Source: Lytechinus pictus (taxonomy: Eukaryota). Taken from it: a stretch of 64,000 nt of DNA. The position numbers and the translations under genes were made by a program. The stretch covers positions 372,001 to 436,000 of the forward strand of contig NW_026974158.1 of the NCBI RefSeq assembly GCF_037042905.1, read 5' to 3'. Below the pieces are notes generated by a model. That model was not told the origin of the DNA. It made no database searches and saw only the letters and a program-made list of their open reading frames with translations. Below, one piece after another: positions 1 through 64,000 of this stretch (position 1 is its first letter; each line of letters begins with the position of its first letter).

Positions 1-270
1 AATCGTTAGTTTTGACTTTTCAGTATTGTTTTTATATTCATGTATGTATTTCATATATCCAAAGGTCTGACAACAGCTCAAGCACCTGCTTATTTTGTCA
101 TACCACTGCATGTCTGCAACCTTGTTATAATCAGATTATGTTAATGTTATGTTAATCATCATAATTATACATTAGTATTATGTAAAATTTAATGTAATCA
201 ATTTTGTGATGGTCACACTATGTACATTGTCATGACATGCAGAAATAAATAAATAAATAAATAAAAAAAA
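1..270 (+). mobile_element. 3' tail of a non-LTR retrotransposon (CR1/L2-like)
   Basis: T-rich 3'UTR-like sequence ending in (AAAT)n and an A tract at ~243-270. Confidence 0.4.
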
Positions 271-319
271 TATTAAAGTGGAAGGTCACCCTGATGAAAA
301 GGTTGCGGTAGAAATAGCG

Positions 320-1323
320 TGAAGACATGCTTCCATTTCACGGAAGCGTGCCTGCAGGCACGGTCGGCGGTTAAACGCTTAAAGGAGTGTTAACAGAACA
401 CACGTGTTACCTGCTAAAAGTTCAAGGCACAATAAAGGAAAACTGTGTAGGCCTACTTATAGTACAATTTGCATAAATTAGCCAAATTAATGAATTTCCA
501 AATTCTATGCACAAATTGTGATCCATTGTTTGGTGATTTTAATATATTTGCATTAATTAGCAGTTAATCAATTTCCACATTCTGTGTAAAGGATATGGTT
601 CCTGTACTTACATAAGCTTTTAGTTTTAGATCTTTTACATTTAGATCTAGACCCATCTCCTAGATTTTAAGTTAAGTCTAGGTCTAGATCTAGACTAGTT
701 GGCCGGTCACTAACAGTAACAATATTCACAGCCGTAAGGCCCAATTAAGGCCAAGGCAGTATAGTGTATCACTCACACTACCTCGAGCGAAGTTTGTGCA
801 GGCTCCACTCCACTTCACTACCGCTACACTACGCTCCACCTACCCAAACTTCGAGACCGTAAACTCTATCTGATATTCCGAGTGGCAAAGGTGGGATTTA
901 ATGGGGGGAAAATATAAAATTCATGCAACATCACGATCTTTAAAAACAATTAAATCTAATATTCTTACTTTACACCAAGTTTCACTTCTTTTCCGTGCTT
1001 CTATCAGTCTCAAAATTGGTGATTTAGAGCCAACATGAAGTTCCTCACACGTATAAATAATCCGCTGCCGATTTCAAAACATCGCATGCGCGTGCGAGGA
1101 TCCGAGCTCGGACCGGACCCGGTAGCTCATCTCATGCGATACGGCAGCGAATTATTTATGTGTGAGGAACTTCATGCTGGCTCTAAATCACCAATTTTGA
1201 GACTGATAGAAGCATGGAAAAGAAGTGAAACTTGGTGTAAAGTAAGAATATTAGTTTTAATTCTTTTTAAAGATCGTGATGTTGCATGAATTTTATATTC
1301 CCCCCCCCCCCATAAAATCCCAC
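320..1323. repeat. ~1 kb direct repeat, copy 1 (copy 2 at 12109-13143)
   Basis: Begins TGAAGACATGCTTCCATTTCACGGAAGCGTGCCTGCAGGCAC and is colinear with 12109-13143 apart from small indels. Confidence 0.95.
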
Positions 1324-1430
1324 CTTTGTAACTTGGAATATCTGATAGAGTTCACGGTCTCGAAGTTCGGGTAGGTGGAGCGTAATGTAGAGGTAGTGAA
1401 GTGGAGTGGAGCCTGCACGAAATGTCGAGG
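780..1430. mobile_element. Foldback/MITE-like hairpin element with ~280 bp inverted arms
   Basis: 796-1070 is the reverse complement of 1142-1417 (e.g. GTGCAGGCTCCACTCCACTTCACTACC / GGTAGTGAAGTGGAGTGGAGCCTGCAC). Confidence 0.85.
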
Positions 1431-1473
1431 TACACTCACACTGGCACCTAATTGGTCTCAGGCCTACTGTAAC

Positions 1474-1880
1474 TTAAAGGTAAATGCTAGTTTTGGTAAC
1501 GATATCAACATGAGTTCGTACATAATCCAATGAAATGACCACCAAATTGTCTGTTTGTATAAATAAAACGCATGTGCCAAAGGATTCTGGAAGAAATTGT
1601 GTAATTGCTGAGAAATCAGCAAATAAGCACAGGAATCGGGTATATAGAGCGTCGGGCCCGACGCTCAAAGCAATAAGTATACACTGTCCCACGTGCGCTT
1701 ATCTGTAGTGGGGAAGTACAGTCTGAACATTTTTCAGCGTAGATTTCAAGATTTCACGAAGTTCAGTTTATGTAACTGTACCAGATCTAGATCCTCGATG
1801 ATATACTGACAATTAAGCCTGGTTTTACAGACTTTCTAATGAAATCAGTGTTTACTGGAACTACTGGAATTTCTCTTTAA
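1474..1880. mobile_element. Non-autonomous Kolobok-type DNA transposon
   Basis: TTAA-AGGTAAATGCTAGT...ACTACTGGAATTTCTCT-TTAA: TTAA target site, RR..YY termini, imperfect TIRs; a related inverted fragment lies at ~50185-50420. Confidence 0.7.
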
Positions 1881-2398
1881 TTGCGTGCGAAATTCTTGCC
1901 CAGAATTAACTGCGACAGCCCGAACGCTCGAACGTCTGCAGCGTTCGGGCCGGCGCAGATATAGACCTCTTCAGTCCACAACCTGCGTTTGGAACTGGAT
2001 TGTAGGCAACAAAGCCGAGGTCGAGGAGAGGGTCTCGATCTCGCTGCGATTTTCGTTATTACTGTTAGCTTTATGCCGTGTTTTTTGCAACAAAATAATA
2101 TTCGGAGTATATAGCAACAGGTGGTAGGTAAACATAGTACTGCAAAATATTGAATTTTATGATGTGCTTGACTTTTGGTCCAACCCCTTACACACACTAG
2201 ACCACTAGATCTAGTCATCATGCGACGGACAGTTGTGTTAATCTCACGTTCAACTCACACGTACGTACACGTACATCTCCGCGAAAGTTACAGCGTCAAT
2301 TGAAACGTACTTTCAATCTCAATCAATCACAGTTGCAAATTGCAATCATTAGCCCATTCTTCCTCAGCTTTGATCTGTACAATTCAATAAACACATAC

Positions 2399-2459
2399 CT
2401 TTCAAAATCTGAATGATTTCCTCCCTGAAATCTTTTAAAATGTACTCCAGTTCGGCCAT
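2399..2459 (-). CDS. Candidate first coding exon MAELEYILKDFREEIIQILK of a gene running toward the window start (possibly a SAMD3-like N-terminus)
   Basis: ATG in AGGATGG context, 20 open codons of amphipathic character, strong donor AAG|GTATGT (phase 1). Confidence 0.5.
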
Positions 2460-3140
2460 CCTGATCCTGGTATGCCTAGATTCAACAGCTCACTTGCACA
2501 GTATGTTGTGCGGTACACAAAGTCGACAGAATTTATTGATGAGCGAGCCGCGGCGTGGTCATGTGACATATTGTAAGCCTTTTCATTGGTAGATAGTTTG
2601 GGTATTTTGTAATTTTGTTTGGATCAACTTTAAATGCGCGCGAATTCGTCTATTTTTAATCCATTTCGGATTGACAACGGCAAAAAATAACCCAAATAGT
2701 TTACAATATTTTGTAATCGCTAACTAGAGTACTATTTGTAATCGCGCGAATTAAGAGAGTAATCGGGGATCTTCCTCACATTAATGATGCGAGCGCAAAG
2801 CGCGAGCAGAAAATTTATATATATATTTTTGAACTGATCGAAAAGGTACCTGTAACTATCTAAATTCGAGCCATTATAATTGTAATCAAATAGATTAACT
2901 TTTTAATCCAGCTCAGATTGTCCTGAGGGACAAATCCCTTCAGATTAAAAAGTAAACTTTTCTTGGATTACTAATTTTTAATCTTCAGGAAGATTACTTT
3001 AATCATAATCAAATTAGATTAAAAACTAATCAATTATGAATTAACTATAAATCCCTTTCTAGATTAACACTTTCACAATCTAAAAAACAGTACACAATAT
3101 GAAATTAAGAATTGGGTGCTTTAACAGCTTTATTGTCATA

Positions 3141-3335
3141 ACATTTCATCAGTTAACATTCAAAATTCAATGCTTTCAAAGCATTATTTACATTGCAACA
3201 ATACACATTTCGTCAGTTAACATTCAAAATTCAATGCTTTCAAAGCATTATTTACATTGCAACAATACACATTTTATCAGTTAACATTCAAAATTCAATG
3301 CTTTCAAAGAAGTATTTACATTGCAACAATACACA
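3141..3335. repeat. Tandem repeat, 3 x 64 bp
   Basis: AGTTAACATTCAAAATTCAATGCTTTCAAAG recurs at 3151, 3215 and 3279. Confidence 0.95.
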
Positions 3336-3429
3336 TCAGAGTGTAATGTGATTATGAAGACCATTGTACAATCAATTCTCAATATAATGAAAGTAGAAAC
3401 ATTAAATATTCTGTACAATTATAAGGTGA

Positions 3430-3833
3430 ACTAAAAATATCCCCGAAGGTGATTAATACCCCCGCCCCATCAATAACATGCTGTTACCATGACAACACGA
3501 TTTTCGGCACGTGAAAATGTGTCTTGCACATCCTTACACCAAGACAAATGTTTGTGCCAAATTGGTTGAAAACTGAGGAAGTAGTTCGATCCCCAAAATT
3601 TTTACTACATTTTCTGACAAAACATGCCGTTACCATGGCAACACAGTTTCCGAAACATGTGGAAAATGTGTCCTGAACATCCTCACACCAAGACCAATCT
3701 ATGTGCCAAATTTCATAAGTATTGGTTGAAAAATAAGGAAGTAGTTTGATCCAGGTTTGCAACGGACCGCCCGCCCGACCATACGCTGATCACTATATAC
3801 CCCCCTTCAAACTTCATTTGGCGGGGGTATAAT
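3430..3833. mobile_element. Helentron-associated (HINE/DINE-1-like) non-autonomous element; partial second copy at ~4985-5161
   Basis: Subterminal inverted repeat ATACCCCCGCC / GGCGGGGGTAT, terminal hairpin TATACCCCC...GGGGGTATA, internal tandem core repeats. Confidence 0.6.
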
Positions 3834-4191
3834 TATGATATCAAGTGATGTGATTTGATATAAATTCATTAAAAAAAAAGAATAAGTTATATCATATATA
3901 ATAAGGAAGGGATAAGTGACCAGGCAATGTATAATATTGAAAGAGTTTACGATGCAAGTTGTGTTTTAGCGATAATCAGTGTCACAGTAAATAACTTCAT
4001 GGCATAATTAATTATAGTCATGTGTACTCAAATTCATAAATTGCAGAAATAAAGAAATGAGAGCAAGTTAAACAAAAACTTTGAGATTGTTGTAACAGAA
4101 TAACTGACCAACAGGGACCGTGATTACTAAGTCTCTGCTGAACTTTGTTCAGGTGAGCCAAAAAGAGCAAAATAAATATGAAAATGAAATT

Positions 4192-4875
4192 TTAACCTTA
4201 ATCAGACTGGATTATTTTGGAGGGGGGGGGGGGGGTAAATGCCTTAAAGGCCCCCCGCCCAATCTCGGCTTTATTGATCGCGCAATCGAAAAACGAAAAT
4301 AGTCATGCATGTCACCCATGACTTAATCTACAAAACTGTATACTATTTGATTGTTCCAAAATAATTCAAAATTAATTTGTTATTATAAATTATCATAATT
4401 TATGCATGAAATTCGAATTTGACTGTTTTAAATTATAAGGCCCTTGTACCGCTAATCTTTTGTTTAGAGACTCCCTTTGAAATTCTGACCAAATGCACAT
4501 AAAAAAATAATCAGTATCAAAGTGTCTTAAGTATTTAAATGTTTTTCAAAGTTCATATGTATTTATTTGTTTTCGATTTTTTTTGGATGGAAATTGTCGA
4601 CAATAATTTCATGATCTTAAACAACATGAAATTAATTGATTTTAATCAGTAAAAGTAAAGAGAACGGTATGAATTTAGGCTACAAACAGAATTTGCATTT
4701 TGAGCAATTTTGGGACTGACATGCACTTACATAATTATGCATAATTTCGGACTGCATACCAAGGCGTCGCAAAGTTTGTCTCAAAAGATGCATGAGATTT
4801 ATCGACAGATTTATTGCCAACATTTTTTTAAAGGGGGCCTTTCACCCTCCCCCTCCCAAGTCCATTTAGGGTTAA
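4192..4875. mobile_element. piggyBac-like MITE (degenerate copy)
   Basis: TTAA-CCTTAATCAGACT...AGTCCATTTAGGG-TTAA; related in inverted orientation to 14103-14879. Confidence 0.65.
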
Positions 4876-7800
4876 ATTTGTCTTGATGTAAATTCTGCTT
4901 GATTCTTTACCTTATGACTCATGAATGATAAATCACTCTCAGCAATGTAATATCAAACTAGATATCACCTTGTCTTCTAGTTACTTTTGTGAAAAATGTG
5001 TCTGCACATCCTCACAAGCAGACCGATGTATGTGCCAAATTTCATGAATATTGGTTGAAAACTGAAGAAGAAGTTCGATCCGCAAGATTTGCAACGGACC
5101 GCCCGACCGTACGCTAATTTCCTATATACCCCCTTCAAACTGCGTTTGGCGGGGGTATAATAAACAACATTTCTTTTCAACCCTTAGGCTCACACCACAA
5201 GTAGTCAACGAACTCATTTTGTCTCGGAACACTTGTACATCATTACTCATCTTAATTCAGATAATTTCATACAAAGGCTCATTTTTTGGCATAAACTAAC
5301 CACTAATTTAGCTTTCACTCAAAACCACTACTATCCCGATCGATCTCTAAAGCTTGAAATAACAACCTTGTACTACTTCTTTGCTCTGCATAATTAAAAT
5401 ATGTAAATTAGAACTTCTTTCATAAATGGTCTGCATACAATACTACCTATATGAATAACATTTTCTCACTCAGCGTATATTTATACCATTTGGAATTTGT
5501 ACAAAAACATCACTTATTTTCATATTTTATCATTTTCATATTTATGTACAAAATCCGAAATAACAGCCTTAGATAAACTATTCTCTGTCATGTGCGTATA
5601 GACAGCAAACGTGCTTATGAATTACAAAGGTAAGGTGAGTTGGAGGCCTGTCCCGGTCTAACAAACCGTCTGTTCTGTCCCCGAAAGCCGCTTAGTTTTC
5701 TTGTCCAAGCTACTGCTCGGTTAACTTTAAATTTCGGATCGATAACGCCATACTTCTTACGGAGGCTTTGGTATCAGATGCCTGCATGACCCTGTACACT
5801 TCAGATGCCATGAACTCCTAGAAATTTTGAATTACTTGGGAAAAATGGACTCCAAATACATGAGACTTAAAAAGCATGTCAGTGGCTTCCACCACATTCT
5901 GTCCCGCTTCAATCACTACCTTGTCCGCAATCAAAAAAGATCGTAGTGGCTTGCGTCTGTGTCCAAGGGCTAGAATATAGGGCTGCCGAAACTCAGCAGA
6001 TTTCCCAGCTGCTGCCGCTTGAACATCTGTCCCAATCTGGCAAAGAAGCAGAAAGAAGTGATAGTTGAGCATTGACAACATGAGCTACAAATTTTTAAAA
6101 CATAGGCCCCAACATTATCATATTGAATGAAATGTAGAACCTAATTACTCTCGAATTGAAACAGAGAGGGAAAAAATACATGATGTAAACCTGTAGTATA
6201 TTTGAAACAACCCCATGAATGAAGCATTGGGAGGCTGCCACGATCCATAAACAGCCAACGATATTTATAAGCCAACAATGAGGTTTTGCCAGTGAAGGAG
6301 AGATTAATGACTGCATGTATACATGCCCGCACAGCTGGAATTTGCATTACATAAGATATTGGAATGCATCTTGCAGGATGGCATACACCACTGCATTATA
6401 TTTATATGGCCTCTTTCAAGTTCTGGCTCTGCAATTTGTAATCATCATATTATAATTGTTCTTTGTTGATTTTTTTGCATTTGTTATTATACATGAAGTT
6501 GATATTGTTGTTGAATAAATAAATACTACAATTAATTTCTTTTTAATGATCATTCACAATTCTTAATACATAGGATACACAGAAAAAAGGAAATGTTTTC
6601 ATAGTGAAAAGTAAAGGGAGAGAGGCATTAACCAATGTAGAAGAAGATTCAAAAAGAGGTGGAACAAAGCCCGGGAACAAAAGAAAAAAACTAACATAGA
6701 CTAATTGGGCTGTGTGGAGAAAAAACCCAATGAAGAGAGGGACAGACAGAAAAAACAGAAAGGGAAAAAAAGTTGTGAAAAAGCAAGAAATACACACTAA
6801 ATAAGAAGCTTTGTGGGACAGGAATTTAAGGATAAATTGATGTCTGGTAGGGAACCCAAAATTCCCATATTCACTAATTGACTACTTACAGGTCTGTACT
6901 GGATGAAGTGCTCCAAACTCGATGCTCTTGAACTCGAGGTGGGGTTCTTTGTCTTTGTCAGTGGCTTATTTAACATCAGCAACAGTGCAGTTAAACCACA
7001 CAGGTCTCCTGTAACATATACATATTATGATATTATAATTTAATATGTTTAATTAACTTTGGCACACTCCCTTATTGTCATGTAATGATAGTAGGTAAGA
7101 TTATATCTTATCTGCTCACTTTGATGCAATGATGTACATACATGTACATTGCATCATCTCCTCATCGTAATGCAATGCATATATTGGACCCTCCATTCAT
7201 CACAATTCCATGTGTGATAGAGAGAGATTACAAGGTCTCTGCCAAACTTTGTTCAGGCAAAACAAAAAAGTGTGGAGACAACTGTTGTTTGGATCATTAG
7301 ATCTCTAAACATCTTTTTAACAATCATGGAGAGTGCCACTTAAGTATTTGAAAGCGGATAAATTTTAATATGTTTTGTCTGCTGTCACCTAGATAAAACA
7401 GCAAACTAATTTTCTTTGCACAACCAAACTGACAATAAATATAAATCAGAAATAAAGGGGGAATCTAGGCTGAAAATCTTATAATTTAGAAAGTAGAGTA
7501 AAATTTAACAAGCACAACACATCATATGTGTATAGAAAATCTTTCCCTTATATGGACATAACTAAGTAACAACAATGATCATAAACATTCCATCAGGAGT
7601 CAGTCATCACAGTTTATTATGTTTGGAGCAGAAAATTTGAATAATTATTTCACATAAAAAAATACAAATCATCAGCTTGCTCATTGAATATGCATGAAAC
7701 CATTTTATTGAAGAAAAAAAAAAAAAAAAAAAAATAACTTCGTTACTTTTTCATCCGATTTTGATGACATCTTTAGTGTTGTGCTTGTTATATTTTACTC

Positions 7801-8134
7801 TATAAGACTTGAAGGTATATCTTTGATGTACTAAACTTTTTTTTTCACAATATATGCCAAGGCACTTCCTTTGATCTTCTCTATGCTCTATGCACCTTTT
7901 ATATCCCCTTCAGCTCCCATTGTTCTGTTCTATCTTATATTCATGGAAGTAATCCCTTTGATTTTTCCCCCTCTTTCCTATGCACGAACCTACTTACTTC
8001 CACTGCAACATCCTCCTTCTTTCACCTCAACTCTATTCTTACTATTGTTTTCAATTTCTTTTTTTTTCAGCCTAAACCTAGCATCATACATGTACATAAG
8101 TTGTTGTATCTTGCTCTTATCTTCATTCGTTCTC

Positions 8135-8170
8135 CTGAAGACGAGCTGCGCAGTTCAGCTCGGAATGTGG
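8135..8170 (+). ncRNA. Degenerate hammerhead-ribozyme-like core, Penelope-like element remnant
   Basis: CTGAAGA + CGAGCTG/CAGCTCG stem + GAAT (canonical GAAA), following a pyrimidine-rich tract. Confidence 0.35.
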
Positions 8171-8581
8171 CGTTTCCAACTCTTACATGGTTGTACCGCA
8201 AATACCTTCCGAATTGATTTATATTTTACTCTACGTTTTCAAATCATTTGAATTTCAGCCTGGAGTCCTTAAAAATAAATACTTTACTCACTGTTGTCAC
8301 CTTCCTCAAACTGTTGAATTGAATCTTTTACCGCTGGATACCCGCTCAAACCTAATTTTATGATACGGTCTCGGTAGGACGACTCCCACTTTAAAATAAA
8401 ATTGTCAGAAAGGTGCCCATGTTCTGTTTCAAAGTCCATGTTGATCTGTAAACCAAACAGGAATAAATATATTATTGTAAACCTAATTTTCATGCTTGTA
8501 ATAGTAGAACATTGGGTCCATGATTCAATGCGTACATTTTGCCTAGTTCATGAAACATGGACATAACCCACATAAGGATAA

Positions 8582-9173
8582 TTAAAGGAGAAAGAAACCC
8601 TAGAAACCAGTTTAATTCATATCAAATTGAAAAATCAAAGAAACATATTGTTGAAAGTTTGAGCCAGATTGAATGAATGATAAGAAAGTTATGAGTATCT
8701 GAATATTGAGATCACTAATGCCATGTAGATCATCCAATTGGCAATGCGACCGAGATCTGTGATGTCACATACTTACAACTCCCCCATTACTTTAATACTT
8801 ATTTCACTTAAATTCTCTCTTTTATAGGGTCTATTGCAAGATGAGGTGTTCTTTAATGAGAGGAAAAGTACAGAGGTTTCACAGCATTATATCATGGATG
8901 ATTTGTTTGTCATATCATAAGAATGAGCAAAATGAGATATTTGGGGGTATATTTTCACTGTCCAAAGGGGAGAGAGTTGTACGTCTGTGACATCACAGAT
9001 ATTGGTCGCATTGCCAATGGCAATGTCTGCATAGCATTAGTGATCTTGATATTCAAATGCTCATAACTTTCTTATTACTTGCCCAATCTTACTCAAACTT
9101 TCGGTGATTTCATTCTTTGATTTTTCTATTTTCACACAAGCTAACTTGCTACAAGGGTTTAATTATCCTTTAA
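8582..9173. mobile_element. Palindromic TTAA-flanked (Kolobok-type) MITE in an intron
   Basis: TTAAAGGAGAAAGAAACCCT...AGGGTTTAATTATCCTTTAA; internal inverted arms (TTGGCAATGCGACC / GGTCGCATTGCCAA). Confidence 0.75.
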
Positions 9174-12108
9174 CATGCATGATTTGAGAAACTTTGGATC
9201 TACCCTAAATATGATTGGAATAAAAGCCCTATTTACAACTGGAGAAAATGGGAAAAACTGCAACATTATTGGGAAAGCCTAGTACAATTTTCTCTCTTGG
9301 TGAGAAAAGTGCATGCATTTTGTCATTTACATCATATATTATTTATCTTTAACGCTATCTAGTAAATATTACCCTGCTCCACATGAATAACTTTAAGTCC
9401 CTACCCCTATGGATGATCCTCATCACGTTTGGTTTTCAAGATGATAACAATCTGAATCCCCCCCACCACCCCTGGCACGTTGCCACATGCCATATACGAA
9501 CAACTTTAGGTCCTTACGACGTAAAGACGATCTACATGTTGGTTGAAATCTGATATCTGGTTCAAAAGAAATTCAATATGAAAATATGATTTCCCAAATT
9601 GACCCTTTTTCCAAACTTTAATTTCCTTTAGGAGCCCAAGGTTACCATCCTAGGTCTTGACATGAACAACTTATATTCTCCATTTATAAAGGTATCTACA
9701 TTCAACAGATCATGACTGTACTGCTTTACCCACTTTCTCCAATGGAGGGGGGGGGGGCACATGCTCCATATGAATAAACCCCCTACTGATGATCCTCACC
9801 AAGTTTGGTTGACATCCGCCCAGGGGTTCTTGAGAAGAAGATTAAAATGTAAAAAGTGTAGGCACAACGGACAAAAAGCGGTCACAATAGCTCACTTGAG
9901 CCTTTGGCTCAGATGGGCCATCAATAAGGGAACTGAGCATCAAAATCATTAAACTGACAACAATCAGACACACACTGTAGTGAGAATCTGTGTTCTTTCA
10001 GTACAAATTGGCAATCATAACAATTTTAAACATATTTAAGTCTTAGTGGATATATTATAAGCAAATATTTTGTTTAACACGTGAAGCATTAAAGTAAAAA
10101 TAAAAGTTTGCCAATTAGCAGAAGAAAATAGGCCTCTAAATAAGTCGTCATGAAAGATCGGGTTAACTTACAAGTTCTGGCATCTCTTGTATCCTTGGAA
10201 ATGTGGTGATGAAGTCTGTAATGGTCATGTCTCTCCTCTTCTTCAGCATCATTTGACGATAAGCAGCAGTCTCTTTGAAAAATTTGTTAATTTTCCCCTT
10301 ATTTGCTGCAGTGGGAACTGTCTGCTTCATCCAGTTAACCTGAAAGACAGAAGTTACCGTATTATTTCAACCATCAAAATAACCTGCATGTACATGTAAG
10401 GCACTTTTATTGCCTTGGACACACTCTTTGTATTACTTCTAAACGTGCCTTTAATTTGGTGCCCCCTTGATCTCGTATTTTGAGCTATTCTGCATTTCAT
10501 ACATTACACAGATTTGCATGCGTACTAGAGATGCCATCGACATGGCAATTACATCATCAAAATGACAGAAACCATGCCAATATCGACATGAGAAATAGAT
10601 TTCACAACATTTGTCAATATAATTTCCCTAAATGTTAACTGCATGAAATCACCTATTAGAGCTTTCCAAATGTGCTTTGTCACTCAGATTAATGAAACAA
10701 ACCTGAGAACGAAAGAATGATGATGATTATCAAGGCATGTCATTGACCAATAATGATTTGCTTTGAATCTCTTTAACTTTTTAATAATTTATTTGACTTA
10801 TTTTTAATTGTTCGGAGGGCTTCCGAACAAATCTATACATATAATAACTACATGTACAGTTTGCAAGGTGTAATTATTGTAAAATCATTAATCTGACTTC
10901 GGTTCAAAGCGTGAAAGCTGTTCGAAAATACTTTTGATAATGTCTTTTCAAATATAGAGCAAGTTTTATTTTTCCACTTTTTCCTTACCAAAACTATATT
11001 TGTGCTTTAAGAATATCTTGAATTATCTTTTCTAATCAGTTTATTAAACTCAGACAAGTCTTTCAGTCAGCCATCCATCTTATTTCACATATTATTTTGC
11101 AGGAATCAACACTGTAACAAGATTGACATTTCTCACACCTTTTCTTGTAATTCTTCATCTTGAAGTAATTCCTCATCCACTATCACATCTTCTTGTTTGT
11201 GATCATTTGATTTGGCATGCTTCCTCTTCTTACCCCGTTTGCCATTCGGCCTCATATTCTTGAATCTGTACTCAATGAATCCTTCATTTTCTGGAAAGAA
11301 ATGCTCCTGTCATGTCGAAAGTATAAAACATATGTAGTCACATGATATCATGAGATCCAGTACTTCAAAAGGCAATATCATGCATTCTTCGTAAAAATAA
11401 ATAAATAACCTGAATCAAAAAGGGGCATGAGCCTTCGATCCTAGCAAAATCTTCTTTGAAGAAAAACTCATTCAGTGTGTTGCTATGGTAACCAAATAAA
11501 CAGATAATTATTTTTAAAATTTTGGTATTTTTAAAAGAATATGTAATTTAGTGATAAAGATGTAAATGTGTGAGCTTGTGATTCTACTAATGAGATTGAC
11601 CTTATTGTCAGCTTTACGTAGACACCACAATCACAAAATACCATTGATCCTAACTGGAGTTATTAGGATAATATCGGCACGCGAAAAAAGGGCACCAAAA
11701 TTGGAAAAAAAATCTTATTTTAGGGGCGGCGGGCGGGGTCGGCCAGTTGCTTTTTTTATCCTTTTTAATTAGACATCCTGCAAATCAACAAATAAGTAAT
11801 AATACGAATTACTCTTATCATTGGAATTCTTGTTTTTATTATATCAATAATCGTCGCTATGGTAACACACTCAACATAAAAAATAAAGGGCTTTTATACT
11901 GGACCTGCCTATCTGTATGCGTTTTGTGTACATTATTATGTAATTTTGATCCAAAATTTTACTGGTTTTTAGTTAACATAAAATATAAACAAATACTTTT
12001 TAAAAATCATCAAAATACATATCAAAATAACAGGAATTTACTGTACTTTCTATTGATACGAATTTCTAAGATCTTAGGCGTTTTTTACTCTGTTTATAAT
12101 GTGTCACA

Positions 12109-13143
12109 TGAAGACATGCTTCCATTTCACGGAAGCGTGCCTGCAGGCACGATCGGCGGTTAAACGCTTAATGGAGTGTTAACAGAACACACGTGTCACC
12201 TGCTAAAAGTTCAAGGTATAATAAAGGAAAACTGTGTAGGCCTACTTATAGCACAATTTGCATAAATTAGCCAAATTAATGAATTTCCAAATTCTATGCA
12301 CAAATTATGATCCCTGTACTTAGCTCTACCAGATTTAGAGTCAAGTTGGACTTACACCTACAGTTAAAAAAGGCATTGTTTGGTGAATTTAATATATTTG
12401 CATTAATTAGCATTTAATCAATTTCCACATTCTGTGTAAAGGCTATGGTTCCTGTACTTACATTAGCTTTTAGTTTTAGATCTTTTACATTTAAATCTAG
12501 ACCCATCTCCTAGATTTTAAGTTTAGTCTAGGTCTAGATCTAGACTACTTGGCCGGTCACTAACAGTAACACTATTCACACCCGTAAGGCCCAAGGCCAA
12601 GGCAGTATAGTGTATCACTCACACTACCTCGAGCGAAGTTTGTGCATGCTCCACTCCTCTTCACTACCGCTACACTACGCTCCACCTACCCAAGCTTCGA
12701 GACCGTAAACTCTATCTGATATTCCGAGTGACAAAGGTCGGATTTTATGGGGGGATATATAAAATTCATGCAACATCACGATCTTTAAAAAACAATTAAA
12801 ATTAATATTCTTACTTTTCACCAAGTTTCACTTCTTTTCCATGCTTCTATCAGTCTCAAAATTGGTGATTCAGCGCCAACATGAAGTTCCTCACACGTAT
12901 AAATAATCCGCTGCCGATTTCAAAACATCGCATGCGCGCGCGAGGGTCCGAGCTCGGACCGGACCCGGCAGCAAATTATTTATTTGTGTGAGGAACTTCA
13001 TTTTGGCTCTAAATCACCAATTTTGAGACTGATAGAAACATGGAAAAGAAGTGAAACTTGGTGTAAAGTAAGAATATTAGTTTTGTTTTTAAGGATCGTG
13101 ATGTTGCATTAATTGTATATTCCCCCTCCCCCATAAAATCCCA
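12109..13143. repeat. ~1 kb direct repeat, copy 2 (hairpin right arm truncated)
   Basis: Colinear with 320-1323; carries an extra ~65 bp block near 12315-12375 and is cut off by a different repeat at ~13144. Confidence 0.95.
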
Positions 13144-13144
13144 T

Positions 13145-15131
13145 TAAAAAAAATTCGAGATTTAGACCTGAAAACGGGACACTCTATTCATGTTTTGTAA
13201 ATCATGAAAAGAATGAGTAAAAAGAAATCTTCCTACCTTAACGATGCGAGCACAAAGCGCGAGCAGATTTTTTTTTTTTTTGTTATCTGAAACTGGATAA
13301 TGATTCAAATAGAGAACAAGTTGATAATCTGAATAAACATGCGCGCATGCATTCTCTTAAATTTAGACCTAGAATCTAGGCATTCGAAATACATATTTTA
13401 CCATTAAAATCAAAGCAAGCAAAGCGTGAGCTTAAACTATTTGCTATTCCGATCTGGAGAAGAGTCAATTACTGCTCTATGTTTCAAGCGCTTTGTAAGA
13501 AAAATGTGAGGTGGATATGGATCGCACTTAATAAAGAGCTCATATTTTTCATTAATATTACTTTGAGTTTTCACGTAGGACTGGGATATCGTTAGGACAT
13601 GTCATCATATGATAATGATGACTATCTTTCTATTCCTCTTGCTAAGCGCGAGATGAAACAAAAGGGACAATTTCATTTTCAAATTAGTATCTTATTAATT
13701 AATGTCTAATGAGGGCGCGAAATCTGATGATATTACGACCTGAAAACTTGACATTTCAAGGATAGCTATATCACTAAACAATACATGCGAGCGCCAAACG
13801 CGAGCGCAAAAGAAATCGAGATTTATACCTAAAAGCCAATTAAAATCCGAGCGTGCAGCGCTAGCTGATACGTTTCGACAATCATACCTGAAAACGGATA
13901 ATTTGAAAACTTTATGGCATACACGAGGTACCTGGTAATTCAAAATTTGCGAGCGCGTAGCGCGAGCAGAATATGTTGATATATAAACCATAAAACTGAA
14001 ATATTTACAGAACACTTAAAAAAAATCAATTTGTAAATCACACAAAATAATGAAAGTACGATTTCCGAGGTGAAATATGTTATTGACGTCCAAACTTTAC
14101 ATTTAACCCTAAAAAGACTGTGGGGGGGGGGGGGCTGATTCAGCCCACCCCCCCCTTGACATTTTTCGCGATAAATCCGCTGCACGAATTTTTTTGACCG
14201 CATCACTCGCTGACTTTTTACTTTCAAGTCTCGCGCAACTTTTGAGATTAAAATTGTGACCCCCGGGTACGCGGTTTCAAAATTACACAATATTTCGTAA
14301 GTGCATGCAAACCCAAAATTACTCAAAAACGTGAATTTGTGTACAAATCCAATGCAAATGGTGTTTTTAGCCCAAATTCATAAATGTATCATTATTTTTA
14401 CTTTTGCTGCTTAAAATCAATTAATTTTATCTTTTTTATGGTCAAAATAAAGTATCTGACGATTTCCATTGAAAAAACAATAAAAAAAAAAGTCGAAAAA
14501 CAAAGAAATACATAAGAAATTTAGAAAACAATAGAATACATAAGAAAATAAATGTGATGTTGAAAATTGTGAAAAATAAATTTGATCAGATGCCTAGCTA
14601 GAGTATGTGAAACAAAAATTAGCATTTTAGGGGCATTATTTTATTAAATTAGAGCAAACTTATGATTTTACGCATAAATTAGCATAATTAATGAGCAATG
14701 AAATTTTTCGCAGAATTTGATATTATAGTTTTGTAGATAATGCCATGGGTAACGCGCGTGCCAATTTTCGTCGCGATCGCACGATCGACGGCCGAGATCA
14801 TAAGGGGGGGGGGGGGCTGAATCAGCCCCCCCCCCCAGTCTTTTTAGGCGTCGAAATAGCCCAGTCTATTTAGGGTTAAGCTCCATATTGAACAAGATAA
14901 AGACCACCTAACAGGCAATGCGAGCAAAAAGTTTATATAGTGGCATGAATGATTCCTTTTATTTTCCAAGTCTTCCCCCATCTTTTTTTATTCACTCGTC
15001 TTCTTCCTCTTCTTTTTTCTCCTCTCTTTTCCTTCGTTTTTTCTAGTTTTTCTCCTTTTCTTTCGTTTTTTTGCTCCGCCAATAGAGGGGGGGGGGAGGG
15101 GCGGGCACTCGCCCCCACCCCTGGATCCACC
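13145..15131. mobile_element. Non-autonomous DNA transposon with repeated GCGAGCGCGAAGCGCGAGC motifs; related copy at ~45537-46890
   Basis: Shared blocks (GTGGATATGGATC..., GCTCCGCCAATAG..., CCCCTGGATCCA) with 45537-46890; interrupted by the element at 14103. Confidence 0.7.
14103..14879. mobile_element. piggyBac-like MITE
   Basis: TTAA-CCCTAAAAAGACTG...CAGTCTATTTAGGG-TTAA: TTAA target duplication, CCC/GGG termini, subterminal G-run/GCTGAATCAGC/C-run palindromes. Confidence 0.85.
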
Positions 15132-16068
15132 TATGGTAGTCCATTCTAAAAGTACACGCCACCAATATCTTTTTCCTTGCAAAATAAAAGAGAGTAACGA
15201 CATATAATAACCTAATAAAAAAAAGTGCAGCATATTTTCCATTTAAAGCAAATCACAGACGCTCGTGTGTGCAGTAGATCCTATGCGTGCATCCGCTGCT
15301 TTGTGTACAACGTACAAACAAATGGTGCCAATCTCCGGTTCCAACCAACGCAGAGGCATTGCCCGCAAACACGGGACACATTTTCAATAAGCTGGGAAGC
15401 GAGTTACTATATAGCAGCGATTTACAGCTTAAGACCGTAACACCCTTTGCACCCAAATGGTTAAGATTATCTTATTAGGCCCCTTCCCGCAATTGTGGTA
15501 GTACGTTTGCTCCAAAGACGCACAACAAAATCAAACACAATATAAAAATCCATCGTCAAATACCCTTCATGAAAATACCAATCAAGAAGTCATGGTCCCA
15601 CAAATGAAAGAGGAAGAAGCGCGGCGATACCTATTTCCGAAACCCACGAATTTTAGTGTTTCTTAAGCAGTATATGCAGCTGGCAAAAGGTGATTAGCAT
15701 TGTAATTTGCATTGCTGCGGTTTGTAGATTATAGCTCTAGGGTTGCGATCAATTCGTCAGTGATTTTACGGAGTGGCTCCAACCTCGGCTGGCCTCGAAA
15801 ACATGACTTCGAGATAATTTCGAGTGTGGGTGTTTTTCTATCGCTCATAACATCGCACTTTGAAAGAAAGCAGATCGGTTATATATACCGATTTAAAGCA
15901 TAAATTTTATCCCCAATTCGTATTCGTTCCTTCAATATTTGAAATGAAGCGAAGCATGCATTTCAGAAGCTGCTGAATTTTACCCCATGACAGGGTGTGA
16001 GCCAGTTCGTAAAATAATGCGCGCAATGCGCACCGCTTTTTAGCTGCACAAACCACCGTTTGAGCCAG

Positions 16069-17122
16069 TAAACAAATATATCAGGCTTTGAGAAAGTATA
16101 GTGGAATTATTTATCCGAGGTTGGTCTGGCAATTACTATTTTTCCCGAGGGGCGAAGCCCCGAGAGAAAAAATAGTAGTTTTGCCAGTCCAACCGAGGAT
16201 TACTAATTCCCACTGTGCTTCCGAATGAAACGCCTGATATATTTGTTTTATATCCTACTTTTGATAATTTATAACCAAAATATATGCGCTGAGCTTGCAA
16301 ATTTCAGTTACTTGCCTTGAATTACCTACTTTTCTCCGAGCCACCGCGCTCAGCGGAACGCAAATGAGTGCCTGCGCCGACGCATCGCGGGACTTGCCCG
16401 GGAGAGAGAGTTCGCTAGCCGGTGCGCCCGAGAGTTTAGCTAAATATCCAGTTTTCTGAAATAGTGACGTCAGAATATTGGTTTGGCGAAAATATATCGA
16501 GGTCTGACGTCACGCAACATCATAGTTGAAATATATTCGGTCACATGATGCAATTAGAACCAATCACTATACAGGATTTAATCTATGTAGGATATAATAC
16601 GAATTATATCCTACATAGAGTAAATCCTGTATAGTGATTGGTTCAAGTAGCATCATGTCACCGAATATATTTCAACTATGATGTTGCTTGACGTCAGACC
16701 TCGATATATTTTTGGATATACCAATATTCTGACGTCATCATTTTTCAAAACTGGATATCTCGGCGCACCGGCTTGCGCGCTCTCTCTCCCGGGCAAGTCC
16801 AGCGCGCTGCGTCAGCGCAGACACTAATCTGAGTTCCGCTGAGCGCGGTGGCTCGGAGAAAAGTAGGTAATTCAATGCAAGTAACAGGACGTTGCATGCT
16901 CAGCGCATAGATTTTGGTTATAAATTACTAAAATTAGGATATAAAACAAATATATCAGGCGTTTCATTCGAAAGCATAGTGGGATTTATTAATCCTCGGT
17001 TGGACTGGCAAAACTACTATATTTCCCTCGGGGCTTCGCCCCTCGGGAAAAATAGTAATTGCCAGACCAACCTCGGATAAACAATTCCACTATACTTTCT
17101 CAAAGCCTGATATATTTGTTTA
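16069..17122. repeat. ~1.05 kb palindrome: two diverged ~525 bp copies of one element joined end to end with a 4-nt spacer
   Basis: 16069-16598 is the reverse complement of 16603-17122; centre TAGGATATAAT-acga-ATTATATCCTA. Confidence 0.9.
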
Positions 17123-19208
17123 ATATCATTCATGCCATGCGCGTGATTTTTTAGAGGTACAAACCCTGCGCCAACCACATACGCGCAGCATCTAGGTCCT
17201 TTACAACGAACGTAGAGGGCAGCAACACACAGCAGTGTTGCTATTAGGAAATTCCACTCGATACGCGCATACAATTGAAGTGTGCGAACAATTTGGTAGT
17301 CCTGAAGCGACACAATACACGCTCAGAGATTTAAAGCAAAATAGAGGTAAACTAACAGATTATGACAATACCAGATTCAAATAATAGAAACACTAAAATA
17401 TATTACCAAAGGGATAATATTATACCAAATATAAAAAATAAAACTATCACTAAATTATTGTCTTGATTTTGTTTAAATATTCAGTAAAGAGGCTTGAATT
17501 CTGTCATTGAATAAAATAATCTGCTAATTTCACCCCAATTTAGCCAAGCTCATGTTGTGACCACATTAAGCCCCGCCCCTCACTCAGTGAACTTTTTTAG
17601 TATACTGTAGAATTGTTTTGTTTTTTTTCATTTCCTCATATTATTCAACATTTTTGCTTGAAAAGTTTTTTACATCAAATATCATGCTTAAAAATACGAT
17701 ATATTTAGATCTGTATTTTTCCTGAAATATAACGTTGTAATGGTAACAATTTTATGACTTTGCATATCAATTGTGATAACGAAGATGAGTGAGGTTGATA
17801 CATTTTTCTCTAAATTTTGCTGCACCGCATTAATGTGCCAAGCAAGCTACACAATCAAGTGCCATATGGCAGGACAGCGCCTCACCCCGGCCGGCCAGCT
17901 GGCCATGCGCCGGTGCGGAGGTATAGGGAACGGTTAGCTGGTAATGTATTTGGATTTAATTAAATGCATGCTAACACAAATTCGTGTAAAATATAGAATG
18001 AAAATAGCAGCTGTGGCAGACCTGGCTTTGATAGTTCACAAGTCAAAACCTGTCACGATATACAAGGCTCGATACCGGACTCGATACTGGACCAGATAAT
18101 TTCGGTCCAATGTTAGGTTTAACGACAGACTAGGTCTAGGACTTGGCTTTGCTAGTGTAGTGGCTGGATTCGATCTATGCATGATGGATGGCAAAAATCA
18201 GTCGGATTTGTGGATATTACATACTCATTTTTATATTTTTAGACTCCAATCAATATTGAAAGTTAGATTAAGATTCTAACCGTGAACATTTATCGTTGCT
18301 CAACCGTAACGGTTTACTGACGAATGGTCTAATATCACTTGGTCTAATCATCAGATGGGCTAACAACATTTGGGCTAAACCCACTTAGTCCAATTATCTT
18401 TTAGTCTAATGACCACTTGGTCTAATAGCCAATTGGTCTAATGACCACTTGGTCTAATAGCCACTTGGTCTAATGCCCAGTTGGGTTAATCGTCACTTGG
18501 TCTGATTTTCATTTGGTCTAATTGCCATTTCGTCGAATGTATGTTATTGTCACTTGGTCCAATTGCATTTGGTCTAATATCAGTTCGTCTAATAGTCGGT
18601 TGGTCTAATACTAGTTGGTCTAATACCAGTTGGTCTAATCCTCACTTGGTCCATCATTTATTTGGTCTATATTGCAGTTGGTTGTATGTGTAGTTGGTCT
18701 AATCCTCACTTGGTCCATTATTTAGTTGGTCTAATTTCCACTTCGGCTAATTTCCAATTGGTCTAATTTCCAGATAGTCTAACATTCATTTAGTCTACAT
18801 ACCACTTGGTCTAATTTGTAAAGTTTACATGGTGACTTGTTTTCAATTTTCTGATGATTTTTTTAAATTACTTTCCACACGCCGGCTTCGAATCTTCACA
18901 CGCGCGCCCCTCGATTTGGAGTACAGTTAGAGAGACTATCTCCATCCCCAAATTTTGAAAAATATGGGGATTTTCAAAAGCCTGTGGAGATGAAAATAAA
19001 ATTATTTGGGGATTAAACAAATTTTTGGGATTTTTTGTCTGTTTCAGGGGATTTTTGAAGGTTTTGGGGGAAAAACAATAAATTTTGCTATTTTTTTCTG
19101 TAAAATACGCTATTATACGATCATAGAGATGGAGAAAGTATGATGTTAACTTATCCACCACTATGTATATAATCTACTGTGGATAGTTAACGACTGGCTT
19201 AACCAAAT

Positions 19209-19601
19209 CAGGGTTCCCAGCTTTTCAAGAAAACAAAAAATCATGATTTTTCTCGGAAGAAGTTTAAAAATTCCCTGATAATTATTTAAACCCATTTCCA
19301 GTTTCTCATGTTTTCTAAGTTGTTGCAGTGAATAACATGTATTATTATTTTTTTATATATACGTGTAGGTCTATTATTATTTGCAATTACATGTACCAGT
19401 AGTACGGTACGGTAGTAAAAGAGGCTACAAAAAAAACACCATATCATGTCATTCAATGAATGTTGTTTTAATATACAACAAAATATAACACTGACTATCG
19501 TGCTTTCGACTTTTTGGCCGATCGAAATTCCCTGATTTTACCCTGACTGGAAAAAAACGTTTATAAAAATCCCTGATTTCCTTGATGGGCTGGGGACCCT
19601 G
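19209..19601. mobile_element. hAT-like MITE nested in the foldback element
   Basis: CAGGGTTCCCAGC...GCTGGGGACCCTG termini and repeated TCCCTGA subterminal motifs. Confidence 0.55.
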
Positions 19602-19933
19602 CCAATCCATTTTAAGGAGGGAAGAAGCGAAGAAGTAGAACAAAAACAGAATGAAAATATAAATAAGATGAATGACTACTGTTGTGATAACTAATAAAGG
19701 TCTGCAAACGTAGACTATACTTGTTATTAACACATATGGCTGCTACCAAGATGATCGCCGTGAGGTTGTCGCATGCAGCTAACCCAATAAACCTGTATAG
19801 TGTAATCAAAATATATCGAACTGGTATGTTATTTGCCTCCAAACTTACTATTGGAACAAAATAAACAAAATATTCATAAACAACAAAATATTCATATAAA
19901 CAAATATTCTTGAAAAATTTACATGATCTAATG

Positions 19934-20492
19934 GCCCGGGGGGGGGGGGGCATTGACGGGTGGATACCATGCGCGACCATGGGATCTCGAAAAGCACCCT
20001 AAACAAGTATTTTCCATTTTCTGAAAATGCACCCCTTAACAAGTATTGGCGTGTAAAACCCTACCCTTAACAAGTACTGGAAACAAAACGATACCCTTAG
20101 CAAGTATTCCATGCATTGAACCCCTAAACAAGTACAGCGATATTCCTACAACCATTGTGTATCCGGCCCGACCTCCTACACCTCGCGCAAATCGGACTCT
20201 AAACACGTAGTACATCCTTTTTAAAACATTTAAGTATTTTTATACCCTCGCAAATTTGACCCGAAACACATAGCTTTCCTAGCGAAGCCAGCCGAGGTTT
20301 GAGCCACTCCGTAAAATCACTGACGAATTGATCGCAACCCTAGAGCTATAATCTACAAACCGCAGCATTTTTTTTTTTTTTTTGTGTTTTTTACACCATT
20401 ATTACGTAACGTGCCCTATCTTGAAAAAGACATCCTCTTACGTGTTTTTTGGTCGCGCATAGTATCCACTCGTCAATGTAAGTGGCCCCCGG
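19934..20492. mobile_element. MITE nested in the foldback element
   Basis: CATTGACGGGTGGATACCATGCGCGACCA / TGGTCGCGCATAGTATCCACTCGTCAATG inverted repeats; internal ACCC(T)TAAACAAGTA motifs. Confidence 0.7.
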
Positions 20493-22532
20493 GTCTAATT
20501 GGCTTGGTAACTTTTTGAATCCCCAAACTGCAAAACTATATTGCTTATTTTCCATCAAGTTCAAGTATCGTCCGTAATGGTGCATAACAGTGATTTAAAA
20601 AAGGCATAAACATGTTTACCAGATACGTATCAACACAATCAATTACATTATATTTTCGTTCCTTTTATCATAATAATGTTATTCTGATGAAACCCCACCA
20701 TTTGACCATTATGAGCTACAAGGTCCCCAATTTAGTGTTCTGTAAATGTGCATGCGGTGATGTAATGATTATGAATATGATATAATTTTCTTCATCATCA
20801 TCTATATAATCGATATGTATGCCTAATTAAAAGAATCATATTTGATTAGAATAATGAGCGACTATCTCGTCAACGATAGTCCTTCACGGTGCAGGTTTTT
20901 GCCACCACCGGCCTTACCCCGGCTGTACCCCTCCGGATCATGGCGACATGTATAGTGATGCATGGTATTTATCCACTACGTACAGTATTTGTTAATTCTA
21001 GATCAAATAAATAATAATGATGTTATAACAGAATAAATGGACATTAGACCAAGTGTGAATTAGACCAGGTGATGATTAGCCCAACTGGGTATTAGACCAA
21101 TTGACGATTAGACCAAGTGGTCATTATACCGATTGGCTATTAGACCAAGTGGTCATTAGACCAATTGGATATAAGACCAAGTGGAAATTAGACTAAATGG
21201 AAACTAGACCAAGTGGAAATTAGACCAAAAGTTCATTAGACCATGTGACAATTAGACGAAATGTAAATGAGACCAGGTGGAAATTAGCCAAAGTAGAAAT
21301 TAGACCAAGTGGTGTTAGATCAACTGGAAATTAGACTAAATGGTTTTAGCCCAACTGCTCATTAGACGAATTGGATATTAGACCAAGTGGGAATTAGACG
21401 AATTGGGTATTAGACCAAGTGAAAATTAGCCCAACTGGTTATTAGCCCAAATGGAAATTAGACGAATTGGATATTAGACCAAGTGAGAATTAGACGAATT
21501 TGATATTAGACGAACTGGTTGTAGACGAAATGAGTTTAGACTATGTGAAGTTGGACGAACTGATAAGTAGACCAAGTAGTATTAGACCATCCGATAATTC
21601 ACTTGCTCAACTGCCTCAGTGCCAAAACAATGACAGACCAAGCCCATATCATTCAGGTCCATATCTAGCTATGTCGAGTCGCGTTCAGATTATCCTGCGC
21701 CAGTGCAGTGCGGCCAGCTGTACGCGCACCGTTATATGACCCCGGGGAAGTTTCGGCGTGGCCAGGCAGAAGGTCAACGTCTTGCTTGACTCTGGTGTTG
21801 GCTGGTGAAGTTTAGGTAGGGGCAGCGAAATTTGGCAGAAGAACGGCAATACAATGTCATCAGACTATGTATTTTCATTAATGTGCAAAGTACCAGAATC
21901 ATGATACATTGTGTCTTACTTTTTTTTAAAAATAAATTAGTATTTTGAAATAATATTTAACACTCATTTTTTGGAGTTCTCATCATCCATAAAAAATAGT
22001 AAAATTGAACAAATAAAAAAAATCAACTCTACAATCTACCTTAAAAGTTCTCTGAGTGAGGGGCGGGGCTTAGAGTGGTCACAAAATCTGAGCAGAGTGG
22101 ACCTACCTAAAAGCAATACTGCAAAGTGTTGCTGCCCTCTACGTTCGTTGGTCTTGTCATTGACCTGTGCGCGCCATTCCAGACACTTTATAGTACACAA
22201 AGAAAGTTTTGAGCCACTTCGTAAAATAAAATGAATTGAAATATTGAATATGACCTTATTATTTGAACAATACGAATTTTGATCTGAAATTTGGCAAATC
22301 AATAGAATTAACCACACGCTTTCGGAATATGCCCCCCCCCCCAAAAAAAAAAAAAAAAAAAAAAAAAAAAACAATAATAATAATAATAATCAATATGAAT
22401 AAAACTCTGAAACTATGGCCAAAAATTAGGTTTGACACGATTCGTAAAATCACTGACGAGTTATTGCTTTTACTTTAAGATTTAGTTCGGGGTCTTGAAA
22501 TCACGTCCATTTTATTTTGTTTGTCACCCTAG

Positions 22533-23417
22533 ATAACCAAACCCTCCCCTGTCGAAGATATTCAGCAGAAACGACGCACACATCTACTGCAGGCATGTGA
22601 GCGTTTGAACTCCAATCAGCATCTAGTCAACTTTGATCATCTGGGCGTCGACACCTTAAAGAAAATGAACCACATCTTTGTGTTAGATAAATTAAAGATT
22701 CTTTACTGCTATATACCCAAGGCTGGTTGTACAACGATGAAGAAAATACTTCTCGTGCTAAATGGGAATATCAAGACAACCAACATCGAACACGAAACGG
22801 TTCATAAACTTGCCGACACGCACTTTCCGTTATTGCGTAAATACAGTCTGGAAGATGCAAAAGTTAGACTTAAAACGTACCGTAAACTAATATTTGTACG
22901 CGAGCCGTTTTCACGGATTCTGTCAGCATATCGGGACAAGCTTGATTTAAATGGATCCTGTAGGAATAAATATTGGTCTCGTAAAATAAACGAACATGCA
23001 AACGAAGAAGTTACAAGAGATAATGATTTTAACTTGACATTTGTTAATTTCGTTCAATACCTTGGTAATTTATCTAATAAACTCAATATTCCAAAGGAAG
23101 AACATTGGAGAGAGTTCCATCGTCTGTGCTATCCATGTCATGTGCCTTACGATTTCATTGGACATTTTGAAACCTTCTGCGAAGACGTGCGCGAAGGTGT
23201 TCAGAAAATTGTCGATGGTGTTGAAATAGATATTCCCCAGTCATCAAATCCTACTAAAAGCAGTTACTCGGGGATGCTGTCAAAATACTATTCACAAGTT
23301 AGTTCGACGCAGTTACAATCGCTCTACAAGAGGCTGGAGACGGATATTGAAATATTCAACTACCAAGTCCCAACCTTTATTGCTGACCGTATTAACACTT
23401 CCGTCTCCCGTAGATAA
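22533..23417 (+). CDS. Carbohydrate sulfotransferase (Sulfotransfer_2 / HNK-1ST-C4ST family, CHST11-like), terminal catalytic exon
   Basis: Polypyrimidine tract and AG at 22531-22532, then 294 open codons with YCYIPKAGCTTMKK (5'-PSB), FVREPFSRILSAYRDK (3'-PB), HW...LCYPCHVPYDFIGHFET and a C-terminal YY...LY...D..IFNY motif. Confidence 0.93.
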   Translation: MTKPSPVEDIQQKRRTHLLQACERLNSNQHLVNFDHLGVDTLKKMNHIFVLDKLKILYCYIPKAGCTTMKKILLVLNGNIKTTNIEHETVHKLADTHFPLLRKYSLEDAKVRLKTYRKLIFVREPFSRILSAYRDKLDLNGSCRNKYWSRKINEHANEEVTRDNDFNLTFVNFVQYLGNLSNKLNIPKEEHWREFHRLCYPCHVPYDFIGHFETFCEDVREGVQKIVDGVEIDIPQSSNPTKSSYSGMLSKYYSQVSSTQLQSLYKRLETDIEIFNYQVPTFIADRINTSVSRR

Positions 23418-25522
23418 AGGATGTTTATAATTTAACTTCAAATTTAAGGGCATATTTTTTGTGTGTTCACCTCGCTAATCATGCTAATTGTCGGAATTTC
23501 GCCTGATATGATTTAACAATTGTATTATATTTATTAATATAAATCAAGGTTTTGTTGTGTAAATGCTAGTGGTATAAATTAACATAATGAACTAATTTTA
23601 TCTGATGTAAATTGAAGAATTCACTATCAGAATTGCTAATTGGTACACCGCCCGTCTAAATAACGCTAGGCCATGGCTTCGACCCACGGCCGACTCAAAT
23701 GTCCAGTTTTTTATTTCGAAGGTTCGTAATTCTAAAACACGTAAATTGTCTATATTGCCCATACCTCGATGTTTATTGGTAGAAAACGATTAATTGTTAC
23801 TGAAACAAGCAATAGTACTGTGATAACGCTGTGTTCCCGCTTTACACTTAAACAAATTAAGAGGAGCAGCTGCTGTATACACTAGAAATAAATTGCACTG
23901 ATTGAAATTATGTATAATTAATTATATAATTCATGTTGTACAAAATAATCCGCCCTGTCACAAGCAATTATTTTTTGTCGGCAGTAAAGCAAAAAAATAT
24001 TAATTTTACAAAGTAAAATGTTAACAGGACAAACGTAAAACATCGGTGTTATCCTGAAAGTTGTGTTTAATCAGAGTAATCAGATGTAAAAGGTAATAAG
24101 TTACCATTTTGGCCTTGTGATGGCAGTATTACTGATTTGTATGATAGAAACCTATGTATTCAAATAATTCAAATAGGTAGGGTTATAATGTATTCATTTC
24201 TTGCAGGTCCTTTTGTTGTATCGGTCCCATGTTTTCGTAACAGGTGGAATAAACACTTTAAATTCCAAGACCCACACGAGGTCTATTAATTGTACACACC
24301 TAATTGCTGTGCACAGAGAGTAGGAGCAGTTTCATTTTTTTACTCTTTGAAAGAAGTTGTGCTCTGAAGAGCAAGGAAGAAATGACAATCATTTTCTTAT
24401 CAATTCGGATAAAGTATTCCCTCCACAATGGTGGCGAGTCTATTTAATATTTCAGCTATAAAAAAAATCTGATTCTTCAATATAGAAAGTTATGTTGGTT
24501 TGGATTTTTGCTCCAGATCTCGTTGTAATAATTTTTATCAATCAGAAGCCTGTTTTCTGTCAGAAACTTAGGCACACAATTACTTTGTGAATTTTAACAA
24601 TTTCCGGCATAAAATAATTATCACAATCATATTGCAGTGAAGGAATGTTGTATATCAGTATTTTCCAGAAATGAATTTATTTTTCTTTTTTGATTGATGC
24701 TTTTGTGCTGATAAATTAATATTATCTAGATATTTTGTTAATACTTATTAGATAATTACAAAGACATGTATTCATCAAATGATGTATAAAACGAATATTT
24801 AAAATGTAAAAAAAAAGGATTTGCCATTCGGATAATGGGAATCTATCAATTTTCAAGGGTCCTTTGGTCAACCTGCAGTCCTGTTTCAGTTTTTCTCGAT
24901 GTCATGCGAAAGGTCAAAAGCGCCTAAACTTCGGTGACGCCATTCTACGATAGACTTCGTGGATTCCCGATAACCCTCGACATACGTCATTCTACGTCAT
25001 CGTCATCGGTTTTCGAGGCTGCCATTTTCTCATCAACGTCATATGGACTGCGTCCAAGAAAAATCAGAGAAGTCCTTTCATTTAACAACCTCTTAGCAGT
25101 GTCCGGACAAGTCATTTTTTCTTCAATCCTTTACCGAATTATTTATTTTCCATTCCAAAACTGAAATTCTATATCGATAAAATCAAACTTATTTTTTTCT
25201 TCTTCTTTTGAAAGTCAATATTATTTATATGTAAAATCATGTTGCGTTGATTGTTGAAACAACCATGGAAACAAATCGCATTTGGAAGTGAAATTAAATA
25301 AATGTAATAATTAACTTTAAACAAAAATTAATCTTGTGCAGAGCAATTACTCATGCGTACTTCGACTACATTATAGCTCTTTTCACTAAAAAAAAAGATG
25401 CTTGGGGTATGTGAGGTTAGTTATGTGATTTGGGGTGATTGGTTACCAAATCGCTAGGTAAACAAAAATGCGGGTTGATCCTGACATGCCCTGATAACAC
25501 GGTATTAACTCGTAATAATTTA

Positions 25523-26080
25523 TGTAACAGGTCAAAAAATATAAGTACAAGAGAGAGAGAGAGAGAGATTTTTTATGTGTATGCAAAAATGATCTGTTGA
25601 GGAGGTAAATGAAAGCATTGAAGCATTATTTGTATTATCCCTGAAAGCATTGTATTTAAGTCATCCCTTTCAATCAATAAAAACTTTGAGGATATCCCTT
25701 CAGGGAAGTTCTCCTTGACCTTGGGTCAGTGAGGGTGATCTCACGATAGTTTTCTCGATAGCTATCTTGACACATGACCAAATGAGAGGGAAATAGACTG
25801 ACCACCTCTTGCTATGGGGAGGTCAAGATTATTTAGTTCTATTTAGATGATCTATTTGAATGTGGTTTGATTGGTCTTCAGACTGTCAAAAGCTGTGTAT
25901 TGGTGGCCGAACCATTAATTCGTCGACGATGCTATGTATGTGTCTAGCGCATGTGACTGCCAATCTGCATGTAGTTTTGTCCACCTTGAGAACTTAAGAG
26001 GGGGTTGATCTAGTTTCAAATTAAATGCCACATAAACTTGTATACGACTGTGTCATGCGTCATTTGTACCTACTGTTACA
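25523..26080 (+). mobile_element. LTR of an LTR retrotransposon (558 bp) followed by a primer-binding site
   Basis: Termini TGTAACAG...CTGTTACA, ATTAAA poly(A)-like signal at ~26020, and a TGG-initiated PBS 3 nt downstream. Confidence 0.75.
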
Positions 26081-26083
26081 AAA

Positions 26084-26101
26084 TGGCGTTGTGAGTAGGA
26101 T
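26084..26101 (+). other. Primer-binding site complementary to a tRNA-Ser 3' end
   Basis: TGGCGTTGTGAGTAGGAT, 18 nt, complementary (one mismatch) to the tRNA-like 3' end at 26367-26384. Confidence 0.75.
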
Positions 26102-26344
26102 AGTGGTTTTGAGAGTAGATGCCCGTTTTTGTATTAGGAACCCCCTCTTGAAGACGTAACTGATGCCTGAGGATGTACCTGTTGTCTGATGGAACTTGGT
26201 TGATGCAGGAGATCGACGTAGAGCGGAATGTTAGACTTATGCATACGCTGGATGTCAGATGCGCAAACTGGACCGCTGCACATCTTCCTAAGGGTAATAC
26301 AGTTATTGAGATATAAACTTCCAAAGAACTTACTTGGTGGTACG

Positions 26345-26384
26345 ACTCTTTCCCGCGTAGGTTCGAATCCTACTCGCAACGCCA
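26345..26384 (+). pseudogene. 3' half of a tRNA-Ser-like sequence with encoded CCA, fused to antisense LTR end
   Basis: TCCCGC-GTAGG-TTCGAAT-CCTAC-TCGCAAC-G-CCA: end of long variable arm, perfect T-arm, acceptor 3' strand, G discriminator, CCA; no 5' half present. Confidence 0.7.
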
Positions 26385-27647
26385 TTTTGTAACAGCAGGT
26401 ACAAATGACGCATTATACAGTCATATGCAAGTTTATGTGGCATTTAATGTGAGGGTAGATCAACACCTGGAAAAACCAAGCAAAAAGATTAGTACATGTT
26501 TATCATTTTTACATCATCAGCACAAACATTAATTAGCCATTTTATTCTTAAACAATTCGAACCTTAGATTATAAAATTGTCAGCAAGTTTAATGTTATGA
26601 CTATTCATCAAATAAACTTGTTTAATACATTAAATCGTCACATAGTTTTAACATGTTCATATGGAATATAGCATTATGATAATTAGTCAATAACATTTTC
26701 ATGACCTGCAATTTTGGGTCATCTTATATTTCTAATAATCATTCAACATAATTAGGACATTGCCCAACAATTGCCCAACAACATGACGAAGACATATGTA
26801 CACTCTCTGATGTTATAGATAATATCGAAAATATACATGATCAATTATCACAAAATATAAATTCGATATTTTTTTTTTAAATTGTCTTTGATCATTGTCA
26901 CGAGCGAAACTGCTCTAATTAACTTATTAATATACAGGCTACTTAACCATCCTAGATAAAAGACCAAAGGAGAATCAAGATATAAATGAAATGATCAATT
27001 TAATGTACACAACTTAATAAATCATTATCATCGATTCGTTGTGAACATAGGTATATTGGCAAATGGATATTCAATAAATATTTGCATATAGAAATCATAA
27101 AATGGAGTATATGTGCATAAGAGAAGGAGTATAAACATCATCGATTGTCCAAGTTTATGGGAGTAGATCGATCTGAAAATAGGCCTTTAAAATTAAGTTA
27201 CCGAAAGTCTTGGAAAGTTTATAAAGTGCTTGCTCAAACCTCAATCGGGTAAATGTGGAGTTCGAAGACGGAAGAGATCGGCGATCCACGACGACTACGA
27301 AGATGGACGATTATGACGAAGAACAAGTATGCCGATGATCGACGACGAAGAAGACGAGGAACGATTATGGAACGATGAAGACTCGATTGACGTCATCAGC
27401 GAAGACACGATGTTTTTCCTTTGCTAAATCAAACCATTGGTCAGAGAAAAAGTAAACGGAGTATATACAATAATATTAGATGTTTTGAGGAAAAGAAAGA
27501 AAGGGGTACATCAATAAAACCGATCAGACCGACCTGTTAGTTGCTGCATCATTGACGTCACTATCAAGGGGATTTTAAAATGACTTTAGAGAGTAGAAAT
27601 GAAAATGATAACGACGATAACGGGTTAAATATGACATTTCTTTATAC

Positions 27648-28404
27648 CCCTTACAAACAATTCCTGCAGTACTTTAGTGGTACTCTGTTGTACCTGTGTG
27701 ATACTTCTGTCGTACATGACGGTACCACAGAATTACGACAGGAGTTCTGTGGTATCACTCTGTGATAGTTCTGTCATACTTATGTGGTACATGAAAATTT
27801 GAACATTTCCTACAGTACCTTTATGGTACTCTGTTGTACTCGTGTGATACTTCTGTTGTACATGACGGTATCGCAGAATGACGACAGGCGTTCTGTGGTA
27901 TCACTCTGTGATAGTTATGTCGTACTTCTGTTGTACATGAAAATTCTAAAATATCCTGCAGTACTTTTATGGCAACCCTGCGATACTTCTGTGGTATATG
28001 ATATTTTTTTTAATTTCCTGCAGTACTCCTATTAAAGGCACTTCTATGGAAACCCTGTGATACTTCTGTGGTACATGAATATTTTGAAATTTCCTGCAGT
28101 ACTCGATCCTAATAAAGGCACTTCTATGGAAACCCTGTGATACTTCTGTGGTACATGAACATTTAGAAATTTCCTGCATGACTCATTATAGGCACTTCTA
28201 AAATTCTATGGCAACCCCAGTGCTGTACTTTCAAAATTTCCTACGGTACTTCTCATGCAGCCACCCCAGAAATATGACTGAAACTGTATCACAGACGTTT
28301 ATGGTGTATTTTCTGTGGTACATGAAAAATGTAGTTTCCTTCAGTACTTGCACGGAAGCCCTGTTTGTACCACAGACTAAAAAAAGTGTTATTTCATGTG
28401 AGGG
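27648..28404. mobile_element. Non-autonomous element (EnSpm/CACTA-like) composed of short GTAC-rich motif repeats
   Basis: Termini CCCTTACA / TGTGAGGG; many copies of GATACTTCTGTGGTACATGA and TTCCTGCAGTAC. Confidence 0.55.
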
Positions 28405-29098
28405 ATTTACCTTTTTTCTTCAGTTTTGGGAGAGGTCAGTAGCGTATTGGGTCTTATATTTTTAGGAGGCCATATGGCTTAAAAGGGCACCATTCATTTT
28501 AAAAAGTACAATTTTTTTATGAAAATTTAATTTTGTGATAGCTAGATTTTGACATAGGCCCTATTTGAAAATTATATTTCACCTCGTTTTTTTCCTTTTC
28601 TCTATTTTCTCCTTTCTTTGTTGTGAGACTTTTTTTGGGGTCCGTGGCCCCCAACGCTAAGTCCCATTGTGTAGGTCTATATCAGCGAGGGGGGGGGGGT
28701 GGTTATGCCTACTGAGACTCAGAGGTTTTAAGTTTGATAGCTTCTATTTCTACGAGAAAGGGTAATATACGTACTAGATCAAAACTAGGAGCAAAGCGCG
28801 AACTGAAAAATACGAAAAATTATTGACCCCCAAATGGGCAACTTATATTTTGAGGACTCTTGTTCGTTTTCAGGTTTATTTCTCTTTCATGCGCTCTTTT
28901 AAATTTCAATTATCATTTGTTTTGTTTGTTCGCCACTTATTTTTCATAAAAACAGGATAAAGAAAAAAAAAGTGACTACATGTAAAAGGGTACGTGTTAA
29001 AATATACAGGACAAACCTAACACCCTTAGAGCTTAATTGGTTGCGATGAACGTATTCTTCTACTTCATCCATCTCTTTCTAACGATACAAGAAAATAA

Positions 29099-29695
29099 TT
29101 GAAGGGAAGATCAAGGCTAGAGATATTCATATATCTCAATAAATAGAGTAAAATTCACAGAGCAAAATTTTTAAAATTTGATCAAAATCGGATGACAAAT
29201 AACGAAGTTAAGTTAAATTTTAAGGATTTGCAATATTCCCGTGAAACAGTTCTATTTAGGCATGTCTCATGAATATTCATTAGGTGGGCTGATGATGTCA
29301 TATCCCATGTTCTTTTGTACATTATATGAAATTAGGTTTATTCAACATATTTCTACCAAGAACTTAAACAATTGGAATGACAACTGATTAACCGCATTAG
29401 TTATTAAATGCAGCAACTTCATCACAATGGAGACACATTTATACACATGTATTGAAAAAAAATGAAACAATCATAATTTCATATTTAACAAAAAAAAAGG
29501 AAAATGGGGATGTCGACACATCATCAGCCCACCAAATGAATATTCATGACGATGTGCACATATCTGTTTTCACAAAATATTAATAAACTTCGTTATTTTG
29601 TCATCCGATTTTGATGAAGTTGTTAGCATTTTGCTTTGTGAATTTCACTCTATTTATTTAGAATTAATATTTCAGCGCCCGGACCATCCCTTTAA
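29099..29695. mobile_element. Palindromic TTAA-ended MITE; related fragments at ~7452-7826 and ~59915-60340
   Basis: Inverted arms AATAGAGTAAAATTCAC...ATCAAAATCGGATGACAAA / TTTGTCATCCGATTTTGAT...GTGAATTTCACTCTATT; ends CCATCCCTTTAA. Confidence 0.65.
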
Positions 29696-30818
29696 GGTTC
29701 ATCACTTAACAATTAACATAAGAAAATTCAGCGTTGAATGTTGATTAAAAAATAAATCTCAGTTAAAATGCCATCTAGGATTTTGTTTTACATGTTTGAT
29801 AACCAAGTTTTAATGTGATACTGGCCCCTTGAAGTTTTTGTTGCGAGAAAATACATTTGTCCAATTTCCCATCTATTTTTTTTATTTACTTTTTTTAGTA
29901 AAAAGGGCCTATTTTCTTACAAATATATTTTTATTAATGAAATTGCTTCAATTTTTGTTCTCCTATTCATACTATTTTTTTGCTATTTTACAGGTGAAAT
30001 AGGCTAAACTAAAAATAGGATATTTAATTTCCATTTTTAGGCCTACTATATTTTTGCTTTATATCCCCGGTTTATATCTTTGCAACCTTGCAATATGTTA
30101 GCCCGGCTGGTTTATATCTATTTCTTTTTAAATAAAAAAAAATTGGATATTTTCAATCTATTTTTATGATGCGAGGCTATATAGTTTGCAAAAATGTTTT
30201 TTAATTGCATGAACAATCTTGTATCTCTGTTCACAGTATCATGATGCCAGTTTATTTTGCTTCTTTTTTTATAATTTGTATGAAGTTTGTATCTATATAT
30301 TTTCAAACTATTTTCCATCCTTAAAGGTAAGTTCCAGCTTTGGTAGCCTGTAAATTTGACTAAAATACGGATTTTGTTCATACTTACACCATTTGATGGG
30401 ATTGATAAATAAATAGGAACTGCCAAAGGAATTTCGAAGAAATCGTGTATTTAGTGAGAAATAAGCAAAAAACTGACCGTTAATCAGGGCGTCGGGTCTT
30501 TTTTCAAATCCGACTCAAATATCTGTTTACTCCCTCTATGGCGTGAAGTTGTACATGTCAATATCTTGGCGATTCTGCAATCGAGTTTGTCGCACCAAAT
30601 AAAGCCACGCTAGCTCGCGGGCCGGCGCGCGGTCGCGTCGAGCCGGCCGGCCGTTCGTGCACACACTAGTTCCCCATGTTTTTTCAAGTGCGTTGCGGTC
30701 TACGGTAATCGGTATTTCGAGATTTTTTTCGTCCAGTTCGTTTAATATCGATAAATTTGGTTAGAGCTAATTTTTTTTTTTTTTGTTCATGTGAACATAT
30801 GTACGTGGGGCCGTTGCC

Positions 30819-33311
30819 ATGGGTGGAACGAAGAAGAGAAAGGAGAGATACGAGGCAAAAAGGAGTCGCATGACATTGTCAACAGCAATGTTTGACAAGT
30901 TCCGGATAGCAATGCTCTCATCCGGAGAAAGCAAGAATGTTAGTTTTCTGGAGTTGCTCATTAACACGTAAGTAGATATACCGTAATTTCGTGATACTGA
31001 TTGATGTGTCTGTTGTTGAAAGAAAGTAGGATGGGGGGTCGGGTGTCCGGACACTTGATCTTTGAAGAAGCCTTCTCTTTTTGTCTTTGGATTACACTAA
31101 AAAGTACTAAAATATGAATTCAATACTTGTTGCTTTGTAATCATTTCTAAGTTTTATTTTGTTCTTTATAATATTTCCTAACATTTTTTACTAAAAATTG
31201 TTGAAACCTCGCTTGTATTAATTTTTCCAAATGACTTTCTAAAATTGATCGTCCGGACACACAACAACTGGGTACTATACTGTATACATGTCTGACATAC
31301 CGGTACCGTACCATACGTGGGAAAGATTTCCACGTGGACCAACAAATTACATGCATTTTTTTCTGACTTTTGTCCTCAAGTCAAGACAGTCTGAATCAAT
31401 GACAACATGACCACCCGACTTGATTTTCCATTTCAGCGTTTGCACTCCTCAGATAGATCTTGGGACTTGGCCTGGGCTCAAGCCGGGTTGATAAGTTAGC
31501 ATTGACTGATTGAATCTATCCATTCTCTGTTTTGGCCTATCGTTAGCGCCTAGGACCTTCTTGAAATATGCCAAATTTTCCATCCATTCCCCAATTAACG
31601 TTACATGTGTGTTTAGTGACAGTGTTATGGTGGGGTGTAAAAGCTTTTTTTTTTGTCCTTGCCTAACGTGAGGTGCACACATCCCCTTGTCCTAATTAGT
31701 CCTACTCCTAATCATGCTAGTGTAATGACATAACACTCAGTCAAAGAGTTTATGCTGCGGAGCAAGACAAAGTCTTAGCGGAGCATATTTCCGGTTCCGA
31801 CAGAAATAGATACATACTTTTACAATGTCAAATAGCATACCTTGGCCTATACCTATTTATCTGTAAGTTTTTAGACGAGATCCAACATTTAACAAGTTAT
31901 CTAAATCTAACAAAAGGTACCAAAGAATATTTTTTTTTTTATCACAGAATCACAGAGTGTTTAATGTGTCCTTATGAAGTATACATGTACATGTTACTTA
32001 TACATCATTTATTAACATTTGTCTCTTTGCATCACACTTCAGACACGAAGAACACTCCAAGAATTGCACCGGTATCAGTGCAGGAACCAGTGTGGGAAAT
32101 GTCGATGACAGGTAAGATTCAAATATTTTACCTGCATTTTTATTCAAATTGTGCCGTGCCTTGTGATTTGGTTTACTACAGAAGATTTTTGTATCACGAA
32201 CATACTTTTTTTAATTTTTTATTTATTTGTATGTTCTCATTTACTTCGTCACTGTACATTGAACAAAAATTAAAAAATAAACAACATGATATACATTAGA
32301 ATTCAACATAAAAAAATGACAACATAAAATATACCTAGCTAAGCAGGCACATATAAGTTGATAAATGTTTTATTAGATTTTGTGGTAAGAACATTTCTAC
32401 ATGTACGTTAAAGGCATGTATCTCTTCAATTCTTTGCTGACTTTTTTTTTAGGTTGCAAATTATTTCAAAAACAAAGTGGAATGATTTTACATGTATATG
32501 TGTGTGTGTATTGAATTCTTATACATTTTTTGAAGAATATTTTCTTTATTGAGGGTGTTTGTATATTCTCTCATCTAACCTTAGATCCCAAGAGCAGTCC
32601 CATGAGTGTGCCAGTGAAAGTTTTGGGGAATCAAGTATGTGTACAAGGAAGGAAACTATAGAGAACAGGTGAGATGTCTCTTTAAAGTACATGTAGGTTT
32701 AATAAACGTATTTGGATATTGATGATTTATTATTATTATTTTTTTATTATTACATTTGGGAAACTTTTTTCTTCAGGGGAAGGGAGAATCAGACTCTGTG
32801 AACTCTACAGTAAAATTACCTGTCAGTAACCCAACATGCGGATGTACATGTACTAATATAGTCAGAATTATTTTCAATACATCAAATTTTAATAAAGGAA
32901 GCAATAAGAGTGATGCAGAGAATGTACATTCACATACTTTGCACAATATAAGAAGGTGGGAACATCGTGATTTTCACAAATAATTTCCATGCTGGTTGCA
33001 AAAAATCAGTTTTTTCCAAGTACTTTTAGTCAGATGGTCATGCAGTCCCTCATACTGTACCTGTACATGTGTATTTTCTGCATATTCTAATTTTTGCACG
33101 TATGTGATCTGTCAAAGTAATTTATAAAGAGGAAATTGTGTCTTCATAATTTCATATTATGAGACTGGTAATTGTGGGGATACTTTCTTATTGATTTTGT
33201 TTTTAAAAATCCCTCTTTATCTTCAAACCTTCATTCTATTATCAGGAGTACCGCATTTGCTTCGACACCTTTTAAGGGAAGTGGAGCCTCAGGCAAATTT
33301 GCCGATGATAA
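30819..33311 (+). CDS. 5' exons of a putative Kolobok transposase gene (30819-30967, 32043-32111, 32585-32668, 33246-33311); catalytic core absent
   Basis: GCCATGG start, all phase-2 junctions with canonical GT/AG; spliced frame open: MGGTKKRKERYEAKRSRMTLSTAMFDKFRIAMLSSGESKNVSFLELLINT...STAFASTPFKG; transposase identity inferred from position. Confidence 0.65.
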
Positions 33312-33565
33312 GTAAGTTTATTTAAATTGAGGCAGTAATGATCAATGATATGTTAAATTATGTACAGTTATACTGCAGTTTCTTTCAAGACGATAATAAG
33401 CATACCAGGCCTGTTTTACGAAGAGTTAAGAGTGGTCCAATCAACCACAACTATGGAAAGCCAACAGCGCCAAGTCGCCAACATATGAAATGAATATTGA
33501 AAATGTTTTCTAGATACGATGTACATGTGTGTGTGTGATTTACACTACTTATACTACTGACTTAC

Positions 33566-34795
33566 CGCATGTTCTCTGACGCATTCCTCGGGGGATTTGC
33601 CACAGCAAAGCTTTTCAGCATCTGTTGGCATGTCGCGGCAGTTTCCACATCGGCACCAATGAAGTCCAGGTTCGCCACATGGACTCGGAGGTGAACCACT
33701 TGGTGCAGAGCCATCACCTCCGGACGCGTACATAACGTCGAAGACCATCCCTGGCCTTCGCTCTATTGCTTTGAAGAGTAGGTTCTCTATCTCCTGCCTG
33801 GTCATTTTCGAAATGTCATCCTGTAAGTGAGAAGACATGTGAAGGCTAATTGATACGAACAACACTTGAATAGCTTCTCCAAACTAACAGTGACACCAGG
33901 CTGAGTGACACAATGTTTAGGGTTTTTCGGGGTGAATTCTTGGGTTCATTGAAATATATCTCACAACTGTATTTCTTTCAATTCATTCAGTTATAAACTT
34001 CTTTATTTCAACTTTTTTAATGCCTGATTGCCTTGCTCCAAGTCTTATACACATACTGCATCCAAAATCATTCCCCCCTCCAGAAAAGGTGGCCTAGCTT
34101 GCCTAATGTAGGCCTCTAGGCCTATTTATTGGGAAAAAAGATGAAATCAAGTTCCTGTTACAGGACTATGTAGTGTTTCATTGGGCGAACTTGGAAAGAA
34201 AGGAAGCAAAGATTCATCCAGGTTTATGTAAAAAAAAAATTGTTATTTATACCTGAATTTTCTGTTTCCGTTTTTCCCGTAAGTTGTTGATTCGGTCTGC
34301 ATCCGATTCGATACTCCGTAGATTTTGTGGGCCTATATTCCTTCCACCTGCACTTTTTGTTTTCCTGGTTCCCTTACGTCGAACGGATGTTGTTATTGTG
34401 GTGGTTGGTGTGGTGGTCGCTGTTGAAGGTGCTGAAGGACCCGCCTGGTCCTCATCAGTCTCACTGTGTCTGCTTTGAATGCGTTGGCCTCTTCGGCGTC
34501 CACGACGGCCGGTACTACTACTAGCCAAAGTGCTCTCTTGAAGTACAGCCTGGTGACTAGAACTGGCCTCAGTTCCCCTAGCCTTTCCTCTACCTCTGCC
34601 CCTGCCCCTTCCCTTTCCTCTTCCTCTGCCTCGCCCCCTTCTTGTCCTTGAAGATTTCCCGATATTTCCTTCTGGTTCGAGTTCAGATATTGTGGTGACT
34701 GGCTCTGATGGATCCAGTTCATCCCCATGTCCCTCTAGTCTGGCCTTCTTAGGTGTTGTAGCATCCAGTTCAGAGTCAGAGCCTTCAGATGAACC
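33566..34795 (-). CDS. KolX / P2X7 cytoplasmic-ballast-like Cys-cluster protein, exons 34795-34253 and 33820-33566; 3' exons absent
   Basis: Phase-0 exons with canonical splice sites; motif WCRCGNCRDMPTDAEKLCC typical of 'P2X7-like' Zn-coordinating domains, preceded by an RG-repeat-rich low-complexity exon. Confidence 0.8.
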
Positions 34796-36423
34796 CTGCA
34801 TTAGAAAAACAAATTCATGTCGAGAAAAAAAAATAATGTAATTGGCCATTCTTTCAGGGGGAGGGGCTCATGACACTGACTATATATAGGCCTACATACG
34901 ATCAGACTGGTTTTCCTTGTATTTATTCTTTTTTTATTTAACCATATCAACACAGAATGATATAGGCCTACATGTACGGTCAAATTAGATAAAATGTATG
35001 CAAATATCATCCATGCTTGCTTTCCCATTGTTTTTTTTTATGTCTGATTTCATACTCTCCTATATTTGTGCAGATTTGGAGGGGGTGGTGCTTATTAATA
35101 GTTGCTATATACCCCCACCCCCCTCCCCATCCCTCAATATGATAGCTTGCTAAAATACTCTCATGCTGGTTACTGTTCGCATATGAACATATCCGGAATA
35201 GTGCTATGGTTTTCCAATGAAAGTAATGATAATGATGTCGATGGCAGTCCATGAGAAAGGCCTATACTAATGGATAGATGAATCATTAACGAACAATGCG
35301 TATGTTATTTTCATTTTCCCCTTTATTATCATTATTATTGCTATCATTATTCCTTACTACTATATGTTGTTGACTTGTTGGTGCTGTTGTGTGACGGAGT
35401 TAATGATTTGATGGCGACAAACTGGGTCTAAATGGGGTAGATAGTGCAAATAACAAAGTGATCTAAGAGGGCTCACTGCTGCATGAAGAGGGGGTAATTG
35501 CAAAAACTCTTTTATACGTATGTATTACCAGCTGGAGCGGTCTTTCACAAAATTTGAAGTTTTCGCTATCACATGCACAACGCCATTTGTCAAATATTTG
35601 TCGAATATTTGTGAATTAAAACTGCATTATCGTCTATGGCACTGGACAAACAGGTGGACAAACGATATTGTTTTCGTCCAGTGCAAATCTTCGGATGATC
35701 TGCTGAGGCCCGGTCCACCATGCACAACGAGCTTGAGCTTGGTGACATGCATATTCATCGCCTCGTCGGCTCTTCATCGAAAAATAATTTCATCAAAATT
35801 TTCAAAGATCGCATATGCCAAAGGCTGCCGTGAGGGGGGAGATTGATATTTCTAAGGACTGAATAAATAATTGTGGAAGGGAGACCAATCTGACGCCAAA
35901 ATGGGTCCACCCCGGGCAAGGGTGAATATTTCTCTCCAAAGGGGACCAGGGGCTTGAACATTTGACAAGCAAGAAAAGGAAAAAAAAAGGTTATCATCTC
36001 AAATGTAAGGTCATTTCGACCGAAATAAATTTGACAAGCAAAAAAAGAAAGTTATCACCCCAAATGTAAGGCCATTTCATCCATAAATGCATGTTTTATT
36101 TAGATTCTGAATGATGTATTTGTTTCCACCATAAAATACCAACAATAGTAGGGGGACAATCGATATTGGTCCCCCTACTAGTTTGGGTGGGACGCGTCCT
36201 CCCTGTGATTTCCGCCCATGCATGCCCCTGGGGTCCACATATCCATTTGCGACAAAAATCTCACAGCCTTCCATTTTGAAAGGAATAAAACAAAGTTCGG
36301 TGCTTTGTAGTAATTACTTATAGCAATCACTAAAAAGTACTTAACTTTTGCAAATCTTCAGGGCACTGGACATTTTTTGAAAGTTTGGGGTGAAGTTGAG
36401 CCGAAATGGGTTGCTGCACACAC

Positions 36424-36603
36424 CCAGGTGGGTGTTTCATGAAAATTGTCAGCACTGACTAAATTGTCAGTACTGACAATTTCAATGAAATCCTTAGTTT
36501 TGATCGGACTGAAAGGCACGTCTGGCCTCTGTTACTTTATATGGTTACTGTCACAGAAAGACAACTTGTCAGTGCTGTCAACTTTCATGAAAAGGTCCCC
36601 TGG
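36424..36603. mobile_element. Short MITE
   Basis: CCAGGTGGGTGTTTCATGAAAATTGTCAGCACTGAC / GTCAGTGCTGTCAACTTTCATGAAAAGGTCCCCTGG inverted termini. Confidence 0.7.
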
Positions 36604-39370
36604 GCAGTGGGCACACGAATAAATCGCCAGTGATCAGGGTCCAATAACAAAGGTTAGCGATTGATCGTACGCTTGATTTTCACAATTTATTGTACATTGT
36701 ACGTAATCATTGGAATCAATCGTAGAAAAATATTATACGATCACTGCTAAGTTTTGTGTTACATGGCCCTAGATAGTCATTTCAGTTCCAAAGACATAGC
36801 TGACTTGGCCAGAATTTCCGCCGGTGCCAACATTGCCCCCCCCCCCCCCGTATGATCACACCGATGTGCCTACTTGTAGCAATGGAGTGTAATTAGCGAC
36901 AATTCATGTTTTGAGTCGGGCCTTCACCATCCAACCAAGGAGATACCACTCCAACGCAACAGAAAAGGCCTTCCCTCGCGAGATACACACCATGCCACGG
37001 GCTATGCAGAATACGTGGATCCCCTCCTCCCATCTGCATACACACACACACACCACACAACCCGAGCAATGTTGGAGCAGGGAGAGTCCCTGGGAGGAAC
37101 GTACGGAGATACCCATTACCCCTGTTCATTGACCAAAGAAGCAACTGTTCATTTATGGAATTGAGCAAAACGTGATTTTCGCTCGGGTTGAATTTATATA
37201 TGGGACTTATTGCCTTGCTTTCGAACCTTCTTTATTTCAATAATGTCGAGGGCTATAAAACTCCATCCCTAAAGCAATCGTCTACATGAAATCATGATGT
37301 ATATACACCAAGAGAAGATCATATTGAAATTGTCAATGGACGGCCGGTATCGTCTAGTCTAACTTATTTGTGTGGATCTTGGATACTGTACAAATTCTCT
37401 GGGAAAGATGTTGTTGCACGCCCCTACGACTATTTGTATTTTCTTGAATAAAATAGGGAAGGAAATCGGAAAATGGAAGAAAGAGGTGCCAGAATAATGT
37501 TACTTATAATTTTCTCAAGTTCAATAAAGTCACACGACATAGACAGGCCTAGCTATTTCTCTTTCTTTCGAAATCGCAACAGCTACATGTGCATTATGAA
37601 AGAAAACGGTAATCCAATTTTGAGGACAAATATTATTCTTTTTATGAAAATGGGACGAATAATAATAGGACCTACAAACCGGTCCGGCGGGGGGGGGGGG
37701 GTGGAATTTTGGCTAAGAGTGGCCTTGTTTACTATTCCTCAATGACCGATCACTCGATCTCAATTCACCTCATGCTCGACACACCGTACTTTGAAAATCT
37801 AACCTGTATAGGTTATTATTTATTTATTCTACAATTCATGATGGTGAAATGCAGAAACAGGCGCGTAGCCTGGGGGGCGGCCGCCCCCCAACGCCCCCAA
37901 AAAGAAAAAAAGGCGGGAAGGGAAGAAATGAAAAGGAGAAGGGAGAAAAGGGAAGAATGGAATAGCTCAATTGTTTGTTTGTTTTCTTTCTGTTTTGTCA
38001 AACATGTCAAAAGAATAATAAAAACCTATAACAAAATATTGCTTCAGCGCTCCGCGCGGGAAATGAATTCAGAATTGCCTTTCCCTTCTTAATTGTTTCC
38101 CACACACTTTTTTCTACTCCGTTTTTTCCCTTCCCGGCCATAGGAATCGCATTCTTGCCAGGAAATTTTATAGTATATATGGGTATTTTATTTAATTGCA
38201 GTAACACAGCATTTTGGCTCTTTAATTCCGTTCATGCAGAGCGGGTGAGCTTTTATACCGGCATTCCCTGAGTCCCGAAATGCTATTTCTTCCGCTTTTC
38301 AGCAAGCAATTTGCTGGCAAAGTACCTGCTCAAAGGGGGAGCATTAGAGGACCCCTAAATTTTCTATTTTTGCTTGTCAATTTTGTTTCCTGCGTCCCTT
38401 AAAAAAATACCCATTCTTCCAACCGTTACTCATCTTGTCCTTATGCCAATCCCCATCCTCCTGCTCATAGGCGGCGGAAGCGGGTTTCCTGTCCCCCTAA
38501 ATTTGAGGTGGGGGGGGGGGAGGACCCCCTAAATTTTCTATTTTTTGCTTGTCAATTTTGTTTCCTAGCTGCGTCCCCTCAAAAAAAATTATGGTGGACC
38601 CCCCCCCCTATAATTTTTGTGGTCCCCCTAAAATTTTGGTTGATACCTTTTTTTTTTTCGTGTCAAATTTTTTACCTGTGACCATCCTTAAATTTCAGTT
38701 GGACCATCCCTTAATTTTTGGCTTCCAACCACGACCATCCCCTCTCTCTGTTCATCTAATTTTCCTCTTTATATTTCGTTTCTCGCTCACTTCTCCCTCG
38801 ACCCTCCCATTGCATTTCCATTGATAGTTCACATTTTCCCCGGGACATTTTCTTATTAAAAAATATGTACAGTGTCTTGAACTACTACTATCCCTTGACC
38901 AAGTCCATGGTCCAACTTATGTCAATAAACTATATTTTCTTCTTTTGAACGTTTATGATGCGCTTGTAATGAAACATAGCAAAACAATCATTACCAAAAT
39001 AATAAGCCCGGGATACCGGATAAGACCATTTGTATCCCCATTCACTTTCTCGCTTTAGAATCTAGCAAATTAAAAAGCTCAATCGAGCGTTTCATCAACA
39101 TTTTTTTTAGGGCCGGCAGTCAGGGGATCTGACATCTTTCCTTCGTTTTGATTGGCGGGGAGGTAATGTTACTCTGGCGATTGTCGGATAAAAAAGATCC
39201 CCTATGCAGCTATAGGCGTCGATAGACTGCCCCCCCCCCCCGGAGTACGCACGAAGAACGATTAGGTGGATGCATGATCCCATAACGCTTTTAGATTCGG
39301 TGCAAGCTTTTTATAAGGGTAACTATAACAATATAGGCCTATAGGGCAAGATAATTACCCCCCCCCCCCC

Positions 39371-39594
39371 GTAGCGTACCTAGGATTTTCCACAGGGGGG
39401 GGGGGCAAAACCGTCCGCCAAAAAATTCGACAAGCAAAAAAAAAAAAAAAAAAAAAAAGGTCTTCACGTTCGTCGGGGGGGGGGGGGCAAAAAAGGTCTT
39501 CAAGCTCATCAGGGGGGGACAGGGATACGTCCTTTGCATGGAGTGTGACTCGTCAGGGGGGCCTGCCCCCCCCCCCCCCTCGTAGGTACGCTAG
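39371..39594. mobile_element. G-run-rich hAT-like MITE
   Basis: TAGCGTACCTA...TAGGTACGCTA termini. Confidence 0.55.
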
Positions 39595-42500
39595 AGCCCC
39601 CCCTCTCTCTCTCTCTCTCTGACTAGATGTTATTCTCTCAGTTTATCACTCATTACAAAAATCGTAATAATTAGAACCGGCAATTGTTGGTATTTGTAAC
39701 CACATTTTACTTTCGAACATATCCTTTTATGTAGCATAATTATGAGAAGATCTGACTCACCTCGTGCATTTTATGATGAAGATATGCAGCATTTATGTCA
39801 GTTCCATCCTCCGAAGATGATAAATCATGCCAGTCGGAATCCATAACGTATTGGAATCAATTATGAAAGCTGTTTACGTAAAGCGAATATCGACGGATAA
39901 TGTGCAAAGAAGATGCCGTTTCCCTCTGTATTTTGTTGAAGTAGTGTGTGAGATATTTCATAGAGTCTCATCAACTTTGTATGTTATTTGTGGGCCTTGT
40001 AATCTAAACACGTGTTTATTTGCACAACGCTGGAGGACGTACAGGCCTTCACACTTTTTTGCCTCAGTTCCGCACCACTCATGTTGTTCCTTGACACTAG
40101 ACTTGATCCATGGAGCTCCATGCTTGATCGACGCATCAGAGTTTTTGCTCGCCATCAAGTTTATCATGCTTACGTAATCGCAAAATGGTTGAACGCAGGG
40201 GCCGCGGAACAGTTTTGGTGGGGAGCTGAGCCAAAATGGAGGGGGGGGGGGTTGATGCACGAAATCATAAACCGATTGTCTTTGTTTACGTGTTTAAATA
40301 TAGCTTTGGAAACAAAGTGGGAGATGTCCTGAAGTCGCAGCCCCAAGCTAACCAACACCATGAAAGAGCCACCAACGATCATGACATCTCTTTTACATAC
40401 AGAAGTGCTGATCATGAGTCGGCTCAGTATCCTACTATTGCTATGATTCCAGATTTTCATTTCATTTCTTGCAAATGTGATAATTAGGTTGCCTATCCAT
40501 GATTTACTTATACATTTTTCCAATCTTGTCTTCATCATGACTGTCCAGCATGAAAAAAATATATATATTTGCGTATCACACCCCAAAGGAGCAACAAGTA
40601 ATGTGTTTCAGATGTTTGGTCACAGTGATCTAAGAAAATTATTTACATTCCCTTCATAATTAGTGCAATCTACATGTCTAAAAATCCATGCTCAAAATAG
40701 CAAATTATTGTACTTGATTTATATAGTACAAATTAAATAAAAATGACGGTGCCAATAAAATTATTGAGATGTATAATAATAGGTGCTAACGGAATGTGGA
40801 GGTGGAAGAAAAATTGAGAAAATTGTAGAACAGGCAGGGGCGCAACAGGGGGGGGGGGGGTAGGGAGTCTAATAATATTTAGTCCCCTTTGGCCTCTTCT
40901 TACTTATCTACTTTTGCTTGGTTATAAAACTTTGGGGACCATGGCCCAATCCCTTTATACACGGAATCTGCAGTCTCGAGACTGAGTCATTTCAAAACAT
41001 AGGGCCTAAATATGGCAGCTATTAGAATTCAAATCAAGGGGGGGTGGTCAGCCCCCTTACTTTCAAGGCAGTGGCGTAAAAAAACAAATTTCATGAAGGG
41101 GGGTACAACAAAGAAATTTCTAAAAAGTCGTGCACGAGAAAACTTTGCCTTTTCTAAAATGTACTTCTATGCGAAAACTTTGACATTATCTTCAGGAAAT
41201 CACAATTATCGCCATGTTTCGACATATTTCCTTTAATTTCCTTTCGATAGCTCCTTCATTTTCTATCTTTCTTGGTTTTGGAACCGAATCTCCCCCTTCT
41301 TTCCATGCTAGAGCTTCAACCTAAAGCTGAATCCAGGAAGGGTCCATGAATGGGCCCCGCAACAGACATAAGAGGGCCCTTACAACATAGGTCTGGAGCA
41401 GAACCCTGGTATTTTTTTACGCTTTACAAAGGTGTGGCCATAATACCATGTAAGGGGCATAGGCCTACGTCTAATAATAGCTAGGGACAAAACTAAGGCG
41501 TGTTGTCAAAAGTGTGCGTGCGTCTTTACCTTTATATTCTACGGCGAACCCGCTGAGCGTGCCATTGTCCATTTTTCTTTCCTACGGGTCAGTGCTCTTG
41601 CCATTCAAGACGCCAGCGTGCCCTTTTGCAGCGAAAACGGAAGCGTTCGCTTTTATCTTTTCTTCTGACATGCTTCGGTTGGCTCTCCGATAATATGTTT
41701 TTGCATTAGCGCCCTCTATGTTCACGATATCGGCGTTTTAGGCAAACTATTGAACGCCCGATCTCTAGTCACTGATCTGAATATCATTGTGTCCTTGTAT
41801 CGGTGTGCCTAGTCCATTGGGGGTACATTTTCCAAAGTTACGCTTTCACAATTTCTTTTGATAGTTTTTCGTTTCAGGTTTCAGTAGTGACAAAGTTCAA
41901 TTAGATTTAGATTTGATTTTTTTAAATAGAACGAGTTGTTTTATTTTGAAGAATATACCGTTAAGACACTGACTTTCTAAAAGTAAATGTTCATGCGCGG
42001 AAAAGATTTTTTTTTCATCACACTGAGCCCACACAGTCAGCATTGTCGGGTGAAAAGGAAAAATATGGAATTGTCCTTAACTTCTTTGTAAACGAAATGC
42101 AAAACCCTTTGCAAAAGATGCAATATAAATCATACCTGGGTCCCAAAATGATGGCATTTAAATATCTACATTGAAACGCTATACTGTGACAAAAAATAAT
42201 AAACTCATAAAATGCAAGCGTTTTTGTGGGAAAATGGACAAGGGCATCGTTGAAATTCATATTTGAGCTAAACATAGGCCTATATCTAATTTAGCCAAAG
42301 TGCACAACAATTTTACTCTTATTATACATTATGTTTAAACATTAACATGCTAGAAACTTATATATTCACACATAATACAGATGTCGTGCAAAACAAACGA
42401 ATAAAATATCATTAATTTGAACTTTTAAAAATTAAATTGGATGCTCAAGCAGTCATATCGGTCATTGTTGATTAAATGCACAATTCTTGAATTTCATTGC

Positions 42501-43450
42501 CCGAAATTTAGAACAAAAAGTATTTTCGTTACTTTGTAAGACCATTACAAACATCTTTACCTTCAAACGAAATCAAAAGCACTTAACAATTTAGTATAAA
42601 AATTATCAAATTTGAGGTAGTCTTGACCATGAATTGAGTTGAATGTTTATAAAGGAATTATAGCGTATTTTAATGAATCCCATTCTAAACTTTGAATGAC
42701 CGATGTCTCCGGGGAAAAAATATCGCGTGAATTAAAATGCAAATTAACACATTTAAGTGACTCTGATATGAAATTGGACATGAAAACCTATATTATCTTT
42801 TTACCTGGGATCCGTCTTTATTCTCTTATCAATTTCCCCTGTGATCTAGAGTACTAAGTGACCAAGTGTTTTTGATTACCATCCAGCAGACACAGAACCG
42901 AAGGGGGTCTGGGCTGAAGCCTCCACACTCTTTTTCCTCCAAATAGCGTACAAAACGTAAAAAGTACCATGATTTTATGCATGGTGTTCCCCTTCAAAAC
43001 CGTTCGGCGGTTGGGGAAGGCTTAATTATTTCTTTTAATTTTTCAGTTCTACTCACAATATTTAATTTTGTCAACTTAATTTTAATGGCTTCTTTTTTTC
43101 ATCCAACTTCATTTCTTCCTTTGAATTTTTCTAAACCTTTTCTATACTTATTTTTTAACCTTCACGTTTGACTTATACAGTAGTGCATATTGCCGTTGAT
43201 TTCTTCTTCCTATCAAATATCTGAATTTATCTGCAATATGTGTGTGTCAAATTATTGCAAATTAGATTCCCAGTGTCTAAGGTAAACATAATTTACCGAC
43301 GTAAAGTTTGTAATACGAAAGCCTCTTTGGCCTAGTTTCCCTTCCAACTTTGTACTTCACCTCTTAATCGTATAGCTGTATTCTGTATAGCTTGCAAATT
43401 TAAATACTTTTACACACAAAAAAAATTATCAATAAACGTTCAGGAAATGG

Positions 43451-43618
43451 TAATGCCTCGGCCACATTTGCTCTCCGGCGGCCGTACGGCGAGTCGAAAA
43501 CAGCCGTTTTATTCATTTTTATTCAAACCACCTATATTTAGCTGGTACAAAAACTGTTGAAACGACTGTTTTCGACTCGCCGTACGGCCGCCGTAGAACA
43601 AATGTGACCGAGGTATTA
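43451..43618. mobile_element. PIF/Harbinger-like MITE
   Basis: ~60 bp TIRs TGCCTCGGCCACATTTG...CGTACGGCGAGTCGAAAACAG with TAA/TTA flanks. Confidence 0.8.
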
Positions 43619-45536
43619 GGCATACTAGATCAAGAAGGATGGAGTGTATGCTGGCGCAGATCCTGCCGAATTAACACAATACAATCTAATAGGCGCCGTA
43701 TTTATTTTAAACAATAGTTGGCCTCTCAAAAGTATTGTGGTCTATTCTGTGACCTCTACTATTGTAAGCGCTTTGGGCCTAATGGGAAAAGCGCAGTACA
43801 AATAATAAGTAATAATAATAATAATAATAATACTAAAAGAAGTCAGTGGGTCTATATTCTGCACCTGGAGGGTACAGTAGTGATACCGGGGGGGGGGGGG
43901 TGGCATCCGGCCCTTGCGCCCTCCCCCTTTGAGAGCCATTATCAATTGCTAATGTAAATATGCCATTTTTACACAAGTGTGCCCCCCTTTGAAACTCACA
44001 GCATGTATTTTAATGAGGATATGTCGTTCATGCACAAGTGAGGACCTTCACTTTCGCCTGGTAAACACCCCTTTTCCAAATATATTTGATTATTAAAATG
44101 CACGGAGAGATGATAGGCAAAGAATATAACTCGAATGTTAATATTAAGAGTAGACCTATAAGGAGGGAAGTTACATGGTTAATTAAAAATGTGTTGATAA
44201 AATATCAGTGGAACGTTATGTTATAATTTGCTGCGCCAAACAGGTTATATGTAATATTGCTCTTTATAAAGACAAGTATTAAACTACATTAAATGTCGAA
44301 ATGCTGAGATGTATAATGGAAACCATATTAAAATACACATTACGAAAAGAACCAAAAATCAAGGCTCTAGTATGGGGACAAAACGAGAACAAGAAAACTA
44401 CCCATTTGACGCTCATTTTAATTCTTAGAAAGCCGGACGTTGAAAATGACCTGGGCCAGTGCATTGCTAGCTGTATTTAATGAGAGAGCTCGGCTTACCC
44501 CATTGTCAAGGTAGATTTAAATTACCCCATTCTTGATTGGGGAGATTACCCTATTGTTGAACATAGAGGTGGTCTGACTGGTAGCGGATTTCAATAGAAG
44601 GATGACCCCTTGATTGGTGGGGGTATTTCAATGGGAGATTACCACTTTGTCAGCGCGAGTGACTGTCTTAATACTTTGATGTGTCCCCGATGTGTCTTTT
44701 AATCGAACACCGTGTTTGCAACTAATCCCAATTAATGATACTATTTGGCATCAAAATGAAAGTCTAACTTCCATCCTTTTCATAGATTTCGTTTGAAAAT
44801 ACTTACAGTGTACGTTTATAAGGTAAACTTGAAATATGAGAAGGCGCTTTATAATATGTAAACCAAATATGATTTGTTCATAAGTATCTTTATAATAAAT
44901 GTTTTCAAAATCGAGTTTCATAGAACAAATGTATAATACTCGATTTAATAACAACCATGATATTTCAAAGTCATCGAGAGGGTAAGTATCAGACTAAATA
45001 ATGCAAGCGTGATTTGTTCAGGCGCTGGTAAGATTTTTCTTTTCTATCCCACTGAGCCTGATCTCTTTTTTTTTTCATACAAAAGCCGGGATAGACATGT
45101 GGTTAAATAAGCATTAATTGGATTCGTGCTTTCGGGAAAACAGTATTTATTTACGAGCAAGAACATTGAAGTGTTCAGTGTTGGCACCGGTTGGCACCAC
45201 TGCGATGAAGTTAATTCGAATTGTGTTTTTGAACAGGATCAAAATAGTAGAAGTAAAGACGTTAAGCTTATTATATATATATGTATTAATCATTCGGATT
45301 TATGCACTATTCTGAACTACACGTGTCTATAATTGAATGATTTATATGTATTCAATCAGTGGCAGATTTTCAGGTGGGGGCACATTTTCCCTTGAAAACT
45401 TTTTAGACAAAAAAGTTGTCACTAAAATAGGGCATTTTGACCCGTTTAAAACGTGACGTTAAAAAATCAAGGTCTTTACTTGTAATATTCATATTACAGA
45501 TATTTGCTGTGACTCTCAAAAAGTGAGTACACTTGC

Positions 45537-46886
45537 AGGGGCGGAACCAGCCTTCGCCAAAGGGGGGGGGGGGTCTTTTTAACCACATACCCCCGATCAG
45601 CCGCTCAAATATGATTTTTGTTGGTTTAAATGAATGTAAAATAATCTCATAAGCCTTATTTAAATAGTGCGAGCGCGAAGCGCGAGCTATTGTTTAAATT
45701 ATTATTCCATGTATTTTGTCCTAAAATGGCATTCTGGCAATGCTTGTGATCCTAAACGAGTAAATTTAATATACGCTTTGATCATTCTGATAAAAAAAGA
45801 TATGTTAACGGCTGATTGCAGTTAGCCATGAAGACGTTACATATTTCAACAGTCAAATAACGCGAGCGCGAAGCGCGAGCTAAAAATTTTGACCTTTCTA
45901 CCTGAAGAATTGAAATTCTAAGCAATTTTTGTAATCATGAAAAAGTTGAATATATAACAAAGCAATTGATGCGAGCGCGAAGCGCAAGCGGAAAATTCGA
46001 GATTTGTAGGAAAATTGTGAGTGGATATGGATCACAATTAAAAAGGAGCTGATATGTTTCATTATTATTACTTTGAGTTTGACATACATGTAGGACCGGG
46101 ACATTCTAAGAACATTATTCCATCGTATGAAAATTATGACTGTCTTCCTATTTCTCTTCCTATCAATGCGCTAGATGAAACTTGTCGATATTCCATTCTG
46201 AAAAAGGAACAATTTAAAGCGCTTTTGTAATAATGAATAAGATGCATGAGTTAATATATTTTTAACAATCAATGTGTGCGCATATCGCCAGCCGAAAATT
46301 GTTGATAAACTGTCATAAAATGGAGATTTTAAGTAGTTTGTTATATAATTAATATTTAAATTTTTATAACTCACCAATCAAAATGCAAGCATGCAGCTCT
46401 AGCTGATACGTTTTTACAATCTGACATGAATAGGGATATTTTTGTAAGTATATGGAATACAGGAAAATAATAGGTACCTGGAAATCAAATTTTGTGAGCG
46501 CGCAGCGCAAGCAGAAAATGTTTATATTCAGACAATAAAAAAAAAAATTACAGAACACTTTTTTAAAATGAAAGTTCAATTTCCGAGCTGAAATATGTTA
46601 TGTATATTGACTTCAAAATTTGATATTTAAAGTTCCATATATGTAAATCACCTAAAAGGTAATGCGAGCGCAAAGCACGAGCGAAAATATTATATAATGA
46701 CATGAAAGATTTTTTTTTATTGTTTTCGAAGTCTTCCCCTCATCTTATTTATTCACTCGTTTTCCTCCTCTCATGTTTACCATTTTTTCTCCCCTCTTTT
46801 CCCTTTTTTGGTCTTTCTTTCCCCCTTTTTTTGCTCCGCCAATAGGGGGAGGAGGGAGGGCGGACCCCTTGCCCCACCCCTGGATC
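45537..46886. mobile_element. Non-autonomous DNA transposon (GCGAGCGCGAAGCGCGAGC family)
   Basis: Starts CAGGGGCGGAACCAG, ends CCCCTGGATCC; shares blocks with 13145-15131. Confidence 0.7.
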
Positions 46887-47130
46887 CAACTCTGGAACAA
46901 TCTACCAAAAAGTATTAAACAAGCAGATTCAAGAGAGAAATTCAAATCCGTGTTAAAACCTTTTTTGTTAAATATAGCTTTCCCTCCGCATGTGAAGCCC
47001 CTCAATTGTTTACAGCCTACTGTGAACTGTACAACTACTTTATTTTTTGGTGAAATTCCTTCTCTCTCTATATTTTTTCCTTAGCGTTTAGATAAATGTT
47101 TTGTTCTAAGTGGTATACAAATAATGTAAA
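46887..47130 (+). mobile_element. 3' end remnant of CR1/L2-type LINE ORF2 and UTR
   Basis: QLWNNLPKSIKQADSREKFKSVLKPFLL is the typical post-RT C-terminal motif. Confidence 0.6.
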
Positions 47131-47359
47131 TTAGTGGCGTGCGTTTCCCGATCTCCGTATCGAAATCAATATTAATGAGAGAGCGCAATTTCATTGTTTT
47201 CGCTCTAATGGGGGAGGGGAGGGGGAGAGCGTCAGTGTTCAATCAAGCAAAAGACGTAGGCCTATATGTGCATAAGTCCATGTCATTGGTGTAATTATAA
47301 AGATGATGAATCTGATTAATTCTGTTTGTCGACGTTATAATAAAGTTAATACAATCAAT

Positions 47360-47800
47360 ATGATTCAGGCGTACACCGCTTTAACTGCATGGTATCATGC
47401 ATCCAGAAATCGAAATAGCCGATGTATTCAAAACCTACGTAGCCGGGATGGCATGCAGTTCGGATGTTACAGTACTCTAACATTATAATAATCTCGTATT
47501 ACAAATGTCAATTTTGCGAAAATGCACACAAATTCATAACTTGATAGACTCTGGGGGATGATGTCGATATAAAAATCGCATCGACCTCGATATGCAAGCA
47601 TGTTTGATACTGCGTCGGACTTGACAACCCGCAAAATCTTTTCCAAAATTAGATGAAGGCCATCCATTCTCATTCTTTTTAATCTAAATATAATCTATGT
47701 ATTTCAGGATCATGATATGAAAACCTTTTATAACAAACATGATGAAGGAAAAACGCGTCTCAAGTTATACATGGTTCATTGCCGCAAAATATACCAATCA
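47360..47800 (-). pseudogene. Possible heavily decayed CHST-family catalytic exon
   Basis: Frameshifted pieces FIMFVIKRFS, SLSSYEFVCIFAKL, EYCNIRTACHPGYVGFEYIGYFD occur in the same order as LIFVREPFS, LTFVNFVQYLGNL, EHWREFHRLCYPCHVPYDFIGHFE. Confidence 0.35.
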
Positions 47801-50800
47801 TCTTCATTTGTTATCATTTAATCATCAACATTATCACTGATATTATTATTCGTATTATCATGTCCGTTAATATCACTTCAAAGTTATAATTATCATTATA
47901 TCATCATCACTGTTATCATCATCACCATCATCATTCATTCAGTATCTATTTCCAATCGTTCTCCAATATCAATTGTATATTTTAAATAATTAAGAATATA
48001 TGAAAGGTAATAGTAATGATAATGGTGATGCTGGTAATCATGAACATTAGATCCGTTTTGTGAGATAATGTATGCGATTTTACACGCTAATCGCTACTCG
48101 ATGATGGTGAAAGAAAGAAGTCGGGACGGTAGTTACTGTATACACGTACTTTATTACACTATAGTACAAAAGATTCCCCATCGGACGGGACAACGGTCTT
48201 TTGAAATAGGTTCATCTATTGAAATTATGACAATAATCACGACAGCGGATATGGGGAACTATTCTCTGAGCGCCTCTCCCATTCATTGTTGTCTGTGGCG
48301 AACCCGCTGAGCATGCCATTGTCAATGATTCTCTACACGGGTGAGTGATCTTGCTTTTTCATGATCATAGGCCTGGGCAATGACTAAGAACAGTTCGATG
48401 AGTATCAATGCCAAGTAATCCTGAAAGGTCAATAATGTTAAATTCTCTTGCTGGAGAAGACTATATCATGGCACTATTTGCTTTTGCTGTAGGCCAGTTG
48501 TGTACAACCTGATATAGATGATAAATAATAATTATCTTTCATCTATTTTAGAGTAATGATCTAATGTTAATATCATTCTACATAATCACCCTGAAGCTTA
48601 CGGCCCCATATCTTCACCCGTGAAGTATTGAAATTTGAAGTTTAAATTATTGAACATCATGGCATCCTAGTATTGTACTGATTTTTACCATCACTGCAAT
48701 ATAGATAAAAACATAGAGTTAATTCTACTCACATTGATTTTACTTTAGAACAAATTCAACCCCCCCCCTTCCCTTCACGCTACAACCTTTCTTTCATTCC
48801 CTTTCATTATTTCCTTACAAAAAATGATCCTAATTTCAATAACTATGTAATGACATAGATGATTTGCTGTTGACGATAATGATGCTGCTGATGATAGTGA
48901 TGATAATCAAAACTGATGATGATGATGGTGGTGGTGGCGGTGATGGTGAATGTGGTAGTGGTAGCCTTGGTGATTATGACAAATAAAAATACTGAAAGTT
49001 ACGAAAGTCACACATTCAATGAATAATACCTAGAAACATACTTTTAGATGAAATAAAAATCACACACAATTTGTGCAACTTGTAAGCCTCCCATTTAGTT
49101 TATTCTTATTTTTTTAACTGAATTGTGTCCGCTTATATTCCTACTTGATGATGATTTAAAGCTTTTAAGTTTATAATTATATTGGTAAATCCCGGTCAGA
49201 AAAGTTCATGTCACCATTCCATTCCTGAGTACTATATAATATCAAGGAGATGATATCTCCTTGATTATATGAGCATGGCCCTAAAGTGATTGTGATGTGA
49301 TAGGTATGAAATCAAACGTGTTTTATTGGAAAATTTAGCCCTTTTCACACATTCTTTTTTTTCCAGCGATTTGGCGACCGATCAAAATGTCTGTGTATTT
49401 TGAATTGGAAACCATCTATCGGGACAGACTTCAAGATGTAGGTCTGAATAACATTGCAACATACTTCGTTTGGTGCTCAAAAGGTTATTTTTAAAATAGA
49501 ACATCATCGAGAAATGGTGCTTGATTCATGACATCTGAAGAAAAACATCCGATGACCACTGCACCTTTGTAAACATTTTAAAATGCTTGTTAATACTCGA
49601 CAAAATTCAAAAGACAAAATTACGTATTATTTACCAAAGTTAATCGAAGAGTTTTAACATGACAATTAGAACAATAAATTAAACACTACCCATGCAGAGA
49701 ACGATCGAGATGAGAATAAAAACTTGATCAGATGATGTAATATACTGATAAGCTTTTTCTTTATCTTCCTTTTTCCTCGTCGTATTCTTCCTCATCTCTC
49801 ATTATTATTCTCATCCCTTTTTACTGCTCCCCCATTCTACATGTACGTCTGCTTCTCCTTGGTAATTCTTTTTCTCCTCCTCCTTCTCCCACCTCATCGA
49901 TTTATGAAGATAAAATTATAATGAAATAATAGAAATGTTTATGAAGATAATACTTATAATAGAGAAATGAAGATGATTGCGATTGTAACAGCGGTGATGA
50001 CGATATCGATAATTATGAGAGGTCATAGACCATGTACAGCACAAAGTATCAGACGCAATTTCAAATATGATTACATGACGATTTCGATACGAAATATTAA
50101 TCATAAATCTAGATCTAGTACATTAATATACACTTATTTTTGTAGAATAATGAAATCGCCGCTCAATATCGATAATTCTGATGATGACTAAAACAGAAAA
50201 GCATACGTGGGACAGTGTATTATAATATTGCCTCGAAAAATACCTGACACTTGATGGAATTCCGTGCTTATATCGCTCATTTCTCAGCACGATTTCCTTT
50301 CACAAGGCTATTTGGTAAATATTTTTCATTTATACAAACAAACACTCCGTTGGTGAATTTCATTGGATTCTGATCGAACTAATTTTCAGATCGTTACCAC
50401 ATTTGGTATTCATCTTCAATTCCGAACATTACGTTTAATACGTTAAGCCAATTAAATGAAGTTACATACTTTAGTCTGTTATAAGTTGTTTATATGTACT
50501 CTCATACCCCGAGAGGGGATCGATGGGGTGAATAAAATGTAAATCTAAATCAGGGGCGGATCCAGCCTCCGCCACTGCATGTCTTCCCCTCTGTTCCCCT
50601 TTCACTCTTTCCCTTTTTCCCCTTTATTTCTCCCCCCATCGTCCACCAGATCTCTCTTCTTCTTTCCCCTTATTTTCTGTCTCTATCCATTTCCATATTC
50701 CAATTTGTCCCCCCTCTCCCGTTGATTCGATCCTAAATTTCTTCCCCTCTCAAATTTCCAATTTTTTTTTTCTCTTTCAACTGTTTTTCCTCCATATTTT

Positions 50801-53366
50801 TTCACCCTTCCTCTTCCTCCATCCAAATGTTTTTTTCTTGTTTCCCCTTCCTTTTCTCTCCCTATCCTTAGTTTTCTTCTTCCTCGTTTCATCTTCTCTT
50901 TTGGTCCCGCTTCTTTAAAACAAGGAGATAAAGAAAATTAAGAGACTATAATTATGTTATCCTGGGGAAATGGTTGCCCGTCCAAAAATTGAACAAACTA
51001 TTTTTAACAGTTTCTAATAAATCTTTGATCTAGCTATGCCTTATAGTTCCAAGCTGTTCCGGTCATATTCATTTCATCTTTCCATTTCCTTCTCTTTATT
51101 TTTATTTATTTATTTATTTATTTTTTTTTTTTTGGGGGGGGGGCTCCCGACACTTGTTTCAGATGCGAGTAATAATAAATATTCCAAGTTGACGTGAATT
51201 GTACGAATGGCTTGGGCCTACGAAACGAAAATGTGTGGAATCTTATTTTCCCACCTAAAACATCATGAATTGACCCTCTTCCAATGCGAAAAAGGAGGTT
51301 TTCATGGTTATTGCAGCAAATTCGAAAGATCAGTAACGTTTTATGACACGTGCGTGATTTTTGATTAAGCTACTGTGGCTTTATGAATGCACCCGAACTT
51401 CCATTATAGATGCGAACCATAGTTCAGAACAGTGACCCGAACTCTCCGATCCGACAATAAATATGAAGGCACGCCTTTGTTTTGGTCGTAGAGGGAGCTA
51501 TTTAGAATAGATTCTCCGGTTTTTCGACAGAAATTAAGACTTGCAGGAAAGACGAACAAAAGAACGGTGGCATCAATGGGCCTTTGATGGCGGCCGTTCC
51601 TTTGAAGAGAAGGGAACGTTGGGCAGGAAAGCCGAAGCGAAAACCCGGATGCAGTAAAGACGGTATAGAACGGTGCATGGACTTTTGACAAGCTCCCTAA
51701 CTTTCCATCAAGGGGTTTATGAGGTTTCTCTAACCAGAAACTATCGAAATTCCAAATATTTTGTTCTGATCGAGGGCGTTGACTTCATATATACACATAC
51801 GCCATCCCATTCTCTCTTTCGGGGGCGTAACGGGGGCGGTGGCCAGGCCAGGGGGGGGGGCAGAGTCTAAAATTTCCCGGCCCTATATATGATGTGAATC
51901 AGATTTTTCATAAATGCTCTATGCGGTACTAGCGCGATTAGTGAGATAGATGCAGGGGAGGAGGGAGGCTCAGCCTATAGTGCGTGAGGCCGCCGGGAAA
52001 CGGGGCGGGGGCTTCAAACCTGTACTTAAAAATTACCATCTGAAATTGAATTTTTGGATGGTCACCCCCCCCCCCCCCCCTTACGTTCAAGCCGTTTCGC
52101 GGCCCCTGATTAATTCATTATAACTTTTTTTTCAGGATTCCGGTCTTTTTCTCCACTTTGTGTCGTAGAACTTGGGAGAGGGGGGCATTCCGAAACCCGG
52201 GGCCAAAATCTTTAATTTGTGGGTGTGGTCCGGTACCCTGGTACCTCTCGAGATTCAGCCATTTCAAACTTTAAAGATGGCTACTGTATTCAATCAAATC
52301 GATGGTAAATGTTTCTCAAGACGCATTATAAACCTAATTGAGGGGCACAGCGTGGCAAATGTTTGAAATTTTCTAAAACGTCACGAGCGAGCGATATGAA
52401 AATAATGCTTTAGCAGTAGGCCGACCTCGAGAACTTCTAAAATTTCGATAATTTTTTTTGTCCTTATTGTCACCTATTTTGCACGAAATAACAGACTTCA
52501 TACACAGTCATATACTCCTATACCATATTACATTCTTCTTGTTTTTTAGTTATAAAATCCTCGGCATATCAGCCGTGTTCTCTTTTCCTTTGTTTTTTGG
52601 TAGCTAATTTCTAGTTCAATAAATCCATGAATGTTATGATTCATTCATTTTTTTTAAGCAGGCATTTCTGCATGTATTAATAAATCAAAATTGCAAATTT
52701 CTAACAATGATATAACATCAAACATACATGATTATAAAATTACAAAGGTGACAATTGTATAGTAGTTAAGTAGATACAGACATAATTCTATAACAAATAA
52801 TTCAACAATAAAAAATAAATTTAAGTGCCGATGCCAACTATCGTAAGCTGAAAGCTTGAAATAATAGCAGCCAGGGATAATCAGTAATGAATCAGTGAAT
52901 CAGTTATGAATCGTGTACTGGATTTTTTTATCTTTTTGGAAGTAGAAACTCATAATTATCTGTAGAGTGGCGACGTTTCACCAACCACTGTTTGCTAATT
53001 CATCAGACTTCATCATTCCCCGTGTCATTCCGTTTTTTATTTTAACCATCATTCCATTCTCCCGCCATAATTACCGGTTACATTTTGCCATTTATTTCCC
53101 CTTTCTCAGTCATTTAGAATTTGTTCTTTCTCACATTTTCTTCCTTTCCTTTGGTGTTTTGCCTCTTCTTTACTTCTTTCCTTTTCACCTTTTCCTTTTT
53201 CATCTTTTTCTATCTTTTCTTTCCCCATTTCCTTCTCCCTTTTCCTTATTTCCGTTTTTTTTTTAATAATTATGGCTGGTGAGCTCCTTGGGGGGGGGGG
53301 GGGGGAGGGGGGGGGGCAGTCTGCCCCACCGCCTGTCACGTCACTGCTTTCTTCCCGTTTTTCATT

Positions 53367-54218
53367 TTTGTCTCGCCTGCATAGCAGAGCGAGACTATAG
53401 GCACCGCTTTGGCGACGGCGGCGTCGTCAACATTGAAATCTTATAACCTTCGTTAAGTTTTTGAAATGTCATCATAACTTAGAAAGTAATGGATCTAGTT
53501 CATGAAACTTGAACATAGGGTAATGAAGTACCACTGAATATCCTGCCTGAGCTTCACGTCACATGATTAAGGTCAAGGTCACATAGGGTCAACAAACTTT
53601 GGCCATGTTGGGGTTATTTTAGGAATTGTCATCATAACTTTAGAAGTTTATGGATCTAGTTCATGAAACCTAGACATAAGAGCAATCAAGTATCCTTAAA
53701 AATCCTGTGCTAGATTCAGCTCACATGATCCAGGTAAAAAGGTCATTTAGGGTCAGCAAACTTTGGTAATATTAGGGGTATTTGTGGAATTGTCATCATA
53801 ACTTTAAAAGTCTGTGGATTTAGTTCATGAAACTCAGCAGCAATGTATCACTGAATACCCTGTGTGTGTTTCAGGAACATGGCCGAGATCAAAGGTCATT
53901 TAAAGGTCAATGAACTCTTGCCGTGTTGGGAGTATGTGTTGAATTGGCATTATACCTTGGGAAGTTCATGGTACTTCCTCATGAAACATCGACATAAGGG
54001 TAATCAAGTATGAATGGTTGTTTTGCCCGTGTTTTGCACATGTCTTAGGTCACATGATAAGGGTCAAAGGTCATTTTGAGTAAATGGACATAATATTTTA
54101 TTATCATATTAGTTTTTCATGTGTGAATAGTTATTCATTAGCTGTTTTTCAAAGGAAGCACTGCTGCTATATCGAAATGCGTAATGCAGGCGAGACTGCC
54201 AGAGGCGTTGCACTTGTT
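53367..54218. mobile_element. HINE/pearl-like element with an internal tandem array
   Basis: GTCTCGCCTGCAT / ATGCAGGCGAGAC subterminal inverted repeats, 5' hairpin, ~4 units of ~160 bp (GTCATCATAACTT...TAGTTCATGAAAC). Confidence 0.8.
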
Positions 54219-54403
54219 AATTTTCGGCAGCCCTTCTGTGTACATACGTCCGTCTCCCCTTTTCTTAATTTTTTCCTTCCCTTCCGACAATCCTTCCCGT
54301 TCCGTTTATCCATATTCAAATTTTATTTCCTCTTTAGCTGTCATCTTTCATTATCCATAGTAGGTCACACTCATCCCAGGTGTGGTAAGTGGGAACCTAG
54401 GCT

Positions 54404-54581
54404 GAGGGGCCGCGGAAGCGGGGAGGGGGGGGGGGTGACTGGGTGGCTTCAGCCCCGTCCCCACTTTTTTCAAAAACATTGCATGTAAAAAACGTAAAAT
54501 ATAATTTTTGCATGGTCAGCCCCCACACTTTGCTCAGCCCCCCCCCCCGCCGCCACTTTGAAAACCTTTCCGCGGCCCCTG
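54404..54581. mobile_element. hAT-like G-run MITE; family also at ~40197, ~51985-52108, ~55778-55968, ~56140-56306
   Basis: AGGGGCCGCGGAA...TTCCGCGGCCCCT termini. Confidence 0.7.
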
Positions 54582-56469
54582 TAGCTGACAGGAATTTATT
54601 CAACTGTTCATTGAAATACAATGAGAGTATACTCTGCCAAAGACATGGTATAATGAATTATTGTAAAGCGTTTATAGACCTACAGCAAGAAGCGTTATGA
54701 GGCCTATTGTCATTTTGAATGGAAATGAAATAAAGAAATGAAATAAATAATAGAAAACCATGATTATAGAAATACGAAGGTATATATGGCATACCTTAGT
54801 GTTTCTAAGAATAAAGCTAAGATACTATTATATTATACTTCGTTACTAAATAAAGACTGCTCAATGGCCATGGGAATTGGCGGTGGTGCTGCTAGCTGCA
54901 CCCCCATGGAGGGTGCTGCTTGTATTATTTTCCATAGGCAGTACCCCCTGGAAATCTGGATTCGGGTATTAAAAAAAATGGCCAAACTGTAACCTATACA
55001 TGAACACATTCTGTAGGAAAAACTTTAGTCATTTTTTGCTCTTCAAACTTATCTGGACGAAAACAACCTCCATTTCTTGGCTTGTCATATTTACTTCAGC
55101 ACCCCCAATAAAAAATAATTGTTTCCCAGTGCCTTGGACTGCCCATAAAAAAATAACATGTGACAAAAATTAGCTTTCGGCAACAGATGGGGTAATGTGA
55201 AAATACCACCCCCCCCCCCTTTGCGAAAGCCTCCGCCCCTTTTTGTAGTATTCAGCGGTGTAGCGAGAAATACGACGAGGCTTAAAACAAATTGTATATT
55301 TCTTGCGTATATATCCCCCCCAAAAAAAAAAAAAAACATGAAGAAACAAAAAGTCTAAGTTAGCCAAATTATCAGGGGAAATCTTAATATCAACTTCTCA
55401 TTTTTTTCACCGCCAAAAGAAAAGAAAGCTGTGGATGCCAAATGGAGGGAAACAAGACGAAGCAAAAAGAAATGATTATGTTGTATTATTCGTTTGACTT
55501 ATGAAGGACTGAAAAATGAAAGTTCTTTTTTGGTGATTCAGAAAATGATAGGCCTATATCATTAAGTCATTTCAATCTTTTCTTGCTACTTTTTTTTGCT
55601 TTATTCATCTTCGTTTTCCCCCTTTATCATGGATCTACAATCATGTGCCCCTATACGACAGACGCATTTTTTATACGACACGTCTTTTCCTAAAACAAAG
55701 TCGTTATAGAGCGCCTACTAAGCGACCATCATAAATAACCATAAATAATAAATCTATGTTTTTTTTTATATCACCTCAGGCGCCGCGGCTGTTTGAAAGT
55801 GATGGGGGTTGAGCTGAAAATGGGGGGGGGGGGGGGAGGGGGGCCGAGGCGCAGCCAGCCAAAAATCATAATCAGATGGTCATCTATACGTACGATTTTT
55901 AGAAAAAAAAAGTGGGGAGGGGGCCTGAAGCCCCCGCAGCCCGTCTCCCCCCGTTTCTGCGGCCCCTGAGGTCTATAATGCCATTTCTATCTTCAAGAAG
56001 AATTCCGTGTTCGTACGCCTACCCCACTGATCAAGGGGGACCGGGGAGTGCCCCGCCACCTCCATTAAAAAAGGGCTATAGAGTCTTTTTGCCGATTTTC
56101 AAAATCAATTTTCACCATTGTTCAACATCGATCAATACAAATGCGGAATGGTTTTCAAAGTGGGATGCTGAGCCAAAGTGGGGGCTGGCAGTGCAAAAAA
56201 TAATCACATTCGTTTTTACGTAACGTTTTTGTACAGTTTTGGAAAAAAAAGTTGAGGGAGGGGTGAAGCCCCCCTCAGCACCCCCCCCCCGGTTCCGCAG
56301 CCCCTGCATATAGCCTACCCTGTTCAATATGAGACATAATGTGAGCACCCGCCTCCTCCATCCGCCGGCCGCGCCCTTTCCGGTGAGCTTGGATGGACAA
56401 TCTATTTTTCATTACATTTTATTTGTATAATATATTTATTTTCAGTTATACCTTTTTTTTTTACAAGTG

Positions 56470-56628
56470 CACACCAAGTTACCAATAATGCATAGCATTT
56501 CCATTTATTTGAAAGCAGGATAAAAGAGCATTGTAGATTAAATGCCTTGCTCACGGGCATACAGGTGCCGCGGCCAGGGATCGAACCCCGGACTATTTAT
56601 GTATAGCTAGGCGCCTTAGACCACTCGG
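56470..56628 (-). mobile_element. tRNA-derived SINE, head abutting the assembly gap
   Basis: Minus strand reads CCGAGTGGTCTAAGGCGCC (box A) ... GGGGTTCGATCCC (box B) ... CCCGTGAGCAAGGCATTTA (SINE core). Confidence 0.75.
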
Positions 56629-56804
56629 NNNNNNNNNNNNNNNNNNNNNNNNNNNNNNNNNNNNNNNNNNNNNNNNNNNNNNNNNNNNNNNNNNNNNNNN
56701 NNNNNNNNNNNNNNNNNNNNNNNNNNNNNNNNNNNNNNNNNNNNNNNNNNNNNNNNNNNNNNNNNNNNNNNNNNNNNNNNNNNNNNNNNNNNNNNNNNNN
56801 NNNN
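56629..56804. other. Assembly gap (176 N)
   Basis: Run of N. Confidence 1.
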
Positions 56805-58499
56805 ACATATGAAGAGGCAAAGGGGTAATATATATATATGTGGGCCATCCTGGGAAAATGGGTATTATAGGTGAAATTTTGGATTTTGGTTTTTTTATTT
56901 TTTCTGGTACATGGACACATGTACAATGTGTATACAAAATATTAGAGTCTAATTCATATTTAAATCAGAGATATGGCCAATTGAATCAGGGGTACCCCCC
57001 CCCCCTGCCTGGCTGTCTGGGTCGTCATGGTAGTCGGGCTTATTATTCATCTTTTCATGATAGGGAAATGTTGGTTCTTTTGTAACGCCCAACATACCTG
57101 GCATAGGCGAGGTGATATTTTGTAGTGCAGACATAATTTTTATATATACACAGCTAGGCGAATACAATAAAACAAATTATTCTACATATTCAACCACACC
57201 CACACTAGAACCCACACCCACACACTCACATTACATGAAAAAAAAAAACCTTATGGAGACTATTTGTCATACTATATATAGTTCGTCATAGCGCGTAGTT
57301 TTAACATGAGAGGAGGTTCCCAGATCCAATGACCAGGGGAAGATGGGGTTGGGTTATTCATCTGATTTTTTTGTTGTTGGGGGGGGGGGCAGCTTATCAT
57401 TTTTTTGGGGGGTGCCCACCCCCACAGGCGCCGCAGAACATTTTTTTGAAAATGGGAGGGGCTGTCCATGCAAACAAAAAATCACAAACAAATGGTAATT
57501 TTTTACATGTTTATACATGCGTTCTGGGGAATAAAAGTGGGGCCAAAGCCCCTGCCCACCTCCATCCTAGATTTGTCCCTGCCCTTAACCCCCCCCCCCC
57601 CAAAAAAAAAGAAGACACCACCATGCTGTTTGTCCATACTTCACTTTCTCGCAAAGTAAAATCTTAAAAAAATCATGCTTAAGCTTTGGAAAATAACCAC
57701 AAACAAAATTCAATTGTGCAAAACCAAGTTTTTTCGGTGGCAATACACAATAGTGAAAAGCTGATGCGAGCTACATTTCATAAAGATTTAATATGACAGC
57801 AACTGATGAAATATCAACTTTCATTGAACTAGCGAATCAGGAAGCAGAAGGTTCACTGTTTTCATGGTAGTTTTCATTCGAGCAAGGGATCATATCCATA
57901 TTTAATGAAATGGGCCACATTTGGTTTCTTTTAAGGGATGGGGTAGTCATGAAAATATATTTCACAAATTGCTGCCAAATTATCTGGATCACTGAAGGAT
58001 TTTTTTTAGGGCACTTCGTTTGAAAAGAAGAATAAAACTGTGCATAAAAACTTGGCTCCACATATTAATACGACAGGTATTATAACTAACAAATACTCAC
58101 AAATACATAGTCATCTTTTCTCTGCTACACTCTGTACACGTGTGTAATGATATGCGTTGTAAACATCTTATGCTTGAATAAAAAAATAATATCAGAGTTT
58201 AATTCTTGATATGGAAGAGACTACATACATTTACTCTCTTCTATGCAGCAGTATTAGCAAAACTCAGGAATGTGCATCGCTCTCCACTGTCCAAATTTGC
58301 ACTAAAAATTATATAATACACGATAATCTCTCCTTAGTGTGTGTGTTTAACATTATCACAAACTTCTTAATACAGCAGCAAACTTACCACATTTCAATTT
58401 TCTACAATGACATCCTTCTAATGGGTTAGCAAACGTTACAAATTAAGTTTATTTTTTATATCGAAAAACTTCAGAGTTTGTTCATTCAAAGTAAACATG

Positions 58500-60800
58500 T
58501 ATTCATTGTTCAATTTCCTCTCCTACCGGGGGAGGCCGCGAGGTGCCTTGTCCTCATCTAAGATCTTTCCATATATCATATTCCCTCTATTTGGAAAATC
58601 CAGTTGATAGCTTATCTGGGAGTATCTGAGAGACTATGTCAGCAGGGTTCACCAAAGGGGATAATTTTCTTCCTCTGCATTGTTTGCTTTCTTCATGTTC
58701 CAGTCTTAAAAATGCCACGTTCCGATGACTCAAATCTACATGTTTGATGAATGCAATTGAAAAGTTCACCGATATTAATGTGTTATAAAAACAGTCACAT
58801 TACACTCTCATTTCTTCATGATTCATGGACATTTATCAACAACATGATATTTAAAATACATTAACTTTTCACTCTTTGGCTTTGTGTAAATGTTACTTGT
58901 ATTTCTAATAAAGGTGGAAGTACTCCCTGATGTCATATTTTTCTACCAAAAAAGATTTAACTATTGTTGGTTAAAAACATCCCTCCAAAATTCATGAGAT
59001 GATCATATTTAAATGTTTAATTTGATGTATCACTTGCAAAAAGCTTTCTCTGCATGAGCTTTTATCCAAATTCTATATTTTTTTTCATTTTTTATTGTTT
59101 TTATCATTTTATATTTTTTCATATTTTCCATAATTCTAGATTTCATGTACTAATAGTGGTAAAATAAATGTTAAAACAATATCTTATAAAACGGCAATTA
59201 ATTCGTGGAAAAATCGGTTACAACTGACATGATAAAGTAAAAACTGGCACACTATTTCCATATAAAATATGGATAAAGCATGGAAAGCTACCTGAAGCTG
59301 TGGTAATGGTGAATCCCATAACAGAGTCTTAAAGTACTTCTTGAAGGGCTGCTGTCAGCTGTATGTTGGTTCTGAGATGTCTTGTCCTCACTGCACTAAT
59401 ATAGTTGCTATGTAGATCCCGTGCCTTTAACATGTTTAACACAACGAAAGAAAACAAGGCCAATTAGTTAACAAATTTTCAGAGTTAAAGTTTATTTAAA
59501 AAAAAAAAAATACTTAAGAAAAAAAACAACAAAAAAAACAAGTAAAACTATAATTTATTTTTATTTTCAAAAATATGTCTTTTCATTTTTTTTTATAATA
59601 TTGAATGATTTTGTGTAGAAAGTTGGCGAACCTCATGTAATGTAGCTCGACCAGATTGTAGAAAAAAATAAGAAATACCCCCCACACCCGCCCCCAAAAT
59701 ATATTGTTATTTTTTAATAAATTTCTTATAAATTGTGACAATCTGGTTTCTAGTTATAATTTCGATATCATTTGCACAGCTTTGGTGAAGTTCATACCAA
59801 ATAGACCCCACCCCCTCCGAAAAAAAAAAAATTTGAAATCAGAAGTCCGACAAATAAGAATTTTGTTAGAAGAGGGGATTTGAAAAATGTCCATAATTAA
59901 CCGATTTACAAGGGTACTCCGAGCTGAAAATAATTTCATCAAATGTAAGCAAATGCTGCAAATTTCATCAAAATCTGATAACAACTAGATCTAAAAGGGT
60001 TTTTCATGCATTATAAAAACAGTTATATGCACGTCTTAAAAAATATTCGTTAGATGGGCTGATGATGACACCCCACTTTAACTTTTCTTATAACAAAACA
60101 TGAAATCATACTTATTTTATTTGGTCATACGTGTGTGAATGATATGTCACCTTTTTGCATTAATTAATATCTAGTCTTGGAGGGGGGGGGGGGGGGAAAG
60201 AACAAACAAAATTTCATGTAACAAGGTGAGACATCTTTGCATCAGTTTGTCAAGTAAATTCATAAAAGCATGCATAGAACTGTTTCACCGAAATCCATAT
60301 CTTTAAATTATCATAGCTCTTTTACTCCTTGTCCAATTTTGATTTTTTTTTATATACATTTTTTACAAACTTGTTGCATGTGATAGATTTAACTTAAATG
60401 GTTACAAGTATGTAACGGAGGCCTATCTAAGTACGTGCAGATCTAGATCTAGTTGATAGCCTAGGCATACATAAGTTAGATCTTAAAAAGGCCGTCAAAG
60501 TCCCGGACAAATACCGCGAATCGCTGCAGCAGTCGCATGTAATTTGACGTTTAAAGTCGTTCCTAAAAAAAGCTCTCTCTCGATCGATCCACATAAACAC
60601 GCAACACAAAATTCACATTCACGTGTTTAGTTGCCATGTTCCTCGCATCGCAATTATCAATGAATTTAACAAAACAACTCAATCTGCAACATCATTTAAC
60701 TTACCTTCATGGATTTCAGCCAAGGGAATTAAATTCAATCAACATGTATCCGAACCCGCCACCAAATATATCGAGCCGATATCAACAGTTCTGAAAAATA
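58500..60800 (-). ncRNA. Candidate spliced non-coding transcript (exons ~60800-60705, 59393-59292, from ~58737)
   Basis: Donor AAG|GTAAGT at 60705, acceptor TGCAG and donor CAG|GTAGC around a ~100 bp exon; no convincing spliced ORF. Confidence 0.3.
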
Positions 60801-61939
60801 AAAATGCGCCTGACATTTTTTTTTATTTCCCGCGGGTTGTTTGTTTTGTTTTTCCTCGCGACGCGCGCCAGACAAAAGTTTGATGACACGCGTATTTAAA
60901 TGACGTCCTAGCGCATTTATTGTCTCTCACCAATAGTCTGGTTTTTGCGCGACGCCACACATATTATATACATTTTGTATTGGTTTGTTTCATCTATTAG
61001 GCCTAATATATTATTTTTTCATCGAAGAGATGTCTGTTGTTTGAGATGTAATCAAAAATATGGCACTCATCTTTATTCACAGAAAATATTATTTATGTGT
61101 TTTCTTTGGTTGTTAATTCATACTAAATTATTTTGGGGCGTGTTGTGGGGCTTCTCATTCATAACGGCAGAGACAGCATCCAAATTCCGCTGCACAGTTT
61201 ACACTGTTTGTTATATTTATATTCCACATCTTTATTTCGTTTGTATAAAATGACTAGGGGTGAAGATGGTCCCGAGAGGGTTGTTCAATGACTGCGGCAG
61301 CAACTTCCTCTCGGCATGCTCGGTATACAGGTGGCTCGGCTCAGTGCCGCACTGCACGGACTGGGAAACTGCTTTCTATTTCTAAGCTGTGGACGAATGC
61401 GCGCGAATATGCATGTAGCCTTGTAGGCCTGCACAATGTATGCATTGTGAACTCTTACCTCTATCCGGACGGTGCCACGAAAAACATAAAGGAAAAAGGT
61501 ATATATTTACATTTCTTATGTATTTTCATTGTTTTATTTTCTTATCATATCTGATGTCGAAAGCGATTGACTCCTGTGGTTATTCCCAAACCATGAACCC
61601 TAGGGTTCTTCGAGCACAATTCCAAACAAACGCCTGCTTCAATTCAACAGGGCCGGCCAAGACTCGGGATACGAAAGATGCCGTCATGCACCGGGCCTAC
61701 TGGCTGGCCGGACAAGCCATATGCACAGCGCTATGAGAGTTGTTGGGCATGCAGCGCTAGCCATAGCTTATCAATTTCGGACCCAGTCGGTCAACAACGT
61801 TACGGGTTGCGCGCGCTTTGCAAGCTCGGCCACGGTCTTCTAGCAGACGGCAAACCGCCATGCTGACGAGAAAGTGCGATTTTTCCGAAACCAAATCAAC
61901 GCTGGTTCTGGTTTAGCCGAGAGGGGGCGCAAGACAAAT

Positions 61940-62151
61940 TACGGATTTGAATCAAAATGCTCTGGATTTCCGATCTCAGCAACGATACGAGATAGTGGTT
62001 TATTTTCATCTAGAATTATTCTAAATTGACTAAATATGTCAAATATTATATATGTTCTGATTCCATGTCATATTTTAGACCTCCTGAAAGAATCTGTGAT
62101 CGATATTCGCGGGTTTTCTCGTCTACTACCAGTACCGGTCTTTACCTTTAA
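61940..62151 (-). mobile_element. Kolobok-type transposon terminus (other end not located)
   Basis: Minus strand TTAA-AGGTAAAGACCGGTACTGGTAG resembles the termini at 1474 and 30321. Confidence 0.5.
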
Positions 62152-62754
62152 AGTGTCACGATCGATGTCATATTATTTTTTTACCTAGTTGGCAAAATTT
62201 ATTATCTTTCTTATGTTTCGCTTCAAAATGGTATCTTTATTTGCTTGTCTTGCTCCTCCACCCCTTATCAAAATACCCTGCCGGCACTTGATCTGAGATT
62301 ATTTTGTTTTACTACTTGAAACTTATAAAGGGATCTTTCCTTCGATCGCAAGACAGGATAAAATGTGTGTTTTTGAAAATAAATAAAATAAAAAAATACA
62401 TAGGATTGGAGCTGTGATTTTCCTAATTTCTTTCTTTGTCATCTCCATCCTACTTGCATACTAGTAGGCCTATATAACATATTTTCAGAAAAAGCCCTGG
62501 TTTTAAATTGTGAGACATGTTTTTAAATCCTATCCTTATATTTAAAAAAAGGAATAAAGAAAAAGACAAAATTAAAAGACATATAAAAGACAAAGAAAGA
62601 AAGAAAAAATAAATATTTGAATTTCACTTTATTCAATTACTTTACGTTAATAATATGATATATATGATGGCGAAAATAGTCAAATTGACTGGTTGCCAAG
62701 TAAAAAGTAAGAACCCCCCCCCCCCTGTACAAACGCACGGATTGCAGCTAACTA

Positions 62755-62938
62755 GTAATTTGCACGCGTACACGTGTTTCCGGTTCCGCCATTTGAAAAA
62801 AAAAACTTTCGTAACTGCTCAGCTGAACGTGAAGCTTGATGAAGAAGGCCGTCAATAATTCAACAAAAACTAACAGAATATGGATCAGATTCGGACAACG
62901 ACTTCTAAGACATTCACACAACAGGCTAAACAGTAAGT
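62755..62938 (+). promoter_or_regulatory. Candidate CpG-rich promoter and first exon
   Basis: CACGTG, TTCCGG (ETS-like) and CCGCCATTT (YY1-like) motifs clustered at 62771-62795, followed by donor ACA|GTAAGT at 62933. Confidence 0.4.
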
Positions 62939-63357
62939 TAGCTCCATTTTTTCGTAGTTTGGCGCGGCATGCACTTAAATTTCTTCGACTTTTTAATCTC
63001 ATCTATACCGTACGGCCACTGCACTGGCGTTGTTCCCGATCCCGCTCGCTTAACGGGCGGGCGGTGAGCGCTGATCTGCGGTGTGCGCGGCCGGGGACGG
63101 CCAACTGCTGGCTAGTATTGGTGGCGGCGGTGAGGATGTTTGTATTGTAGCCAGGTAAGGGTCCCGTTTTTCCACACCGTCGTAAGTCTAACTTCTTGAC
63201 TAAATCAAAGATAGTAAGCTACTTGTCCGCTAACCGTTTCACGAAGCCCTCCTTGACAAGAAATGCAAGATCGGGGGCGCTAATGCAGTTTCGCACCCGC
63301 CGATTACAGTGCTAGCATACCTCATCACCAATACTTGGGCCCAAATCATGTCATGAC

Positions 63358-63852
63358 TAGCCTGGAGGCGTCTGGGAGTAAAATTATTTCTACTATACGT
63401 AGGCTTACTCCCCATGACGCCTGGCACGGCAAGGCATTGGGCCACACGTAGGAGAGTTTTTTGGAGAAAACAATGTTGCTCCTAAATATTTGATTTATCT
63501 AACTTGCTTATCACACAATTTTGTAAATGGAAAAGAAGTTCATTTCCCCCCATTAGGCACTTATAAAGTTGTTTTACACGAAAAATAATACAAATATTAA
63601 TAAAAATCATGTAAGAAGATGAGCGGATACTCACCGATGATCTTGTCACCATATTTCCTTCTTTGTTCGTAGCCTAGTTACAAGACGCGTATAAGAGAGG
63701 GCGACGATATCATAAGCAGTGCCAATAAAAAAAAAAAAACTTTGGCCGATGATAATCGTGAATTGTTAAATACTTGCATTAGCCACTAAATATTTATGTG
63801 CTAAGCCTACGTGTAGTAGAAATAATTTTACTCCCTAGACGCCTCCAGGCTA
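63358..63852. mobile_element. MITE with ~50 bp TIRs and an 8 bp target-site duplication
   Basis: GTCATGAC-TAGCCTGGAGGCGTC...GACGCCTCCAGGCTA-GTCATGAC. Confidence 0.9.
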
Positions 63853-64000
63853 GTCATGACAAGTCTCTCGGTCACATTTAACCACTGCTTTTCCGGCGCT
63901 AATGCAGTTTCGCATCTGCCGATTACCAGCATACCTCATCACCAATACTTGTTCCCAGATGTCATGACAAGTCTCTTGATTCACATTTGCTTTCCAAAAT

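Follow-up and report, generated by a model that had tools for sequence, protein, structure and literature searches.

Plus-strand strong-stop DNA of tRNA-primed retroelements normally ends at m1A58 of the primer, and minor products read further (PMC13191261). Retroviruses pass on the primer copy (PMC7472051). The over-extended products P1 and P3 to P5 of HIV-1 reverse transcriptase (RT) likewise pass m1A58, running on to a modified base beyond it or as far as the tRNA 5′ end before they stop; by the account of that report, they are minor, stem from biochemical or cell culture experiments, and serve further only when they end at position 58, 55, or 54 (PMC13191261). In the genome studied here, in contrast, products ending at 47d, at 26, or at the 5′ end have been joined by apparent template switch and fixed in the germline, some with target site duplications (TSDs). 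DNA copies of mature tRNA with its CCA, linked to an LTR, are likewise on record for MLV and HIV (PMC12220202), although those cases come from cell culture and involve noncognate tRNAs, and the accessible portion of the report describes neither an inverted U3-U3 form nor modification marks. Ty3, which like the window element described below belongs to Ty3/Gypsy, makes repeated plus strands, the first of which copies into the primer tRNA, and transfer is possible through R-U5 (PMC5371799). According to that report, the Ty3 copy is 12 nt long and is not passed on (PMC5371799). Copies of 35 to 84 nt, in contrast, are fixed here.

Primer tRNA plus strong-stop DNA has also been proposed as the origin of tRNA-derived SINEs. 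The locus described below shares with that proposal the succession of tRNA, CCA, and U5 complement; unlike a SINE precursor, it has of the tRNA no more than the 3′ part, lacks a promoter A box, and shows no amplification. Among the papers listed in our search of the open literature, none appeared to describe modification-marked read-through of the primer in germline LTR copies, or U3-U3 products that had integrated. The present genome offers U3-U3 products that are inverted and flanked by TSDs, together with a series of copies of the same tRNA that extends over positions 26, 32, 34, 47d, and 58.

Structure of the locus and its parent family

The window, that is, the whole 64-kb stretch of DNA analyzed here, is contig C38:372001-436000 in an 812-Mb assembly. 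As the initial annotation had recognized, it contains, in order, an LTR, AAA, an 18-nt primer binding site (PBS), an internal leader, the 3′ part of a tRNA-Ser with CCA, TTT, and an inverted LTR end. The forward LTR (25523 to 26080, + strand), with the ends TGTAACAG...CTGTTACA, is a Ty3/Gypsy LTR. It is preceded by TTTA (25519 to 25522), for which no right-hand partner was found; from the sequence and from the 4-bp TSDs that the parent family makes, TTTA is a candidate for the left half of such a duplication. The PBS (26084 to 26101, + strand) is a normal one for tRNA-Ser(AGA/TGA), with a single C-to-T change at a CpG, and leads into the 5′ leader of the element (26102 to 26331, + strand), which matches the leader of a full-length element on C6 at 80% up to 26320. 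The junction bases that follow (26332 to 26349) are of uncertain origin, the best match to the C6 element being an unconvincing 14/18. The tRNA part (26350 to 26384, + strand) corresponds without mismatch to indices 51 to 82 of the tRNA-Ser gene plus CCA; the annotation was right about the tRNA and its CCA, and its length is 35 nt rather than the approximately 40 nt given there. The last junction base, 26349, is T, at the place where the tRNA gene has a variable-loop C (index 50).

Beyond the tRNA lies the second LTR in opposite orientation. Its AAA spacer (26385 to 26387, − strand, reading TTT on the + strand) is followed by its last exon, or U5 end (26388 to 26466, − strand; 10/79 differences from the forward LTR), and by a retained LTR intron (26467 to 26895, − strand) that is broken off some 15 nt short of its donor site. 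There the arm is interrupted by an LTR of a different, tRNA-Pro-primed family (26896 to 27413, − strand; 79 to 82% to L091 and L095). The inverted arm extends well past the roughly 77 bp given earlier, as far as 26895, for a total of about 510 bp, and represents an intron-retaining form of the LTR (72 to 79% to L041, L043, and L050). Its apparent end is an intron acceptor: similarity between the arms stops at the AG of the intron (26468-26467), and we reject the earlier idea that 26464 is the 5′ end of R, since the boundary (26466/7) is this acceptor. The LTR family carries two putative GT-AG introns, judged by their boundaries, and copies with both, one, or neither exist. Both are precisely absent from the forward LTR (junctions near 25903 and 26002), where the long-form copies L034, L042, L043, and L045 have GT...AG segments at both places, and the second is kept in the inverted arm. 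The two introns were presumably spliced out in the forward LTR.

We looked for the U3 end that the inverted arm has lost throughout the window, in the 10 kb flanking it on either side, and in 10 kb of C28, and found none. ARAGORN detected no tRNA genes in the 64-kb window, and a search of the window against Rfam gave two matches, both at chance level. In sequencing runs, the window sequence was matched by two contig sets of one study, which are possibly its source, with no RNA set among the matches listed. A degenerate tandem repeat with 70- to 80-bp units adjoins the element at 27652 to 28333, and MITE-like nested inverted repeats (arms of 66, 25, and 32 nt) lie at 29134 to 29662.

The parent is a Ty3/Gypsy LTR retrotransposon family primed by tRNA-Ser. 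The window LTR has at least 76 matches in the genome, including at least eight near-full copies at 81 to 86%; 4-bp TSDs, which solo copies carry, flank L005, L007, L043, L044, L045, and the C6 element, with one mismatch in L008, and a purine tract precedes the 3′ LTRs. The full-length C6 copy is 12.4 kb long, has the TSD TTTA, and contains, in order, PNMA, RVT_1, RT_RNaseH, Integrase_H2C2, and rve domains; the window copy itself is without the coding part. These 76 matches, the TSDs, and the gag-pol element on C6 confirm 25523 to 26080 as the LTR of a real family rather than a MITE terminal inverted repeat.

The leader matches three places in the genome (the window itself, C28, and the C6 element), and the junction occurs genome-wide in two, the window and C28. 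The C28 junction copy is 98 to 99% identical, and 5.8 kb of surrounding DNA is likewise 97.8% identical. Because these surroundings are shared, we regard the C28 copy as an allele or segmental duplicate, not as a transposition. The window copy is a one-off and not a mobile family.

The source tRNA and its sister copies

The annotation had called for a genomic tRNA-Ser matching beyond the PBS, and tRNA-Ser(AGA) as well as tRNA-Ser(TGA) genes with the matching 3′ end sit in arrays on C5 and C154. The tandem arrays occupy C5:39.675-39.722 Mb and C154:26-54 kb with a 3.9-kb higher-order unit, and some of their tRNA-Ser copies have D-loop or anticodon-stem changes. Searching the genome with a T-arm/acceptor/CCA pattern at no more than three mismatches gave 87 matches, of which 80 lie in the gene arrays and end in AAA or ATA. 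The seven that end in CCA are the window, its C28 duplicate, L009, L037, and three tandem copies in L038. CCA is absent from 80/80 gene-array matches and present in these seven dispersed copies, and in the window it marks the tRNA part as a copy of mature tRNA. The window match reaches 17 nt beyond the PBS length. These 17 nt, the lack of an encoded CCA, and the mismatches of sister copies at modification positions (see below) support the earlier proposal of primer read-through past m1A58. Several features that define over-extended plus-strand strong-stop DNA are present: more than 18 nt of tRNA complement from the CCA, PBS register behind U5, and a cognate primer.

All four gene variants have C at the base next to the end of the window match (index 50), and a genome search for non-C at this index returned five matches, all of them CCA-bearing copies and none a gene. 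Index 50 is the middle of the variable loop and, from the cloverleaf, would be equivalent to human m3C47d; by analogy, the C next to the window stop is probably m3C. Human tRNA-Ser is known to carry this modification both at C32 and at C47d (PMC7969016), and the stop position in the window fits human m3C47d. Common RT barriers are m1A, m1G, m22G, and m3C, and in a human study C47d of tRNA-Ser-AGA was without misincorporation (PMC8062790). Mapping of three RNA runs to the tRNA-Ser gene yielded only 0, 0, and 4 reads.

Among the sister loci, L009 (C14) belongs to the same family as the window and consists of an LTR, an 84-nt anti-tRNA-Ser (indices 2 to 82 plus CCA), an 18-nt filler, and the U3 part of the LTR in inverted orientation, flanked on both sides by TTAT. 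Its mismatches to the gene fall at indices 26, 32, 33, 50, and 60; those at 33 and 60 are off-site, and A34 is kept, i.e., there is no inosine mark. A source for the filler was sought in the C6 element, where the best match (13/18) was not accepted. The word TGGTRGTA occurs in this filler (L009:2102-2119), at window positions 26335 to 26342, and at the matching place of the C6 leader; it may be shared by chance.

L037 (C5), from another family, has an LTR, an anti-tRNA-Ser(TGA) of indices 27 to 82, sense integrase-coding sequence, a polypurine tract (PPT), and a second LTR. Its only mismatches are C32>T and C50>T (C47d), and the copy stops before G26. Because the two LTRs are identical (456/456), C32>T and C47d>T can hardly be put down to age. 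The layout of L071 (C9) is the same as that of the window: an LTR end and an anti-tRNA-Ser(GCT) of indices 40 to 82 with a variable-loop C>T are followed by an inverted leader, PBS, and LTR at 96.8%. Its stop at index 40 does not adjoin any listed modification position. L038 (C11 near 33.12 Mb) consists of three identical 1,791-bp tandem units (L038:666-4984) with a copy of tRNA-Ser(AGA) indices 27 to 82 that also stops before G26 and has A58>T, C47d>T, A34>G, and C32>T as its only mismatches. This copy lies upstream of a TatD-domain open reading frame (ORF) with no LTR shown, and perhaps arose by a LINE-type template jump.

We scored positions 26, 32, 34, 47d, and 58, a list drawn from human and yeast work and general background. 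In the four LTR-linked copies (window, L009, L037, and L071), 6/11 traversed positions of this list are mismatched versus 2/201 others (Fisher P = 1e-7, for a list fixed after the first mismatches had been seen). Adding L038, with its three tandem copies counted once, gives 10/15 versus 2/253. The gene base is kept at only five of the 15 modification sites traversed, and four of these five are A58. The truncated copies also tend to end at such sites: three of four end one base 3′ of a modification position (rough binomial P = 9e-4), the window before C47d and both L037 and L038 before G26.

Proposed mechanism and alternatives

Given the observed parts and their order, the mature-tRNA origin shown by the CCA, a match that ends at index 51, and the uniqueness of the junction, we consider it probable that the window holds a one-off Ty3/Gypsy copy in which plus-strand strong-stop DNA ran past m1A58, stalled before the variable-loop C, and switched onto a leader of the same family. 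A normal tRNA-primed minus strand would have been made first. A PPT-primed plus strand would then have copied U3-R-U5, with the intron retained, and 35 nt of tRNA, and a stall one base before the variable-loop C would have ended it. The 3′ end of this plus strand would next have moved onto a plus-sense template, at a point some 250 nt downstream of the PBS, and copied leader, PBS, U5, and spliced R, resulting in a surrogate minus-strand end. A second plus-strand strong-stop DNA could have paired with that end, and completion of both strands would yield a DNA with two U3 ends for integrase to insert. Later, the copy would have received an unrelated LTR at 26896 and lost its right U3 end. Had the jump gone onto the minus strand, the product would be of the type represented by L037 and L094, internally deleted elements with direct LTRs. 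No microhomology was found at the template switch, and the 18 junction bases are unexplained.

Two U3 ends appear to be usable by integrase, since L009 and L066 have TSDs. The latter has inverted ends with TG...CA at the outside (the LTR start being read from L066 itself). The U3-terminus start, lost in the window, is present in L009, L037, and L066, and 4-bp TSDs surround both att ends in these loci (TTAT, CTGC, and GTAT, respectively). Because the window lacks its right U3 end and TSD, insertion by integrase is assumed for this copy by analogy with L009 and L066. Lacking gag-pol, a PPT, and a direct LTR pair, the window copy is predicted to be dead; we regard the locus as a by-product of Gypsy reverse transcription, and it shows no sign of function.

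Two separate events could also have produced this arrangement, which we think unlikely. An older copy with a spliced LTR would later have received, in the opposite direction, an over-extended strong-stop DNA or an L037-type element of the same family, by insertion or patch into the leader with the rest deleted. Read-through of the tRNA would be kept in such a history and the template switch denied. The arms resemble each other no more than any random pair from the family does (their 10/79 differences equal the family median pairwise distance; range, 1 to 16) and differ in intron content, so that their identity does not prove a single event; the tRNA part has 0/35 changes and the forward PBS 1/18; and the window has no TSD pair. 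All this suits two events, which would, however, require that the second copy strike a leader of just 250 bp belonging to the same low-copy family, with three leader matches in an 812-Mb genome. Moreover, one base is common to both window arms and absent from 17/17 other copies, and a same-family inverted arm stands beside a tRNA copy at eight loci (window, L009, L064, L065, L066, L071, L090, and L139), two of which have TSDs.

We give little credence to the idea that RT switched to the CCA terminus of some free, mature tRNA instead of reading its own primer, whether as a LINE-type chimera or by HIV-like tRNA-mediated recombination. Such jumps may have counterparts in L038, where the same tRNA-Ser part lies beside the TatD-domain ORF, and in the copies of nonprimer tRNA-Asp, tRNA-Glu, and tRNA-Gly reported in HIV and MLV DNA (PMC12220202). 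The window tRNA, however, is the family's own primer, it stands in PBS register behind the LTR end, and its AAA spacer is the same as at a normal PBS.

More doubtful still, and by now largely refuted, is a nonautonomous, self-priming hairpin retroelement family, which the annotation had raised as a new element should the layout be repeated, or a SINE precursor. In its favor, the PBS is complementary to the internal tRNA end, the two arms can pair (89% over 101 nt), and the layout does recur in the genome. The recurrences, however, differ in LTRs, tRNAs, and junctions, as independent accidents would, and no family shares the window junction, which apart from the C28 duplicate with its common surroundings is unique. 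A TRIM/LARD or self-priming family is further contradicted by the absence of dispersed junction copies, of a direct LTR pair, and of a PPT, and a tRNA-derived SINE by the single junction and by a tRNA part limited to indices 51 to 82, without an A box; an internal CCA, moreover, gives no free 3′ end. Least credible is an assembly or long-read fold-back artifact, or an ordinary MITE with inverted ends: inverted repeats can arise from reads, but these arms are 11% diverged, differ by an intron, recur with the same junction on a second contig at 98 to 99%, and are the LTR ends of a coding Gypsy family.

Copies of other tRNAs

Searching with a general T-arm+CCA+TG pattern produced 96 matches, compared with 4 for a reversed control, an excess that we rejected as a fossil count, many matches resembling SINEs. 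We chose 39 of the 96 by eye and fetched one satellite, which came from a search with 100 of 313 matches listed; a sampled tRNA gene could be aligned with 31 of the 40 and not with the other 9. L067 was rejected as a fossil and is probably a true tRNA gene with a chance CCA. Six of the 17 matches with non-A at position 58 were viewed and included two new tRNA copies (L139 and L143).

Among the loci with a same-family inverted arm, L064, L065, and L066 carry tRNA-Leu and L090 carries tRNA-Pro. TSDs were not readable for L064, L065, L071, and L139, and a 10-bp palindrome on both sides of L090 is ambiguous as a TSD. L139 is a 1,472-bp palindrome with arms 99.9% identical around tRNA-Lys(CTT) indices 3 to 73 plus CCA, the only tRNA mismatch being A58>T. 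It adjoins a 1,734-amino-acid BEL/Pao ORF and is located on C6 near 1003100 (L152:8529-10000 and L153:1-1553). A second, perfect inversion of 1,743 bp lies at L153:5138-8857.

Copies of tRNA-Pro begin at U38, adjoining the m1G37 position, in 12 of 18 cases. Because 8 of these 12 share one junction, 5 of 11 distinct junctions start at U38; two more include G37. In L080 to L097, several tRNA-Pro LTR families have a 39- to 40-nt PBS that ends at the m1G37 position and is almost mismatch-free, with downstream sequence 65 to 79% identical. The ten partial tRNA-Leu copies have 5′ ends scattered over indices 35 to 59, which no one site would explain.

Taken together, these loci incline us, with some reserve, toward a broader view in which (i) over-extended strong-stop DNAs would have been rescued repeatedly in the germline by template switching, in both Gypsy and BEL/Pao elements, and inserted as U3-to-U3 palindromes or internally deleted elements; (ii) the inserted copies would form a DNA archive of m1A58, m3C47d, I34, m3C32, m22G26, and m1G37; and (iii) the 39-nt PBS for tRNA-Pro would reflect routine read-through, with m1G37 as the regular stop. 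If this is true, RT side products known from test tubes and cell culture would have in vivo germline evidence and would be integrable with two U3 ends, and tRNA modifications in animals would become predictable without tRNA sequencing. Palindromes and lengthened primer sites in LTR families would also have a named source. What gives the locus its value is the set of sister loci: with them, genome sequence can be used to test both tRNA modifications and what becomes of over-extended strong-stop DNA.

Satellites of about 43 and 75 bp, composed of the T-arm and acceptor strand of tRNA-Leu with CCA and A58>T, occur in L098 (C5 18.946-18.949 Mb) and on C5 near 29.077 Mb and were possibly seeded by tRNA cDNA. 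Two further sequences followed by CCA could each be either a gene or a cDNA: a full-length tRNA-Asp-like sequence in L072 (C13:15816815) and a full-length tRNA-like sequence in L073 (C1:40798440).
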